DNA from: Cyanophora paradoxa CCMP329
Taxonomy: Eukaryota; Plantae; Glaucophyta
DNA: 64,000 nt
Reading direction: 5' to 3'
NCBI GenBank assembly: GCA_004431415.1
Contig: QPMI01000685.1
Span: 17,935 to 81,934, forward strand
The position numbers were made by a program, and so were the translations under genes. The notes under the pieces were generated by a model. The model had not been told where the DNA came from and did no database searches. It saw only the letters and a list, made by a program, of their open reading frames with translations. The stretch's first letter is position 1, and the number at the start of each line of letters is the position of its first letter. This document shows, piece by piece, positions 1-64,000 of this stretch.

Positions 1-634
1 GCTCGAACTATCCGCCGGGCAATGCCAGGGCGGAGGAGTCCCTACAGCTGGCCCGCAACTGATCTCGCACTGCTGTGAGCTGCTGCGCAGGCGGCGCACT
101 GCTCAAGCCAGACCGCTTTGACGCGTTTGGAAGACCCGGAGGTCGCGGACGCGGCCGGTCGATCTAGATAGCCGAAAGATACGCGAGACACGCTTCGAGA
201 CCCTCGGCAGCAGGCTGGGTCTCGCGTTCTGCTTTTTCAAACGCGGGGGGTACGGTGCCTTAAAGGGGCGGGCGTACCCCCCTCTCAGTGCTCGGGGCCG
301 ATCACGACAAGGTGCGGCAACACCGCCGGGTAGCAGGAGAGCCGCAGCGCGCCGTATTGGCTTTGTAGACGCCTGAGGGACAGCTCTAGAGCCGCGGCTT
401 CCGCCTTCCGATCGCCGGATCGCTGTGGCACGCTTCGGCCGCCTGCGCTAGCTGGACTGTGTCCTGTCGGTCCCTTCGTTAGCGCGTCTCTAGCTGAGGC
501 TCTGCCGATTCGCACATCGCCCCCTGAGGCCGCCCGATCACCCGCTTCGCTCTAGGGCGCCCACAATCCAACAGCCAGTGCACTGTGACATCGTGCGAGG
601 GCTATTGCTCACACTCTCATCGGTCTGTACGCAG

Positions 635-1104
635 ATGCCGAAGGAGATCAAGGACATCAAGGTTCGCGCTTGCCGACGTGCTGCGCTCTCGCCAGCACGG
701 GCCGCGAAGCTTAGGAGCCGGACCCTAGACTGTTCTCTGGCGAGGATGTGTCCTGACTGTGATGCGCAGGACTTCCTCCTGACGGCGCGCCGCAAGGACG
801 CCAAGTGTACGCACATCGCTCGCGCCGGCCGCCTATGCAGCGCGCGGAGGCCATCGCTAACGCTGCGCAGCGGTCAAGATCAAGAAGACCAATGGCGTGA
901 CCAAGTTCAAGGTCCGCTGCAGCCGGTACCTCTACACCCTCCGCGTCACGGACTCCGAGAAGGCCGACAAGCTGAAGCAGTCCCTTCCCCCGGGTGCGCT
1001 CGATCCTGCCGGAACATGCACGTTTCTCGTCCTTCCTCCTAAACCTAGCTAACTCGTTTCCCACCCTTTTTCACCACACAGGTCTCGCGGTCAAGGACAT
1101 CTAA
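635..1104 (+). CDS. RPL38: 60S ribosomal protein L38 (eL38), 4 coding exons (635-661, 770-806, 871-993, 1082-1104)
   Basis: Spliced at GT-AG sites it reads MPKEIKDIK|[13 protein letters not shown]|[41 protein letters not shown]|LAVKDI*, the well-known eL38 sequence. Confidence 0.97.
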
Positions 1105-1819
1105 GCGCGCTGCTAGCCCCTCTCATGCATCGGCCCACGAGAGCCGGTCAAGATGCCTCAGCTCACAGATAGCGTGCCTCCCCGGCGCGGGCTGTGCCTG
1201 CTCTGAAGCATCGAAGCTGGTTTGCTCACATTCCTGCATCTGCCATATGGCCAGCGGCGTGGTAGACGGAAAGAAGCGAGCGCTAGCGGGATATCGATCT
1301 TGGTCGCTGGGCATGATCTTTAAGCTAACGAGCCCAGGCAGGCGTGAGCCTCCTCGCGGAACTAGAGCATTAACCCTGATTCTTCAACACTGCAATTGCC
1401 AGACGAAGCATGCAATTAAAACACGCACGCCTCCTTTTCCTTACTACATTATTCCTTCGAAATGCACGCAATGAAGGAAAGACGTCAACGACACCTTCCT
1501 CGGGTGCATGCGAGAAAGGAAAGGAAAGAACATGCTGCGGCGAATTCACTTCCTAAAGAGCACTACGTATAAGGGGCATATCTAAATCGCGCTACCAGTG
1601 AATGAAAGCCGGCGCTATGTTCCGTCGTCTGGGCGGAGGGAGTCAGGGCCAAAGCGCACAGAGTGGGTGGCGCGTCGCACCACGTACCATCCCCGTTGGG
1701 CAGAGCTGTTGCTAGAACGCTCGATGCCATCGAAACTATCGCGCGAACGATTGTCCTGCGGCGAGTCGGCGTGAGGGTTCCTTGCGCGGAGAACAGGGCG
1801 GAGGCTTGCGGCGCTAGCT

Positions 1820-4376
1820 ATGGACCTTGCGTTCGCGTTATCGCCTGTCTCTCCCCCACGAGAGCCGCCCCCGCTCCATGCGGACGCCGTTGCCATCAAC
1901 GGAGAGGCGCTGGCGGCCGGGACCAGGGCCGCTGTGGAGCGCTGGCGGACGGCGAGCGCCGACGGACCGGCACCGTGCCGTGCGGGAGATGCTACTGTTG
2001 CGACTGCGCGAGATCGTTCAGGCGGCTTCTTCGCAGCGCAACAGGCCGCGCGGACGGCACAGGTCATAGTCGAAGCTCACCCGCAACGGCGGAGCCTGTT
2101 GTTATCGATCTTGACGCTGTCCTGTGCGCGGAAGCATGCGCTGCGGCCCTCAGGCCTGCCCGCACGGCCGATCTCAACATCTTTGCTTTGGCCCTCTACC
2201 CCTAAACCAAGTTGCACTGTTGCAGTGTTGCACCAACTGGGCGCCGGGCGGGCGCCGCGGAGGATGGAGCTGCTCGGGGAGTCGAGCTGGCTCGCTGGGG
2301 AATCAGACGACCTCGGTCTCCTCGATTTTCAGCTCGCCGATGCCGCGTTCGACTCCCCGGCCGCGTCCGAAGAGGGCCACGAGCTCGCGTCGATCTCCAA
2401 CGAGGACGGAGCGACATGGCTCCTGACCATCAAGGAATCCAACGGCCCAAGCGCTCTCGATGATCCCGTCGCGGTCGTCGCAGACGACTCCTTCGTGCTG
2501 CAGCCCGGAGACGATGGGCCGCCAGCGCCGTCTCAAACCGGCTGGGGCCGTTTCACCGGCCCCGATCCTGGCGAGAGTGCGCCTCGCTTTTTCCCGGCGC
2601 ACTCGCTCGCGCACTTGTTTGAGCGCTGCGGCAGACGAGGACGACTACATCATGCGGGTCGCCCGCGAGCTGGCCCCCAAAGTCTACCTGCACAGCAGGG
2701 AGGCGAGCGAGCGCGGGCGCTCACCAACCGATCCCTCCCTTCTGACTTACCGGAGCGCAGGAGTTCTTCCCCTCTTCCGTGGAGCACTTCCTGAAGCACA
2801 CGTACTTGGACAAGGGCGACGGCCGCCGCGTCGTGCGCCCCCCTGCCCGTCCTCCCCTCTCCTTCTGATCGTGCCCCCGCAGGACGCCGAGCGCGCGCTG
2901 TTGAAGGAGGGCTACAGCGGCAAGGGCTCCCTCGTGACCCTGGAGGGCCTCGGCTGCCACAGCTGCTACAAGCCCCATTTCTTGAAGGGCCAGGTGAGCG
3001 CTAGCCCGGGGGTACATCGTGAGGTCAGCTAGCACGTCAGGGGTGCGCGCCGGTGAAGAGACAACTTTATTTTGCACGTCAGTCAGAGCGGCCCCTCGGG
3101 CCCCTGTTGACCACCTTCGTTCCAATGCTCGAGGCCGCGTCCGAGTGATTCTAGTTGTACTATGTGCGACGGCGTGATGAGATATCTTATTTGCACGTCA
3201 GTCTGCGCCCTTCGGGGCTCTGATGATCGAAAAGATACCGTTCCAATTGCTGATCCCGTCGCTCTCCCGCCCCTCCCCCTTTCGGGCGCCGCATCCCCGC
3301 CCCGCCCCTCACCGCCCCCGCGCAGAGCCTGGAGGAGGCGCCGGCGTACGCGATCATAACGAAGAAGGGCGATGTCACGGGTGCGCCAGCAGCCGCCCCA
3401 CCCCGCCCCCCGCCCCTCTGAGCGCCTCCGATTCTCTCCTACGGCAGACATTTCCTACCAGTTCTTCTACCCCTTCAACTACGGCAAGAACTTCTGCATC
3501 GGCGCCAAGCTCTGGGGCCGCTGTATAGGCGGCAAGCAGGTCGGCACCGGCGCGCGCCCCGCGCATCGAGTCCCGGGCCGAATCTTTCGCCGCAGCTCTT
3601 CGGCAACCACGTGGGCGATTGGGAGCACGTGGTGCGCCCCCCCCCCCCCCCCCCCCCCCCATCCCGCCCGGCGTCGGCCCTCGTTTTTGACGCCTCGGGC
3701 CGGCCCCGCGCAGACTCTGCGGCTGGTGCGGGGGGTGCCGGACTCGATGTACGTGGGGGCGCACAACTTCGGCGGGGTCGTCCACGAGCCCCAGGTTCGG
3801 ACCCCGCTGGGCCCCGTTCTCCTCCCCGCCTCGTGCCGAGCGGGCGCGCAGCTGCGGTTCGAGGAGGGCCACCCCGTCGTGTACAGCGCCCGCGGGAGCC
3901 ACGGCTCCTGGGCCACCCCGGGGTGCCCCGCCCCCCGCCCCCCGCCCCGCCCGGCGCGCCTCACCTTGGGGGCGTGCAGGGAGCACGTGTACAAGAAGAT
4001 TTTCAACGGGGAGCGCCTGGTGGACGAGGCGGACGCGGGGAAGGCCTGGCGGACCTGGGAGAACCTCCAGGCCCGCCCCGCGCGCCCCGCCGCCCCGGCA
4101 CCCGCTCCCGCCGAGCCGGGCGGGTGCGCAGATCATCAAGAACGGGGGCGCGCAGCGCGAGCACCCGTGGCTCCATTTCAAGGGCGAGTGGGGCAACCCG
4201 GCGAGCGGCTGCCTGCCCTTCTCCCAGAAGGCGCGCCGGCCCCGGCCCCGGGCCCCCGCCCGCCCCGAGCCCTCGCCCCTGACGCCTGCCTCGCGCAGCT
4301 GGGGATCCCGTGCGTGAACACGGGCGGGCCGGCGGGGCCCCTGCGCGACGACCTCCTCCTCCCCGAGCTCAGGTAG
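1820..4376 (+). CDS. Vps62-like (DUF946-type) protein, multi-exon; start uncertain (1820, 2264 or further upstream)
   Basis: Exons give ELAPKVYLHSRE..FFPSSVEHFL, DISYQFFYPFNYG, FGNHVGDWEHV, HPVVYSARGSHG and WLHFKGEWG, which are typical Vps62-family motifs. Stop at 4374-4376. Confidence 0.8.
3045..3139 (+). ncRNA. Intronic box C/D snoRNA paralog (copy 1, degenerate boxes)
   Basis: GTGAAGA (C-like), the same guide TTTGCACGTCAGT followed by CAGA (D'-like), TGTTGA (C'-like), the shared second element CGTTCCAAT, then a degenerate D box. Confidence 0.55.
3168..3260 (+). ncRNA. Intronic box C/D snoRNA (copy 2)
   Basis: Terminal stem GACGG...CCGTC, box C GTGATGA (3174-3180), C' TGATGA (3221-3226) and box D CTGA (3250-3253). 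The guide ATTTGCACGTCAG is complementary to the conserved LSU rRNA segment CUGACGUGCAAAU. Confidence 0.8.
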
Positions 4377-4822
4377 CCGGGGGCCGCCCCGGCCCCCGCC
4401 CCGCCCCCGCCCCGCGTCCCCGGCCGCGGCCCTTTCTTCCACTCCTCTGTGCAATTATGTTGTACTCATGGAGCTATTGTCTTATTATTCTAGTTAGGCT
4501 GCATTGCCTTATTATTCTAGTTAGGCTGCCGCAGCGGCGCGTGTACGTAGTACTCGAGGATTTCATGTACAGTGCTATGTTGAGATTAAGATGCAGGATT
4601 TCCGATGATCCCGGGGCCCGCATGCTCGAGCTCGCGTGCGGGGCTCGAGAGAAACGCTTCGAAAAATTCAAATTTACGTAGTGCTTTACAAGGTGTACAG
4701 AACTACGTATACACAAGGCGCAGATCGATGCCGGACGGCCGGGCGCCGGGCACGGACTGGCACGCGCGCAGGCATGGCACATGTACAGGCGGGCGGGACC
4801 GGAGGCCGCGCGGGCGTCAGAT

Positions 4823-5560
4823 CTAGAGAGTCTCGATCTCGTCGAAGGACTGCTCGGCGGAGACCTGCTCGCGGTGGGCCGTGGGGCGCGCGGGGTGAGC
4901 GCTCAAGATCAGGCGGGGGCGGAGGGGGCGGCGCACCTCGAAGACCTCCTGGTCGTCGGCCTCGGCGCGCCCGCAGCCGCAGAACGAGAGCTCCTCCTGC
5001 GCGCCCCGCCGGCCGCCGCTCAGATTGGGCGGGGCCTGCCGGGCAGGATCGATATCGAAGTATCGTCGGACCTGGTTGGACTCGGAGAAGGTGACGCGGC
5101 CGGTGATCTCAACCGCCTCCTCATCCTCCTCCTCCTCCGGGCTCTGATCCTCCTCCTCCTCCTCTCCCTCGTCCGCGACGGTCTCGTCCTCCTCCTCCTC
5201 CTCGTCGGACTTCAGCTTATCCAGAGCCGCCTGCGCCTTCTGCGCTCGCCCAAGGACACGGGTAAGATGTCTTTCTGCGTTCCGTGTGCAGAGGAGCCGA
5301 CGGAGATCGAAATCCGCGGCCGAATAATCGCAGGATACTATGGAAAGTGCCAGTGCTTTTTCGGGCCGGGTCGCGGGCGGGCGACCCCGGCCCCCCGGAA
5401 CAGAGCGCAGCGCGTAGTCACCGTTGCGAGATTGTCGAGAGACTGGGCCGCGGCAGAAACTTGATCGAGGAACTGCGCGGGCGGCGGTTGGCCTCCGAAG
5501 ATCATCGGATAAGACTCGGAGGTACGGTTGCACAAAGCTGCCCGGCGTGGGCAGCCTCAA
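4823..5560 (-). CDS. Hypothetical acidic protein with RVxF motif; start codon not resolved
   Basis: Long open frame with a Glu/Asp-rich tract (DEEEEEDETVADEGEEEEED) followed by RVTFS; coding-like GC3 bias. Confidence 0.5.
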   Translation of the reverse strand: MRLPTPGSFVQPYLRVLSDDLRRPTAARAVPRSSFCRGPVSRQSRNGDYALRSVPGGRGRPPATRPEKALALSIVSCDYSAADFDLRRLLCTRNAERHLTRVLGRAQKAQAALDKLKSDEEEEEDETVADEGEEEEEDQSPEEEEDEEAVEITGRVTFSESNQVRRYFDIDPARQAPPNLSGGRRGAQEELSFCGCGRAEADDQEVFEVRRPLRPRLILSAHPARPTAHREQVSAEQSFDEIETL

Positions 5561-5713
5561 GCTAGTCGGGACTCGGGAAAGGAACGCACGCCCATGTTTG
5601 AACGGTAAAAGTTGCGGGAGGTGAAGATAGAAACAACGGACTAACGGTTGCTCGATGCTTTTTGCCCAGCGCTCGGGGTACAGCCTTCTATACCTGAGCG
5701 CTGCTTCCGGCCC

Positions 5714-7625
5714 ATGGCGGAGGGCCCCGAGGGCGACGGCGAGGTACCGCAGGCGGCACAGTGCATCTCGATCCGGCTAGTGGGCACGGAGCGCGATCTG
5801 GACGTCAACACGGCAGGAAAGCGTGCGACGACCTGGACACCGAAGTGCGTCCGTGCACGCGAGCGGATCCGCAACTGCAATGCGGCGCACGCTCAGGCGT
5901 GCTGCGGCCGGGCGGCGTGCCGCCGGGCTGGCCGCATCGAATTCGAATTCCGGCGCAGGTTCGTGCACCAGCTTGTGGGCGAGGGCGAGCGGTTCGAAGG
6001 CTACGAGGGCCTGCGCGTGGAACTCCTCTTCGACGCGAACGCGCGTCTGTACCTCTCCGCGCGCTACGAGTCGCGGGCGGCGGGGGCGCGGCCGGCCGAC
6101 GTCGCGGCGGCCTTCGCGGAGCACCTCCCGCTCGGCTTCGAGCGCTCGCGCGACGAGTTCTCCAGGGCGCGTCCTCTCCCGCCCCGCCCTTCGCCCCGCG
6201 CGGCCGACGGGACGGGCCCGGGGCGCGCAGCGGGCGGCGGAGCCGTGGGCGCCGGTGGGCGCCAAGCAGCACGAGTACGAGCTGCCGGGCGGGGAGCGCT
6301 TCGAGGTGTGGAAGGCGGAGACGCTGCTGGCGGGGCCGGGCCGCGCCCTCGCGCAGCGGCTCCAGCTGCTCGGCCTCCTTCTCATCGAGAGCTGGTCCCA
6401 CCTCGAGCTCGACGACGACCGCTGGAGCCTCTTCCTCCTGTGCCCGCCTTCACCCGCCCGCCCCGAGCTCTGCGAGCTGAGCCGGCGTCCGCAGAGTCAA
6501 CCGCGGCGGGCGGAGCAGCGGCGGGGGGGTAGCCCCGGGGCCCGGACCCGACTACATCGCAGGCGAGCGTACCCCCCTTCGATTCCTCGCGTACCCCCCT
6601 CCGAGCCTCCATCACCCGCAGGCTTTGCGACGGCGTACAAGTTCTTCGCGTACCCCGACAGCTGGAAGCTTCGCGTGAGGTCTGCCGTACCCCCGTCCCT
6701 CCGGATGTACCCGGCCCGCCGAATTCCATCGCCGCAGCCAAGTCGTGGTCCTCCCGCCTTTCCAGAGGGAAGGGCACGGCGGTGCGCGGGTGGTGGCCAT
6801 CCGACCGCGTACCCCCCATCCGCACCGACGTACCACCCTCCCCCGCAGGCCGGCTCCTGCAGTGCATGTACGACGACGCGAGGGCCCTCCAGGTGCCCCC
6901 CTTTTCCTTCGATCGCGTACCCCGCCGACCGGGGTACAGCACTCGGAGGTGGTGGTGGAGGACCCTTGCCCCGAGTTCCAGCGGGTGCGCGACCGCGTCG
7001 ACCTCCGCAACGTCCTCGGGGACGACGACGGGGTACGCCGCGCTCTCCCGGCGGGCCCGTCCTCGGAGCCTTACGAGCGGGGGGCGGCCAGCGCGCGTTC
7101 TTCCCCGAGGAGGGGCCCGAGCGGCTGGAGGAGGGGGCGGCCGCCCGCCTGCGCGAGGAGCTCCTCCTCACGCGGGTGCGGCCCAGGCCACCCCCCCCCC
7201 CCCTCCTTCGCTCCCTTCCGAGCCCCCCGACGCTGCCCCCCCCGGCGGTCGCGCAGAAGCAGGCGGTGCGGGTGTTCGAGATGGTGCGGCTGCGGCGGAC
7301 CAACCTCGCCGACCCCGACGCCTACAAGAGGCCCCGCCCCGCCCCGCCCCCTCCTCCCTCGCCGGCTCGCCCTGCTGAGGCGCGCCGCAGGTACAGGCTG
7401 CTGGTGAAGCGGCGGCTCGACGCGGAGACGCGCGCCACCGTCGCCGGCGGGCCCGCCATGGGGTGCACCCTCCCCCGCCTCCTCTCACACCCCGCCTCCC
7501 TCCGACGCGCCGCCGGGGCCCGGGGCAGGGGGGAGGAGCGGAAGGCGCTGCTGGAGGGGCTGTACCGGGAGCTGGAGGGGGAGTACAGGGCCGTGCTCGC
7601 CTCCCTGGACAAGGCGCGCAGGTAG
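5714..7625 (+). CDS. HAT1: Histone acetyltransferase type B catalytic subunit (HAT1-like, GNAT), multi-exon
   Basis: Exons give FVHQLVGEGERFEGYEGL, LLLIESWSHLELDDDRW, GFATAYKFFAYPDSWKLRVSQVVVLPPFQREGHG and VEDPCPEFQRVRD, matching HAT1 motifs. Confidence 0.9.
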
Positions 7626-8354
7626 CGCGGGGCCCGTGTGTCGAAGTGTAGCCAGGATGTGCACGGGTCGGGCGGGGCCTCGCCACGGCCCACGATGCCA
7701 CAAGGCCATGAGTGCAGTGGGGCCGTACATCAAGTTCCTGCCTCAGTGCTCGAGCTCATCGTGGCATATCATGCACCATTACTCTACTTTCTAATTCGGT
7801 CATAGGCATGTTCGGTTTCGAACCCGTGCATGGCTTGTTTGGAACCTCGAGGCGAGTTTCGAGTTTCCAAGTTCAAACTCAGATCTAGAGGATCCCCGCT
7901 GGCCGCGACCGGGCCATCACGAAATCGTGAATTATCAGGGGCTGAATAATCATGATCTTGGCTGGTTGGAGCCTCGATCGGAGCTCGAGCGAGTTTCGAG
8001 TTTCGAATTCCAAGTCCAAACTCAGTAGTTGGGTTCCAATTCCCCGCGACGGCGACTGAGGATCCGGATGTCGATGCATATGCACATGCATATGCCATGA
8101 TGATGCAGTGCACGTGACCGTCGACGTCGTATCCGTCGACATGAACATACAATTTACCGAAGCCTTCATGAACCGATCAGCACTTGTTGATCATGATATC
8201 TCTCTGGGCCCCGGCCGGAGTTCCGAAGTTCTTGAGGCCCGGAGTTTAATTTCTCATAGCTATAGACTCTGAGAGACTGTGGGACATACAAGGGCAGCCT
8301 ACACCGGTACAGACGCGAAAAGAAACAGATCTAGAGGCTCTCGGAGCGGGGACC

Positions 8355-11300
8355 TCAGCGGGGCCGGAAGAGCCAGAGGAGGAGGAGGAGGACGGGGGCC
8401 GCCACGGGCGCCGCCCGCACCGCCGCCGACGCCACCGCGCTCTGCTCGCCCCGAGCCGCGTGAGTAGAGAGCAGAGAGCGGAGAAGAGGGAGGGGATGGG
8501 AGGTTCTGGAAGGCAAGGGGCGGGGGGGCGGACATGGAAGACGGCCCAGGCGACGCGGTCCTTGAGCGCCGCGTCCAGCTCCGTCGACCTGCGCCCCGGC
8601 CCCGGCCCCCTCGCCTCGGCGCGGGGCGGGCGGGGGCAGGGGGGCTCCAGCGGCTCGGAGGGGGCGGACCAGGCGGCGGCGACTCCGGAGGAGAAGGCGC
8701 GGGTGCCGTCCCGCGAGAGCGCCCGCCCGATCGCCTCCACCACGGGGCCCACCTGCGCCCCCGCGCCGGTTGAGACCGGTCAAAGAAGGCTGCGGCAGCG
8801 CCTGGGGCCTAGCGCCTCGAAGCTTTCGAGAGCCGACTCGAGCGCCTCGCCCCCCGCGCCTGGCCTCCCTGGCGGCGGGGCGCACGTCGGCGGGGCGGCC
8901 GTTGATCTCCTCCGAGTTGACGCGGACCCACTCGTCGGGGCGCACCTGCCGCCCCCGCGTGAGGGCCCCGCAGGGCGCAGGGCAGCGAGCGAGCGGGGGA
9001 GGGCACCCCGAGGTGGCGCTCGAGGGCGTGCAGCTTCACGGGGAGGCCCGCCCTGCGCCCCGCCCCCGCCCCTCAGAATTGTCTCGTTTTGGCCCCCGCC
9101 GCTCGGCCGGAGAGCTTGGGAAGGCGCGCCTCTGGTCGACGGAGAAGACGTTGGTGAGGACGGGGAGGACGGGGACTCCGGCCGCCCGCAGCTCCGCCAG
9201 CAGGCCCCGCACCTGCCGCCCCGCGTTGGACGGGGCGGGGCCGGCGGCGGGGGCCCGGGCGGGGCGGGGCGGACGGCGGGGGCCTGTCGGGCCCGTCTCC
9301 GGCGGGGAGGAGGGAGGAGAGGGGCGAGACGCAGAAGAGCGCGAGATCCGGCCTGCCCCCGCCCCCGCCGCGGTCAGAGAGGGGGAGAACAAGGGCGGGG
9401 CGGGGCGGGGCGGGGCGGGCCGGCGGTAGCCCGGGGCGGCGGCGTCGTCGGGCCCGGCGAGGAAGTCGCGCCGGAAGGCCGCCACCTCCTCCGCAGTGTA
9501 CCGCTCCTGCCCCGCACCGCCAGGCCCGGCCCGGCGTTGGGAGGGGCGGGGCACCCGGGGCGGGGCGGGGCGGGGCGGGGCGGGCGGACGAGGCCGTTGC
9601 GGTCGAGGAGCTCGAGGAAGCCGAAGCGCACGACGCCCTCCCCGCTCCTGCCCGGAGGAGAAGTTAGAGGGGGGAGGCGGGCCAGGCGGGGAGGGGGCGG
9701 GGGGGGGGGGGGGGGGGGGGGGCGGGGGCGGGCGCCTGCGGTTGGGCACGAGGTGCGTCTGCTCGGGGAGCGCCGCCGCCGCCGCCGCCGCCAAGGAGCC
9801 GGGCGGCGACCCCGCCTTCCCCTGCTGCAGCACCCGCTGCCCGAGGGCGTCAGGCCCGTCCCGGGCGAGGGAGGGGGAGGGGCCGGGGCGCGCCTGGGCG
9901 ACGGCGCGGACGAGGGTGGTCTTGCCGCTGCCCGTCGGCCCGAGGAGGAGCACGCGCGCGAAGAGCACCACCGCGGGGGCCTGCGCCGGCGAGGCTGAGG
10001 CTGAGGGGCGGGGGAGGGAGGGAGGGAGCGGGGCGGGCCTCGACGCAGTAGAAGTCGGAGAAGAGGCGGAGCTCGGCGTGCGTCTCCCCGCACCGCGTCC
10101 CCGGCCGCTCGAACGCAGCCGCCAGCGTCCCCTGCCCGCGCCTCAGCGCCAGGCGGCGGGGAGGGTGGGGAAGCGCCGCACCGGGGCCTGATCGGGGGGC
10201 GCCGGCCTCCCCTTCGGCTTGGCCGCGGGGGGATCCTTCGGCAAAGGGGCGCGCAGCGGCGCCCACGAGAGCTCCTTCGCCGTGTACGTCACCTGCTCGT
10301 ACCTGTACCCCCCGTCGGATGGCGGCCGAGAAGAAGCGCAACGCGGGGGGTACCGGAGCTCGGCGGCGGTGACGGTGTAGAGATTCGGGCCGCTGGCCTT
10401 GAAGACGAGCTGGGGTACAACGATTCGGGGGGGGAAGAGGGGAGGGGTACGGGGGGCCTGCGGGGGGCGGACCTGGCCGGTGAGGCCCTCGACGGCGCCG
10501 AAGCAGCCGGGGGGCGAGTCGGAGGGGGGGGAGAAGCCGTGGGGCGAGGCGTCGCGGTCGGCGAGGGCGGGCCGCGGGGCGTGGGGCGAGGCGGGGGAGA
10601 CGGCGGGCCGCGGGGCGATGTCCGAGGGCGCGTTGAACGTCGAGTAGGGCGGGGCCGGCCACGCGTACGAGTACCCCGCCGTGAGACTGCCCGCCCCGTC
10701 GGCCCCGAGCCGCTTTTCTTCGAATTGGGCAGGGGGGTACGGCGGCACCGGTGGAGGAGGAGCACGTAGTTGTCGACGGAGTGGCGGGCGTACAGCTCCC
10801 CAAAGGGCGCGAGCTGCGGAAAGGCTGATGGGGGGGGGAAGGGGAGGACGGGGGTACGCCGCCGCGCACGTGGTGCCCGCGGATTTTAGAGTCGAAGTGC
10901 GCCGCGTCGACGACACGCAGCTCGACGGGTACGTTCGCCCGCGCCTGCGGCGGCGGAAAAAATGAGCGGGGTATCAGTTGGCGGGGGTCGGGGTAAGCGT
11001 CTACCGCGTTGGCCGCGGCGCTTGCGGCGGCGGGCCTGCGCGAGGCCGGTCAGACAGGGGGGTGCCGGCTGCCTCGGGTGGGGGCGGGGGTACGGTTTCT
11101 CTGGCGTAGGGCTGGCGCTCTTGCTGTCCTCAATGACCTGCAGGGGGAAGCCCTGAGATCTCCTGGCCCTTGGGCGGGCGAGCGCGCCGGGGGCTACGTG
11201 CGCGCCCACATGCGGGAGAGGGGCCGGTAGGAGAGGTCGTCGGGGCGGAGGAAGCCGAGCAGCAGCTTGTCCGCCGGCCGGGGCGCCCACCCCGCGACGC

Positions 11301-12739
11301 CGCCCGGCCCCGACCCCGCCTGCGCGGCGCGCCTCGTCGGCGGCGCGCGGAGCGAATCCCACTCGGCAGCTTGCTTCGGGGCACCTGGTGGGGCGGGGAG
11401 TGGGAGACGGGGTGGGCGGGGTGGGCCCCCCCGAAGGCCCCCTTGATCAGCATCTGCACGAAGGGCACGATGTCGTTGTCCGCCACGAAGGGGTACACGT
11501 GCTGCACGGCGAAATCAGGGGGGAGGGGGGGGGGGGGGCGAGGGGTGGGGAAGGCGGGCCTGGTGCCAGGGGAAGCGGGCGGCGAGGTGGGCCCCGCGAA
11601 CTGCGGCTGCCCGAAGGTGAAGCAGCGTGCCGTCCCGCCACCGTCCGCCACGGCCCGCCCTCCTGCGACCCGCGGGGCTCGGAGGGGGGGGCGGGGTCCG
11701 GGGGGGCGGGCGGGCTGCCTCGGGCTCCCGCTCGGCGGTGAGGAGGATGCGGGCGAGGACGAGGCACGCCACCGCCCCGCCCATCGAGTGCCCTGCGGCC
11801 CCGCCGCCCGCCGCCCCGCCGCCCCGCCCGCTCAGCGCCCTCGCCGAAGAGAAGGGGCGGGGGCGCGGGGCGGGACCGCAGAGGACGAGGCGCTTGCAGA
11901 GGCGGGCGGCGGTCTCCACGATCGCCCGCACCGGCACCCGCTGCGCCCGCGACAGGAACCCTGCCCCGCGTGAGGCCCCTCCCGCCCCGCCCCGCTTGGA
12001 GGGCCCCCGGCGGACCCTGCGGCGGCCCGTCAGGGGCGGGCGGGGCGCCGCGGGGCGGGGGGCGGGGGCGCCCCCGGGGCGGACCTTGTGGACGACGCCC
12101 AAGTCGGGGTCGCTGACGGCGTCCGCGGTGAAGTTCACCGCCCAGTCCCGCGGCTCCTGGCTCCCCCTGCGCCACGCCCCGGCTCGGGGGCGAGGGCGCG
12201 AGCGCCGGCGGCCGGCGCCGCGCACCGGAAGGCGACGTAGAGGGTCGACTCGTCCTCCGCCCTGCGCCCGCCCCCGGCGTCACGGCGCCCGCGATCCGCC
12301 CGGCGCGGAGCAGGGCGCGCCAGAGGGACGGCTGGAACGCGTGCGGCAGCGTCCTCTGGATCCGCGCGAAGGGGACGGGCTCGCCCCGCTCCATCACCCG
12401 CCCCTGCGCCGCCGGCGCCGCGCCCCCGCGTCAGCGAGCGCCGCACGCCGAGTACGCTCCCGTCGCGGCGGCCGGCGGCGGCGGCGGCAGCAGGCGGCGG
12501 CGGAGGACCTCCAAGATGCGGAGCGCATCCGCGCAGGCTCGATCGTCGTCAAAGTAGACCGCTGAGCTGAGGTGGATCGAGCCGTAGAGCTGACGAAGAA
12601 GCTCCGCGTCGACCGGGATGCGCAAGTGGACGCACAGCGCCTCGAGCGCGTTGGCTTGCGCATCTGCGGTCGCTCGCTCGGCTCGTGGCGGCGTTGGAGC
12701 GCGCCAGCCTCGCGCACCTCTGCTCGGCCCACCTCCCAT
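8355..12739 (-). CDS. Class-3 lipase (alpha/beta hydrolase) fused to a P-loop GTPase-like domain, with C-terminal hydrophobic tail
   Basis: Lipase motifs LYVAFRGS, DWAVN, VHKGFL, LVLCGHSMGGAVA, CFTFGQP and DNDIVP. Downstream is VLLLGPTGSGKTTL (~9915-9950), and the C-terminus reads VAAPVLLLLLWLFRPR*. Linkage of all exons is inferred. Confidence 0.7.
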
Positions 12740-12819
12740 CCTCGGCGGCCAGCGCGAGCTCCGGCGCGAGATGGTCGGTCGGGGTACGCCGAAGCGGCGC
12801 AAGTTGGCAAGTGAGGACG

Positions 12820-14376
12820 ATGTCGACGGCATTTTTGAGTGTCGCGCCGACGTCGACGGCCCAGCGCCGCGCCCCGGCATGCTCCTCCGCCGTGGCCCGC
12901 CCTGCGACCCTCGGCGCGTCTCGGCGTTCGGCGCGGTGCGGCGCGGCCTCGTCATCCGTCTTCGGCTATGAATCTACCTGCAATATGCGGTCTTTCGAAC
13001 CTGCCAGACCGGCGGCGAGGGCGCCGCCGTCCTGGGCGGCGCGCGCGGACGCGTCGCCAGGCCTCGCCGTGCGCGAATGCACGTCGCCCGACTGCAAGCA
13101 TCGCTCGTGACCTGGCGCCCCTGCAGGTGGACAATGCGATGGAGGCGGTGCGCAAGGAGCGGAAGCTGAAGCTGCTGCTCGCCGTTAGCGCCTCGAACCG
13201 CGGCCAGCTGACGACGCCCGAGGAGCGGTGCGCCACCGCGTTCGGCCGCCCGGGGCAGCGCTTCCGCGCGCGGCCCACCGCCGCCGCCGCCAGCGCGCAG
13301 ATCGAGGCGCTCATCGGGTCGCTGGAGGAGGCCACGCCGCACCCCGCGCCCCTCACCACGGGGCTCGGCGACCTCAGTGCGCCCCGCAGCTTCCACGGAA
13401 CGATGAGGGGGGCGCTGATGGCCGGCGCAGACGGCAGCTGGCGCCTCCTGTGGAGCACGGCGGGGGAGATCCGCCGTGCGGCCGTACCCCCTCCCCACTC
13501 CGCAGGCCTCCCCGACCCCTTGGACACCAACCGTCCCCTCCATCCCGCCGCGCAGGACTTCTCTCCCTCCCCCTCACCCTCGGCTCCGTGTACCAGGTCC
13601 GCGTACCCCCCCCCCCCGGGCCCTCTTCTGCCCCGCCGTCCTGTACCCCTGAGGGCAGCCATACCCCCTCCAGAACGTGAACGTGTCGTCGGGCTCCTTC
13701 GAGAACGTGGCGTACCTGTCGGTGCGGATGTACCCGCGCGCCCCGGATCCGGTACCCCCGACCGCTTCCGATTCCGTTGCGACCCCTGGCAGGCGGGACC
13801 CCTCGCCCGCGGCTTCGTTCGCGTCAAAGCGACCTTCTCGGCGGAGACCGACGTGCGCCCTGTAACCCTCCAGAAAGTGCGGGCGTCCCTCAGAACCGCA
13901 CGTACCCCCGCAGAGGATCATTCGCGTGAAGTTCACGGAGCGCCAGTACATCGCCGAGAGCTTCCTCGGTGCCCCCTCTCCTCGCTTCCTTCGTTCGCTT
14001 CTCTGCGCCGCGAACGCACGGCGGGGCCAGGGCTGCCGGCGCCGGCGGGCAGCGACGGGGGCGAGTTCATGCTGGGGAGCCAGGTGGGTGGGGGGAGCAG
14101 GCGGGGCGCCGGCCGCTGGGCGGGGGCGCCCTGGGGCTCAGCCTAGCCTGGGCGCGCAGGCCAACCCCGGCGGGGGCACCCTGGAGGTGACCTACCTCGA
14201 CGCCGACATGCGCATCGGTGCCCGCGCCCGCCGGCGCCCCTCCTCGTCCCCGCGCGCAGTGCCTTTCGGCCCCTCGCCGGCCGCTGACGCGGGCCCCGGG
14301 CGCCACAGGGCGGGGGGGCGAGGGGAGCCTCTTCGTGCTCACCAAGGCGGGCGCCCAGCAGCCCCCGGAGCCTTAG
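12820..14376 (+). CDS. PAP/fibrillin family plastid lipid-associated protein with transit peptide
   Basis: N-terminus MSTAFLSVAPTSTAQRR.. is Ser/Ala/Arg-rich with an early Phe. Family motifs SNRGQL..IEALIGSLEEATP, GSWRLLWST and LEVTYLDADMRIG..GSLFVLTK are present. Confidence 0.9.
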
Positions 14377-15449
14377 CAAGGCCTCCGACCAGCGACTGTG
14401 CCGCCGCCACCCGCTTCCGGAGCGCCCGGCGGCCGCGCGTCGGCCCCCGCGCCCCGGGCCGGCCTCCGACATGGTCCATAGGCTACAGCTGCTGCCCGGG
14501 GCGCGGCCCTAGGGGCCTAGGGCCTATTTAGCTAGGCCCCTGGGGCCTTAGCTAGCCTCTCAGGCTATGCCTAGCCGCCTATAGCCAGAGGCGGCTTAGG
14601 CAGGCTAAGGCAGCTGGGCCGCCTGCCAGGCTGGGACAGCCTGGGACTCAGGCTGGGAGCCGCTGAGCCTGCAGCTGGGAATCGAACAGCCTAACAGGGC
14701 CTCTCATCTGAAGATTTAGATCTACCTGGGTAAACCGATATCGATCGCGGCGTCGATCATCGCGCTGCGTGATCGACTACTAGTAGACTATAGCTAGTAG
14801 CAGACTATACTAGCAGTCTAGCACTGCGTCACGGCGTCACATATCCATGCAGATTCGCTGCAAGCTCACCCTGAGCTTACCAAGTTGGGGCTCGGAGCCT
14901 GGAGGGCCAGTGGAGGCCCTGGATGGCCGGAAAAAAACTGCAAGTAGGGAATCTAGGGATCGCGGCGGGTTACCGCGGGTATATGCGTCTTGCCGCCGTC
15001 GTCTGCCGTCGTCCGCGCGTCCATGATCCGGATCCATCCCGCGCGCGCGCCGCGCGGCCGAGCTCCCTGAAGCTATGAGCCTATGACACGTACTTTCTAC
15101 ACATACGCACACTCGACGCATCGCTGAGCGCACGCGTCCAGCGCTTCATGCAAGCCTTGAAGAGGCGCTTGCGATTTCAACCTCCGGCGGTTGCTTGCGT
15201 ACGGTGCGGTCCACGCGTCGCATTATCTCCATCAGTTTCAACGCCGTCTTTCTTGCAGATGATGCGATAGCACCGGATCTGGGCGCGCTCGGAGCGGGGA
15301 TCTGGGCCAGAACTACAGTTCTCTACCCAGTGAATCGGCGTCTGTGAGGGCCCCGCTTTGCGAGAACTCGCTGAGGAGGCGGGAGACTCGCTCGAGTTCC
15401 TTATCGTCGATCGGCGAGCTCGTCGCGCTGCCAGCAGGCGGCCGCCCGT

Positions 15450-17605
15450 ATGGATTCGGCTCCCGTGCGCGGATCTTCAAGCGTGGGTCACGCGCGAACC
15501 TCACGCCTCGCGCTGCAGCACTCCGAGGCGCCGATGGATGCGGATGGGCTGGAGGCGCTCGCTCGGACGCTGTCCGACAAGAAGGTCTGCCGGCAGCGCG
15601 CCCCTTCACCCACGCCGCCCCCGCTCACGCGCAGCAGGCGGACTGGGAGAGGAGGAGGGACGCCTGCCGGGCGCTGTCGCATCTGTCGGCGTCGGGCGCG
15701 CCGTCTGACCAGCAGCTGCTCTCGGAGAACGCGCGGGCGGTCGGATCGGCGCTGGCGGTCGCTCTGGCGGACCTCCGCTCGTCGGTCGTGCTCGAGGCTG
15801 CTCAGAGTGCGCCCCTCCGCCCTCGAATCGCGCTGCCGACCGCCGCCGACGATCGCGGCGCGCAGCGGTCGCCGCCGTCTTCCGGGGGCCGGAGGGCGAG
15901 CCCGGGGGCCGCCTGGCGCCGGCCCTCGTGCGCACGGCCGCCGACGTCGTCATCCCCGCCCTCCTCAAGCAGGCACGCCCGCCCCGCCGCCGGCCGCCCC
16001 GGCGTGTCGCTCACCGGCGCCCCGGGGCGGCAGGCCTGCTCGGGGAACAGCGTCATCGCCGGCATCTGCACCCGCGCCCTCGAGAGCCTCATCAGCCGCT
16101 GCCACGACTGCCGCCTCCTCAGCCGCCTCTGCGACTCGGGCGGGGACGGGGTGCGCGGGAGCGAGCCGCCTCCGCCGGCGGCCGCGGCGTAACCCCGGCC
16201 CCGCAGAGGAGCGACATCCTGCAGCTCTGCATCGTCGAGAACGTCGTCGTCGCCCTCCGCTGCTTCCCACAGACCGGTGCCCCCCGCGAGCCGCCCCCCG
16301 CAGCCCCCGCGCCCTCGCTGACCGGGGGGCGGCGGGGGGGCAGAGCTGGTGAAGGCGGGGGACGTGCTCGAGGCGGCGGTGCGGCGGGCGCTCGGCGACC
16401 CGTCGGCGCCCGTCCGCACCACCGCCCGCGTCGCCTACGGCTACCTCCTCAAGCACCTCCCCGAGCGCGCCAGGAGGCACGCACGACCCCCCGCCCGCCC
16501 CCGAGCCCCGCCGGCCCCGTCCCCGTCCCCGCTGACGTGCGCGCAGGGTCTTCGGCTCGTCGGACGCGCCGCTGCAGAAGCTGCTGGCGGCGGTGCGGCC
16601 CGGGGATTTGCCGGACGGGCTCGCGGCGGCCGGCCCGGGCCTCCCCGCCGCGAGCCTCGCCCTCTCGGGGGTCTCCCTGGGCTCGCCCCTCGCCTCCACC
16701 CGCCGCCGCCGCGCCCCCGTCTGCCTCTCGCCGACCCCCGAGGCTGCCCCCGAGCCCGTCCCCTCCCTCTCCAGCCCCTCCCGCTCCCGCACCCTCCGCC
16801 GCGGCCCCGGCGCCGGGGTCGAGCGGCCGACGACGGACCGGCCGGGGCCGCACCAGCGGGGGGAGCCGCCCGTGGTGCGCGACCGTGGGGCCGTCCGCTC
16901 GGACCCGGGCCTGCTCTCCCGCGCCCGCCGCGGCGTCCTCGAGGGGGTCGCCATCCCCGCCGAGCACCGTGCGCGCCCTGCCTGCCCCGCACGCTTCCTC
17001 GCCCTCCGCCGTGCCCCCTGACGGCGTGGCCTCTCAGGGAGCGACGCGTTCCCGCCCCTCGTCACCCCCCGCTGGGAGGCCCCCGCCCCGCTCGCCCCGC
17101 ACGCCCCCTCCGAGCCCTTCTCGCCCCCCCGGCCCTCTCCGCGCGCCGCCGCGCCGACGCGAGGGCGTACCCCGAGCCGCTGGGCCCGCCCTCGCCCAAG
17201 GAGGAGTCCCCCGCGCCGACGCCGGCGCGCATGGCCGGCGCCAACCGCGCCCGCCGCCGCGTCGGCGAGCCCGAGTGGACGTCGACACCGGGGTGCGCTT
17301 GGGCCCGGCCCCCGCCTGCTGCTCTTGTGCGCCCCGATGCTGACCCGGGGGCGGCGCAGCTCGCGCGCCGGCTCGGCGTGGTGGGAGAGCCCGGCGGGCA
17401 CGCCGGCGGCGGCCGCGGCGCAGGGCGCGGGAGGCCGCGGGAGCTGGCGCCCGTGCCCCTCCCCATGCCCTGGGACGCCGACTGGCCCGAGGCGAGCCCG
17501 GCGAGGGCCCGGGAGGCGCCCGGCGGCTGGCGCCTGGTGCCCCACCCGCCGCCGCCCGGCCCGCCCCGCACGCACACCCTCGTCGCCATCGGCATCGCAA
17601 GCTGA
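15450..17605 (+). CDS. CLASP-N / TOG (HEAT-repeat) domain protein with low-complexity C-terminus
   Basis: Exons give DWERRRDACRAL, ALADLRSSVVLEA, VVIPALLKQ and RRALGDPSAPVRTTARVAY, a TOG/CLASP_N pattern. Start is uncertain (15450 or 15534). Confidence 0.75.
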
Positions 17606-18487
17606 CGCCTCGGACGCGCTTCGTCCCTCTTCTTTGAATTCCTGCGTTTGCTTCTTGGAGTCTCCATTTTTGCAGGACGATCCGGGTTTCTTTTTGTTCT
17701 TGGGGTTTTTCTATGCTCGATATGAGTGTTTGTGAGTGACATATCGCAGACTTATTAGTATGCAGTGCGGACACGCGGACACTGACTCTCATATGCAGTT
17801 CTAGTCTATCTTTTTCATCCATGTCACATACTATAAATACCTACGGGCCCCAGGGCTTTATTCAATAATTAAGTGCTATCGATTCAGATGCATATGTGCT
17901 CGCTGAGTCATTTATCAACAAGGAAGTAGGATCTGCCGACGATATCAGTGGTACTGGTAGTACTAGTGTACATAAAAACATAAAAATCCTTTTGGTAACG
18001 ACTTCGAAGAATTGGCAGCATGCCGACGTCGACGACCGCAAGGCCTACTAGGCTAGGCCGCGCCTAGCTAAAGGAAATGATCATGAATATTCGAATTTGA
18101 CGACTCCGGACAGATCCAGATTTGAGCTCGAGTTTGATCGAGCCTCGGAGGCTCTCTCGAGCTCTAGATCTGATCATGATCATGAGAGGGGCCGCGGTCG
18201 CGGGCCCGGCCCGGGCCGCCCGGCCCCGGAATTCGAACGTTATATATAATTAACGTTAACGCAAACGCATTCGAATTCGAACGCGAGCCGGCGCCGCCAG
18301 CTGCAGGCCGGCCGCGGTCGCGCCGCGCCGTGCGCATGCCGGAAGCCCGCGCGCGGCCGCGCGCGCCGGTGCCGGCCGTGGCCGGCGCCATGGGGCGGTA
18401 GTGCACGTGCTTGCAGGGAGGTTGGGAGGGGTGGGGGGGGGGGGCGCTTGGGCGGGTACGTAGTGAAATTAAGCGAAGGCTGGCTCG

Positions 18488-19737
18488 ATGAGTTTCCTGG
18501 ATACCTGGCTGGTTCGATGTCGACGCGCGTGCACTGCTCTCTCTCCACTGAGACGAGTTGCGTAGAACCAGGCGTCGACCCAGATCTGGCTCCTCGTCGC
18601 ATTAGCGTTCCTGGTTCGAAAGTGCTTCCAGAGGAGGCGGCGCGTGAATGCAGCCGAGGAGGCAGAGAAGCTGCTGGCGGCGCTGACGGCGAGCGGCAAA
18701 TCTGAGGAGATCCAAGGCGCCATCGACGCGCTCGAGCAGTCCGACGACTTTGACGGCGTGGAGCAGGCACGCGAGTTTGCTTTAGCTATTGTAGACGCTG
18801 TTCATCGCTAGCAGGTTTGTGCCCGCGTCGGAGAGCGGCTGGAGGACGTGACGCGGAAGCTCGACGGCGACGATGCTGACAAGTGCGTTTTGCGTCATTC
18901 GATGCCGCTGGCGTTGATCGCGGCGCGCCCGACCGACAGAATGGACGCCTGCCACACCCTAGCCTTCATTCTGCAGCTCCGCCGCGTGCAGAAGCGCCTG
19001 CTGGCGGTGCGCGCTCGAAAGCAACCCCCAGCGCGCTTAGCTTCACGTCACGCGCTCCCGGAGCTCAAGTGTAGAGCTCTAGCCGGAGGCTTAGATGGCA
19101 CTCTAGACTAAAAAAAGTGCGGGCCTGGCCCTCCGGATACCGCCCTCACGCCGCGCCGCAGATGCCCTCTGCGATCGCAAAGGTCTCCGAGCTGCTCGAG
19201 AAGGAATCTCCGCCCGGCATCCAGGAGCGCGCCATGGCCGTGCTGGTGCGTACCCTCCGGCGCCCCTCGTACGTATACCCCGACCGCTTATGCGGTACCC
19301 CAGAACGCGGTGCTGGACGCGGCGAAGTTTGAGGACGTCACGCGGATGCGAGAGGCCGGAGTGGACAAGCGCGTCGCCCGGCTCGCCCTCAGCGTTCAGG
19401 CGCGCTGTACCCCCCAGGGCTTGCGTGTACCCCCTCACGCCCCTCGCAGGAGGTCCGCGGCAAGTCGGAGCTGCGCAAGCTCACGGAGCGGTGCGCGGCG
19501 CTCGCGATTCCATCGCATCCGCCCAGGCCGGAGCCGAGCCCGCCCGGCAGGTACATGACCACCCTTCTGGACATTATGGAAGAGGAGAAGCAGAAGGGGG
19601 AGAAGAAGGCGCGGAGGCGGGCCGGCGCGGCGGGGGCCGGCGCGGATGGCGCGGCGGACGCCATCAAGGAGGGGCAGGCGCCGGCGGCGAAGGCCGAGGA
19701 CGACGTCGACGTGGCCGGCAAGGAGAAAGGCCAGTAG
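18488..19737 (+). CDS. Hypothetical helical (ARM-like) protein with N-terminal membrane anchor
   Basis: Spliced MSFLDTWL|NQASTQIWLLVALAFLVRKCFQRRRR.., followed by amphipathic helical exons (SAIAKVSELLEKESPPGIQERAMAVL; MREAGVDKRVARLAL). Stop at 19735-19737. Confidence 0.6.
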
Positions 19738-19877
19738 GGTTAGAATTCGAAGGACCTGATCCTCTTAGAGTCTTGAAGACTGCGCCCGTGTGTGCGCAAG
19801 CAAAACGTTGACGTGCGCGCGTTCCCTCGTCTTCAGAGGCTGGCCGAGGGAGGGCGGCCGCGGGCGCCGTGCTCGCG

Positions 19878-20800
19878 CTAGGACGGGGGCGGCGGGGCGA
19901 TGCCCAGGAGGGCGAGGGTGCGCTCGTGGCGGCGCCCCTTGAAGAACTTCTCCAGCGCCGCCGCGAACGGCTCCTCCCCTGGGGGCCTCATCGTGAGGCG
20001 CGCCGAGTGTCGCGCGCGGGGGCGGGAGGGCCGGGCGCGGACCGGAGGCGGGGGCGGCGGCGAGGTCGAAGAGGGTCATGCAGGCGGAGAACTTGAGGTC
20101 GTCGGGGGGCCCGAAGAGCAGCACGGCGCTCGCCGTCTTCGCCTCCAGCGCCAGCGCCGTCACCTGCGCGCCCGCCGGCATCGGCGGCCGCCTCGCAAAT
20201 TGAAGAATGAAATTTGATCGGACCTCGCGGAGGCGGGGTCCGAGGAGCGGGTGCGCGAGGTACGCGCGGGCCTCGTCCAGCGACGCGATGCCGAAGTGGC
20301 GCGACTTGGCGCTCGTGCCCAGGCTGCGCAGCTGCGGGAAGATAAACCTGCCGCCGCCCGCGCGCCCGGGTCGAATGTTAACGTCCGAGGGGAGCGGCTC
20401 GGGTAGGCGGGCGGATCGCGACGAACCACATCCAGTGCGATGTCTTCTTGCCCGCGCGCATCTCACGGAGAACACGGGGCCATGCCGGCTCCTGAGCCTG
20501 CACGAAGCGCCGCAGCTGGAAGGGGTCGCTGCCCGCAGCCGCAGCCGGAGTCGATGTTGCTGTCCCTCCAGAGTTCACGTGCGGCGGAATGCCGTCCTCC
20601 TCGTCGGAGGGATGCGCTGCTGCTGACGCGGCGGCCGCGGCAGGCCGTACGCGTGTGATCGTCCGACCCGCGGGCGCGGCTGGACGCGCAGTGCCAGCTG
20701 CGGCCGGAAGTGCTGCAAACCTGGATGCTGGAGCTGCCGGTCTGCTTGGCTTGGCTGCCAGCGGCGGTGGCGCCGCGAACGCGGGCCGGGTCGAGGTCAT
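19878..20800 (-). CDS. DUF1810 family protein with putative plastid transit peptide
   Basis: DPFQLRRFVQAQE..EMRAGKKTSHWMWFIFPQLRSLG..ASLDEARAYLAHPLLGPRLRE..FGPPDDLKFSACMTLF is the DUF1810 signature. N-terminal extension reads MTSTRPAFAAPP.. Confidence 0.85.
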
Positions 20801-21615
20801 ATGCGCCTGCCGCGGCCCTCCAACGTTCATCCGCAGCTGCAGTGACGTGCGCAGCTAACGATGCCAATGGTCTTGAAAGTTTGAGCGGCTCGCTGACGGG
20901 CGGAGGTGTGATTGAGCAGGTCTGATCGCTCGGATCGGCCGCTCCTGGGCCTGCAAGCTCTTCCGATCCTGGCTAGCGTGTTGCAGGTTCTGTGCTGAGC
21001 TTGCGATGCCTTCTGCGGGCTGTGAGCGAGGCTGTGAGCGAGGGGGAGCTGCGAGCTGCGAGCGGAGGTGAGCGCTCCTGCGCCGCGTACGCATGCACAT
21101 TGCACCTGGATCGCGCTACAGTTGCAGATCGTGCCAGGGAAGTCAGCTGCAGGGGCTTTGGGGTGGGCAGTCAGCGGCGTTGGGTTGTACCCCCGGCCCA
21201 GCTCATGAGCCTCATGTCAGCCTCGTACGCGTGAATCTCGACAATTACGGCGGAGCGCCGACGTCGACGCGTACGTATATACGGCGCCTCCGGCCCTGCA
21301 GCTGCCGAGTTCGGGCCATGGCCAGCCCCGCGCGCCCGCGCGCATGCGCAGTATACGTCGACGTCCCTCGAGCTCATGATCAATTGCAAATTATTAAAGC
21401 CCCGAAATTAATTAAAGACGCTCGAGGCCGTCCTTCCAGTCTAGTTTTGCATGGCGCGATAGTCCCGGAGTCCAGGCCAGCCCTTCAAGGCTTCAATTTG
21501 CGGCCTGCCTGATAAAGGCGGGGGCTTTTGTTCGCAGCCTGAAGAAGCATCCGCGGCCGGAGGATAGTATTCGAGGCTAGCGACAGCATACATGTACATA
21601 AGCATGCCTAGCGCT

Positions 21616-23760
21616 TCAAGGCCAGGAGGACTGCGGCGGCGGCTCTTCGCGATCCGCGCCATCGCCGGCGCCGACCGCCCCGTCGGCCTCCGCGCCTGCC
21701 GCCGCCGGCGCCGTGGACGGGGCCGGCGCGTCCCACTGAGCGGGCGGGGCCGGCGCGTCCCACTGCGCGGGCGGGGCCGGCACATCCCACTGCGCGGGTG
21801 GCTGCCCGAGCGGTGCCGCCAGAGGCATAGTAGCGGGCCACGAGGGGGGTGGAGGGTAGCCTGGGTAGGGGTACGCGTAGAACGGGACCTGCGAGCAGTC
21901 GACGGCCCCGCAGCAGTGGGGGCAGAGGCCGACCTGCGGAGCAAGGGGCCGGGCCGCGTCTCGCACAGATCTGGAGGGGTACGAGGAAGGGAAGAGGCCG
22001 CGCACCCCGGGCTGGCTGGAGGGGAGGAGCGGAGGCGGCCGGCTCGCGGGGCCCCTGACGGCGAGGGGCAGCCCGGGGGGTCGGTAGGGCCCCGTCGGCT
22101 GCCCTCGCGCCTCCCGCTCGGCCGGCGGCGGCGGCGGAGCCAGCTGCAGGCCCGGGGGACGGTACGGGCGCGCGGGTCGCGCGGGGGCAGAAGCCGGGGC
22201 GGGAGCAGGGGCGGGGGCGCCTGCAGGCGGCTCCAGAGCATCGCCGGCTGGAGGAGCGGCCTCCTCGGGGGGCGCAGGCCAGCCGGCGGAAGGGGCTGGG
22301 CCGCCTCCAGGGGGTGGGGCGTACGGCCGGGGCGCAGCGAGCGCGGGGAAACCCGAAAGGTGCGATGGGGCCGGCAGGCTGTACCCGGGAGGCAAGTCGT
22401 GCGGGTGTACGGCCGAAGGCTGGTCGACAGCGACGGGGGGCGAATCGGAGGGGAGGAGGGTAGTAGTGCGGGACGATGAGGGGGGGGCAAAGTTGTCAGA
22501 CTCCGCGGGTGGGGCGGGAGGGGCGCGGGCAAGGGATCCGGACTGTGACGGAAGGGGCGGGAAAGCGCTCGAGCTCGAGGCGCCGGGTGCCGCTGCGGAG
22601 CCGTCAGCTCGTCCCGCGCCGGACGACAGGGCGCAGGGGGCGGCGCCGGCACCGTACCAGTTCCGGGGCCCGTGGCGGCCTGCAGCTGGCCCCAGGCCGG
22701 GAGCGGGAGGGCGGCGGCGGGGGCGGAGAAGACGGGCAGAGGGGCGGGGGCCGCGGGCTGCGGGGCGGGCTTGCTGGCCGAGCGGCCGCCCTGCTTGGCG
22801 GAGGCGGCCGGCTTGGGCTTTGGCTTCGCCGCCTCCAGCGCCCTCCTGCGGCCCCGGCCCCGACCTCAGCGGCGCAGAAGACAGTTCAGTGAGGAATAAA
22901 CATCGGAGCGCGCCTCTGCGCCTCCGCGCGCTGCTTGTGCGCCTCGCTCTGAATGTGCTGCCGCGCCGTGCATGTGATTAGCTGTCGAGAAAAGGATCTT
23001 GTGGAAGATTTAAAAAGAGAGAAGAGCACCTGCTCGAGCTGCTGGGCGCTGTTGAACTGCTTCGAGCAGAGCTCGCAGCGGCCGCGGATGGGCAGCGCGC
23101 GGGCGGGCTCGGCGGCAGGGGCGGCGGGGCGGGCGGGCGGCGGACGGCCGCGGGAGCGGTCGCGATCGGCGCGCGGGCGGCTCGAGCTCAGCGGGCTCCT
23201 CGGGCTCCTCGGGCGGGGCGCTGGGGGCGAGGGCGCGGCGGGGGCGGGCTTGGCGTCGCCGGCTATCGCCGCATCGCCCGGCTTCGCGTGCTCGGAGCGC
23301 GGCGGGCGGCGGGTCTCCTTGCCGGGCCGGCAGACCGTGTGGCCCCGCACGGCCCCTCCGCACTGCGGGCACAGCACGCCCCCCACGCGCCGCCCGGCCT
23401 CCCGCTTCATCTTGTTCCTGCGCCCAAAACCCAAAGGTCGTGCTTCAGCTAAAGTAGGTTATGTAAGAGAGAGCCAAAAAAGGATCCTTCAGAATTCACC
23501 AACAAGTCTTGTGCAAAGCCGCGCTGCAATCGCCCGAGCAGTCGACCTCGACGAACCTGCACGAGTGAGTTAATATTCATGGCGAACGGCATCTCACGAA
23601 CGCTGGCTCACTCCTCGTTCGGCTTGATCGTTTCGCGGCAGCCGACTGCGAGACACGGGCGGCACGCAGGGTCCGCTGGAGCTGGCTGAACCGCCGGTGC
23701 GCTCGAAGACGGCGTCACAAGGGCAGCGCGTTCTGCCGCCCCGAGGGCGCTGCCCGCGGC
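21616..23760 (-). CDS. 3' part of large Zn-finger gene: C4HC3 RING-like (TTC3/DZIP3-like) domain, matrin/U1-type C2H2 finger, Pro-rich tail
   Basis: Spliced CLAVGCRETIKPNEE|FVEVDCSGDCSAALHKTCW|NKMKREAGRRVGGVLCPQCGG, then CELCSKQFNSAQQLEQ|HIQSEAHKQR. The tail has PPAQWDAPA repeats. Confidence 0.65.
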
Positions 23761-26700
23761 CGCCGCCGGATTCGACCACGAGCGGTTAGGGGCCGCGTGT
23801 ACTTCGACTGCAGCTGGATTGATATCACCCTGCACGTGAGGACGCCCGGTAACCTGTACCGATGCGTCTGATGCCTGCTGCCCTCCTCGTGATTGTCCTC
23901 GCTGCCCTCCGGTACCGGTATCCCTCCCGTCTGCCAGAGGACGCTGCAATCAGCTGCGCCCTCGCGATCGCCGCGCTCGATGCGTGATGCTCTGATCATG
24001 ACAGTCACGCACCCGACGGCGACGCCGATCGAACCATTTCTGGAGGGGGGCTGGCCGCCGCACAGCAGGGTGGAGCGCCGCCGCTCACCACCGGGTCGGT
24101 TGGAGCTTTTGCAGCCTGGGCCGAGCGCGAGACCTTCCAGAAGAGAAATCAGAGCAGATAGACGGTCGCAGCAGCGTTCTGGAACTTTAGACCTGATCAT
24201 TTGACGCCCCGCGAGTGACGCCTTCCGCGGAACTGTCGATTTGGCCTCCAGATGTTTCTCCCGCACAAGGCTTCGACCTCTGCGTTTTTGTCAGTACTGC
24301 GCATCGGCAGATTATATATAAGAGCAAGCGGTCGCGGGCGACGCGCCTGCTTGCAATTGCTCTCCGTATGCTCCAAAGCTGGCACTGCTCTAGATCTTGA
24401 CTTCTGAAGCTGGCGGGCCTTCGCATTTGAAACGTTAACTTGCTGGCCCGAACTCACACTCGAGCTCACGATCGTCTTTGGTGCTGAAGCAGTTGTCGAT
24501 GTCGAATCTGCGGCCTGGATCCGGAAGCCCAACAGGTGAGCGAGATTCTGCAATAGTGGCGGCAACCGCACCTGTGGAGATACCGATGCGGCAGCAGAAG
24601 TCGATGTCGACTGCCGAATGCTGGACGACCCCGATGCTGCTGCCGTCTTGACTAGCTTCTGCTGCTGCGATTGCCGATCCTTCACATGTACAGAGGCACG
24701 CGGCTCCGATCGCTTATCTGATTTGTTGCTCGCCGACACTGGGACAGCGGGAGGGCGACGCCGGTATCCGCAGAAGTAGAGCGCGTTGGGGTCCATGCAA
24801 TACGAACACAGGCTGTGGTACTCCTCGCGACCGGGCTTGAACCACCGGCTGCATTTCAAACAGAAGATCCGGTTAGCGAGCTTGTAGAGCTTCTTCAGCA
24901 GCTGTCGCGGGGTCGAAGAAGAGGGTACATCGGGCTTCACGATTTTGGCCTTGCCGCAAAAAATCCTCGCGCTGCAAGACGGGCACTGTTCGAAGAACTT
25001 GCGGGCGGTGAACGTTGCTTTGCACGCAAGGCAGCAGTTGTTGGATCTAAGTGTGAAGGCTTCTTCGATATCCTGCTGCGAGTCTTCTGGCTGCGGGGAG
25101 GTTTCGACGGGTGCGCATTCCTCCATGACCGACGCCACCAGCTTTTCAGAGACTTCGGGGGGAACAGGGGGGACTTGATGGCCCTCCACGGCAAGGCTGC
25201 TTGCACAGTAACACCGCCAAAGAAGAGCCCTGGCGGTGTGGTCATGAGACAGTTCGAGCTCGCGCTACATGACATAATCACGTGCACCTTCGAAGAAATT
25301 CAGCCATAATCCTCGAAGACCCGACGGAGTGCCGGAGGCGCATAATGCGAGGGATGATCTCGGAGTCGACTTCTCGCACAACATCTTCATAAATATCGCA
25401 GATGCCCCAACAAACTGCAAATATCGCGAAGGTCGATACAAATCCAGCGTCACCAATGCATGCACATGCATATGCATGAAAAGCAGCATCGAACCGACTC
25501 GCTCGTAGCGGGACCGGATGCAGTCGGGGTGACGAAGAATGACATGCTCAAGCGCATACATGGCCCAGTCATAGAAGCGTTGTTTCAAGCACCACGATGC
25601 AACCACCTGCAAAACAAGATGCAAAAACGGATGTTACAATAATGATCAATGGAAATGGTAGCTATATGTATGCGAGTACTGCTAAGAGGCCACGCATACA
25701 CACCCTGTCTTCGTCGTCTTCCAGCGCAACGTCACTGATCGTGATGGGGTCGAATGCTCGCAGCAGGGCTTCGTCGGACACAGACGGTTTTCGAATGCCG
25801 ACAAATAGTCGCGCTGAGCTCAAGCACATTGGGCAGGATGCAAAGAACGACTTCGGCGGGAAATCAGCTCTGCACACAATGCACGAGCTCGTCTCCGGCA
25901 GGCTGAACATGCTTTCAATCGAATCTCGTGGTACTTCCTTTCCAGGAATGACCGGAAGTCCTTGGTAGTGGTCGACGACCGGCACTTGCGTCGCTCGATC
26001 AAGCATCGATTTCAACGCCGACGCGTCTTCACGGTGCAGCCTTGTCGAGAGGGGCTGCTGCAACATTCGTTGAACGGAAGCTGCTTTCTCCTCGTTGAGG
26101 CGAAGCAACGAGGGCGGCGGAGAATCGCTGCACTTCGCATCTCCACAGAAAAGAAGACACCAGCAGCCGGGACACCTCGCGTAGAAGTTGCTAGCATTCA
26201 CTGCCGTGAGACATTCAGGACATCTCAACCGCTGCAAGAGCGTGAAGTCTTCTTCAAGCTCCTTTTTCGACACCTTGAGCTCCGTGACCGACATGCCCCG
26301 AATAAACGGAAGGGGTAGCTGTTCTGGCTCTGCGGCTGCTGCAGCTGCCTGCGAGATTTGCGATTGCAATCGACCAAAATTTACTTGCATTGTCTGTGAA
26401 TGTGCATTTATATATGCTCGAACATGTGTCAGCCTGCGGAATCAACTTTAATGATCAGCTTCATGAAAATGATTTTCTTTGTTAGAATATACGTATACAT
26501 GATGCGAACTCACACTGAATCGAAAAACGTCACCACGCGGTCTGTTAGCAGATCGGGTTCCATCGACCTTAGATGGACTGCGAGCGACAGCGAGTTTGGA
26601 ATGATCGCCACGCCAAAAGCGTCGTGTTCGGCTATGCTCTTCCCTGACGGCATCCAAGCTCAAGGCATTAGTACGCATACTCGGGGGTTTCACGTGCAGG

Positions 26701-29700
26701 AGGAAGGAAGCTGTAACGCACGAAGCGAGTCGAATTGGCCGCAAAACGTCATGTGAAAAGGAGATCCGCCACTGACAGCACGCTTCGCCGATTTATACGC
26801 CAACGAACACGCATGGTTGAGAAGCTTAAGAACTTCAATCTAGAGGAGGCGCAAATCATGGTCAGCAAAATTCGCTTAAAATTCGGAGAAGAAACCGTGA
26901 ACCTTATTCAAATTGGCATCGGATCGCAATATCTCTGAAACGCATGAGTTCGAAAATTCGCATTCTGGATTCTGACTTGCATATGCATCGATGTCGAATT
27001 CGAAATCAAGAGCACCCTGAACCCGATTATTATTGTGCGTATGCGAGAGCAGAGACCAAGGTTATTGATGACATGCATTGTGTTACCTCGCCCTCTGCCA
27101 TGTGCGTTAAATTCATCCGCATGGTTTCTGCAGTCGCCCCCATCGATTGCAATTCAAATCCTTGCGATTCTGAACAGAAAGCTTGGCTTAATCCAACAGA
27201 AATTGATATGAGAATCAATATTCAGATCCCATAGAGCACCTTCAGAGCGAGAAGAATCGTCGACGTCATCATGTGAAGTCGAAATTCCACACGCAGGTAT
27301 GCATGTCTCGTTCATATTCACGCGCGGTAGAGACACCTCACAGCTCTTACTGCTCAATCTTGCAATCGAAATGTCAGCATTCGATGGCGATCAGAAGTCC
27401 AATTACAGCTTACCCGATGTGATCGATGCCGGCCGCAGATTCTACAGCTGCAGTCTGGCCATGGATATCAGACGCCTTAAATAGTTCTGGGTCCGATGGA
27501 GCCTTGAGCGCTAGCTTGGGTCCAAAGCAAGCCTCGCTGGTGCCGCATGGCACCGTGGCCGTTTCCGCCGTGCACGCATATGCATGCGCCATCGATATCC
27601 GACCATGACTCGAGCTTGCTTCAGGTCCGCCGTCTGCTTGCAAGTCGTTGGCCTGCAGCCGCTTCGAATTCTCAAGAGCCTTTTTCCGCACACTGTGGAT
27701 ACCGTGATTAAAAGCTTTGCACATGTCGTTGTCGTAGGGATCGCGCACGTTTCGAGGAGTTTCTTGCTCTCGTCATCAGTGCAAGTGGAAGCTTTTGCGG
27801 CGAGTTCTGCTGCGACTCGATCGGCCTCTTCAATCACGTCTTCAAAGAGCCCAAGCCCCATCCAGCAGCCTGTGCATGCTCTTCGTTAAGACAGCTTGGA
27901 AGTTTGCGCACGTATACGTGGACGGTCGAGCGGAAGACGCGGCAGTATGGAAGTTTGCGCACGCAGACGGTCGAGCCGAGTCGTTATGCAGGAGGGATCC
28001 CGGGCGATCAGGGCATTTAGGATGGGTCGCGCCTTTGACCACTGCGACTGCTTGAGGAGCCGCGCAACAGCAACCTGCGCATGGACAGCACCAGACAGCA
28101 ATTCAAACAAAATTAAATCAAGCTCGAAAATCAGGTCTAGCTATCGCTTTTGTCTGACCTTCTGAGTCTGGATCTCTTTTCCAGCAATGTGAATGCCTGC
28201 AGCTGCAGCTGGTCGCGATGGCTGTTCAACAGCTCCAGGCTGCTGTCTCAATCGCTGCTTTTCAGATACGGCTGTGTCCGGCTGCCCGGCTGATGTATTG
28301 ACTTCTGGTTTTCTGAGGTACGCGCAGAAGATGGCCTTCGAATCGGGAGGGCAGCCAGGACACCTCGTGAAATAATCGGACGCTTGGATTCGCTGCTTGC
28401 ACATGAAGCAAACACTCTCGTGCGCCTTTTTGTACATCTTCTTGAGCGTGTGGCGTGGAGTACTTGCTGGAGGGGGCGCTTCCATGGTGAGATTACATAA
28501 AGGTCGTCCATGGAAACATTCTATGTCGCAGTGTCGGCAGTGCGTGTAGAAGTTGTTGACAGTCAGAGGTTGTGTACAGTACTTGCAATACACTGTAGTA
28601 TTGGTTGGGATTGTGAACGACTTGGCAAGCTCTTCGTCAGGCATTCGAGTGCGAGGTGCGATCCCCGCTGGCAGACCAACGTCGGACTCATGACCGAGTC
28701 GATGTGCGAACAACTTGGATATGGTGAAGCTTATCTCAGAAGAAAGTGATACCGGCTGGCCCGTTTGAAGAGCAATTTGACTGCTTGCAAACATGCGCCA
28801 CTGAAGAGCACTGCGCAAATAATTGGCCATGAGTTTAATAATTTGATACAGCTGGCAATCCGTTGAATTCGCGATTAATGGTCCGCAATCAGTTAACGTT
28901 ATTATTGCAAGTCCCGCACCGGTCTAGCCAAGAATACAAGTTCAAGCTAGCACCGAAGCGCTCAAGCAGTGATAAAGCCCGTGGAAGAATCTCGGTATCG
29001 ATTTCTTTGATGATTTCAGCAGAGAATCCAGCAAATATAACACCCCAGCACACTGCGTGAACAATTACCATATGCATATACATCGATTGAAAGCAAGAAA
29101 AGCATTGGAATGGATGTGCAGAATCACACCTAGGCGTTCAACTCGCGACCGGATGCAGTCAGGCTCACGGTGGATAGCGTTTGACAACGCGAGCATGGCC
29201 GAAGTGTACTCTCGCTTCTCAAGGTACCAGGTTGCGCACAACTGCGAATGAACATGCGTGAGCCACATAGGCTTTACTAAGGGCATCTGTGCAACCGCAA
29301 ACCCGGTCTTCATCGTCTTTCAAGGCCATGTCGCAGATGGTGATTGGATCAAACGCTCGCATCAAGTCGCCCTCTGATACTGACGACCTCGTTTGCCCGA
29401 CAAACACATCCTGGCCGCAAGTGGAGCAACGAACAGTAAATGATCCTGCAGAGAGTCCACGGCCAGAGGCTGGCAGCTGAATTTCTGCGGTACACATGTA
29501 GCAGTTGAAGGGAGACGATCTCGGCAGTTCGAAGAAGCGCTCCAGGGTCTTCACAGGCACACTTGAGCTTGGAAACACTTTAGGCCCGCCGGCAGCAGGG
29601 GCCGTGGGCCCCTGCTGCAGCTGCAGTTCGGAAGCGTATGGGCATTTACCCCGCTGCGTCCACACATTCTCCCGCAGATCGACAGGATACGCTCCACAGA

Positions 29701-30917
29701 AGTAAACCTGGTCACATCCAGGACAGCGCGAGAAAAATTCGAGCTCGATAGGCCTGAACGCCGACTTGCAGGTGAAGCAATAAAAAACGTGTAAGAAACA
29801 AAAGTTCTGCCGCAAGTTTTCCGCTGGTGTGTCTGGGGGAGGCGGATCCGGAAGGGCTCGAGTTGCATGAGCATAGAACTCCTCGTCAGCGCACATTGCA
29901 AGAATGTGATTGCGAGCCTGATTGAGCCTAAATTACAAAGAGTGCGCAAGAAATGCGCGCACAGGAAAGTTAGACAGAGAGCAAAATAAAATGACGGCAT
30001 TTCATAAATTTAATAGCGCACATGTACAAAGCTGGCGAACGTTGCAATGCGGGTCGCAGCTTTTCAATCATATCGAGTGCATCAAGAAGATGCCCAGTAT
30101 CAATAAATCGATCTGCAGGCGTTCATGAGCTGCTGATCATGATCATGATCATGCGCGTGACAGTTCGAGCTGATCATAATGTTATATCCGGTCGAACGCA
30201 CACAAGAGTGTAAGTCCGAAATGGGGGGTGCGAAGGTACGCGTCCCAGGGGAGATTTTGTAGGTTTCGCACCCAAGACACGTTGAGAGCATTTTCGATCA
30301 ATTGCAAACACAGCACCATTTCCTGGATTTCGAAATAATTAAAGAGGTGGACTCGGAAGTCAACTAAAGCCTATAAATAGAGCTTGAGAAATCAAAGCGG
30401 ATATTCAATCGCTGACCTTGAACTTCGCTGGTAGCTCGCTGATAGATCGCACTTGGCTGCATACATTTTCGTTGTCTGCGGCAGGAGCCATTTGGATATT
30501 CTGTAGCAGATCGAGAGTCGAGAACCGAGAGTAAGTATACGTGGGAGAAGTTGAGCATGCACACGCGCGCACCACAGGGCCTTGACGTGTATGACGCTCA
30601 GATGCAGTGGACGATGACGGCTTCGACGTCGAAATCGCTGTGAAGTGCCCAGACAGTCTGGTGGATGAGGTGAGCCCATAACCATGTTCAGCCCGCGCCG
30701 TGTGCAGCAACTTGGAGATATTCGACAAAGCCTGCAGCTGATCAAAAAAAGAGACGTTCATTGAGCGCATCCGTGACCATGAGCTGGGCACCTCCTGCAA
30801 ATCTAGCCAGTGGACTTGGGCTGGAGATGGGGGAGCTGTTGTACCACTCCTCGATTCGACATGGGCTTTATTTCTTCCGTGTGATGAGATATCAGAGCTG
30901 GGATCCGGAGTTGACAT
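23760..30917 (-). CDS. 5' part of large gene (or tandem paralogs): eight CxxC..CxxC Zn-ribbon repeats and TPR-like helices in two duplicated modules
   Basis: ORFs 24197-25189, 25662-26390, 28141-28830 and 29219-29896 each hold two ribbons. The block RAFDPITIxDxALxDDEDR|..W....Y..AM.AL...I.R.PDCIRSR.ER is duplicated. Exon continuity was not fully verified. Confidence 0.65.
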
Positions 30918-32105
30918 AGCAGCAAACAGCTGCGCCGGATGGCCCTTCTAGCTGAAGAACTCGCGATCGATCCGGATTTGCTGTGCGGTGCGCGCGCCCT
31001 CATGAACGCGTCAGGATCAGGCTGGTCGGCATGTAAAGCTCAGCGGCAATTGAAGGCGACTCAGGAGCGCATGCACGTGGCGCGCCGGTTGGATGCGGTT
31101 GCTGCGGGCCGGGCACGTGACTGCGGCCTCCTCTAGATCTACGTACACCTTTAATTTACGTATACTGGCTAAAAATGGCGCCAAGCCTGCTGCAGCTGCA
31201 GCTGCAGCTGCGCCGCGCGCGGTACGTCGGAAGCTTGCGCGTGCGGCCGCGCACAGCACTAGTACTTGATCCGGATCCCGGAGGTGGAATTCAAAGCTGC
31301 AGCTGGAGCCTGGAACTGCCTGGCAAGCAGACGCTGCCGATAAGCTTCTGAGCCCTATGGATGTGCCTTGATGGCATCAAGCGCGTCCGCGCCGGTCGCG
31401 CGCGGCCCGAGCTCGAGCGAGTTTGGAATTCACGAATCGAAACCTGCGCGGCCGCGGCCTTGATGAGCGCGAGCGACGGCGTGCGGGGCGACGAGGTGGT
31501 TCTCTTTGCTCTATGCATCGAGTGGGTGCTCCTAAGATCGCCAGCGAGCCCGCTTTACTCCCTGCCCGCTCTCTCGCGCCAACCCGGCCCGTCTCGCACG
31601 CTGCGCCCTTGAGCTCGGAAGGCGAAACCTCTATGCATCAATAGGTGGATCTATAGGAACGCGCTCTTGGCGGTGGTTGGGTGCCGGCGGGTCTCTCGCT
31701 TGCGCCAACCGAGCTCGCACGCAGCACCCTAGGACTGAGCGCGGAAAGGGAGAACAGCGGACCCTCGATCGATTTCCGCCACCCGGTTCGTCGACGCTGC
31801 GCCACGGGCGGGCAGCTTACTTGGCATGCGCAGCTGCAGCTTGCTACAATTGTGCTGTATCCCCCGGCCGGGTTGGCCGCTGGCCGCTGGCACCAGTGCT
31901 GGGTTGGCCGTACGCGTGAGCGACTTTTTTGCCGAATCCGAAGTGCGCAAGCGGCCCGGCGGTACGGATCGCACCCGGAGATCGTGCGCGCCCGACATCC
32001 AGCCAGCGCCACGTAGAAGTCAGCGACCGACCAACCGTAGCACACGTTTCGCGCGGTGCTCGGGTGCGCCGACCGGCGGCGCGCAGGCCTTGCGAGATCG
32101 GTGGG

Positions 32106-34996
32106 ATGGTTGCGTCCGCCGCCGAAGGCCATGCAGCTGCAGCGCCGGCCGCCGCGCCGGCCAACATGGCGTGGGTGTGGCCGCAAGAGGCGGGGCTGCG
32201 TGCGGAGGACGGCAGGCACGTGCGCGCCTTCGTAATCGTCGATCCCACCGACAACTTCGGTCCGCCGCATGCTTGCGCACGCCCTGCCGAGTGCGGCGCC
32301 ACGCGACCTTAGCTACGGGCGCAGAGCATATTGGGAAGCGCTTACGTGACAACGGAATCATGCCCGGTGCTCAAGATACCGCGCCCCGCCACCAGCCCGC
32401 CGCCGCGGCCGGCCATTCGTCCTGACGCCAGCCGACCGCGCTTCGCGCAGTGCTTATATTCACGAACATGATGCGCTACGCGTCGAAAGAGCGCGCCGAG
32501 GCGAACAAGGTCCGCCGCGGCTCGCAGGCCCTGCCCTGCCGCTCCTCCCGTCAAGAAAATTCGATCCGCAGATCGTGGGGATGATGGACAGCATCCCGCA
32601 CTCGATCGCCACCGGACTGGTCTTTGGGCGCGGCTTCAGCGTATTCGCCGCCCGCCGCAACATGCTCTCGATCTTGGAGGCGCCCCCCTCCCCACCCGTG
32701 CCCCGCCCCGGGGCCCCGCGCCGACGTACCCCGGGCCAGGTGCTCGCCAACGCGCGGTACGCCTTCGCCGAGGAGGGGTACGAGCTCGAGTTCGTGGGCC
32801 TCGGCGCCGACAACGAGATGGGAGTTGACCATTCGGACTGGCCCGTGTGCTCACGTACCCGTCCTCGGAGCCTCGGGCTCAGCGGGGTACGCGCGCAGGC
32901 TCGCGGCGTCCCTCGGGCTCCCGTGCAACCCTGTAGCCAGCGCCCGCGCGCGCCGCGACAAGGTGCCGCGCCAATCCCGCACGTGTACCCTGGCTCATGA
33001 CAAGCTACCGTACCCCCCTCCAGGCGGAGATGAAGGAGGCCGTGGAGCGGGCCGGGCTCGTTTACGCGCGCTACGCGCGCGTCTCCGAAGCCGCCGACGT
33101 GGTCCGGACCCCGTACCCCCGTCCTCGGTGCGGCGTACCCCCGAGGCAGTCGCCCGCTCCCGCAGTCCCCGGCGCTGGCGAAGACCGGCCTGCCCGCGGT
33201 CGTCAAAACCCCCGGTACCCCCCTCCGCGCCCGCTCCGCGCCCGCTCCGCATTCGCGTCGCCTGATGGCTCTGCAGCCGGCGCGGGAACCAACATGGTAC
33301 CCATCCTTGCTGGTATCCCTGTACCCCCACCGCGGACCGCCTCGCCGCAGGTGTCCGTCGCGAGATCGGAGGCTGAGGTGGCGGCCGCGGCCCGTGCGCC
33401 CTTTCCCGCTCCGACGTACCCCTCCCCCGCTCTCCCCGACCCCCTCGCCCCAGAGCGCGTGATAAGCACGCCGGACCTGTTCGGGCGGCTGCCCACCTTC
33501 GCCCTCGTGGAGGTCCGCCCTCGTACCCCCCTCGACCCCCGCCCCGCCGAGCGCCCCGCCCCAGGAGTACGTCGAGGGGCCGGAGTACGCCGTCAACATG
33601 ATCGCGAGCCCGGTACCCCGCCCCGCCGCCGCCTCGCCTCTGGCCCGCGAGCGGGCGGCAGGAGCGGGTGGCGACGACGGACGTGTGGCGGTACGAGAAG
33701 CACACCGACGCCGCCACCGGCGCCGTCCTGGTGCACCGGGCACCCCGCACCCAGTACCCCGCCCCTGAGCGCGGCGGCAGTACGACGAGGCGACGCTGGA
33801 GACGGACGTGGGGGCGCCCCTCTGGCGCCGCCTCTCCGCGTACGGCGCCGCCGTCGCCCGCGCCGTCGGCATCGAGCGCGGGCCCTGCCACCTCGAGGCG
33901 CCCCTGCCCCCCCTCGGGGCCGGCCCGCGTGCGCCTGAGCGAGGCGCAGGTGCGGGTGCGGGGGGACGGGGAGCCGGTGATGATGGAGATCGCCGCGCGC
34001 TTCTCGGGCGGCTACAAGCCCGACATGGCCGCCCGCCTCATCCCGGGGTCCCCGCGCCCCGCCGCCCCTGCCCCTCGCCCCCGTCCGAGGGGCGGCGTCG
34101 GGCAGGTGGGACCCGTGGCGCGCCTTCGTCGAGAGCCGCCTCCGCGGGTTCGAGCCCCCGCCCCGCCCTCGCCCTCGGGCGGCCGAGCTGAGGGGCGGCG
34201 ATGGCCGGGGCAGGACGGGGTGGGGCTCGTGGCCGGCGGAGGGCGCCTTCCGGCCCCGCGGCGCCGCCAAGCACCTCTTCTTCCACCTCGACCGGTGCCC
34301 CGCCCCCGCCCTGCCCGAGCCGAAGGAGCGCCCCGGAGGGATCCGAGCCCGGGCCGGGGCGCAGCGAGGGCGAGGTGGCCGCCGTGCACGGCGTACCCGA
34401 GATCGAGGCCCTCCCCACCTACTGGCGGTACCCCCCGGGCCTCTCCGTTTCCCCTGCGCCCTCCCCGCCCCCTCACCCCGGCGCCCAGGCACGACCTGCA
34501 CAAGGCGTGCCGCCCCGGAAGCTTCATGCCCCGCACCACGGTACCCGGCTTGCCCCTCGTCTCCCGGCGTACCGCCCCTAATCCTTCCCCCCGCTTCTCA
34601 GTCTTACCTGGACTACCCCCTGCACGTCTACCTCGTGAGCGAGACGCCGGTGCGCCCCCTCGCACAATCCCCCCTTCATCGACTCGTGCCGACGGGACGG
34701 GCCGGGGCCAGGACGCGGCGGAGGCGCTGCGGGAGGTGGAGCGGGACGCGGCGGCCGCGCGGCGCCTCTTCCGCGTCGAGTTCGCCGCCGCCGCGCAGCA
34801 GCAGCCGCCGCCGCGGGCCGGCGTCGTGCCGAGCGCCTGGGAGGCGAGGAGGGAGGATGCCGGCCACGGCGCGGCGAAGGCGGCGGCGGCGGCCGGCTGC
34901 GCCCTCGCGGGGCTCGGGCTCCTCCTGCGCAGGCGGCCCGTCGCCGCCGCGGCCGCGGGGGCCGCCGCCTGGACCCGAGCCTGGCGGAGGCCTTAG
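32106..34996 (+). CDS. ATP-grasp ligase (L-amino-acid ligase/carnosine-synthase-like) with hydrophobic C-terminal tail; upstream exons possible
   Basis: LAASLGLPCN..ARRDK.EMKEAV, PAVVKTP.GAGT, LVEEYVEGPEYAVN, GIERGPCHLE and MEIAARFSGG are ATP-grasp motifs. Confidence 0.8.
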
Positions 34997-35204
34997 CACT
35001 AGCGTGCCATAGCTAGTTGGTTCGGCGGGACTGGCCGTGAAGCCCGCGGTCCTGCTTTGACCGCGAGCATCGAAGCTCGAGCATAAAAGGGCAGAAGGAT
35101 GTATTCAAAACGCAGTGGACACATGGGGGAAAGCGGGAAGTGCATGCAGCGCTGCGCCGCTGCACGCAGCTGAAGCCCACTCCGGGTACACTATTTCTGC
35201 AGCG

Positions 35205-38200
35205 ATGGGCGGCGACGACGACGACGCCCCCGGGCCGCCCCGGAGCATGATGGCGGAGGCACAGGAAGACAGCGGAGACGATGTGGGCCCTCCCAAGCCG
35301 AAGCGGAAGAAGGGTGCGCCGCTCGCGCCCGGCGCGTGGCGCAGGCCTCACGGGGCGGCTTTCGTGCGCGAGCGCAGTGCTGGAGTTCGAGCAGCTGTAC
35401 GCGGACCACATGCCGAACGCCCAGATGTACGAGAAGAGCTGGATGCACCGCGACACGGTCACGCACGTCGCGTGGACGAAGTCGCACTTCCTCGTTACCG
35501 CTAGCGTCGATGGGCACGTGAAGTTCTGGAAGAAGCAGAGCACACTCGTCGAGTTCGTGAAGCACTTCCGCGCCCATCTGGGTGCGCGACCCGGGCGGCC
35601 GCCCCGCCGTCGCCGCGGCTCACCGCGCCGGCCTCGCAGCGCCCATCACGTGCATGGCTGTGAGCGCGGACGGGGCGTACCTCTGCACGGGCTCCGCGGA
35701 CCAGGCGCTCAAGATCTTCGACGTCGTCAACTTCGGTGCGCCGCCGCCGGCCGCCCCCGCTAGCTTCCGCGCCCGAGACGCGCGGGGCAGACATGATCAA
35801 CCTCATCAAGCTCTCCTTCACCCCCTCCGCCGTCGAATGGATCCACAAGCCGAACGCCCCGAAGCCCCGCATCGCAGTGTCCGCCCCGCCGCCTCCGCGC
35901 CCCGGCTCTCGCCCCGCCGCCGCCCCTGACGGCGCCGCGCGCGCAGAGCGGACAGCGAGTCGCCGCGGATACTGATCCTGGACTCGCGCGGGGAGGGCGA
36001 GCCGCTCGCGGAGCTCAAGTTCCACGCCGCGCCCGTGACCCTCATGAAGGCGCGCCGCGCCCCGCGCCCCGCGGCCGGCCCGCTCCGCCGCCTGAGGCGC
36101 CCCGCAGTTCAACGAGAAGAAGGGCGTGGTCGTGTCGGCGGACCAGAAGGGCCTCGTCGAGTACTGGAGCGGCGAGGAGCCGTACGCCGCCCCCGCGCCC
36201 CCCGCCGTCGCCTTCAAGTTCAAGTCCGACACCGACCTCTACGAGTTCGCCAAGGCGCGTGTACCCCTCCGGCGCCGGCCAGTGCTGGACGGTCAGCTGA
36301 TCATCGCTGTACCCCGCAGGCGAAGACGCGCCCGACGAGCCTGGCGTTCAGCCCCGACGGGGAGAAGTTCGTCACGATGAGCAAGGACCGCTTCGTTCGC
36401 GTCTTCTCCTTCGCCAAGGTGTCGGGGGCGGCGTACCCCGCGCCCCGCGCCCGGCGCTCACGTACCCCCTACCGCAGGCGAAGCTGCTTCGGAAGTACGA
36501 CGAGACGCTCGCCGTGTATCACGAGTACCAGAAGGCCCGCCCGCCGCCCCGTTCCCCTCCCCTCGTCCGCGCCCGGCTGACCCTCTCGGGGCTGCAGAGC
36601 GAGAACCCGACGTACAAGCTCGAGTCGATCGACTTCGGGCGGCGCATGGCCGTCGAGAAAGCCCGCCTCGCACCGCGCCGGCCGCCCCCCGCCTTCTCGC
36701 TGACGGCGCGACAGGAGCTGGAGAAGACGGAGGGGGCGCCGGCCTCGAGCGCCGTCTTCGACGAGTCGGGCCACTTCATCCTGTACCCCACCATGCTCGG
36801 CGTCAAGGGTGCCGCCCCCCGCCCGCGCGCCCCGGGGCGGGGCGGCTGGTGAGAGGGCGGGGCGGGGGCAGTGGTGAACATCGAGACGAACCGGCTGCTG
36901 CGGATCCTCGGCAAGGTCGAGAACGGCGAGCGCTTCCTCCAGCTCGCCCTCTACCAGGCCCGGCCCCCGCCCCCACGCCTTGCGCCCTCCCTCCCGGGCC
37001 CTTTCCTCACGCGCGCGGGCGCGCAGGACAAGCCGAAGCTCGCCGCCGCCTTCGTCGCGGGCCAGGGCAAGGTCCGGAGCGCCCCTGTCCCCCACCCCCC
37101 TCCTCTCTCTCCTTCTCCCCTCGCCGACGCGTACCCCCCGCAGCTGGTGCACCAGACGGACCCGACGCTGGTCTGCACCGCCTTCAAGAAGCAGGTGCCG
37201 CGGGCCCCCGCCCCCCGCCTCCTGGCCGCCGCCACCGCCGCTAGGGCCAGGCCCCGCCTGTTCAGCTTCAGCCGCCGCCCCGCATTACAGCTGCAGCGGC
37301 TGCTCGGCTGCGCGCGCCGGCGGGGCCTCACGGGGGCGGGGGCCCCGCCGCAGCGCTTCTACCTCTTCACGCGGCGCGAGCCCGACGACAACGAGTGCGC
37401 CGCCGCCCTCCCAGGGCCTCCCCCGCCCCTCCCCTCCCCTGCCCCGGCCGAGCCTGCTCGCCTGGCAGCACGCCGGAGGGGGGGCGGGACGTCTTCAACG
37501 AGAAGCCGACGAAGGAGATGGCGGCGCTCGCCCCGCAGCCCTCGGGGCCCCTCAGGCCCGCCCCCGCCCCCCGCCCCGCCGCAGGCGAGAGGCCCGCGGC
37601 GCTCACGGCAGGCGGGGCGCAGCACGAACGTGTGCCTGCACACGACGCTGGGCGACATCTTCATCAAGCTCTTCGCCCAGGAGTGCGCCCCGCCCGCCCC
37701 TCCCCTCCCCTCCCCCCCCACCCCCCCCCCCACCCCGCCCCCGCCCCCTCTCCTTCTCCTCTCGCCCTCCAAGGCGGCGCTCGCCGGGCCCCGGCGCCCC
37801 CTCTAGGCCCCTGCTGCACATCGAGCCACGGGGCCGCTCTCCCGCTCCCTCGCCGCCCCGGGGCCTCACGCCGGCCCTTCCCCCCCGCCCGCCCCCCCGT
37901 GCAGGTGCCCGAAGACGATCGAGAACTTCGTGACCCACGCCCGCAACGGGTGCACCTCGCGTACCCCGCGCGGAAGTACCCCTCTCACGGGGGTACAGGT
38001 ACTTCAACGGCCTGATCTTCCACCGCGTGATCAAGGGGTTCATGATCCAGACCGGAGACCCCATCGGTGCGCCAGCTGCGTTCGCCGGGGTGCGCCCCTC
38101 TCCGGGGGGACGGCCCCGAATTTCTCGCCCCCCCTCGCGCAGGCGACGGCACGGGCGGCGCGTCCATCTGGGTGAGCCCTACCCCCTGCCTACCCCGCCC

Positions 38201-38774
38201 CCCCGCCCTCCTCCCCCACCGAGCGAACCACCGACCGACGTACCCCCAGGGCCACGACTTTGAGGACGAGTTCCACAGAAATCTGCGGCATGGTGCGGGC
38301 GCCCCGTTCGGCTCGCGCACCCTCTTTTAACGCTTCTCTTCCCCTTCTCAAGACCGGCCCTTCACCGTGTCCATGGCCAACGCCGGCCCCAACACGAACG
38401 GTGCGGCGGCGTATACGTACCCCTCGTGCCCCCCGGCTTTGCCCCCTCTCACGCCTCGTCCCCCGCAGGGAGCCAGTTCTTCATCACGGTTCGCCTGCCG
38501 GCCCGCCCCGCCCTCCTCCGCCGGCGTCGCGCGAGCCCCTCTGGCCCGCGCAGACGGTGCCGACGCCGTGGCTGGACAACAAGCACACGGTCTTCGGGCG
38601 GGTCGTCAAGGGGATGGAGAACTGCCTGGTGCCCGCGTCGTCCCGGCCCCCGCCCGCCGCCCGCCGCCTCCGCCTGACGCCCCTGGCGGGCAGCTGATCG
38701 AGAAGGTGAAGACGGACAAGCACGACAAGCCCGTCGAGGACGTCAAGATCGTCTCCGTCTCCCTCGGCTCCTGA
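35205..38774 (+). CDS. PPWD1: WD40-repeat cyclophilin (PPWD1/CYP71), ~24 exons
   Basis: [62 protein letters not shown], and the cyclophilin domain [52 protein letters not shown]. Confidence 0.95.
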
Positions 38775-38806
38775 CCGCGGCCCTCACCCTGCCCGCCGCC
38801 CCCGCC

Positions 38807-39540
38807 TTGCCGCCCTGGCCCCTCGTTTCTGGTGTGTGCAATGGACGCTTGCGGGGGAGGCCCGGGAGCCCGCCGTGCCACGAACCGCGCTGGGCCCTCA
38901 CGCATGAACGCCGCTGGGCCGATGGCGAGGTTGAAGCGCTGCTTGAGCATGTAGGCGATGGGGTAGAAAGTGCCAGCCTCCGAGGCTCCTCGGCGACCGC
39001 GGCTGCAGCTGGGCTCCGCGGCCGGGGAGCGGGCTTGCCGCCAGCTGCAGCTTGATCCGCCCGGCCGCGGCGCTCCTCCTCCGACCTCCTGCTGCGTTTC
39101 GTCGAACTCCGGTCCTGCTCCGCTTGTTCCATGCCGTGGAAATAGAACTGGACGCCATGTCAGGGGGAGAGAGGGGCGGGGGCGGAGGGCGGGGGGGGGG
39201 GGGGGGGGGGGAGAGACGGGGCGGGGGTACATTGAGCTCTTCTTCCTCGGCGCCTTCGGCCTGCGCCAACTCAAGCGCCTCCCTGCATTCCTGCAAGGCT
39301 GCCGCCTTCTGGTCACGTTGCTTCTCCACCTGCAAGCGACGTGCCGCTGCCGGCGACAAGGCAGGCGGCTCCACCGGCGCCTCCTCCGCTGCCCCGCGCC
39401 CCGCCTCCGGCGCCCCCGCCGCCCCGCCGCCCCGCCGCCCCGCCGCCCCGCCGCCCCCGCCGCCCCCGCCGCCTCCCTGTGGAAGGCGGCGTGAGCCAGG
39501 AGCCGGGATCGAGGATCGGAGGGAGGGCGGGCGAGGGCAC
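38807..39540 (-). other. Possible coding fragment or TE-associated ORF remnant
   Basis: Coding-like stretch ARRLQVEKQRDQKAAALQECREALELAQAEGAEEEELN followed by a GT donor. No clear ATG or family motif, and it adjoins a TE-rich zone. Confidence 0.3.
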
Positions 39541-39924
39541 ACGTTCCTCTAGGAGGGCGGCGAGCCGTTTTATAATTATGATCAGTTAGATCGGTTCGGA
39601 CCCCGTTTTAATTATAATACCGGTACTGTACATGTGGCCATGCCATGATGGGGCCAGTACTAGTGTGTGCGTAGTTAACTTAGTACTAGTGTGTGCGTAG
39701 TGTTAATTATAAGTCAACTTACCGAGTTAAGTGGGCCGCCGGCTCCGCCGCCGCTGTACATGTGGACGTTGGCGGACTAATTTTCGACAGGATTTTCGGG
39801 TTTTGGCGAAAGACTCTGAGAAACGCTACGAGTTATGGCCCTTATGGCCCATTGGCCCAAGTTATGGGCCTCAGGCGGAGTTTCCTGGGCGAACTTGCCA
39901 GCCGGCGCCAGACTGCCGCCAGTC

Positions 39925-40432
39925 TAGGGTTGCCGCTCCGTACGGAGTTCCGGGCAGACCACCCGGAACCGGAACTCACCCGGAGCTCCGCACGTTCCGC
40001 ACGGAGTTCCGCAGGTACTGGAGAACCCTAACAAAATGACAGAAAGGAGGCGCCCCCCTGCACGTAAGAGGCCTAGGGCCCCCAAATGACTAAGATACAT
40101 CCTATTCGTCATCGATATCCTCCTCCTCCTCGACCTCCTTCTCGTCGTCCTCCTGCACATGCACAGGTACCCCCCCTGGCCGTGCATGTTTCGCAGCCTC
40201 TCGCCGTCTGGCAACTCGATCGGATCGCTCCTGCTGCTCGGCGCTAATTGTAGCGCTCGGATTGCTGACTCTCCGGCCTTCTGGGCGACTGGCGCTGCAG
40301 GGTTCGAACCCGGGTTTTTGTATGGAGGCCTCCGCTCCGTACGGAGTTCCGCCCACCCACCCGGATCCGGATCCGGAACTCCGCACTCCGTACGGAGTTT
40401 CAGTGCCCCGGAACTCCGGGCCGGCAACCCTA
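39925..40432. mobile_element. Non-autonomous hAT-type DNA transposon (MITE, 508 bp)
   Basis: Termini TAGGGTTGCCG / CGGCAACCCTA and a perfect 8-bp TSD CGCCAGTC (39917-39924 and 40433-40440). Subterminal CTCCGTACGGAGTT / CCGGAACTCCG repeats. Confidence 0.88.
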
Positions 40433-40571
40433 CGCCAGTCCGAGAACTCTAGATCTAGGCGCCGGATGCATATGCGACTGGCAGATGTTGTCCTTATATT
40501 CGTACGGATATGGTGGCGGATGGCGGATTGGCGGATTGAAAGTGCTGGCGGATATTCGTACGTTTACAGTA

Positions 40572-40845
40572 TACTAGTATTATAGTAGTATATAGCTAAA
40601 CAGCGCGCCGTGCACGTGTAATTATAATTACATAAATGACAGAGCTCGAGAGTCGAGACTCGCCATAGAGCAGAATCTATATTCGGCAATTTATGATTTA
40701 TCGCCACGGCAATTCCGGTTTTGGGCGAATTCGGCAATTTGACAACGCGGCAATTAAAGCCGTCCTACAGTAGTAAGTACTAGTAATTATAAGTTAGTAG
40801 TAACCAGCGCACCGTGCACGTGTAATTATATAAATGACAGAGACT
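40572..40845. repeat. Imperfect ~65-bp direct repeat pair enclosing four CGGCAATT motifs
   Basis: TACTAGTA..CAGCGC(G/A)CCGTGCACGTGTAATTATA..TAAATGACAGAG occurs at ~40572-40645 and ~40779-40845. Confidence 0.7.
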
Positions 40846-41961
40846 CACACGTCACAGAGTGACCCTTGGCCAATCAGAAAGATTATAGCTACGTCAACGC
40901 TCAACATTTAGTTTTTTTAGAAAAGAATACAAAAAATGTTCACGTAGGTAGTGCGCTCCCCATTGGTGGGCTGCCGTGGGCATGCGCAGGCTTTACTAGT
41001 ATTCAAGTCCGTCGGCGCCGCTCCCCGGCGGGACCCGGGAAATTGGAGGGAATCCGGATCCGGGATTCCGGGGCCTTCCGGGCCGGGAATCCCGGGATTA
41101 GAGCTGTACATGTGCGCAATGCGCATGCTCGCCGATCTCGCGAGTCGCTCGGGCTGGCCGGCCGAGCGTCGACGATCGACTCCGCCGGGCCGCGGGGCGC
41201 CCGGGCCCGCCCGGCCCCGCCGCGCCCGCGGCCGAGCCGCCGGATCCGGAGACGGCCCTGCCCGGCGGATCGAGTCCGGGCCCCGGGGAGATCATCGCCG
41301 AGTCGGATCCGGCCATCATCATCATGACATCATGGCATCCGGGCATGATCCGGCCCGCGGCGGGAGGACCAGAAACTGGCAGAAAGCGAATTCGAACTTG
41401 GGAAGCTCCGGCACTGCAGGCTGGCACCGCAGTACTAGTGGCACGTACCGACGTCAACCAGCAGCAATATCGCAGGATTCGCAGCTACCCGGGTGACCGC
41501 GCGCAGGCTCCGCAGCACTGCGGCAGCAGCCTGCATGAGGCTGCATCGATATCATGGCATGACGGCAGCATGCCATGATGAGTACCGGCCGCGGGCCTAC
41601 CGGTACCGCAGTACCGTTGTACGTATCATAGTATACACTGCCCTACGTACGCGTATACCGTAGCACACTCAGTGTGTGACTAGTACAGCTGCACTGCAGT
41701 CGCCGCGCCTGCTCAGTGACTACCGGCTATTGTGCTTACAACAGCAGTATCGCAACCATACATAGCTACAGGCTACGTATACAGCCGCGCAGCCTGTAGC
41801 GCGTAGACGGTCGCAGTGTTGCGCGCACGTGCACGTACGCGTTCCCGGCGGCCTCGAGCTCCGGATCCTATAGCCACTAGGCTATGGTAACGTTAGCGAT
41901 CGACAAGCTTAAGAGTCTTGCACGCCGGCGCCCGCGGAGTCGTGCACGTGCACACATGTAC

Positions 41962-44900
41962 ATGGGACAGGCTAGCGCTGAGGCTGCGCGGCTGCTGGCG
42001 GCGATCGCTCTGTGCCTCCAGCTTTTGGGACTCGGCTTGCCGGTTTCGGCAGCAGAGCCCAACTACGCAGCGTACGGGACTGTCGTCGTGCCATCGGGTC
42101 CGTTCGTTTTGCAGAGCCGGTGGGACCCATGCCAGTGCGTCCGTCCTGGTCACGGTATCGCGAACGATAACAAGCAGTGGGTGATTGCTGGATGCGACAA
42201 CGTTTTTAACTGTGAGCTCATGATCAATTGCCTCCCGCATTGATTGCCTCCCCCATTAATCCGCTAACGACGCGTATACGTATGCGGATGTATTTGCAGC
42301 GACCTCGGGATCCGGGCCATTCTGGTTCAATTGGAACGCAACGGCAAACAACTACGGCCGTCTGACCGGCTACGGCGGTAAGGTGTTGAAGATCACAGAT
42401 CCCGGCGCAGCCACCACGACTGAGTTTAGCGTTTCTCTGGGTGGCGTGCGTGGTCTTTTTAACTTGTCACAATCTCATCTTTCTGAAGCTTTGAGCTTAA
42501 AATTGATCGTCTTTTGTGTGTTTGCCCCCCCCCCCCCCCCCCCCCCCCTGTTTGGCATCGCAGCCCAAAGACATCTCGAATGCAGCAAGCTTTACGTACA
42601 CAGGCATGGACTCCCAAGTGAAGTTTCTGAATGATTCGACGGGATGCGTGCGAATCGTGTCAAGGCTGGCAAGCAACGTCATATTATTCACTGGCCATGT
42701 CGGACTGAAGAGGGGCGCTGGCCAATATTCGACCTTTATGCTCGACAACAGAAACCTTGCTGGTCAATGACACATTTATGTTTTCATTCGATCAGAAGTT
42801 TGGGCTCTAGGGCTGATTTGTAATCTCTCGCTGACCATATGCATGTATTACGTATGCATCGACAGATACTAGCTCGACGTGCTGGAACCTCCTCCAAGAA
42901 CCCCCAGCTCTGCCAGCGGTCATTCCTGTTTATAATTATGTTTTCATCATCCCAGATCGCTTTGTATATTAAATGCGCGCGCTTTGACTTTCCTTCATGC
43001 AGACTTGCCGGCCGAGAGAGCCATTCCGGCTCAAGAGCGTGGCGGACACGAGCAAGTGCATCACAGTTGACAGTGCAAGCAGGAACTGGACGCTCACGCC
43101 GTGCGGTACGCCGACAACTTTCTATCACTCTCCAATCTTGAAGTCGGCCCTCGAGATCTGATCCGAAAATTCAGAGTCCCCGTGCACTCCTGAATCGAAC
43201 CAACAGTGGTGGTCTGTTGAGCCAGTCAGCAATCCAGACCTCAACTACGGATTCCGGATCGCGGACTTCCGCGGAGACATAGGGGACCCCATTCCCTCCC
43301 CAGACCCTCGGAGTGCGTATCAGAAGACTCTCGCTGGATCCGCCGAGTCGCTTGCCGCGGTGCGAGCACATGTTTGTGATAGCAATTAACGTATATATTC
43401 GCGAATTAATGCTCTCTCGCTTTTGCGAGTAGCACCGAGGTGGTAGGTTTCTTCCGCTCACCAATAACCGGCCAATGAAGTCCAGCTCGACGAGGGACGC
43501 GGTACTCGACCAGTTCCTCCGTTTCACTACCTACCACTTCAATGCGACCTTCAACGCGCACCTCGTGCGTGAACGACGCGCCATCGCCAGCGCTTCCTGT
43601 TCTTTTCCAAATTAAATCCCTCATCAGGTTGCCATCATGTCGATAAACTCGTACATGTCGTACCTGACCGCACCACTGAGCACTACCGGAGCCATGCGGG
43701 AGGTTCTGGAGTGGGACGACGGGTACTCTTTGCCAGGCGAGTTTATCACGGCATCGAATCCGAATCCGGGCTACCCGGCCGGCGCGACTTTTGCGGACAT
43801 GGCCGCGCATAATGGCTGCCCCAGCTGCCTCTACTGGCACTGGGGAGCCTTCAAAAGCATGAAACCCAATGTAGAAAAGTATGACCCCGAAGCGGCCGAC
43901 GATTGGAACGTCCCAGAGCAACTATGGATCGTTCAGGAAAAGAGCGAGGCCTGCCCCATAGCCACACCATCGCCCACGGCTACACCGTCGCCTACGGCCT
44001 CTCCTTCGCCAATGGCTACACCGTTAACGCTGCCCGTGGATACGGCCACTCCGTCGCCCATGGCCACTCCGTCGCCCATGGCTACTCCGGATCCGTCATC
44101 AGTTAATGACCCGCAGCCGGGCAAGCTCCTGCCAGTTGTGAAGATCGATGTGAGTCGCGATCGTATCTTTGAGCAGCAACCCTTGAGCTTATTTTTTTTA
44201 TTTTGAGCTCGTGATGATCATCCCCCGCCCACGTGCATGCTGCATGCGCAGCTCGAAACATCACCGACGAAGGACCCCACCGCTCTTGTTCCGTCGAAGA
44301 CCCTCCTGATGCGCTGCCGGTCGAACGTCACCCGCGATCCGAACTTCCCAAACATCGCAGTGCAAGGATGGATGGCGCCGAATAACGAGTCCGAGCTGGC
44401 AGACCTCCTGAGGTAAGACATTTTTAGTAATACTTATTAACCAAGTTAATTAAGAAGCTTTGAATAATGGCAGCCTTAAGCTGCAGCTGATCACGCGCGT
44501 TACTTTCATTTCTCAGTTATCTGACCGCGGGCGCAACGAAAGCCGAGAACATGCTAGCCTTCCGACCCAGCAGCAGGCCCGCCCTTGTGTACGGTTCGCG
44601 ATATCGATGTTATATAATTATGTACATGCGTATGCATGCGCACATGTAAATGTGCGGCCTCGAACTTACATCGCCGCGTGCACGGATCGAACAGATAAGG
44701 AGTACATCTTGCGCTGCTACGCGAGCTACCCTGGGGCTCCGCCCGAGGAGGTCGTCTACGACGAGATCCGCGTTCGGCTTCTCAGCCCGCCGACGCCCGG
44801 CACATGCACGGTGGCGCCGCCGGAGGGAATCGCCCTCCAGGATACGTTCACGGTCACGTGCTCGAGCTGGACGTCCCCGCGCATCCCATTGAACTACGCG

Positions 44901-47900
44901 CTGCGGGTGCGTGCCTCGAGCTCCAGTCGATCTAGATCTGATCTCGCGATTGCATGTCTCTGAATTGGCCAACGCGGCTTCGCAGCTGCCCTCTGCAACG
45001 GGCAGCACGCTCCTCGTCCCCTCTCAGGAAAGCCCCGTGATGTCCAACCTCGTCCTCCCGGTCGGCAACCCCGTCCGGCTGATCGCAACCGTCTGTGACC
45101 GAAACGGTGGATGCTCGGGTCTGCTGCCCCGAACAAAACGATTTACATATCAATTTCCAATCGCTTTCACCTCGTCTGAACGTGAAACGTTGACGGAGCA
45201 GAACTTCCACTCAGTGTTATTGTCCGGGCTCCGCCGGACGTCTGTGACTCGTACAACACGCGCAAGGCAGCGCTCGATGCTTCCGCGGCACAAATGTCCA
45301 GGCGGGATTACGACGCCAGCGTTCTTCGGTCCGTTATCGCGACGGCAAAGCAGCTTCAGGCCGAAACCGTCGGTGAGTATCCGCTCAAGTACTTAGCGCT
45401 AGCAGAAGCACATACGTACGCGTATACGCATGAGCCCGAAATTTAATGCAAATGAACGTGCACGTGCATATGTACATATATGTGCGCGTCGCGTGCCAAT
45501 TACTGCAGTTCCGGCGACTAAAGCTTCCTAAATGTGTATATGTTAATGTACTGATCATGAACCTTTCCACAGCGAAAACCACCACAGAAAGCTGCGTCGG
45601 GGGCCTTATCGTGGACACGTGCAGCGCGGCGGGGTCAGCCGCGTCTGTCTCTGACAAGGTGCAGGCCATCTCGGCCATCACAGATGTTGCTCAAGTCGCT
45701 GCGCGGTGCGCGTATCCTGATCGAGATTAAATATGACTCATACTTTCTGTGCCTGGTCCGTTTACCATGCATATGCACACAAACCAGGCACACAAACACC
45801 ACGCAACAAAAACGACTCTTTGCTTGCTATCCCGCGCTTGATGCGTGCGAGGTACCCGAGGACATGACTGACGCGATTCTCGATGCGGTGATTGCATTGC
45901 AAGAGCTCGAAATCATGTGGATGCATAGCTAATGCACGCCTTCTTTATGCGCTGCGCACCCCGCAGGCCGACCGGTCCGTATCCGCGGCCATCAGCTCCA
46001 AAGACTGGACTCCGAACACGGCGGGTGGTCTCCAGCAGACGCAGAGCGGGCAGCTTACAAGCCCCCTTGCCGGCATCCTTAACGACCTCATCAAGGGTCC
46101 CGAAGAAGCCCGCGCAAGGTGCAAATAAAGCACGCATCATATGTAGAAGCGCCGGCCGGATCGAGATCGAAACTGAACACCAGCGCGTCGCCGAAGGTGC
46201 CGTGATTGCGGCCAAGGTTTCCGAAAGAGAGCGGTCGACTCGGTGTCTGTTACGGCCGGAAAGAGTGTGCCCTGTACTTCTTTACCGCGCTCGAGCTGTG
46301 CCTGACCTCTAGATCTGCGCCCTGCAGTCTGCTTTACGGATATCCGCCCCTACTACCCAGTCCCGACCGACGCGACGTCGAGAATATCCAGGACGCGGGT
46401 CTTCCTTCCAGCGGGAGTCAAGGTACATATGTACTTCGATGTGTTCTCTATGGCTGCGCATGCTCGAGCTCCGCTGATCATGAGCATTAACTCTTGGCAG
46501 AACTTCGTACCGCGCAACGGAACTGACGGGTTTGTATTGCAGCTGCCTTTGATTTCGTCCCCTGACTATGGCTGGATACGTATGTCGTCTTGTATTAACA
46601 TATAACTAGATTTGCTGTTTCGGTGATCAACATGGAAGAAAGCCCTGTGCGCTGCTCGCACCCTTCGCGCTAATGGCGTATACGCACTCATGCATATGCT
46701 TGGGTTTCCTGCGCGCGCAGCATGCGAATGTGTTCCTGGGTGTCGCAGGGGTGCCCGGAACGGCCTCCTTGACCGGATACTTCGTCGGTGAGTTTGCGAT
46801 AATTTTCTCTCTCTTGTTGTTTAATTGAATTTTGTTTTCGCCCATACCGACGTCGACGGCGCAGATATCTCCGTGCTCGGGTCTGTATACGTAACACGCT
46901 TTAGCTGTATATATAGTGACGGCTCTAGCGGCGGCGCAGGCGCCCTCATAATTATATTTAGCTATAGAATTGCAGTCCGACGAACTGCCGCGCGCAGTTC
47001 GGAAGTAACGGGGGTTGATTCAACCACTCCCATCATCATAGGTAAACCTAACTGCGTCTGCTTCGCCCGACATTGCAATTGATTCGGCCCCGATCGCGGA
47101 AGAAAAATTTAATAAATTAAACGTTGTTTTCGCTTGCAGAAATACCACTCAAGAACAGGACTGGGATGCCCACCACGCAGCAGGTCACTCCTTCCACGCA
47201 AAGTCTTCCACCTGGCGCCTGACGCACCTATCCGGAGCGCAGTACTTGCTCTTCTGGAATGAGACGAGGAAGTCGTGGGACCCGTGCGGCCTGCCGCTCA
47301 ACATGGCCGTGGGCGATCCCGAGGACACGTCGAGCGTGGGCGACATGTTCCAGCGCGACGGCGTCTGGTGCGAATGTACATGCGCCGCGCGCGCCGCCGT
47401 CCATCAAAATCGATTCATACGCGTATTCTTCCGCTGTCTGACGGACGCCTCCAGGTATGCTCGGGGCCGCTGCACGCACTTGACCACCGTACTTGCTGCC
47501 TTTCTTTCTGTGGCTACGGGCTCAAATGAATTGATATGTATCTCGTCTTCCTTGTACAGTTCACTACGGGCGCGCTCATACCTGGTACCGGTACCGGTGG
47601 CGCCGGCGCGGCCATGAGCTCCATTCCGGGCTTCGAGTCGAGGCCCACCAGCGAAATCTCCAGTGACAGCAACAAACAGGTTTGTCAGCCGAACCGCGTT
47701 TTTTATGAGCTCTTGACAATCGTAAGCTCAAGCGCATTAATTAACCGAGCCGCGCAGATGGCAATCATTTTTCCCATCGTGCTGGGTGTTGGCGCAATCG
47801 TTCTCGTTGTGGGCAGCATTGTGTTGCTGCGGAAGTGCGCAAAGGCAACCGCGCTGGCGGCGCCGGCTCGGAACCGCAGCGCGCTGGTAATCGACGTTGC

Positions 47901-48571
47901 GGGAGCGCTAGCGGCTAAGGGAGAGGCGATCAATGGGCCGTCTGTGCACGAGCGCCTCACTTCCTCGCACGATCACCTCAACATCTACACGCTTTTTGAT
48001 GTGCGCCCTGTCGCTTGGACCGTCGGACTCGCGTGCACGTGCCCAATATTAATCATGATCGCTTATCTGGGCGCGCAGGAAAAGGACAAGCGACAGAACC
48101 CGACGGAGTCTGAGGCCGAGCGGAGGATCCGCAGGGCAGTGGCGGTCGTGTTCGCACTTTCCCCATCGAGCGCGGCGAGCCTCGAGTGCCGCAAGTGGGT
48201 CGACCTTGCCCGGCGACTGAACAAGCCCATCTTCGTCGCCGAGTACGAGCAGGTGCGAACTCCCCCGAGTCCATTATTATTGCAATTGTAACCATAAGGC
48301 ATTCGTGCTTTCAGCTAGCTATAGTTTGAGCCCCGTGCCACGGTGATGCAACTCGCATTCGATATCGCTCAATGAGTACGTCGCGCAGGTCTCGCTCGAG
48401 TGGATGGACCCGACGCTGGCGCTGGCGCTTAAGGGACGCCCTCAGTACGGGTTCAAGGCGCAGGACGCGCCGCACCACGACGGCCGCCTATACGACCTTG
48501 CCCGACGCCTGCGGGGCCACGGAGTCAGCGAGACCACCGGCACGTTGGAATCAGTCCATGTTAGGCTCTGA
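41962..48571 (+). CDS. Single-pass receptor: signal peptide, ricin-B-like lectin repeats, Pro/Thr/Ser stalk, REJ module, GAIN/GPS, TM, TIR-like domain
   Basis: Signal peptide LLAAIALCLQLLGLGLPVSA; QxW lectin motifs (PCTPESNQQW, EQLW); ATPSP repeats; REJ PPTPGTCTVAPPEGIALQDTFTVTCSSW..PLNY..LPVG; GPS GRCTHLTT|F; TM IIFPIVLGVGAIVLVVGSIVLL; TIR-like IRRAVAVVFALSPSSAASLECRKWVDLARRLNKPIFVAEY. Confidence 0.8.
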
Positions 48572-48740
48572 TTCCGCTCGAGCTCACGTGTGCCTGCCGG
48601 CCCACGCGTATACGTACGGCCATTAAAAATAGCCCATGAAGCGCGTTCAAAAGCGGTTACAGTATATATATACGTGCACGTGCACGTGCACGTGCGCGCG
48701 TAGGATAAACCTTGTGTATATATAATTAGTAGGCTCGATC

Positions 48741-50102
48741 CACTGGGAGCCAGAAATTAAGTTTACCATATGGTAAACTTAGGGGGTGGTAAAGGTGTGC
48801 CGTTTGCGTTACCACACGGTAAAGTCAGGGTGGTAAAGTCAGGGTGGTAAAGTTGGGGTGGTAAAGTTGGGGTGGTAAAGTTGGGGTGGTAAAGTTGGGG
48901 TGGTAAAGTTGGGGTGGTAAAGTCAGGGTGGTAAAGTCAGAGGGGTGAACTCGCAGCGTTACATCCCGGATCCGTGGTCGGAACGTCGACGTCGATTTTG
49001 GAGCTCGAGCTCCTCGGATGAAGAGCTTAGCACCGGTTGCGAAAACTGGCCAGCAGGAAGCGTTGATCGAAAGAGACTATCTAGAGAAGCATTTCGATGG
49101 AGACTGGGCCGCGGACCTGCAGAGCCCGCTGTGAAATCGGTGGTTGGAACGTCGATTCTGGAGATCGAGCTCCTCGTATCATTCACACGCTCAACAATAG
49201 CGCCAGTCTCGAAAATAGGCCTGCAGTTAGCATCGTTCGAAAAGAGCTATCCGCAGCAGCATTTAGATGGAGACTGGGTCGCGGACCTGCAGAGCTAGAG
49301 CTTCGAATTCGAATTCGGAATAGCGAATGCCGAGTCTGGATCCGGAGCACGAGCTCCGAGTTCTCGGGCCTCGGAGGTGCGCATGCATTCACAGCACTGC
49401 GCAGCTTTATATATCTTAAGCCCTCTAGCAAAGCCAAAGTTCACTCCGGTGACTTTGCTCCATGGGGAGAAGCCAGAGAGGGGTACCGGTCTCGTCGCGT
49501 ACAATTGTGCGCAGCTCTTATAGGGTGTCGCCCTGCGGTCGGAGAACTAGCTAGAGCGCGTGATCTAGCTAGCTATAGGCTTTAACACCGCCGGCTACCT
49601 CGGCGGTGCTCGGTCTGAGCGTTCGGTACGCGGCCATCGGTCTTGAGACCACAACTTGGCGCTCGTAGTTCGTTTGTAACGTAGCTGAAATCAATGCTTA
49701 CCGCATTGGAAGCGCCGTGCGCCGCGCCCCAGCCAGCTGTGGCGCAGAATGGTCGGGCCGCTGTAAAGTTGGCCGATGTCGGGCCGCCCAACAACCTATC
49801 CTTATAAGCTGCAATTCGTCTCTAAACGACCTTTTAGACCACTTGAACCAGTTAAGGCAGCCCGCATGCGTCGCTCTCTTGACGAGTTGTCCTCGCCTCC
49901 ACGCTGGACCACCGAAGCAACCGGGCCATCGGCGCTCAACGGATCTCGCGCACTTATGCCTCTCTAACCACATTTAGCACGGCAGCAGTGCTCCCCCGCG
50001 CGGCTTTCCTAGGGGTGGTAAAGAGGGGTGTGGTAAAGTCAGCCCTAAGTGAGTGAAGTTGCAAGTTTACCATGTGGTAAACTTAATTCCTGGCTCCCAG
50101 TG
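48741..50102. mobile_element. Non-autonomous CACTA/EnSpm-type DNA transposon (CACTG termini, 1362 bp)
   Basis: 40-bp TIR CACTGGGAGCCAG(A/G)AATTAAGTTTACCA(T/C)ATGGTAAACTT with 2 mismatches and a 3-bp TSD ATC on both sides. Subterminal GGGTGGTAAAGT repeats; no transposase ORF. Confidence 0.9.
48818..48940 (+). repeat. 14-bp tandem array (GGTAAAGTTGGGGT / GGTAAAGTCAGGGT), about 9 copies
   Basis: Directly visible subterminal array of the CACTA element. Confidence 0.9.
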
Positions 50103-51114
50103 ATCGCGAGGCAGCCTGGCAGAACTGGGGCAGCTTACCATGATCAATTTTAATATTGAGTACGTATACTAAATAGCTAGCTAGTATATATACGTGTAAG
50201 CATGCGTATATACTTATACGCAGGCCCTAGGTGGACGACGCTCAGCTGCAGGCATGCATCTGTGCAGGCCGTTCGTGGCGTCGCGCGCGTTGCTGCAGTA
50301 CTAGTTGCTTCCGGTCGTAGCGATCGATATCCGTCCGTCGGCATGTACTGCAGCTGCAGTACGTATACGTATACGTGTACATGTAAAGCTGGACTTGCAC
50401 TTGTGTGCGCCAACGAAATCAGCGTTCAAGATGGGCAGATGCATTATATTCAATGATTCCCCCACTTTCCGGGATGGTGTTCTCGCAAAAGGTCATGGCG
50501 CCGGGAGGCCCCTAGGGGTCCTCGGGGGCGGCTTTGGACCCGGGAATTATATTCTCGGTCGACGTCGTACTCGTTGACCGCTGATCGCCGGCCCCTGAAA
50601 CGCCGCTTGCGCTGACTGCGACGCCGCGGCCACGGGCCCCCAATTGCAAGGCCCAATTGCAAATCTGCGCGGTACGCCGTGACGTGCATGCACGTGATCG
50701 AGCCCGGCCCCGGCGCCCGGCCGAGCGATCGATATCGATCAATATATCGATCGAGATAGGGAGATTGATTCAAGATTAATTTTCTGGAAGGAGATCAGCT
50801 CGAGAGGAGCTGTAGCTGGATCATCGGATTAGCATAATATGAAGCTGGAGAAGCTGGAGAATTAATTTCGAAGCGGTGGGATCTGTGCGTATACCGGTAC
50901 CCCCCGTCTTCGATCTTCGCTGCATACATCGATATCGCGATCGCTGCATAATTAATTAAGATTGAGGAGATCGCGATCGAAATTAATTAATTTAAGATTG
51001 AGGAGATCGCGATCGAGGAGAAGCTGCGGCTGAATATCGATGAAGCTGGAGAAGTGTCGGGATCTGTACCCCCCGTCTTCGTGCTTCGCCTTCGTCGCTG
51101 CAAAAATCGCCAAA

Positions 51115-51876
51115 ATGCGGCCCGTCGCCTTCGTCTTCGTCCTTCTCGCCTTCGCTGCGCTCGCCGGCGCCGCCCGCGCCGCCGAGCCGGAGGTCGAAGA
51201 CCTCGGCGTCCAGGTCGAGCAAAAGAGCCCCGGTGCGCGCGCGGCGGGGCGATTTTTCCGGGTGCTCGGCGCGCATTAAATTGCGTTTCGCAGGCCGCCG
51301 CCGCTTGAATCTTCTCCGTGCGGATTTTTCGCGCGCGGTTGCAATTGCACATCTCTCCGCATGTTCTCATTTCCGACGTCGACAGCAACGATCAATTGCG
51401 GAGACGTGCGGAACTGCTACGCGTGCACCGAGGCCGCGATCTGCGAGTGGTGCGCAATGCCTGCAGCTGTCTGATTACATCTCAGGAAGCCGCGGCCCCG
51501 AATCCCGCGGAAGCAGCAGCTGATCGAATCCGGTATACTTAGGTGCCCGACAGACAACAACGGCCAGGGCGGATGCCAGAACCGCGCTCGCGGCTGCGGT
51601 GGTGCGGTTTTTGCGCCATAGCCAGACGTCAACTCCGAGCTCGAGATCTAGAGACACAAGGATCAAATTCGAATTGAGTGCACTGATCATGGATGATGCA
51701 GGCAACGGCATCACGGAGGGGCAGAAGTGCCCGCAGTGCGGCTGTGGTGCGAAAACCGGGGCGGGTCTAGCGCTAGCTATAGCCCAGTAGGCCTCGAGAC
51801 AGCGTCCATTGACGCTGATTTCGCGGCTTCTGGGCCGCTAGGGGGCGTAAGCGCCTCCTTCATCGGGCGCTCCTAG
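51115..51876 (+). CDS. Small secreted Cys-rich protein with PSI-like domain
   Basis: Signal peptide MRPVAFVFVLLAFAALAGAARA. Spliced exons give CGDVRNCYACTEAAICEWCPTDNNGQGGCQNRARGCG|GNGITEGQKCPQCGC|GGVSASFIGRS*, a PSI-like C-x5-C-x2-C-x5-C-x-WC pattern. The last exon is uncertain. Confidence 0.72.
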
Positions 51877-52438
51877 ATCTGTCCGACCGCGCGCGGCGAG
51901 CTGGCCGCGCACCTCGGTGAGTGCCGCGGCTTTGAAGCGCTGATTTCGCCCACCCCGCCGCATGCGCAGTGCCTCCGCCCGGTGCCGGTGTCCCGCCGCC
52001 GCCGCCGCCGCCGCCGCCGCCTCGCTTCGCCTGAGCGGCCCGACTTGCTCGACGGTTTTCTGTGGTTCAGTCCTATAGCTAGTCTCACCAGCGTTAACTC
52101 ACTTCGTTGGCCGTCGGACGTCTTAAATGTAAATATTTCACGCACATCGAGATCCGGAGCGCGAGCTCGCTCGGCCGAATGGGCGTTGAAATTAGTGGGA
52201 TGCCTGGCGTGGTGCGGAGGAAGCTTCGGAATGGCGCGACATGCACGCGAATGAACTTGCACGGCGGTGGGCCCGGGGGCGGATGGGGTGGCAGCGCGAA
52301 ATCAAGGGGACTGCGGACCGCCTCTTCATCGATTCGCCCTCGAGCACAATCGAGTCATAGAGCTAGCCTAGCACGGGGGTCGCGAGGGGGACTAGCCTCG
52401 GGGCGAGCTAGGGCTGGGTCGGGGGGGCCAGGGGCCGC

Positions 52439-54502
52439 TCAGTAGGGCTCGCCGGTGACGAGGGGGCGGATGATGCCCATGTTGGGGACCGCCACCGTCC
52501 GGTACGCCTGCTCCAAAAACCCTCAGACGGGAGAAACGCGCGGGGCGGGGGCGGGGCGGGGGCGGGGGCGGGCGAGGGGCGCGCCTTGACGTGGGCGCAG
52601 GCGGCGTCGGGGTCCATCTTGTGCTGCCGCCCCTCGCCCGTGAGCCGGCCGGGGCGAGACGAGGGACGGGGGGCCGGGGGGCGGACCTTCCAGCAGAGGT
52701 AGGCGACGACGACGGCGGGGGCGCGGCCCATCCCCGCCGTGCAGTGCACGTACGCCTGCGCCGCGGGCGGGGCGCGTGAGGCGGCGGCGGGCGGCGGGCG
52801 ACGGGCCGCGGGGAGCTGCGGCGGGGGCGGGGGCGGGGGCGGCACCTTGTGGCCCTGGGCGAGGAGCGTGTCCCACTCCTTCACGGCCCCCTTCAGGCGC
52901 CGCCGCAGGTCCTCCGGGTTGAAGTCGCTGCCCCGAAAATGTAAGGCGGGGGGAGGGGGGGTGGGAGGGGTACGGGGCGGCGCACTAGATGGGGTAGTGG
53001 ACGAGCTTGATGCCGATCCTGCGGTAGTGCTCCTGCGGGGCGCGTGAGGGGGGCGGGAGCGGGCGGGGCCAAGGGGGCGGGGGCGGCGCGCCTGGAGTTC
53101 GGGCCAGGGGATCTGGCGCTGATGGATGTCCTCCATGGTCTGCACGTTGAGGACGGCCGTCACCCCCGCCTCCTTCATCGCATCCAGGTCCTCCTTCCTC
53201 TGCCCGCCCCGCCCCTCAGCGGCACGCGGCGCCGGGGCCGGGGCGGGGCGTGGCGGGGCGGGGAGGACCTGCGGGTAGGGCCCGATGAACATGTTGTCCG
53301 GGACGTAGTCGAACTTCATCCCTGCGCGGGCGCGCTCAGAGGCGGGGGGAGAGGGCGCGCGGCGGGCTCGCACCGGCGACGAAGTTGACGTCGTGGGTGT
53401 CGTAGACGCCGTTGACCATCTGCGCCTCCACCAGGTTCGTCCGCTGCCGCCCGGGGATCAGCCGAGGGCGCGCGGGGCGCCGGGTCCAGGCGGGGCGGGC
53501 GTACCCGGTTCGGCTCGCGCTCCCACATCTCCGCCTTCTTCGTCCGCTCGTTCAGGATCGAGTACCTGGGCGCGCCTCCGTCTGAGGCGGGGGCACGGGA
53601 AGCGGGGGCGTGGGCGAGGGGGCACCGGTACTGGATGTCGCCGTACTTGCCGCGGGGCACGAGGAGCTCGAGCTCCCAGTTGCGCTCGCGCGCCCCCGTG
53701 CGCAGCGTCCGCGGCGGGCCCAGGCTCAGCCCCGCCGTCCCCTTCGTCCACCTGCCCCGGGGTGAGCGGGGGCGAGCGGAGGGCGGGGCGGGCAGGGGGT
53801 GCAGCGCGCCGCCCGATCTCGTCCATGTCGCCGGTGACGCAGACGCGCTGGCCGTCGGGGACGACGTAGTAGATGGAGAAGCGGACGCGCAGGTGGTCGA
53901 ACGCGTCCGTCACCTCCACCCGCTCCCCGCCCTCCGTCGCCGCGAAGTCAACCTGCGCGCGCCCCGCCGCCCTCGGCCCCGGCGCGCAGGCGGCGGAGCA
54001 GGAAGCGCGGGGCGGCGCACGATGCGGTTCGGGCCGGCCTCCCAGCGCGGCGGCTGCCTCCCGTGGAGGGCGACGTACTGCAAGGGGCGCCGCGGTCGGC
54101 GGGGGCGGGGCGGGGAGGGCGGGTGGGTACGGGCGGCAGGCACCTTGTACTCGAAGGGGGGCACGCTGGGCGGGAGGCGCAGCTCGGCCGTCCAGACGTG
54201 GTCCTTGCCCCACTTCATTTTCTGCGCCCCCGAGGGTCACTTGGGCGGGTCCTGGGGCGACGGCTGCGGCGGGGCCACGGCGTACGAAAGCGCGGGAGAG
54301 CTCCCAGCCCCCGAACTCCGGGAGCGACCCGCAGATCACGAGAAAATCACCAGGATACGTCACATACTTGATGGAGAAGTGCACGGTCCTGTAGCCTGCG
54401 GGGCGGGCGTCAGCGGCGGCGCGGGCGGCGTGAGGGGTGCGGTGGCGCGCCATCCTGCCCGTGCGTGCCGTTGGACACGCCGTTATGGCCCGGGTGCGCC
54501 AT
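52439..54502 (-). CDS. Laforin-like glucan phosphatase (CBM20-CBM20-dual-specificity phosphatase)
   Basis: CBM20 motifs (ICGSLPEFGGWE..WTAEL..FEYKYV..WEAGPNR; VTGDMDEIGRW..WEREPNR) and a DSP domain with GVTAVLNVQT, YPI.DF and YVHCTAGMGRAP. No transit peptide. Confidence 0.9.
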
Positions 54503-54538
54503 CGCGGGCTGATCGCTGGCGCGGGGCCGGCCGGGGGC

Positions 54539-55128
54539 TTAGCTGGAGGCCTCCGGGCCCTTGAAGACGTAGTTGAACTCGCCGCTGCGCCGCGCGTCAG
54601 ACGGGGATGCCGGGATCGGCCGTGTGCTGCCCGCACCTGTCGAGGAGCTCCTGGATCTCGTCCGCGCCCTGCGGGGATGGTCGGACGGGAGAGGGAGGGG
54701 CGCCCGCGTACAGCAGCGAGGGCCCTCGATGCGCACGCCGATGTATCTGCCGTTAACGAAGACTTGAGGGAGGTCGCTCTTGCCTGCGCAGCGTGGACGT
54801 TTGGCGGGCGCGATTGTGCGGTCGGGACCCGAAAGGTCGGCTGAAGAAAGGAGCGTACCGCTCAGTCTGATCATATCCGCGCGGCGCGCGGGCTCGTATG
54901 ACAGGTTGACTTCCTCGTGCTCAACCTTGCACATAAGCAGCGTGTCCTTGACCTTCCTGCAGTCCGCCCGAACCTGCTCCGACGGTTACGCGGCGATCGG
55001 AAGCACGCGAGATGCTCCCCGCCACGGCCCTCCCCGCAACAGTCGAGGTTCGACCCAGGGGGCGTGACGGCGCGTCAACACACCTTGGCAGTCGAGGCTT
55101 CGCTGACCAGGTAGAGGACCACGGACAT
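54539..55128 (-). CDS. Glutaredoxin-like (GRX-like/SH3BGR-related) small protein lacking CxxC
   Basis: Spliced MSVVLYLVSEASTAK|VRADCRKVKDTLLMCKVEHEEVNLSYEPARRADMIRLS|GKSDLPQVFVNGRYIG|GADEIQELLDS|GEFNYVFKGPEASS*, containing the Grx motif PQVFVNGRYIGG. Confidence 0.85.
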
Positions 55129-55758
55129 GAATAGCGGGCCGATCGCCGGCCGTATCGAGCTGCCTGCTGACTGGGTACGCGGACAGACCTTCGCGCATCG
55201 TACCCCACCCATGCAGCTGACATCGATGATCGATGCTACCGATATGAGGCCAACGTTAACATCATGGCATCGTCCCGGCCGCCGTGCCGCCGCGGCCGGG
55301 CCGCGCCGCAGGGCGCGCTGCGCGGCCTGCGCACCCGGGAAGCCTCGCAAAATTAAAGTGCGCGCGGCCCGCGCGCGCGCGCGCACGTGCACCCCGGATC
55401 CCGGAAGCGCTATATATAGCTATCATATCGATATCGATATCGCTATATCGGTGCGACGTACGTATACGTAGCGGCTGGACGTTAGCTGCTGCTGCTGGGT
55501 GCAGCTGCTGGCTGCTGGCTGGACGTTAAATGCATGTACATACGTATTTAACGTACACGGAACTCAGTGATCATACTATCATATCAACGCCGGGGGAGTC
55601 GGGGGGCTGGGGTCGGGGCGTCGGAGAGCGGGGGGTCGGGCCGGGGGGCCGGGGTCGAGGGACGGCGCCGAGCTGGTCTCAAATCTATCTCTCATGCGCG
55701 GGGCAAGGCTTCTCATGCACGGGGCAAGGAAATGAGAGGAGTGGAGACCGTTAAACGC

Positions 55759-57822
55759 TTAGTGCCGAGGGGAGAACGCAGCGTCCTGCGCGCGCCGGGT
55801 CAGAGATGGAGAGCGCGACGGCGAGGGAATCGACGCTCGAACCGCGAGCGGGGCGGCGCCGTCGACGTCCAGGAAGAGCAGATGGGCGAAGTCGGGCACC
55901 CCCTGCTCGCGGGGGGCGCGGTCAGTGGCGGCGCGGGGCGGCGCGGGGCGCCAGGAAGCGGGCCACGGGCGCACGAGGTCGAAGGGGAGGCCCGAGGTCG
56001 GGGACGCGGGCGCGCCCAAGTCTTCGAGGGAGAGGACGGGGGCGGTCTGTGGGCTGTCATTGCTCGGCGGGGCCCCTGCGGACGAGGCGACGCGCTTCAG
56101 GGTTCAGGGTTCAGAGTTCGCGGGGGTGCGTACCCCCGAAGACGATCACGGCGCCGGCCCGAGTGCCGCGGTCGCCGTCGCCAGCACCGACGGAGGGGAG
56201 CGCCGAGGCGGAGGAGGCCGAGACGCGGGGCGGGACGTCGGTCTCGGCCCCCTCGGGGTCGTCGGAGGCGGGGAGGAGGGCGGATGAAGCCGCCAGCGCG
56301 GCCGCCACGGCGGACAGGGTCGGCGGGACGCCGTGGTCGAGGAGCTCGAGCCCCGTCGCGTTCTGAGCGGCCGGTCAGCACCGAGCCGCCCCGCCGCGCA
56401 TCGCCGGGGCGCGCACCGGGCGCTCCGGGCCGCGCCCAGCTGGGTTCACGTCGCGCCGGCTAGCGTCGATGGCCGCGCGATACTGCATCTCCTCCTGCTC
56501 CGGGCTGAGCGGCGCGCCCTTCACGAAGGTCGAAGCCTGCCGCCGCGGGCCGACAAGCGTGAGCGGGGCGGAGCGGATCTCAGGCGGGGCGGCGCACGTT
56601 GGCCTGGTGGATCGGCGGCCGCTGCTCAGCGTCGCCTGGCGGGCCAGCAATCAGTCGCGGCTACGGATGACTCGCGGCTACGGATGACGAGAACGCGGCG
56701 ATAGCGCACCGTGGGTCACTGCGGTGAAGGCGCTGGGTCGGGGGTGCTTGAAGGGACGCTCGCTGCGTGCATCAAGCTCTCAGGACTGCGGAAAGATGGG
56801 GGGAGGGAAGCTCGAGGGCGGACCTGTCCGGCGCGCCCTCGCCGGCATCCTCGGGCTCGGACTCGTCGTAGGCGCGCTTGCTCTCCGCGGCCTTGTCGCG
56901 GAAGTACTGGATGCGCGCCAAGTACTGCGCGCGGCGGCAACCGGTTTCCTCGCAAAGCTTGCGCTTCGCCTGCTGTGACTTGTCCTCCCAGTAGACTCCG
57001 AAGGGGAAGACAGCCAAGGCCTCCGTGTCGGAGCCGTCATCGCCGCTCTGGACGATGCAAGCGACGTAGTCGCCGATGTTGAGCGGCTTGCCGAGCTCGA
57101 GCGCCAGGACGAGCGACCCGCCGGGGATCTCCTTGTAGAAGACGAAGGACTTGTTCTCCGGGTTGAAGAGATCGTCGTTGCGCTGAAGGTTGCGCGGCGA
57201 CAAGGCAAGCACTTCGAAGGAGAAGCACTTCCTGTTGGTATCGAGCACGAAGGCTACGAGATTCTTCTTGTCGCCCGTGCAGGTCTCCAACTGCACCAGC
57301 AGGCTGCGCTTGCCGCTGGTTTCAGGTCCGGGAACGTCGTGGTTGACCCAGCTCCTCTCGAAGGACTTCATGCGCGCGGCGACCAGTCCACAGACTGGAG
57401 ATTGCGTTGACTCCTTCACAAACTCGAAATACCCAACCTGCACTCCGGTCACTTACTGCTACGCCGAAGTACTGCGCGGGGATCACTTACAGTGCCGAAC
57501 GCCACCTTGCTGCGGAGGTACTCGTCGAATGCACGGCCGGCGAAGTCCGTCATCGCCTTCTTGCGCTTCATGGTTTTCTGAGCGCGAAACAGACCTTCAG
57601 AATGCGGCGCGAGGGCAAGATCAGCGATCAAGATCAGGTCAGACGAACCGCGTCAGCCAGGCACTTCCCAAGAAACTGCTCGGCATCGTCGGGCGGGAGC
57701 GCCTGCGCATTCTTGCCCGCGTTACGAGCGCATGACGGGGGCGCGGGGCGGGGAGCAGTTACGTTAAGAGCCGCGACGAGCTCGACGAGCATCGGCTGCT
57801 GCTGCTGCTGCTGCTGTTGCAT
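55759..57822 (-). CDS. Hypothetical protein: poly-Q N-terminus, globular central domain, UIM-like motif
   Basis: MQQQQQQQQPMLVELV.., a long coding-biased exon at ~56830-57450, and EQEEMQYRAAIDASRRD (UIM-like). Exon linkage is inferred. Confidence 0.55.
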
Positions 57823-57953
57823 TCAAGGAGAATGCCCCGTCCCGTCTGGACTCTGCTGCTGGTCTCGTCTGAACTCTGGATCACCGGTACCAGTTTTTCG
57901 ACGTCGAACGACCTTCGCGTTGCGAACTGGCCTTCGCGCATCGTACCCCACCC

Positions 57954-60848
57954 ATGCAGGCGTTGCGCGAGCTTTTCGGGGGCAGCGCACCGAAGGAGGC
58001 TCCCCCTGGCGAAGAGCTCGCACCCGAGGAAGAGCCCGAGGACGAGCCTGAGGCGGAAATTGCCGAGCAGGCCTCTGACGCCGCCCCTCGACGGACGGCG
58101 TGCACTACGAGTAGCGCGACGAAGCTGCAGGACCGCATTGTGACCGTGGAGGTGCGCGCAACCCAGCCGCGCCTCGCCTTTCTCTGTCGAACAGCTCACC
58201 GAGCCGGCGCCGCGCGCAGGTGCCCCGTATCGTCCCGGTAGAGGTTCGGACGATTGAGGAGCGGCTCCAGTGCGTCGAGGTCGAGGTCCCCGTGCGTCCC
58301 GAGCTCGCCGCGCTGCGCACACGTACGCGCGCGAGCATACGGTCCCTGTAGGTGCCCGTGCACCGCGTCCTCGAGGTGCCATATTCCTCTAGTCGCTTTG
58401 ATCCGACTCTACGCGCGCGGGCCGGCGCCCCGCGCGCGGCCTTGCCTTTCTGCGCGCCCTAGCCTTCGAATTCCCGATCTCAGGTCCCAACCGAGCGCGT
58501 GGTCATCCAGCGCGAGATCGTCGAGCGCGTCGTCGATGCGAGCCGCCTCCCGCGCCGCCGCCCGCGCCCGCGCCCTTCTATCAGCGAAATGATTCGCCGC
58601 GCGCGCAGCGCCCCGTCGTCGTCGAGAAGCTGGTCGAGGCGCGCGGCCCCGCTCCCCCGGCGCAGGCAGTACTTTAGACGGCTGAACTGCGCGCAGGTCC
58701 CTGTCGAGAAGGCGCGAGGGCGAGATTCGAATTCGGGCTTTCAAGGGGAATTTGATCCGGGCCGGCTCGCAGATCGTCGTGGTGGAGAAAGAAGTCGAGA
58801 AGATCATCGAGAAGCCCGTGTACATAGAGGCGCGCCCCGTAGTCGAGCCCCCGCCCGACCCAAGGTTCGAATTCGATCCACGCGGACAGGTCCCGAAGGA
58901 GGTGGTGCGGGAGGTGCCCGTACCCCTCGAGACGATCCGCGAGGTGCCGGTCACCGTCGAGATCATCAAGGAGGCGCGCGGCCGCCGCCACTGTTATCGC
59001 CCCGCGCGGACTCGAGCCCGGGCCGCCACGCGCCGCAGGTCCCCGTCGAGCGCACCGTGATCAAGGAGGCCCGCCCCTGCCGCGGCGCAGCGGTACCCGC
59101 CCGCTAACCCCGTACCCCCCCCGCAGGTGATCCGGGACCGCGTGGTGGAGGTCCCCGTCACCGTTCCGGTGCGCCCCCCGCGCCGCCTCCCCGCCCGCCG
59201 CCTCCCCCGCGAGGGGCGGGGGTGGGGGCGGGGCCAGGTGCGGGTGGAGAAGGCGGTGACGGTGGAGCGGCCGGTGGAGCGCACCGTCGAGCGCCCCGTC
59301 GTCGTCGAGCGGCCCGTCCAGGCCCGCCCCGCCCCGCCCCGCCCCGCCCCGCCCCGCCGCCCCGCCCGGCCCCTCACTGGCGGGGGCGCAGGTGCCGTGC
59401 GAGCGGGTGGTGGTCGTGGAGCGCCCCGTCGTGCGCGAGGTCGAGCGCCCCGTCTTCATCGAGCGCCGCGTCGAGGCCCGCCCGCCCCGAGCCCAGCCGA
59501 GCCGAGCCGCGCGGAGCCGCTCCGAGCCCGGGGTGCAGGTGCCGGTGGAGCGGGTGGTCGAGGTCCCCGTCTTCGTCTTCCCCGACGGCTCCTCCCGCCG
59601 CGCCGTCCGGCCCCGCACCCCCGCCCCTGCTCTCCCGCCCCGCCAGGCCTCACCCGCCCGGCAGGAAGTTCCAGCGGCCGCCGCTGCCGCGGCGGGTGCC
59701 CCCGAGGCGCCGGCGGCCGTGCCGGCGGCGGTCCCGGGGTCCTCCGAGTGCGATGCCGGAGCGCAAAGTCGCTTCAGCTGTTCTCCCGCCTCATATCCGC
59801 CCCCGCAGGGAGCCCCCTCCGGCGGGGGCCCCGCGGGAGGAGATCCCCGCCCCCTCCGCGGCCGCAGCGGACGCCGCCGCAGCGCCCGCTCCGACGGCGT
59901 TCGAGGGCGGGGCCGTCATCGGCGGATTCAGGTCCCCTCCCCCTCCCGCCCCGCCCCGCCGCCCGCCGCCGGCGACCGAGGCGGGAGGGCGCGTGGCGCC
60001 TCCTCCCGCGCAGCACGGGGGTGAGCGCCGACGCCGGCGGGGCGGCCGGCCTCTCCTCCTCCTCCGAGCTACGCACCGCCTCGCAGGCCTCGACCCTGCC
60101 CGACGGGTCCCCGCGCCCCTCCCCCCCGGCAGCGCCCGCCTCGCCCTCGCCCTCGCCCGCGTGCGAGCGACCCTCGCGCCCCCCGCGCAGGTCGCTGGCG
60201 GTGACGGCGCAGGCGACGCTCACCGCCACGGGCCTCGCCGCCGCCATCCTCCGCCCCGCCCCTCCACCGCGCCGGCGCCGGCGCTCGAGGCGATCGCGGA
60301 GGGCGAGGAGGGCGAGGAGGGGTCGGGCCCCGGCGGCCGCGGGGCGCCCGAGGCGGCGGCCGCAGGCGAGGACGACGAGGGGGGCGAGGAGGAGCTCGAG
60401 GCGGGGGAGGCGTGGGGCCGGGCGGAGCGCGGCGGGCGCCCCGAGTTCTCCGACCGCGCCACCGCCGCCCACGAGTCCGAGGTGCCCGCCCCGCGCCTCC
60501 CCGCGCCCTGGCGGCCCCCAGTGCCCCTGTTCTGAGGGGGCGGGGCCAGCACCTGGGGCTGCAGCAGCCGCTGGAGGGGCTGGAGGCGGACGAGGCGGCC
60601 CTCTCCGACGTCGAGCTCGGCCTCGAGGCCCGCCCCGCACCCCGCACCCCGCCCGCCCCCTGAGAGGCCGGGGCAGGAGACGGGGGAGCTGGCGGAGCGC
60701 GAGGCCGACGCCGAGCGCGCCGACGAGCGGGTCCGCTTCTGCCCCCTCCGACCCCGTCTGACCGGACCCGACCCGATCCGGCCAGGCGCGGGCGGAGGGG
60801 CGGGCGCGGGCCTCGGAGGCGGACCGCGACGGCCCCGCCGCGCCCTGA
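57954..60848 (+). CDS. Epiplastin/articulin-like (VPV-repeat) membrane-skeleton protein
   Basis: Many short exons encode V/E/R/K/P/I repeats: VPKEVVREVPVPLETIREVPVTVEIIKE, VERPVERTVERPVVVERPV, VPVERVVEVPV. Confidence 0.8.
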
Positions 60849-61662
60849 CCCGCGCCCGCGCCAAGCGCCCGGCCCCGCCCCGGCCCCGCGACGCCGGCCG
60901 CCACCGCCGGCAGCGACGAGTCGGAGGGCGCGCGGGCCGCCGCCGCCGCACGGGCGCGCGCTGAACCGCCCCCCCCCCCCCCCCCCCCCCCCCCGCGATC
61001 GCGATCGATCCGCTGCATGCACGTGATCACGAATTCGAATCCGAATGTGTTCGTCAAGCTCAAGGCTTGATCCTGGAATAATTGTAAAAATCGAGAACAA
61101 GCAAGGGCATATACACGTGTCAAGTTTATTGCGTATCACAGTACTACGGTACGAGATGCAAGCACGATTATTTATTAATGAGGATCGAAGAGTAGGAACG
61201 TCAACGCGACGACAGCCTGCAATTGCAGCTTACTAAAGTTACGAAGTTACGTATATACGTACACACTTCAGTGCGGTGGCGGTCGCGCGGCCTAATATCA
61301 CGAGTCAATCATGACCAGAACTACATCAAACCCTACTAGCTATGGGCTCTGGCTATCAGATGTGGAGAAACTGCCAGGCTGGAGGGTCTCGAAAATCTTG
61401 TTTGTATCGAAAAGTATATATTACTAATATAAGTATTTTGTGAACAGGTCGGGCGAACTAGAGTACAAAGCGGAAACGTCTATCGAAAATGAATTCGCCT
61501 ATTAGCAATGAATACTAAAAGCACGCGCAGAAATCACGAGAGCAGGCCGCTGAATGAATACGGCAAAAGATATTTATCGAAAAAGTCGTATCGCAATCGA
61601 GAATGTACTACCTACGGGCATCAAGTGGCTTGCGCATCAGGTATGAGGAGTCCTAGAGTGCA

Positions 61663-64000
61663 CTACGGCGAGGAGGCGCGGCGGGCTCGGCGGGCGGCGA
61701 TCACGGGGTCGGGGAGACGGGGCGGACGCCGGCCTCGGGCTCCTCGCCCTGCCTCCCGGAGAGCTGCGCGCGAGGGCGCGGGGTCAGCTCGGAGGCGGCG
61801 CTGGAGGAGGGAGACGGGGGCGGGGCGGGGCGGACGAGGGCGGGGGAGATGCCCGCGAGGGTCGAGGGCGAGGAGGGGCGCCGCGCCTGCGCCGCCGTCA
61901 GCGGGGCCGGGCCGGAGCTGCGGGGGCGGGCGGGGCGGGGCCTCGGGGCGGGGCACCTCGAGCTTGGCGATCATGGAGGAGATGTGGGAGAGGGCGCCCC
62001 GCCCCGCCCTCGTCCCCCGTCGACTTGCGCCGGTTGCCCCGCGGCCGCCCAGCAGCGTCTGCACCCGCCCGATCGCCCCCTCCCCGTCCCCTCCAGCGCC
62101 GGCCCCGGGCTCCGGGGCGCCGGCGGCCGAGGCGGGCGGGGCGGGGGCGGCCTCCGCCCTCAAGAGGGGTCGCTCCGCGTCGATGCTGGCGAGCAGCGAC
62201 GCGTGGCGCTTCTGCGCGGGGCGCCCGCGGCCTCAGCGCGGGGCGCCGGCGCGGCGGGCCGGGCGCGGGGCGGGCGCGCACCGCGGGGCTGCCGCTGCGA
62301 GTGGAGAAGGTGGCCGAGCGGCCGACGGGCGGGCGCCGCGGGGCCTGGGCGGGGCCCGGGGGCGGGGCGGCGGCTGCGGCGAGGACGGCGGCGACGGCGG
62401 CGGCGGCGGTCGCCTGGGCCTCCTTGGCGGCGTTGGCTTGCATGGCGGCCATGAGGGACTCGGGGGTGACCGCCGGGGGCCCGAGCGGGGCGGGCGGCTG
62501 GGGGCTCCTGAGAGCCTGGAAGGAGCGGGGCCCCTTGAGCGACGTGTTCGGGCTCGTGCTCTGCGGCGACGTGTCCGCCGAGGCCGACGGCCGCAGGTTG
62601 GCGACCGTCAGCCGCGGCGAGGCGCTCGTCGAGAGGAGGGGCGACGTCGGGAGCGAGCGCGGGTGCATCGCCCAGCCGCCCGCCCCCGGCGAGAGCGAGG
62701 CCCCCGCAGCGGCGTTGAGGGGCGCCCCAGGGAAGGTCGGCGTGCGGGCGCCGTGGCCCCCCGGGGAGCTGGAGCCCGGGAGCGGGTAGAGGCTGGCGTC
62801 GGCGGGGTCCATGGCGACGAAGATGGCGGGGGCGGCGCTGGGCCGCGGCGTCGGCTCGCTGTCCGAGGGCGCCTCGGGGGGCGCCCGGTACGAGCTCGCC
62901 GGCAGCGACTGCGCCTGCGCCTGCGCTGCCGCGGGGAGAGGCGGGAGGAAGGAGGGGGCGGCGCCGGCCCGCGACGAGCCCCCGAAGGTGAACGAGCGCG
63001 GCGCCCGCGGCCGCGCCCGCGGCCCCCGCCCGGCCCCGCCGGGCCTGCGCGGCAGCAGGGCCCGGTGAGGAGAAGGGGCGGGGCGGCGGGGCGGGGCGGG
63101 CCGCACCGGCGCCGGCGTCGCCGGGGGCGCCCTTGGATGCGGAGCGCTCCTGCGCGGGCGGCGGGGCAGGGTCAGCGCGGCGCTCCGCGAGTCGGCGGCC
63201 CGCGCGGCGTGTCTCTCAGGCATCGCGCGGGGGCGGGGCGGACCTGAACAGCAGCGGCGGCGGCGGCCTTGCCGTAGAGCCCGGCGTTCACCGCCCGCGT
63301 CATCGCCTGCCACCGCCCGTCGCCGGCAGCAGCGGGTGACGGGCGGGGCGAGGCGGGGCGGGGGGGCGCACGAGGAGGGCCCCGCGGTCGGCGCGCGCGT
63401 CCCCCTCCGAGTACGGGACTGCGCCCCGCTCGAGGGCGGCGCTCCGGAGCGGGGCGGGGCGGGCGGGGCGGGGCGGGCGGGGGCGGCCTACACTTGCGCT
63501 GGTAGGCCATGAGGCGGAAGCTGACGTCCCGCCCCTCGGGGGCCTCCACCCCGATGTAGTACCACCCTGCGCCCCGCCCGTCGGCGCTGCCCGCGGCGCG
63601 GCGCGCGGGGGCCGCCGGGGGGCGGGCGGGCGCACCGGCTTTGAAGTGGCGGTCGATGGGCTCGACGACGAGCGTCGCCTCCGCCTCGTCCTCCTCGGGC
63701 TGGATCCACCACGTGTGCCGCCCTGGCCCCCGCCCCCTCCCGTCGGACGGGGCGCCGGCAAAGGGGCCGGGGCGCGCGGGGCGCACGCTGGCCGGGGAAC
63801 TTGCACTCCGTCGAGACGAAGAGGCGCGGCTGGCCCTCCGCCTCCCGCCCCGCGCCCCCCTCCTCCTCGTCCACCGCTGCCCGCCCGTCACGAGGCGGCG
63901 GGGGCGACGGGGGCGGGGCGGGACGCGCAGATGCGGAACACGGCCGACTGCCGCGGGTCCGTCACCTGCGCCGCGCGCCCCCGCGTCGGGCCCGGGCGGG
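61663..64000 (-). CDS. Partial gene (5' end beyond window): PPC-like beta-sandwich followed by long Pro/Ser/Ala low-complexity region
   Basis: Exons GQPRLFVSTECKFP|HTWWIQ..TLVVEPIDRHFKA|GWYYIGVEA..SFRLMA resemble the pre-peptidase C-terminal type domain. Confidence 0.5.

Follow-up and report, generated by a model that had tools for sequence, protein, structure and literature searches.

We describe a locus in the glaucophyte alga Cyanophora paradoxa that we read, with a probability of roughly 0.6, as a single plus-strand gene of about 28 exons, extending from 41956 to 48571 of the window (the whole stretch of 64,000 nucleotides analysed) and encoding a glycoprotein of type-I membrane topology, some 1,300-1,400 residues long. 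From its N to its C terminus, the predicted product would comprise a signal peptide, three ricin-like units (a possible beta-trefoil), a region of ~110 residues, a Pro/Thr-rich stalk, a partial REJ domain, a helix-rich and then a strand-rich region leading to a GPS-like C-x-H-L/T-x-F site, a 40-residue stalk, one transmembrane (TM) helix and a divergent tail of TIR fold.

Exon structure and integrity of the locus

The span 41956-48571 forms one lower-GC island, and all features given below lie on the plus strand. Exon 1 (41956..42211, by direct reading) carries the start codon or codons, the signal peptide and the first ricin-like unit, and its donor, GTGAGC at 42212, is in phase with the acceptor at 42299 in the splice model. 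Exons 2-5 (42300-42445, 42564-42762, 43003-43105 and 43175-43359) were taken from the splice model with their phases checked by hand, and a doubtful extra exon may lie within their span at 42866-42918; a run of C at 42527-42549 falls inside intron 2. Open frames and splice sites delimit a possible exon at 43433-43564 and the largest exon at 43628-44149, followed in the splice model by exons upstream of the REJ core at 44252-44412 and, with less certainty, at 44517-44593, the phase of the donor at 44413 requiring an intervening exon before 44695. The REJ core occupies three exons (44695-44906; 44986-45118, or with the donor at 45108; and 45202-45372), beyond which the splice model places three exons with amphipathic helix-like stretches (45573-45705, 45788-45887 and 45967-46118, introns of 79-82 nt). 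We infer that these last three occupy the position expected for GAIN subdomain A; they gave no profile match.

Between these exons and the GPS-like region lies a block of small exons (46119..47139), of which 46330-46422, 46501-46579 and 46721-46787 are likely coding and beta-strand-like. Two runs of the splice model gave differing paths through this block, with exons of 8-37 nt, and because its phases are not all reconcilable, a frameshift or missed micro-exons are possible. A tblastn search with all exon peptides revealed no paralogue of any of them in the window.

The small exons raise the question of whether the locus encodes a working protein at all. At the level of RNA, four probable RNA assemblies gave no contig on 42650-48649, and no RNA sequencing run containing the locus was found. 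A silent or decaying gene, arising by exon shuffling from REJ-GPS and TM-TIR families of this genome and no longer (or never) expressed as a working protein, would be in keeping with this result, with the implausibly small exons on which the best splice paths through 46119-47139 depend, and with a tail that has lost the TIR catalytic Glu and is without a close relative anywhere, Cyanophora included. Such a fate nevertheless appears quite improbable, given that the dynamic-programming splice model yields at least one fully open splice path from 41956 to 48571, that all well-defined exons are free of stops and that the REJ core scores well above threshold; moreover, a lack of contigs in a handful of assemblies from laboratory cultures says little in favour of silence. 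Expression of receptor genes is often low or occurs only upon induction.

Modules of the ectodomain

The signal peptide proposed in an earlier note on this DNA (about 41956-42051, ...PVSA/AEP) is borne out by start codons at 41956 and 41962, which lead into a hydrophobic core, and by a Kyte-Doolittle (KD) value of 2.12 for its exon, the highest among the ectodomain exons. All sequence strings quoted in that note were likewise found at the coordinates it gave.

Three ricin-like units can be recognised by eye from the pattern hydrophobic-x-L-x-S..C-(I/V)-x-V....(V/W)-x-L-x-x-C, with only one true Q-x-W (NQQWW), whereas a beta-trefoil would have three QxW-bearing units of about 40-45 residues; the units are split by introns. 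The first, PFVLQSRWDPCQCV..WVIAGCD, is read directly in exon 1, while the second and third (KFLNDSTGCVRIV..NVILFTG and PFRLKSVADTSKCITV..NWTLTPC..NQQWW) are held by exons 2-5, with PFRLKSVADTSKCI..WTLTPC in 43003-43105 and PCTPESNQQW in 43175-43359. Searched exon by exon, and hence with introns splitting the units, the Ricin_B profiles (PF00652, PF14200) gave no match at E<=10, and the PDB sequence search gave none for exon 1 or for the piece 42988-43158, which contains exon 43003-43105. The beta-trefoil lectin suggested earlier therefore retains its motifs but is not shown by these exon-wise searches to exceed chance, and a lectin or glycan-sensing function may be read at motif level only.

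The largest exon encodes the ~110-residue region, which contains Cys and Trp, and then the Pro/Thr/Ser-rich stalk (about 43950-44100). The ATPSP stalk of the earlier note was recovered as two arrays of 18-nt tandem repeats, at 43964-44022 and 44044-44089, and the stalk is probably O-glycosylated. Neither Pfam nor the PDB sequence search gave a family match for this exon, and the protein database returned low-complexity matches only, in a length-filtered search in which a long upstream model would be hidden.

REJ is securely identified by profile: PF02010 matched at 44694-44925 with 53.7 bits (E 1.7e-14; gathering score, 25 bits) over profile positions 284-355 of 452, so that the REJ signature noted earlier lies far past chance, and the match continues weakly into the next exon (E 0.022, profile 360-405). 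The match is limited to the core third of this 452-position profile, which makes the domain a partial REJ, like those of sea-urchin SpREJ8/9 (PMC1934368).

A GPS-like site before the membrane

Direct reading places C-T-H-L-T-T at 47471-47488, with a putative cleavage site H-L/T at 47477-47485, and the following Phe at 47560 is directly next and in frame across a 71-nt GT..AG intron (47489-47559, phase 0). The sequence first taken as one GPS exon almost certainly contains a further intron of 87 nt (47368-47454, GTGCGA..CTCCAG, with a donor typical of the gene), which separates exon 47140-47367, containing LLFWNETRKSWDPCG, from a micro-exon at 47455-47488 (YARGRCTHLTT). After its removal the region reads ...FQRDGV-W-YARGRCTHLTT/FTTGALIPG, and the spliced GPS-like motif, W-x6-W-D-P-C-G ... 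R-C-T-H-L-T-T/F-T-T-G-A-L, extends over three exons (47246-47577), with the TM helix 40 residues further on. An alternative intron from 47455 (GTATGC) to 47559 was rejected, as it breaks the frame.

The features by which a GPS motif is recognised are all present, namely H-L-(T/S/C) with x-F, a preceding Cys and W...W, and a distance of no more than about 50 residues from the TM helix, although only one of the two usual GPS disulfide pairs would be possible. The spliced reading HLTTFTTGALIP presumably resembles the polycystin-1 GPS site. The exon pieces gave no match to GPS PF01825 at E<=10, a search of low power with the motif split over three exons, and the GPS exon had no PDB sequence match and no usable Atlas match; the GPS motif claimed beforehand thus stands as CTHLTT/F, in place and in frame, but not as a domain recognised exon by exon. 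By analogy with polycystin-1 and the sea-urchin REJ proteins, the pre-membrane region may be a GAIN-type module, putatively self-cutting at H-L/T.

Probable continuity between ectodomain and tail

Whether the ectodomain and the tail belong to one protein is central to the interpretation of the locus. The receptor layout of the earlier note was recovered in its components, with a signal peptide, stalk, REJ, H-L-T before a single TM helix and a TIR-fold tail, but the published annotation splits the TM and TIR portions off: one model ends before the TM exon, and a separate gene, g23165, begins at the Met of that exon. The tail protein is 99% identical to EukProt Cyanophora paradoxa tig00021719_g23165.t1 (199 aa), the splicing of which comprises a first exon at 47758..48000, an intron at 48001-48078 and a last exon at 48389..48571. 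With no transcript on record, this model is most likely an ab initio one.

Splice logic leans towards one gene over two. The introns 47368-47454, 47489-47559 and 47680-47757 measure 87, 71 and 78 nt, which is the usual size for the gene, and all are in phase. Upstream of the g23165 ATG the frame of the TM exon stays open for 76 codons (from 47530), taking in the stalk exon (47560..47679, FTTGALIPG...), which spans the 40 residues from the GPS-like site to the membrane. Directly before the same ATG stands the acceptor-type motif CGCAG, which has a frequency of 0.0033 per position and also precedes eight other acceptors of the model, including those of both g23165 introns. In addition, no anchor other than this TM helix was found for the ectodomain, which is equipped with a signal peptide. 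The codon score of the stalk exon is better than that of the other two frames; compared with the read-through and with the in-frame introns, it offers too few codons and is weak.

Were there two genes, the product of the upstream one would be a secreted REJ/GPS-like glycoprotein, its reading frame continuing past 47489 to a stop at 47615-47617, and g23165 would be a 199-residue, N-terminally anchored TIR-like protein. This arrangement, which agrees with the annotated start at the TM-exon Met, with a GPS-exon read-through (HLTTVLAAFL...) that is also GPS-like and stops 42 codons later, and with the negative RNA searches, is in our view unlikely: the distance from the stop to the following start would be only some 140 nt, the g23165 ATG is preceded by the acceptor-type motif and by an open frame of 76 codons, and the read-through tail, with three Arg among its last 19 residues, qualifies neither as a TM helix nor as a GPI-type signal. 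The published gene models are probably mis-split at this locus, and the single gene remains our preferred reading.

Transmembrane helix and TIR-like tail

One TM helix was found, at 47758-47829 (KD 2.74, MAIIFPIVLGVGAIVLVVGSIVLL followed by RKCAK), and no other in any exon, in agreement with the single-pass topology put forward earlier. In the TM exon (47758..48000) the TIR-like domain begins at about 47866; the TIR core exon (48079..48252) would supply the end of strand B, the BB loop, helix B, strand C, helix C and strand D, and the last exon (48389..48571), which aligns with helix D, strand E and helix E of bacterial TIR repeats, the C-terminal part of the domain to about 48532, then a short tail and the stop TGA at 48569-48571.

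Profile searches give a subthreshold signal, as Pfam TIR_2 (PF13676) scored 20.1 bits on the spliced tail (E 9.3e-4), below the gathering score of 28 bits, with 16-18 bits for single exons and E 0.0034 for the core exon 48079..48252. Among 1.84 billion proteins, phmmer with the tail exon retrieved four multi-TIR proteins from bacteria, with E 8.6e-6 to 3.8e-4, the repeats of which carry Pfam TIR_2 (4-7 per protein). The remaining matches were the tail itself and a repeat protein of 354 aa with ...CELKCQHWVDL... repeats, dismissed as a spurious short-motif match. Against an HMM of the 21 TIR repeats of these bacterial proteins the tail reached 31.2 bits, compared with 8.7 for the best of 2000 shuffles. 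The alignment to the repeats runs from strand B to helix E through both tail exons and conserves S-x-x-S-x-x-C and L-N-K-x-I. The Atlas feature neighbours of the tail were all TIR_2.

Structural modelling points in the same direction. With a TIR alignment, AF2 modelled residues 90-160 of the tail at a pLDDT of about 90, and the range matching TIR domains comprised residues 37-187; TIR domains filled the best 47 rows of VIA-align, at Z 8.0-9.5 and an rmsd of 2.5-3.8 A over 105-128 residues, and the top Foldseek matches were TIR with a probability of 0.9-1.0. This fold match is partly circular, because the confident model was built from an alignment of TIR sequences; AF2 of the tail without an alignment gave a pLDDT of 47 and meaningless Foldseek matches. 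Strand A was found neither in the alignment to the TIR repeats nor in the AF2 model, where a flavodoxin-like TIR fold would have five strands and five helices. The peptide PILIMIAY (48040-48063) was rejected as a candidate for this strand, as it lies inside intron 48001-48078, spliced out in the published model; it also contains GTGCACGTG, a motif typical of local non-coding DNA, and the TIR alignment closes without it.

Alternatively, the tail could lack TIR function, being a leftover or some generic alpha/beta domain of three layers that happens to look like the strand B to strand D core of TIRs; the protein would then serve in adhesion or in the matrix, as sea-urchin REJ1 does, and its short tail would be unrelated. 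The subthreshold Pfam score, the missing strand A and catalytic Glu, the lack of any match for the tail in the PDB sequence search, PADLOC and NCBIfam, and the presence just under the TIR rows of DNPH1 (a nucleoside 2-deoxyribosyltransferase-like fold, Z 7.9) would all suit such a domain. We consider this quite improbable all the same, as the repeat-HMM score far exceeds the shuffles, the alignment spans both tail exons with its conserved motifs, and the 47 best structural matches are TIRs without exception. A homologue search with the g23165 protein returned only itself, Cyanophora included. The TIR tail anticipated in the earlier note accordingly holds as a similarity greater than chance, by the bacterial matches, the repeat HMM and the modelled fold, but lies below the threshold of Pfam itself.

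The position of the catalytic Glu is occupied by Trp (48196-48198), with C-R-K-W of the tail aligned to C-R-K-E or C-L-K-E of the repeats. As TIR NADases (SARM1, plant and bacterial TIRs) are defined by a catalytic Glu in helix C, within C/W-x-x-E, the tail falls outside this subgroup, and the Trp in place of the Glu leads us to expect that it serves as an adaptor and not as an NADase. In animal receptors and adaptors, TIRs are as a rule non-catalytic. Altogether, the tail is probably a divergent, non-enzymatic TIR domain.

Relation to known protein families

The closest ectodomain layouts are found in the sea-urchin proteins SpREJ1, SpREJ8 and SpREJ9 of the PKD1 family, which combine lectin-type N-terminal modules, REJ and a GPS before a single TM helix (PMC1934368). 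The Cyanophora protein would share with them lectin-type modules (here ricin-like, at the level of motifs), REJ and a GPS-like site before one TM helix, whereas the sea-urchin proteins have C-type lectin domains and no TIR tail, and the present one comes from a glaucophyte alga, with its GPS recognised by motif. Like polycystin-1 and the GAIN-GPS portion of adhesion GPCRs, it follows the order of REJ and then a region ending in H-L/T-x-F near the membrane; unlike them, it has no 11-TM or 7-TM bundle, and a single Cys precedes HLT. Membership of the PKD1 family is defined by REJ, GPS, PLAT after TM1 and an 11-TM channel-like body, and here one TM helix is present, with TIR_2 as the only Pfam hit on the tail and no PLAT; where adhesion GPCRs have seven TM helices after the GPS, this protein has one.

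With Toll-like and IL-1 receptors the protein shares a type-I layout in which one TM helix leads to a TIR-fold domain in the cytoplasm, and the structural matches of the tail include TLR1, TLR2, TLR10, TLR15, IL-1RAcPb and the Hydra TRR-2 TIR (Z 7.9-9.2). Its ectodomain, in contrast, is of neither LRR nor Ig type (no exon piece matched an LRR in Pfam, which sets it apart from Toll-like receptors), and the nearest sequences to its TIR are bacterial repeats rather than animal TIRs; the shared layout does not imply an origin in common with TLRs. Sequence relatives of the tail were detected only among bacterial multi-TIR proteins, in which 4-7 TIR_2 repeats occur with WD40, CHASE2 or Cache and which share with it S-P-x-S-x-x-S-x-x-C and L-N-K-x-I-(I/F). 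They differ in that most of their repeats keep Glu after C-x-K, where the tail has Trp, and in being prokaryotic proteins with other partner domains and no REJ.

Proposed mechanism and implications

The architecture described as unfamiliar in the earlier note was not met in the searches made here: the literature search found no paper with both 'REJ domain' and 'TIR domain', and the search of 1.84 billion protein representatives gave no protein that combines a related tail with REJ. To our knowledge, the pairing of a REJ-GPS ectodomain with TIR is not known in animals or plants, and we know of self-cleaving GAIN/GPS modules only before 7-TM or 11-TM bodies or short tails.

A possible mechanism can be outlined on this basis. 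After cleavage at H-L/T, the outer fragment would stay attached to a stub made up of the stalk, the TM helix and the TIR; a ligand bound to the ectodomain, or a pull exerted on it, might then alter the clustering of the stub, and hence of its TIR; and the tail would act by TIR-TIR assembly with further TIR proteins in the cell and would not itself cleave NAD. That a self-cleaving GAIN/GPS module directly controls a TIR signalling domain here, in a functional receptor whose TIR assembly is driven by shedding or pulling of the outer fragment, and that a glaucophyte alga would have invented a Toll-like pathway independently from polycystin-type parts, is put forward as a tentative proposal, with the odds clearly against it.

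If the locus is one gene, a single-pass protein can unite a REJ-GPS ectodomain of the polycystin and sea-urchin kind with a TIR domain. It would also provide a simple system for the role of GPS cleavage where no 7-TM or channel body is available for activation, and one for testing if TIRs lacking catalysis serve as adaptors outside animals.

Locus and gene model

The window is mostly very GC-rich (66–82%) and is interrupted by two lower-GC islands, at 24000–32000 and 40000–52000 (51–58% GC), in both of which unusual multi-domain proteins are encoded by genes rich in introns; the second is largely occupied by the REJ-TM-TIR locus. Between 41956 and 48571 on the + strand, short open pieces are separated by GT..AG introns, mostly of 63–100 nt, and a splice model based on simple dynamic programming, with the clear exons as its training set, yields a path that is open throughout, with ~28 exons and ~1,360 codons. 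Two places call for caution: the block 46119–47139, where splice models required implausibly small exons and which could conceal a frameshift, and a run of ~23 C at 42527–42549, inside the predicted second intron, which is a likely spot for assembly or sequencing length errors. No paralogue was found within the window, and the ~3.8 kb 3' of the stop (48600–52400) contains no recognisable gene, both strands holding short low-complexity ORFs only.

The palindrome GTGCACGTG(CAC) recurs at 40610, 40814, 41826, 41942–41953, 45458, 48033 and 48674–48694, in the last case as a five-fold overlapping run shortly past the stop codon. Within the island it is restricted to non-coding DNA (upstream region, introns, 3' flank), and other introns of the locus carry related ATGTACAT/GTACATAT strings; the element may be regulatory or repeat-derived.

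We favour a single gene spanning 41956–48571, with a probability of roughly 0.6, the choice between one gene and two being the least secure part of the reading. The published annotation instead has a separate 199-aa gene (g23165) start from the TM exon's Met, and this model speaks for two genes, the TM and TIR part being separate, a reading that we consider unlikely. The 'start' ATG of g23165 is directly preceded by CGCAG, a string present at 0.33% of positions that serves as the acceptor motif at eight other model introns, both g23165 introns among these. Moreover, upstream of the TM exon its frame stays open for 76 codons, a stretch that takes in the stalk exon (47560–47679), and the ORF continues into the TM exon with or without removal of intron 47680–47757. 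Between 47367 and 47758, phase is preserved across all three introns, whose lengths are usual for the gene. The ectodomain carries a signal peptide but lacks any other membrane anchor, and unspliced read-through past HLTT would give it an Arg-containing, non-hydrophobic end with neither a TM helix nor a GPI-type signal. Together, these features argue for one gene; codon-usage scores did not discriminate, the pieces being short. No RNA sequencing run covering the locus was found, nor any contig of it in four probable RNA assemblies. A silent or decaying locus is, in our estimation, decidedly improbable.

Introns 47680–47757 and 48001–48078 are exactly 78 nt each, in frame and stop-free, so retention would add 26 residues to an unbroken protein, lengthening the extracellular stalk in the first case and the TIR's BB-loop region in the second.

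Ectodomain and membrane anchor

The earlier note had proposed a lectin-mucin-REJ-GAIN/GPS-TM-TIR receptor, and all strings that it quoted were recovered where it had placed them. The signal peptide has a classic core (KD 2.12), which among all exons is the sole strongly hydrophobic stretch besides the single TM helix at 47758–47829 (KD 2.74), and the ATPSP stalk consists of 18-nt repeats in two arrays. The REJ signature is borne out by Pfam PF02010 (53.7 bits, E 1.7e-14) in exon 44695–44906, weakly continued by the following exon; the match covers the profile core (284–405 of 452), and partial REJ domains also occur in sea-urchin SpREJ8/9 and human PKD1L2 (PMC1934368). Three units follow a ricin-B pattern by eye (exons 1–2; exon 3; exons 43003–43105 and 43175–43359), one of the three with a true QxW.

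As described earlier, C-T-H-L-T-T closes an exon at 47488 and Phe lies in the next; a 71-nt intron in phase 0 separates the two, placing Phe at 47560. The splice model adds an overlooked 87-nt intron at 47368–47454, whose donor, GTGCGA, is also used at 43360 and 48253 and whose removal eliminates an odd Cys/Arg-rich insertion. The spliced region, LLFWNETRKSWDPCG...FQRDGVWYARGRCTHLTT|FTTGALIPG, fits the GPS pattern W...W..CG...C-x-H-L-T-x-F, with the TM helix 40 residues further on, suggesting a putative GPS at motif level. Searched exon by exon, the GPS pieces had no match in Pfam GPS, a PDB sequence search or Atlas, and the ricin-like units none among profiles or PDB; these negatives carry little weight because the GPS motif is spread over three exons and the ricin-like units are likewise split by introns.

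The TIR-like tail

An exhaustive phmmer search with the tail exon against 1.84 billion representative proteins gave six matches: the Cyanophora protein EP00741_Cyanophora_paradoxa_P023989 (EukProt; source tig00021719_g23165.t1), 99% identical to the tail, four bacterial proteins with 4–7 TIR_2 repeats apiece (E 8.6e-6 to 3.8e-4), and one spurious repeat protein, which was set aside. The bacterial proteins, the tail's sole detectable sequence relatives, combine their tandem repeats with WD40, CHASE2 or Cache sensor modules.

The TIR_2-like assignment holds as homology but falls short of the Pfam cut-off. Single tail exons score 16–18 bits against Pfam TIR_2, and the spliced published tail (+ strand, 47758–48000, 48079–48252, 48389–48568) reaches 20.1 bits (E 9e-4), under the 28-bit threshold; against an HMM of 21 bacterial repeats it scores 31.2 bits, the highest value among 2000 shuffles being 8.7. 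The MAFFT alignment with these repeats covers both tail exons, from strand B through helix E, and has S-P-x-S-x-x-S-x-x-C and L-N-K-x-I in common, and the protein-language-model neighbours are TIR_2 clusters without exception.

AF2 failed without an alignment (pLDDT 47); with 20 bacterial repeats it reached pLDDT 70.5 overall and ~90 at residues 90–160. Foldseek placed SARM1, TLR1, SPARTA and RPP1 TIRs at the top (probability 0.9–1.0, E 6e-3 to 8e-2), and the first 47 VIA-align entries were all TIR domains (Z 8.0–9.5, rmsd 2.5–3.8 A, 105–128 residues within model residues 37–187), although this fold comparison is no independent check on the sequence evidence, the AF2 alignment being composed of TIRs. 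The model has no strand A, MAFFT having placed the bacterial 'DVF' onto the TM helix; 'ALVIDVA' (residues 42–48) is a candidate. At the catalytic-Glu position of NADase TIRs the tail has Trp (48196–48198; C-R-K-W, against C-R-K-E in the aligned repeats). Given the TIR matches and this substitution, the predicted domain is probably a divergent, non-catalytic TIR fold. The Glu is also missing from some of the bacterial repeats.

Relation to known receptors and proposed mechanism

The topology is type I, with RKCAK on the tail side after the TM helix. By analogy with polycystin-1, sea-urchin REJ3 and adhesion GPCRs (PMC1934368), the pre-membrane module may cut itself at H-L|T, the two fragments staying associated, and the tail would signal, if at all, through TIR–TIR assembly, since it has no catalytic Glu.

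Of known layouts, the nearest is that of sea-urchin REJ proteins with a single TM helix, in which lectin, REJ and GPS precede the helix; the TIR tail sets the Cyanophora protein apart. It has neither the PLAT domain nor the 11-TM body of the PKD1 family in the strict sense and is not a member, nor does it belong to the adhesion GPCRs. The proposed likeness to Toll-like receptors is apt for layout but not for composition, LRRs being absent and the TIR's nearest sequence relatives bacterial. In the literature searched, 'REJ domain' and 'TIR domain' were not found together, and 'GAIN domain' with 'TIR domain' returned solely latrophilin binding a separate Toll-like receptor. On these comparisons, the REJ/GPS-like ectodomain and TIR tail would be known kinds newly paired via domain shuffling.

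What the first reader, a model, noticed from the sequence alone, without database searches (positions are those of the whole stretch)
52439..55128. Glutaredoxin-like ORF and glucan phosphatase only 36 nt apart, same strand and same frame: bicistronic or switchable fusion
Seen: the Grx-like stop TAA (54541-54539) is followed by 36 nt (APGRPRASDQPA, no stop) and then the phosphatase ATG (54502). That leaves no room for a poly(A) site plus promoter. Established: glucan phosphatases use an oxidation-sensitive catalytic Cys (plant SEX4 is redox-regulated), and polycistronic nuclear loci are known in green algae. Inference: a co-transcribed redox partner and starch phosphatase unit, expressed by leaky scanning, reinitiation or readthrough.
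Basis: partly seen in the sequence, partly recalled or inferred. Interest (0 to 1): 0.85.

Follow-up and report, generated by a model that had tools for sequence, protein, structure and literature searches.

The report
Conserved two-protein mRNA in Cyanophora
In the glaucophyte alga Cyanophora paradoxa a small glutaredoxin-fold protein and a starch (glucan) phosphatase are encoded 36 bases apart on what assembled RNA shows as one spliced messenger, and the same pair in the same order sits on transcripts of a second organism, so this is most likely a conserved two-protein mRNA of the kind known from green and red algae.

Summary
The genome is Cyanophora paradoxa, a glaucophyte and not a green alga; both ORFs are already public gene models (g23168, g23167).

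Spliced contigs from three RNA studies cross the junction. In two of them one contig covers both ORFs with all 18 introns removed. The TAA and the ATG share one internal 134-nt exon.

The closest relative of both proteins (55% and 51% identity) has the same layout on transcript contigs from two MMETSP samples, with a 9-nt spacer, again in frame. 82 other loci with phosphatase relatives lack the pair.

ORF1 is an SH3BGR-like glutaredoxin fold without the catalytic cysteine (RADC in place of CPYC), so "redox partner" is not supported. Readthrough or fusion has no direct support. ORF2 is a laforin-like phosphatase (two CBM20 domains plus a DSP domain).

Best reading: a conserved bicistronic mRNA, with ORF2 reached by leaky scanning past a weak ORF1 AUG; that mechanism is inferred. 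A single molecule has not been shown, because only contigs were available. The scan earlier noted three other candidate bicistrons elsewhere in this genome.

The parts
52312..55196 (-). Span of the mature spliced mRNA as seen in assembled RNA contigs, covering both ORFs
   Evidence: X1 contig of 1679 nt spans 52313-55196 and X4 contig of 1656 nt spans 52317-55177, both with all introns removed. X7 contig 12 spans at least 54144-54971 across the junction.
54539..55128 (-). ORF1 coding region, 94 aa, SH3BGR-like glutaredoxin fold (public model tig00021719_g23168.t1 = P0013). Five exons: 55128-55084, 54973-54859, 54783-54737, 54668-54637, 54584-54539
   Evidence: Exact mapping of P0013 with GT-AG introns. 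Pfam Glutaredoxin 6e-11. AlphaFold model with pLDDT 92 has a Grx fold, with best TM-scores to SH3BGRL3.
55126..55128 (-). ORF1 start codon in a weak context, ctattcATGt (T at -3, T at +4)
   Evidence: The ortholog in L003 has ttgtgcATGt, also T at -3 and T at +4.
54959..54970 (-). Codons 17-20, RADC, at the position of the CPYC active site of glutaredoxins; the nucleophilic Cys is missing
   Evidence: Alignment to E. coli Grx3 (1FOV). The family alignment A1 shows the remaining Cys is not conserved.
54539..54541 (-). ORF1 stop codon TAA
   Evidence: No differing letters in the DNA-like or RNA contigs.
54503..54538 (-). Inter-ORF spacer of 36 nt, in frame, with no stop and no ATG
54500..54502 (-). 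ORF2 start codon in the context cccgcgATGg (G at -3, G at +4)
   Evidence: The public model P0001 starts here. Homologs have similarly short N-termini before the first CBM20.
54451..54584 (-). Internal exon of 134 nt holding the end of ORF1, the TAA, the spacer, the ORF2 ATG and the first 52 nt of ORF2; spliced on both sides
   Evidence: Joints 54584/54637 and 54393/54449 (movable by up to 3) in X1, X4 and X7; exact boundaries.
54396..54450 (-). GC-AG intron of 55 nt, phase 1, that puts ATG 54502 in frame with the first CBM20 exon
   Evidence: Joint (ends GC..GC, movable by 3) resolved to GCGCGC...CAG by exact protein mapping.
52439..54502 (-). ORF2 coding region, 387 aa in 15 exons, laforin-like glucan phosphatase (public model tig00021719_g23167.t1 = P0001)
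   Evidence: Exact mapping. Pfam CBM_20 in two stretches (3e-25) and DSPc (3.5e-17). PDB sequence hits: LSF2 2e-22, LSF1 4.5e-17, SEX4 2.5e-14, laforin 3e-10.
53932..54387 (-). First CBM20 starch-binding domain (residues 21-106, introns included in the span)
53505..53892 (-). Second CBM20-like domain (residues about 120-209)
   Evidence: Second CBM_20 stretch; conserved block in A2; coordinates.
52463..53389 (-). Dual-specificity phosphatase domain (residues 228-380)
52723..52746 (-). Catalytic loop HCTAGMGR (Cys334 at 52743-52741)
   Evidence: Invariant in alignment A2; coordinates.
52312..52438 (-). 3' untranslated region, about 127 nt; RNA contigs from three studies end at 52312-52317
   Evidence: table 8

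Best explanation
This is a conserved bicistronic nuclear mRNA of the glaucophyte Cyanophora paradoxa. One transcript starts near 55196 and ends near 52312 (minus strand), loses 18 short introns, and carries two complete cistrons. ORF1 is a 94-aa SH3BGR-like glutaredoxin-fold protein without the catalytic cysteine. ORF2 begins 36 nt after the ORF1 TAA and is a 387-aa laforin-like glucan phosphatase (CBM20-CBM20-DSP), which presumably acts on the cytosolic starch of this alga. The two are made as separate proteins. ORF2 is most likely reached by leaky scanning: 40S subunits pass the ORF1 AUG, which sits in a poor context, and two in-frame internal AUGs, then start at the ORF2 AUG, which sits in a good context. 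This would fix co-expression and roughly set the ratio of the two proteins. Shown here: the layout, the splicing, contig-level continuity across the junction, conservation of the pair in a second organism, and the family assignments. Inferred: that a single molecule carries both ORFs, the leaky-scanning mechanism, translation of both ORFs, and any functional link between the two proteins.
For: 1. Spliced contigs cover both ORFs in two independent studies (X1 1679 nt, X4 1656 nt), and a third study bridges the junction (X7 contig 12).
2. The TAA, the spacer and the ATG lie in one internal 134-nt exon spliced on both sides. This leaves at most 82 nt for a transcription start inside the exon and no obvious room for a poly(A) site.
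3. The nearest relatives of both proteins (55% and 51% identity) lie in the same order on intron-free transcript contigs from two samples (L003, L085). They are separated by 9 nt, and MMETSP called them as two ORFs on one transcript.
4. Both ORFs are complete stand-alone proteins. ORF1 relatives are proteins of about 95 aa, and ORF2 homologs start equally close to the first CBM20.
5. The ORF1 AUG has T at -3 and T at +4 in both species, and the ORF2 AUG has G at +4 in both (plus G at -3 in Cyanophora). The 68-nt 5' leader and the spacer hold no AUG, and there is no out-of-frame AUG before ORF2 in Cyanophora.
6. These are the features reported for green-algal bicistrons, where leaky scanning was shown in vivo (PMC7896298, PMC11892635).
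7. Spacers of 9 and 36 nt are short for classical reinitiation after a 94-100-codon ORF (established knowledge on reinitiation).
Against: Only assembled contigs were available, and the tool itself warns that a contig across two genes does not prove a single transcript. No transcription-start, poly(A), long-read, ribosome-profiling or proteomic data were seen. AUG depletion is not significant: zero out-of-frame AUGs has P = 0.62 under synonymous resampling in this GC-rich gene. Two internal in-frame AUGs (Met29, Met49), the second with G at -3, would capture some scanning ribosomes. The Kozak preference of Cyanophora itself was not measured. The organism behind L003/L085 is not named, so the depth of the conservation is unknown.
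Confidence: 0.68

Rival explanations
1. There are two overlapping monocistronic mRNAs. ORF2 has its own transcription start inside the ORF1 gene (in the junction exon or upstream), ORF1 messages are polyadenylated within the start of ORF2, and the short-read assembler merged them. Alternatively, such monocistronic forms coexist with a minor bicistronic form.
For: Contigs cannot show starts, ends or single molecules (caveats). Internal monocistronic transcripts accompany polycistrons in Cryptosporidium (PMC11761812).
Against: The junction lies in an internal exon spliced on both sides in the same contigs from three studies. Among the loose ends listed (84 more are not shown), none lies between the TAA and the ORF2 ATG. 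The second organism has only 9 nt between the ORFs, again on single contigs from two samples. Keeping such tight adjacency at about 50% protein divergence is hard to explain if the two genes are expressed independently.
Confidence: 0.2
2. The pair is a switchable fusion. The TAA is read through, or an alternative splice removes it, to give a Grx-fold-linker-CBM20-CBM20-DSP protein beside or instead of the separate proteins.
For: The ORFs are in the same frame with stop-free spacers in both species (36 nt and 9 nt), a joint chance of about 1/9. The spacer and the ORF2 N-terminus look like a linker, rich in P, G, S and N. In Cyanophora a hypothetical 60-nt GT-AG intron (donor after ...AACTAC, acceptor ...GATCAG before CCCGCGATG) would remove the TAA in frame; this is read from the sequence and is untested.
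Against: TAA is generally the tightest stop (general knowledge), and no known readthrough context is shared by the two species (TAA-G versus TAA-C). No joint for the alternative intron appears in the contigs, and L003 has no GT donor at that place. Skipping the junction exon shifts the frame (ORF1 exon 4 ends in phase 2, while the acceptor at 54395 needs phase 1). No fused homolog was found among 84 phosphatase loci or the ten longest of the top Grx-fold hits. In green algae about one third of pairs are in frame by chance (PMC7896298).
Confidence: 0.05
3. The mRNA is bicistronic, but ORF2 is translated by termination-reinitiation (post-termination 40S subunits restart at the nearby AUG) and not by leaky scanning.
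For: The spacers are very short (9 and 36 nt) with no competing AUG. Three AUGs in the ORF1 frame must otherwise be bypassed. The green-algal study could not fully exclude some reinitiation (PMC11892635).
Against: Reinitiation efficiency falls steeply with upstream ORF length, and 94-100 codons is long. Short spacers give little time to regain the ternary complex (established knowledge). The weak context of the ORF1 AUG in both species is what leaky scanning predicts and is not needed for reinitiation.
Confidence: 0.1

Closest known systems
Exclusively polycistronic nuclear mRNAs of green algae (Gallaher et al. 2021, PMC7896298; Duenas et al. 2025, PMC11892635); also reported for red algae (Cho et al. 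2023, as cited in PMC11761812)
   Same: Two complete ORFs with their own start and stop on one spliced mRNA. A small upstream ORF (285 nt here, against green-algal medians of 444-600 nt). A short inter-ORF spacer. A short 5' leader. A weak AUG context at ORF1. No AUG in the spacer. Conservation of the pair across species.
   Different: The lineage is a glaucophyte, and I found no report of nuclear bicistrons there. The spacers of 36 nt and 9 nt are far below the green-algal medians of 212-260 nt. AUG depletion could not be shown statistically. Single-molecule, promoter, poly(A) and proteomic evidence is missing here.
Laforin and laforin-like glucan phosphatases of red algae and protists (one to three CBM20 domains N-terminal to a DSP domain)
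   Same: CBM20 domains N-terminal to a DSP domain with the loop HCTAGMGR. The host stores starch in the cytosol. A putative laforin homolog of Cyanophora is already mentioned in the literature (PMC13666283).
   Different: By sequence the DSP domain is nearer to plant LSF2, LSF1 and SEX4 (E 2e-22 to 2.5e-14) than to human laforin (3e-10). There is no CBM48 as in SEX4. Activity, position specificity and oligomeric state are untested.
SH3BGR / SH3BGRL3 family (glutaredoxin fold without the CxxC active site)
   Same: About 95 aa with a Grx fold (pLDDT 92). The best TM-scores are to SH3BGRL3 (1j0f 0.85, 1t1v 0.83). It has the extended loop ...SEASTAK...C in place of CPYC. 15 of 18 relatives, and the ortholog P0163, match PF04908.
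   Different: P0013 itself scores below the PF04908 cut-off (12.7 against 21 bits) and scores better on Glutaredoxin. It keeps the cis-Pro (LPQ) and GG-x-D-E motifs of glutathione-binding glutaredoxins. Its function is unknown.
Redox-regulated plant SEX4 with thioredoxin or glutaredoxin partners
   Same: A Cys-based DSP phosphatase sits next to a thioredoxin-superfamily protein.
   Different: ORF1 lacks the nucleophilic Cys, so it cannot act as a classical disulfide reductase. No interaction was predicted (no verdict), and no redox data exist for this enzyme.

Membership tests
Nuclear polycistronic (bicistronic) mRNA, green-algal type | One mature mRNA molecule spans both ORFs | tested here: inconclusive
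   Spliced contigs span both ORFs in two studies and bridge the junction in a third. Transcript contigs of a second organism do the same. Contigs are not single molecules.
Nuclear polycistronic (bicistronic) mRNA, green-algal type | Each ORF has its own start and stop, separated by a short inter-ORF spacer, and no splicing joins them | tested here: met
   TAA 54541-54539, a 36-nt spacer and ATG 54502 are all kept in the spliced contigs. L003 has TAA, 9 nt, then ATG.
Nuclear polycistronic (bicistronic) mRNA, green-algal type | Weak Kozak-like context at the ORF1 AUG | tested here: met
   T at -3 and T at +4 in both species. This is judged by the general eukaryotic rule; the species' own consensus was not measured.
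Nuclear polycistronic (bicistronic) mRNA, green-algal type | Fewer AUGs than expected upstream of ORF2 | tested here: inconclusive
   Two AUGs after the ORF1 start against 3.15 expected. Zero out-of-frame AUGs has P = 0.62 under synonymous resampling. L003 has 4 against 5.1 expected.
Nuclear polycistronic (bicistronic) mRNA, green-algal type | A single promoter and a single poly(A) site; both proteins made | not testable with these tools
   Only contigs were served. No raw reads, cap data or proteomics were available.
Glucan phosphatase (laforin-like) | DSP domain with the Cx5R catalytic loop of the glucan-phosphatase type (C-x-A-G-x-G-R) and a catalytic Asp | tested here: met
   HCTAGMGRAP (Cys334) and YDF (Asp303) are invariant in A2. 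The best PDB sequence hits are LSF2, LSF1, SEX4 and laforin. The loop signature itself is recalled from the literature.
Glucan phosphatase (laforin-like) | CBM20 carbohydrate-binding module N-terminal to the DSP domain | tested here: met
   Pfam CBM_20 at 3.3e-25 in two stretches, N-terminal to DSPc.
Glucan phosphatase (laforin-like) | Removes phosphate from starch or glycogen | not testable with these tools
   Needs an enzyme assay.
Glutaredoxin (active thiol-disulfide oxidoreductase) | CxxC or CGFS active site with the N-terminal nucleophilic Cys | tested here: not met
   RADC aligns to CPYC of E. coli Grx3. The remaining Cys is variable in the family.
Glutaredoxin (active thiol-disulfide oxidoreductase) | Glutaredoxin fold | tested here: met
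   Pfam PF00462 at 6e-11. Model pLDDT 92, with Foldseek hits to many glutaredoxins.
SH3BGR family | Match to PF04908 above its cut-off | tested here: inconclusive
   P0013 scores 12.7 bits against a cut-off of 21. The ortholog P0163 scores 27 bits, and 15 of 18 relatives match. The best TM-scores are to SH3BGRL3.

The most novel reading that the evidence does not exclude
The same-frame, stop-free junction kept in two species may not be chance. On this reading, a fraction of ribosomes reads through the TAA, or the pair descends from a fusion gene and still works as one. That would make a glutaredoxin-fold-laforin fusion beside the two separate proteins, so one mRNA would yield three products and the small protein would act as a detachable regulatory domain of a starch phosphatase.
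Probability: 0.06. Interest if true: 0.8.

Novelty: new member of a known kind. Interest (0 to 1): 0.55.

Why it matters
Two-protein nuclear mRNAs are documented in green algae and reported in red algae. If they also exist in glaucophytes, the third lineage of primary-plastid algae, then either the trait is old in Archaeplastida or it arises easily in compact, GC-rich algal genomes.

This locus is a good test case. The pair is conserved in a second organism, both proteins belong to recognisable families, and the junction is tiny. A handful of long reads or one RT-PCR could settle it.

It also matters for annotation. Gene finders and expression atlases treat the two as independent genes.

For starch biology, it flags an uncharacterised small Grx-fold protein whose dosage is tied to the laforin-like phosphatase of a cytosolic-starch alga. 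The 'redox partner' idea should be dropped unless biochemistry says otherwise.

Tried and rejected
- Complex prediction on P0001 + P0013 gave no verdict (score 0.00). This is no evidence for or against binding.
- The single-sequence AlphaFold model of ORF1 was poor (pLDDT 51). It was replaced by the alignment-based model.
- The search for homologous proteins with the intron-containing ORF1 piece and with P0013 found only P0013 itself. The exhaustive HMMER search was needed to reach relatives.
- More distant phosphatase relatives have no Grx-like ORF within the flanks: L001, L002 and 80 further loci, 35 of them with at least 400 nt upstream. The pairing is therefore lineage-restricted.
- None of the ten longest of the top multi-domain Grx hits carries a CBM20 or DSP domain.
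- AUG depletion as a leaky-scanning signature is not significant.
- Skipping the junction exon as a route to a fusion fails on intron phase (2 against 1).
- The alternative 60-nt intron that would remove the TAA has no joint in the contigs and no counterpart in L003.
- The organism behind L003/L085 could not be named. Two MMETSP samples with identical sequence would fit Gloeochaete wittrockiana, but that is from memory and was not verified.
- The Cyanophora-specific Kozak consensus was not derived, because no set of mapped start codons was at hand.
Full report
**Observation.**
- ORF1 starts at ATG 55128-55126 and ends at TAA 54541-54539.
- The next 36 nt (54538-54503) translate to APGRPRASDQPA, with no stop and no ATG.
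- ORF2 starts at ATG 54502-54500 and ends at TGA 52441-52439.
- The window is very GC-rich here, 65-78%. A stop-free 12-codon spacer is therefore expected, and an in-frame spacing has a one-in-three chance.

**Organism and gene models.** A search with the long intron-spanning open frame of the phosphatase returned a 387-aa public protein, P0001. It maps exactly onto 15 exons between 54502 and 52439. A search with the ORF1 piece returned a 94-aa public protein, P0013. It maps exactly onto five exons between 55128 and 54539. Both are EukProt entries of Cyanophora paradoxa, tig00021719_g23167.t1 and g23168.t1. The genome is therefore a glaucophyte, not a green alga, and the two ORFs are already annotated as neighbouring genes.

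On method: I did not send any joined spliced sequence to a search tool. The two public models that the searches returned served as references. Exons were concatenated only inside local scripts, to verify translation and to count ATGs.

**RNA evidence.** Runs X1, X4 and X7 come from three studies and gave contigs with every intron removed, so they derive from mature RNA. X15 gave unspliced contigs, so it is DNA-like.
- In X1 one 1679-nt contig runs from 52313 to 55196.
- In X4 one 1656-nt contig runs from 52317 to 55177. Both cover both ORFs.
- In X7 a 689-nt contig covers at least 54144-54971 across the junction. Its break lies inside ORF2, not between the ORFs.
- No run shows a differing letter, so the TAA is real in both DNA and RNA.
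- The TAA, the spacer and the ORF2 ATG lie together in one internal exon (54584-54451) that is spliced on both sides.
- The intron after that exon (54450-54396) is a GC-AG intron of phase 1. It puts ATG 54502 in frame with the first CBM20 exon.
- Contig ends suggest a 5' leader of about 50-70 nt and a 3' UTR of about 127 nt.

The limit of this evidence is stated by the tool itself: contigs cannot prove a single molecule, a start or an end.

**Conservation.** An exhaustive HMMER search with P0013 found as its closest relative P0020, a 64-aa call that is part of the 100-aa protein P0163.
- P0163 lies on a 1692-nt intron-free transcript contig, L003, from JGI sample 3300017186.
- Nine nt after its TAA there follows a 408-aa CBM20-CBM20-DSP protein.
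- A second sample, 3300017104, holds the same arrangement on L085.
- The MMETSP re-assembly calls both ORFs on one transcript, Transcript_45014.
- ORF1 is 55% identical and ORF2 is 51% identical to the Cyanophora proteins. Both are the best matches found anywhere.
- The two ORFs are again in the same frame.
- Of 84 loci holding phosphatase relatives, only L003 and L085 carry a Grx-like ORF nearby, although 35 of the others have at least 400 nt upstream.

The pairing is therefore specific to this lineage and has been kept through about 50% protein divergence. The tools did not name the organism behind L003. It is a cultured MMETSP strain and probably another glaucophyte; that is inference.

**What the proteins are.**

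ORF2:
- It has two CBM20 domains and a DSP domain with the loop HCTAGMGRAP.
- By sequence the DSP is closest to plant LSF2, LSF1 and SEX4, and less close to human laforin.
- The architecture, CBM20 N-terminal to DSP, is that of laforin-like enzymes of red algae and protists.
- A putative laforin homolog of Cyanophora is already mentioned in the literature (PMC13666283).

ORF1:
- It is a glutaredoxin fold (Pfam 6e-11; model pLDDT 92).
- Where glutaredoxins have CPYC it has RADC, so the nucleophilic cysteine is missing. The remaining cysteine varies among relatives.
- 15 of 18 relatives and the L003 ortholog match the SH3BGR family. The best TM-scores are to SH3BGRL3.

**How ORF2 is probably translated.**
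- On the mature mRNA only three AUGs precede the ORF2 AUG, and all three are in the ORF1 frame.
- These are the ORF1 start (ctattcATGt, T at -3 and T at +4), Met29 (C at -3, T at +4) and Met49 (G at -3, A at +4).
- The ORF2 AUG has G at -3 and G at +4.
- In L003 the ORF1 AUG again has T at -3 and T at +4, and the ORF2 AUG has G at +4. The two out-of-frame AUGs there open ORFs of only 3 and 6 codons.
- These features match green-algal bicistrons, where leaky scanning was demonstrated in vivo (PMC7896298, PMC11892635).
- AUG depletion itself is not significant here, because the gene is so GC-rich.
- Classical reinitiation is less likely after a 94-codon ORF with a 9-36 nt spacer. That rests on established knowledge, not on a test made here.

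**Fusion or readthrough.**
- The shared frame in both species has a joint chance of about 1/9. It is noted but proves nothing.
- The stop is TAA in both species, and no readthrough context is shared.
- Skipping the junction exon breaks the frame.
- A hypothetical 60-nt GT-AG intron that would remove the TAA in frame has no joint in the contigs and no counterpart in L003.
- No fused homolog was found.

**Novelty.**
- I found no paper on nuclear bicistrons in Cyanophora or glaucophytes.
- The phenomenon is known in green algae and reported in red algae.
- Earlier notes of this scan list three other candidate bicistrons elsewhere in this genome. I did not test those.
- This locus adds conservation across organisms, which is stronger evidence than layout alone.

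**Verdict.** This is a real feature and is best read as a conserved bicistronic mRNA, a new member of a known kind.

Noticed in passing
L004:5001-5600 (GCA_964019345.2, CAXHTA020000019.1): Another member of the same small SH3BGR-like family (P0019, 97 aa) ends at TGA 5455-5457. An ATG follows 2 nt later (5460), in frame with the called start (5526) of a 587-aa JmjC/Cupin_8 gene on the same strand. This is a candidate bicistron with the same kind of upstream cistron but a different downstream partner, in an unnamed eukaryote.
   Followed up: partly
window 52508-54450 (introns of ORF2): Four of the 14 ORF2 introns are GC-AG with the same donor GCGCGC (54450, 53809, 53091, 52584). All 18 introns of the two ORFs are only 52-110 nt long. 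This is a high share of non-GT donors.
   Followed up: partly
window 55184-55451: Upstream of the main contig end (55196) lies an AT-rich palindromic stretch (gatatcgatatcgatatgatagctatatatagc, about 55443-55410) with a TATA-like run at 55418-55411. Low-depth RNA contigs (about 5-10% of the main depth) cover 55184-55451 in X1 and X4, and a loose end sits at 55385. This may be a minor upstream start with several upstream AUGs, or unrelated RNA.
   Followed up: no
window 54100 (inside the intron 54143-54078): In X1 and X4, contigs match from 54100 upwards and then run on into unlike sequence (loose end TGTCTTTCCTCTGATGTAGCTCGCGTCTCA). This is unexplained. It could be a chimeric contig, an allele or a rare isoform that retains part of the intron.
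   Followed up: no
P0010, P0011; loci L005-L084: CBM20-DSP phosphatases of this type also occur in records labelled bacterial (for example an Egibacteraceae MAG) and in many metagenome contigs at 31-48% identity. The family is much wider than algae and apicomplexans.
   Followed up: no
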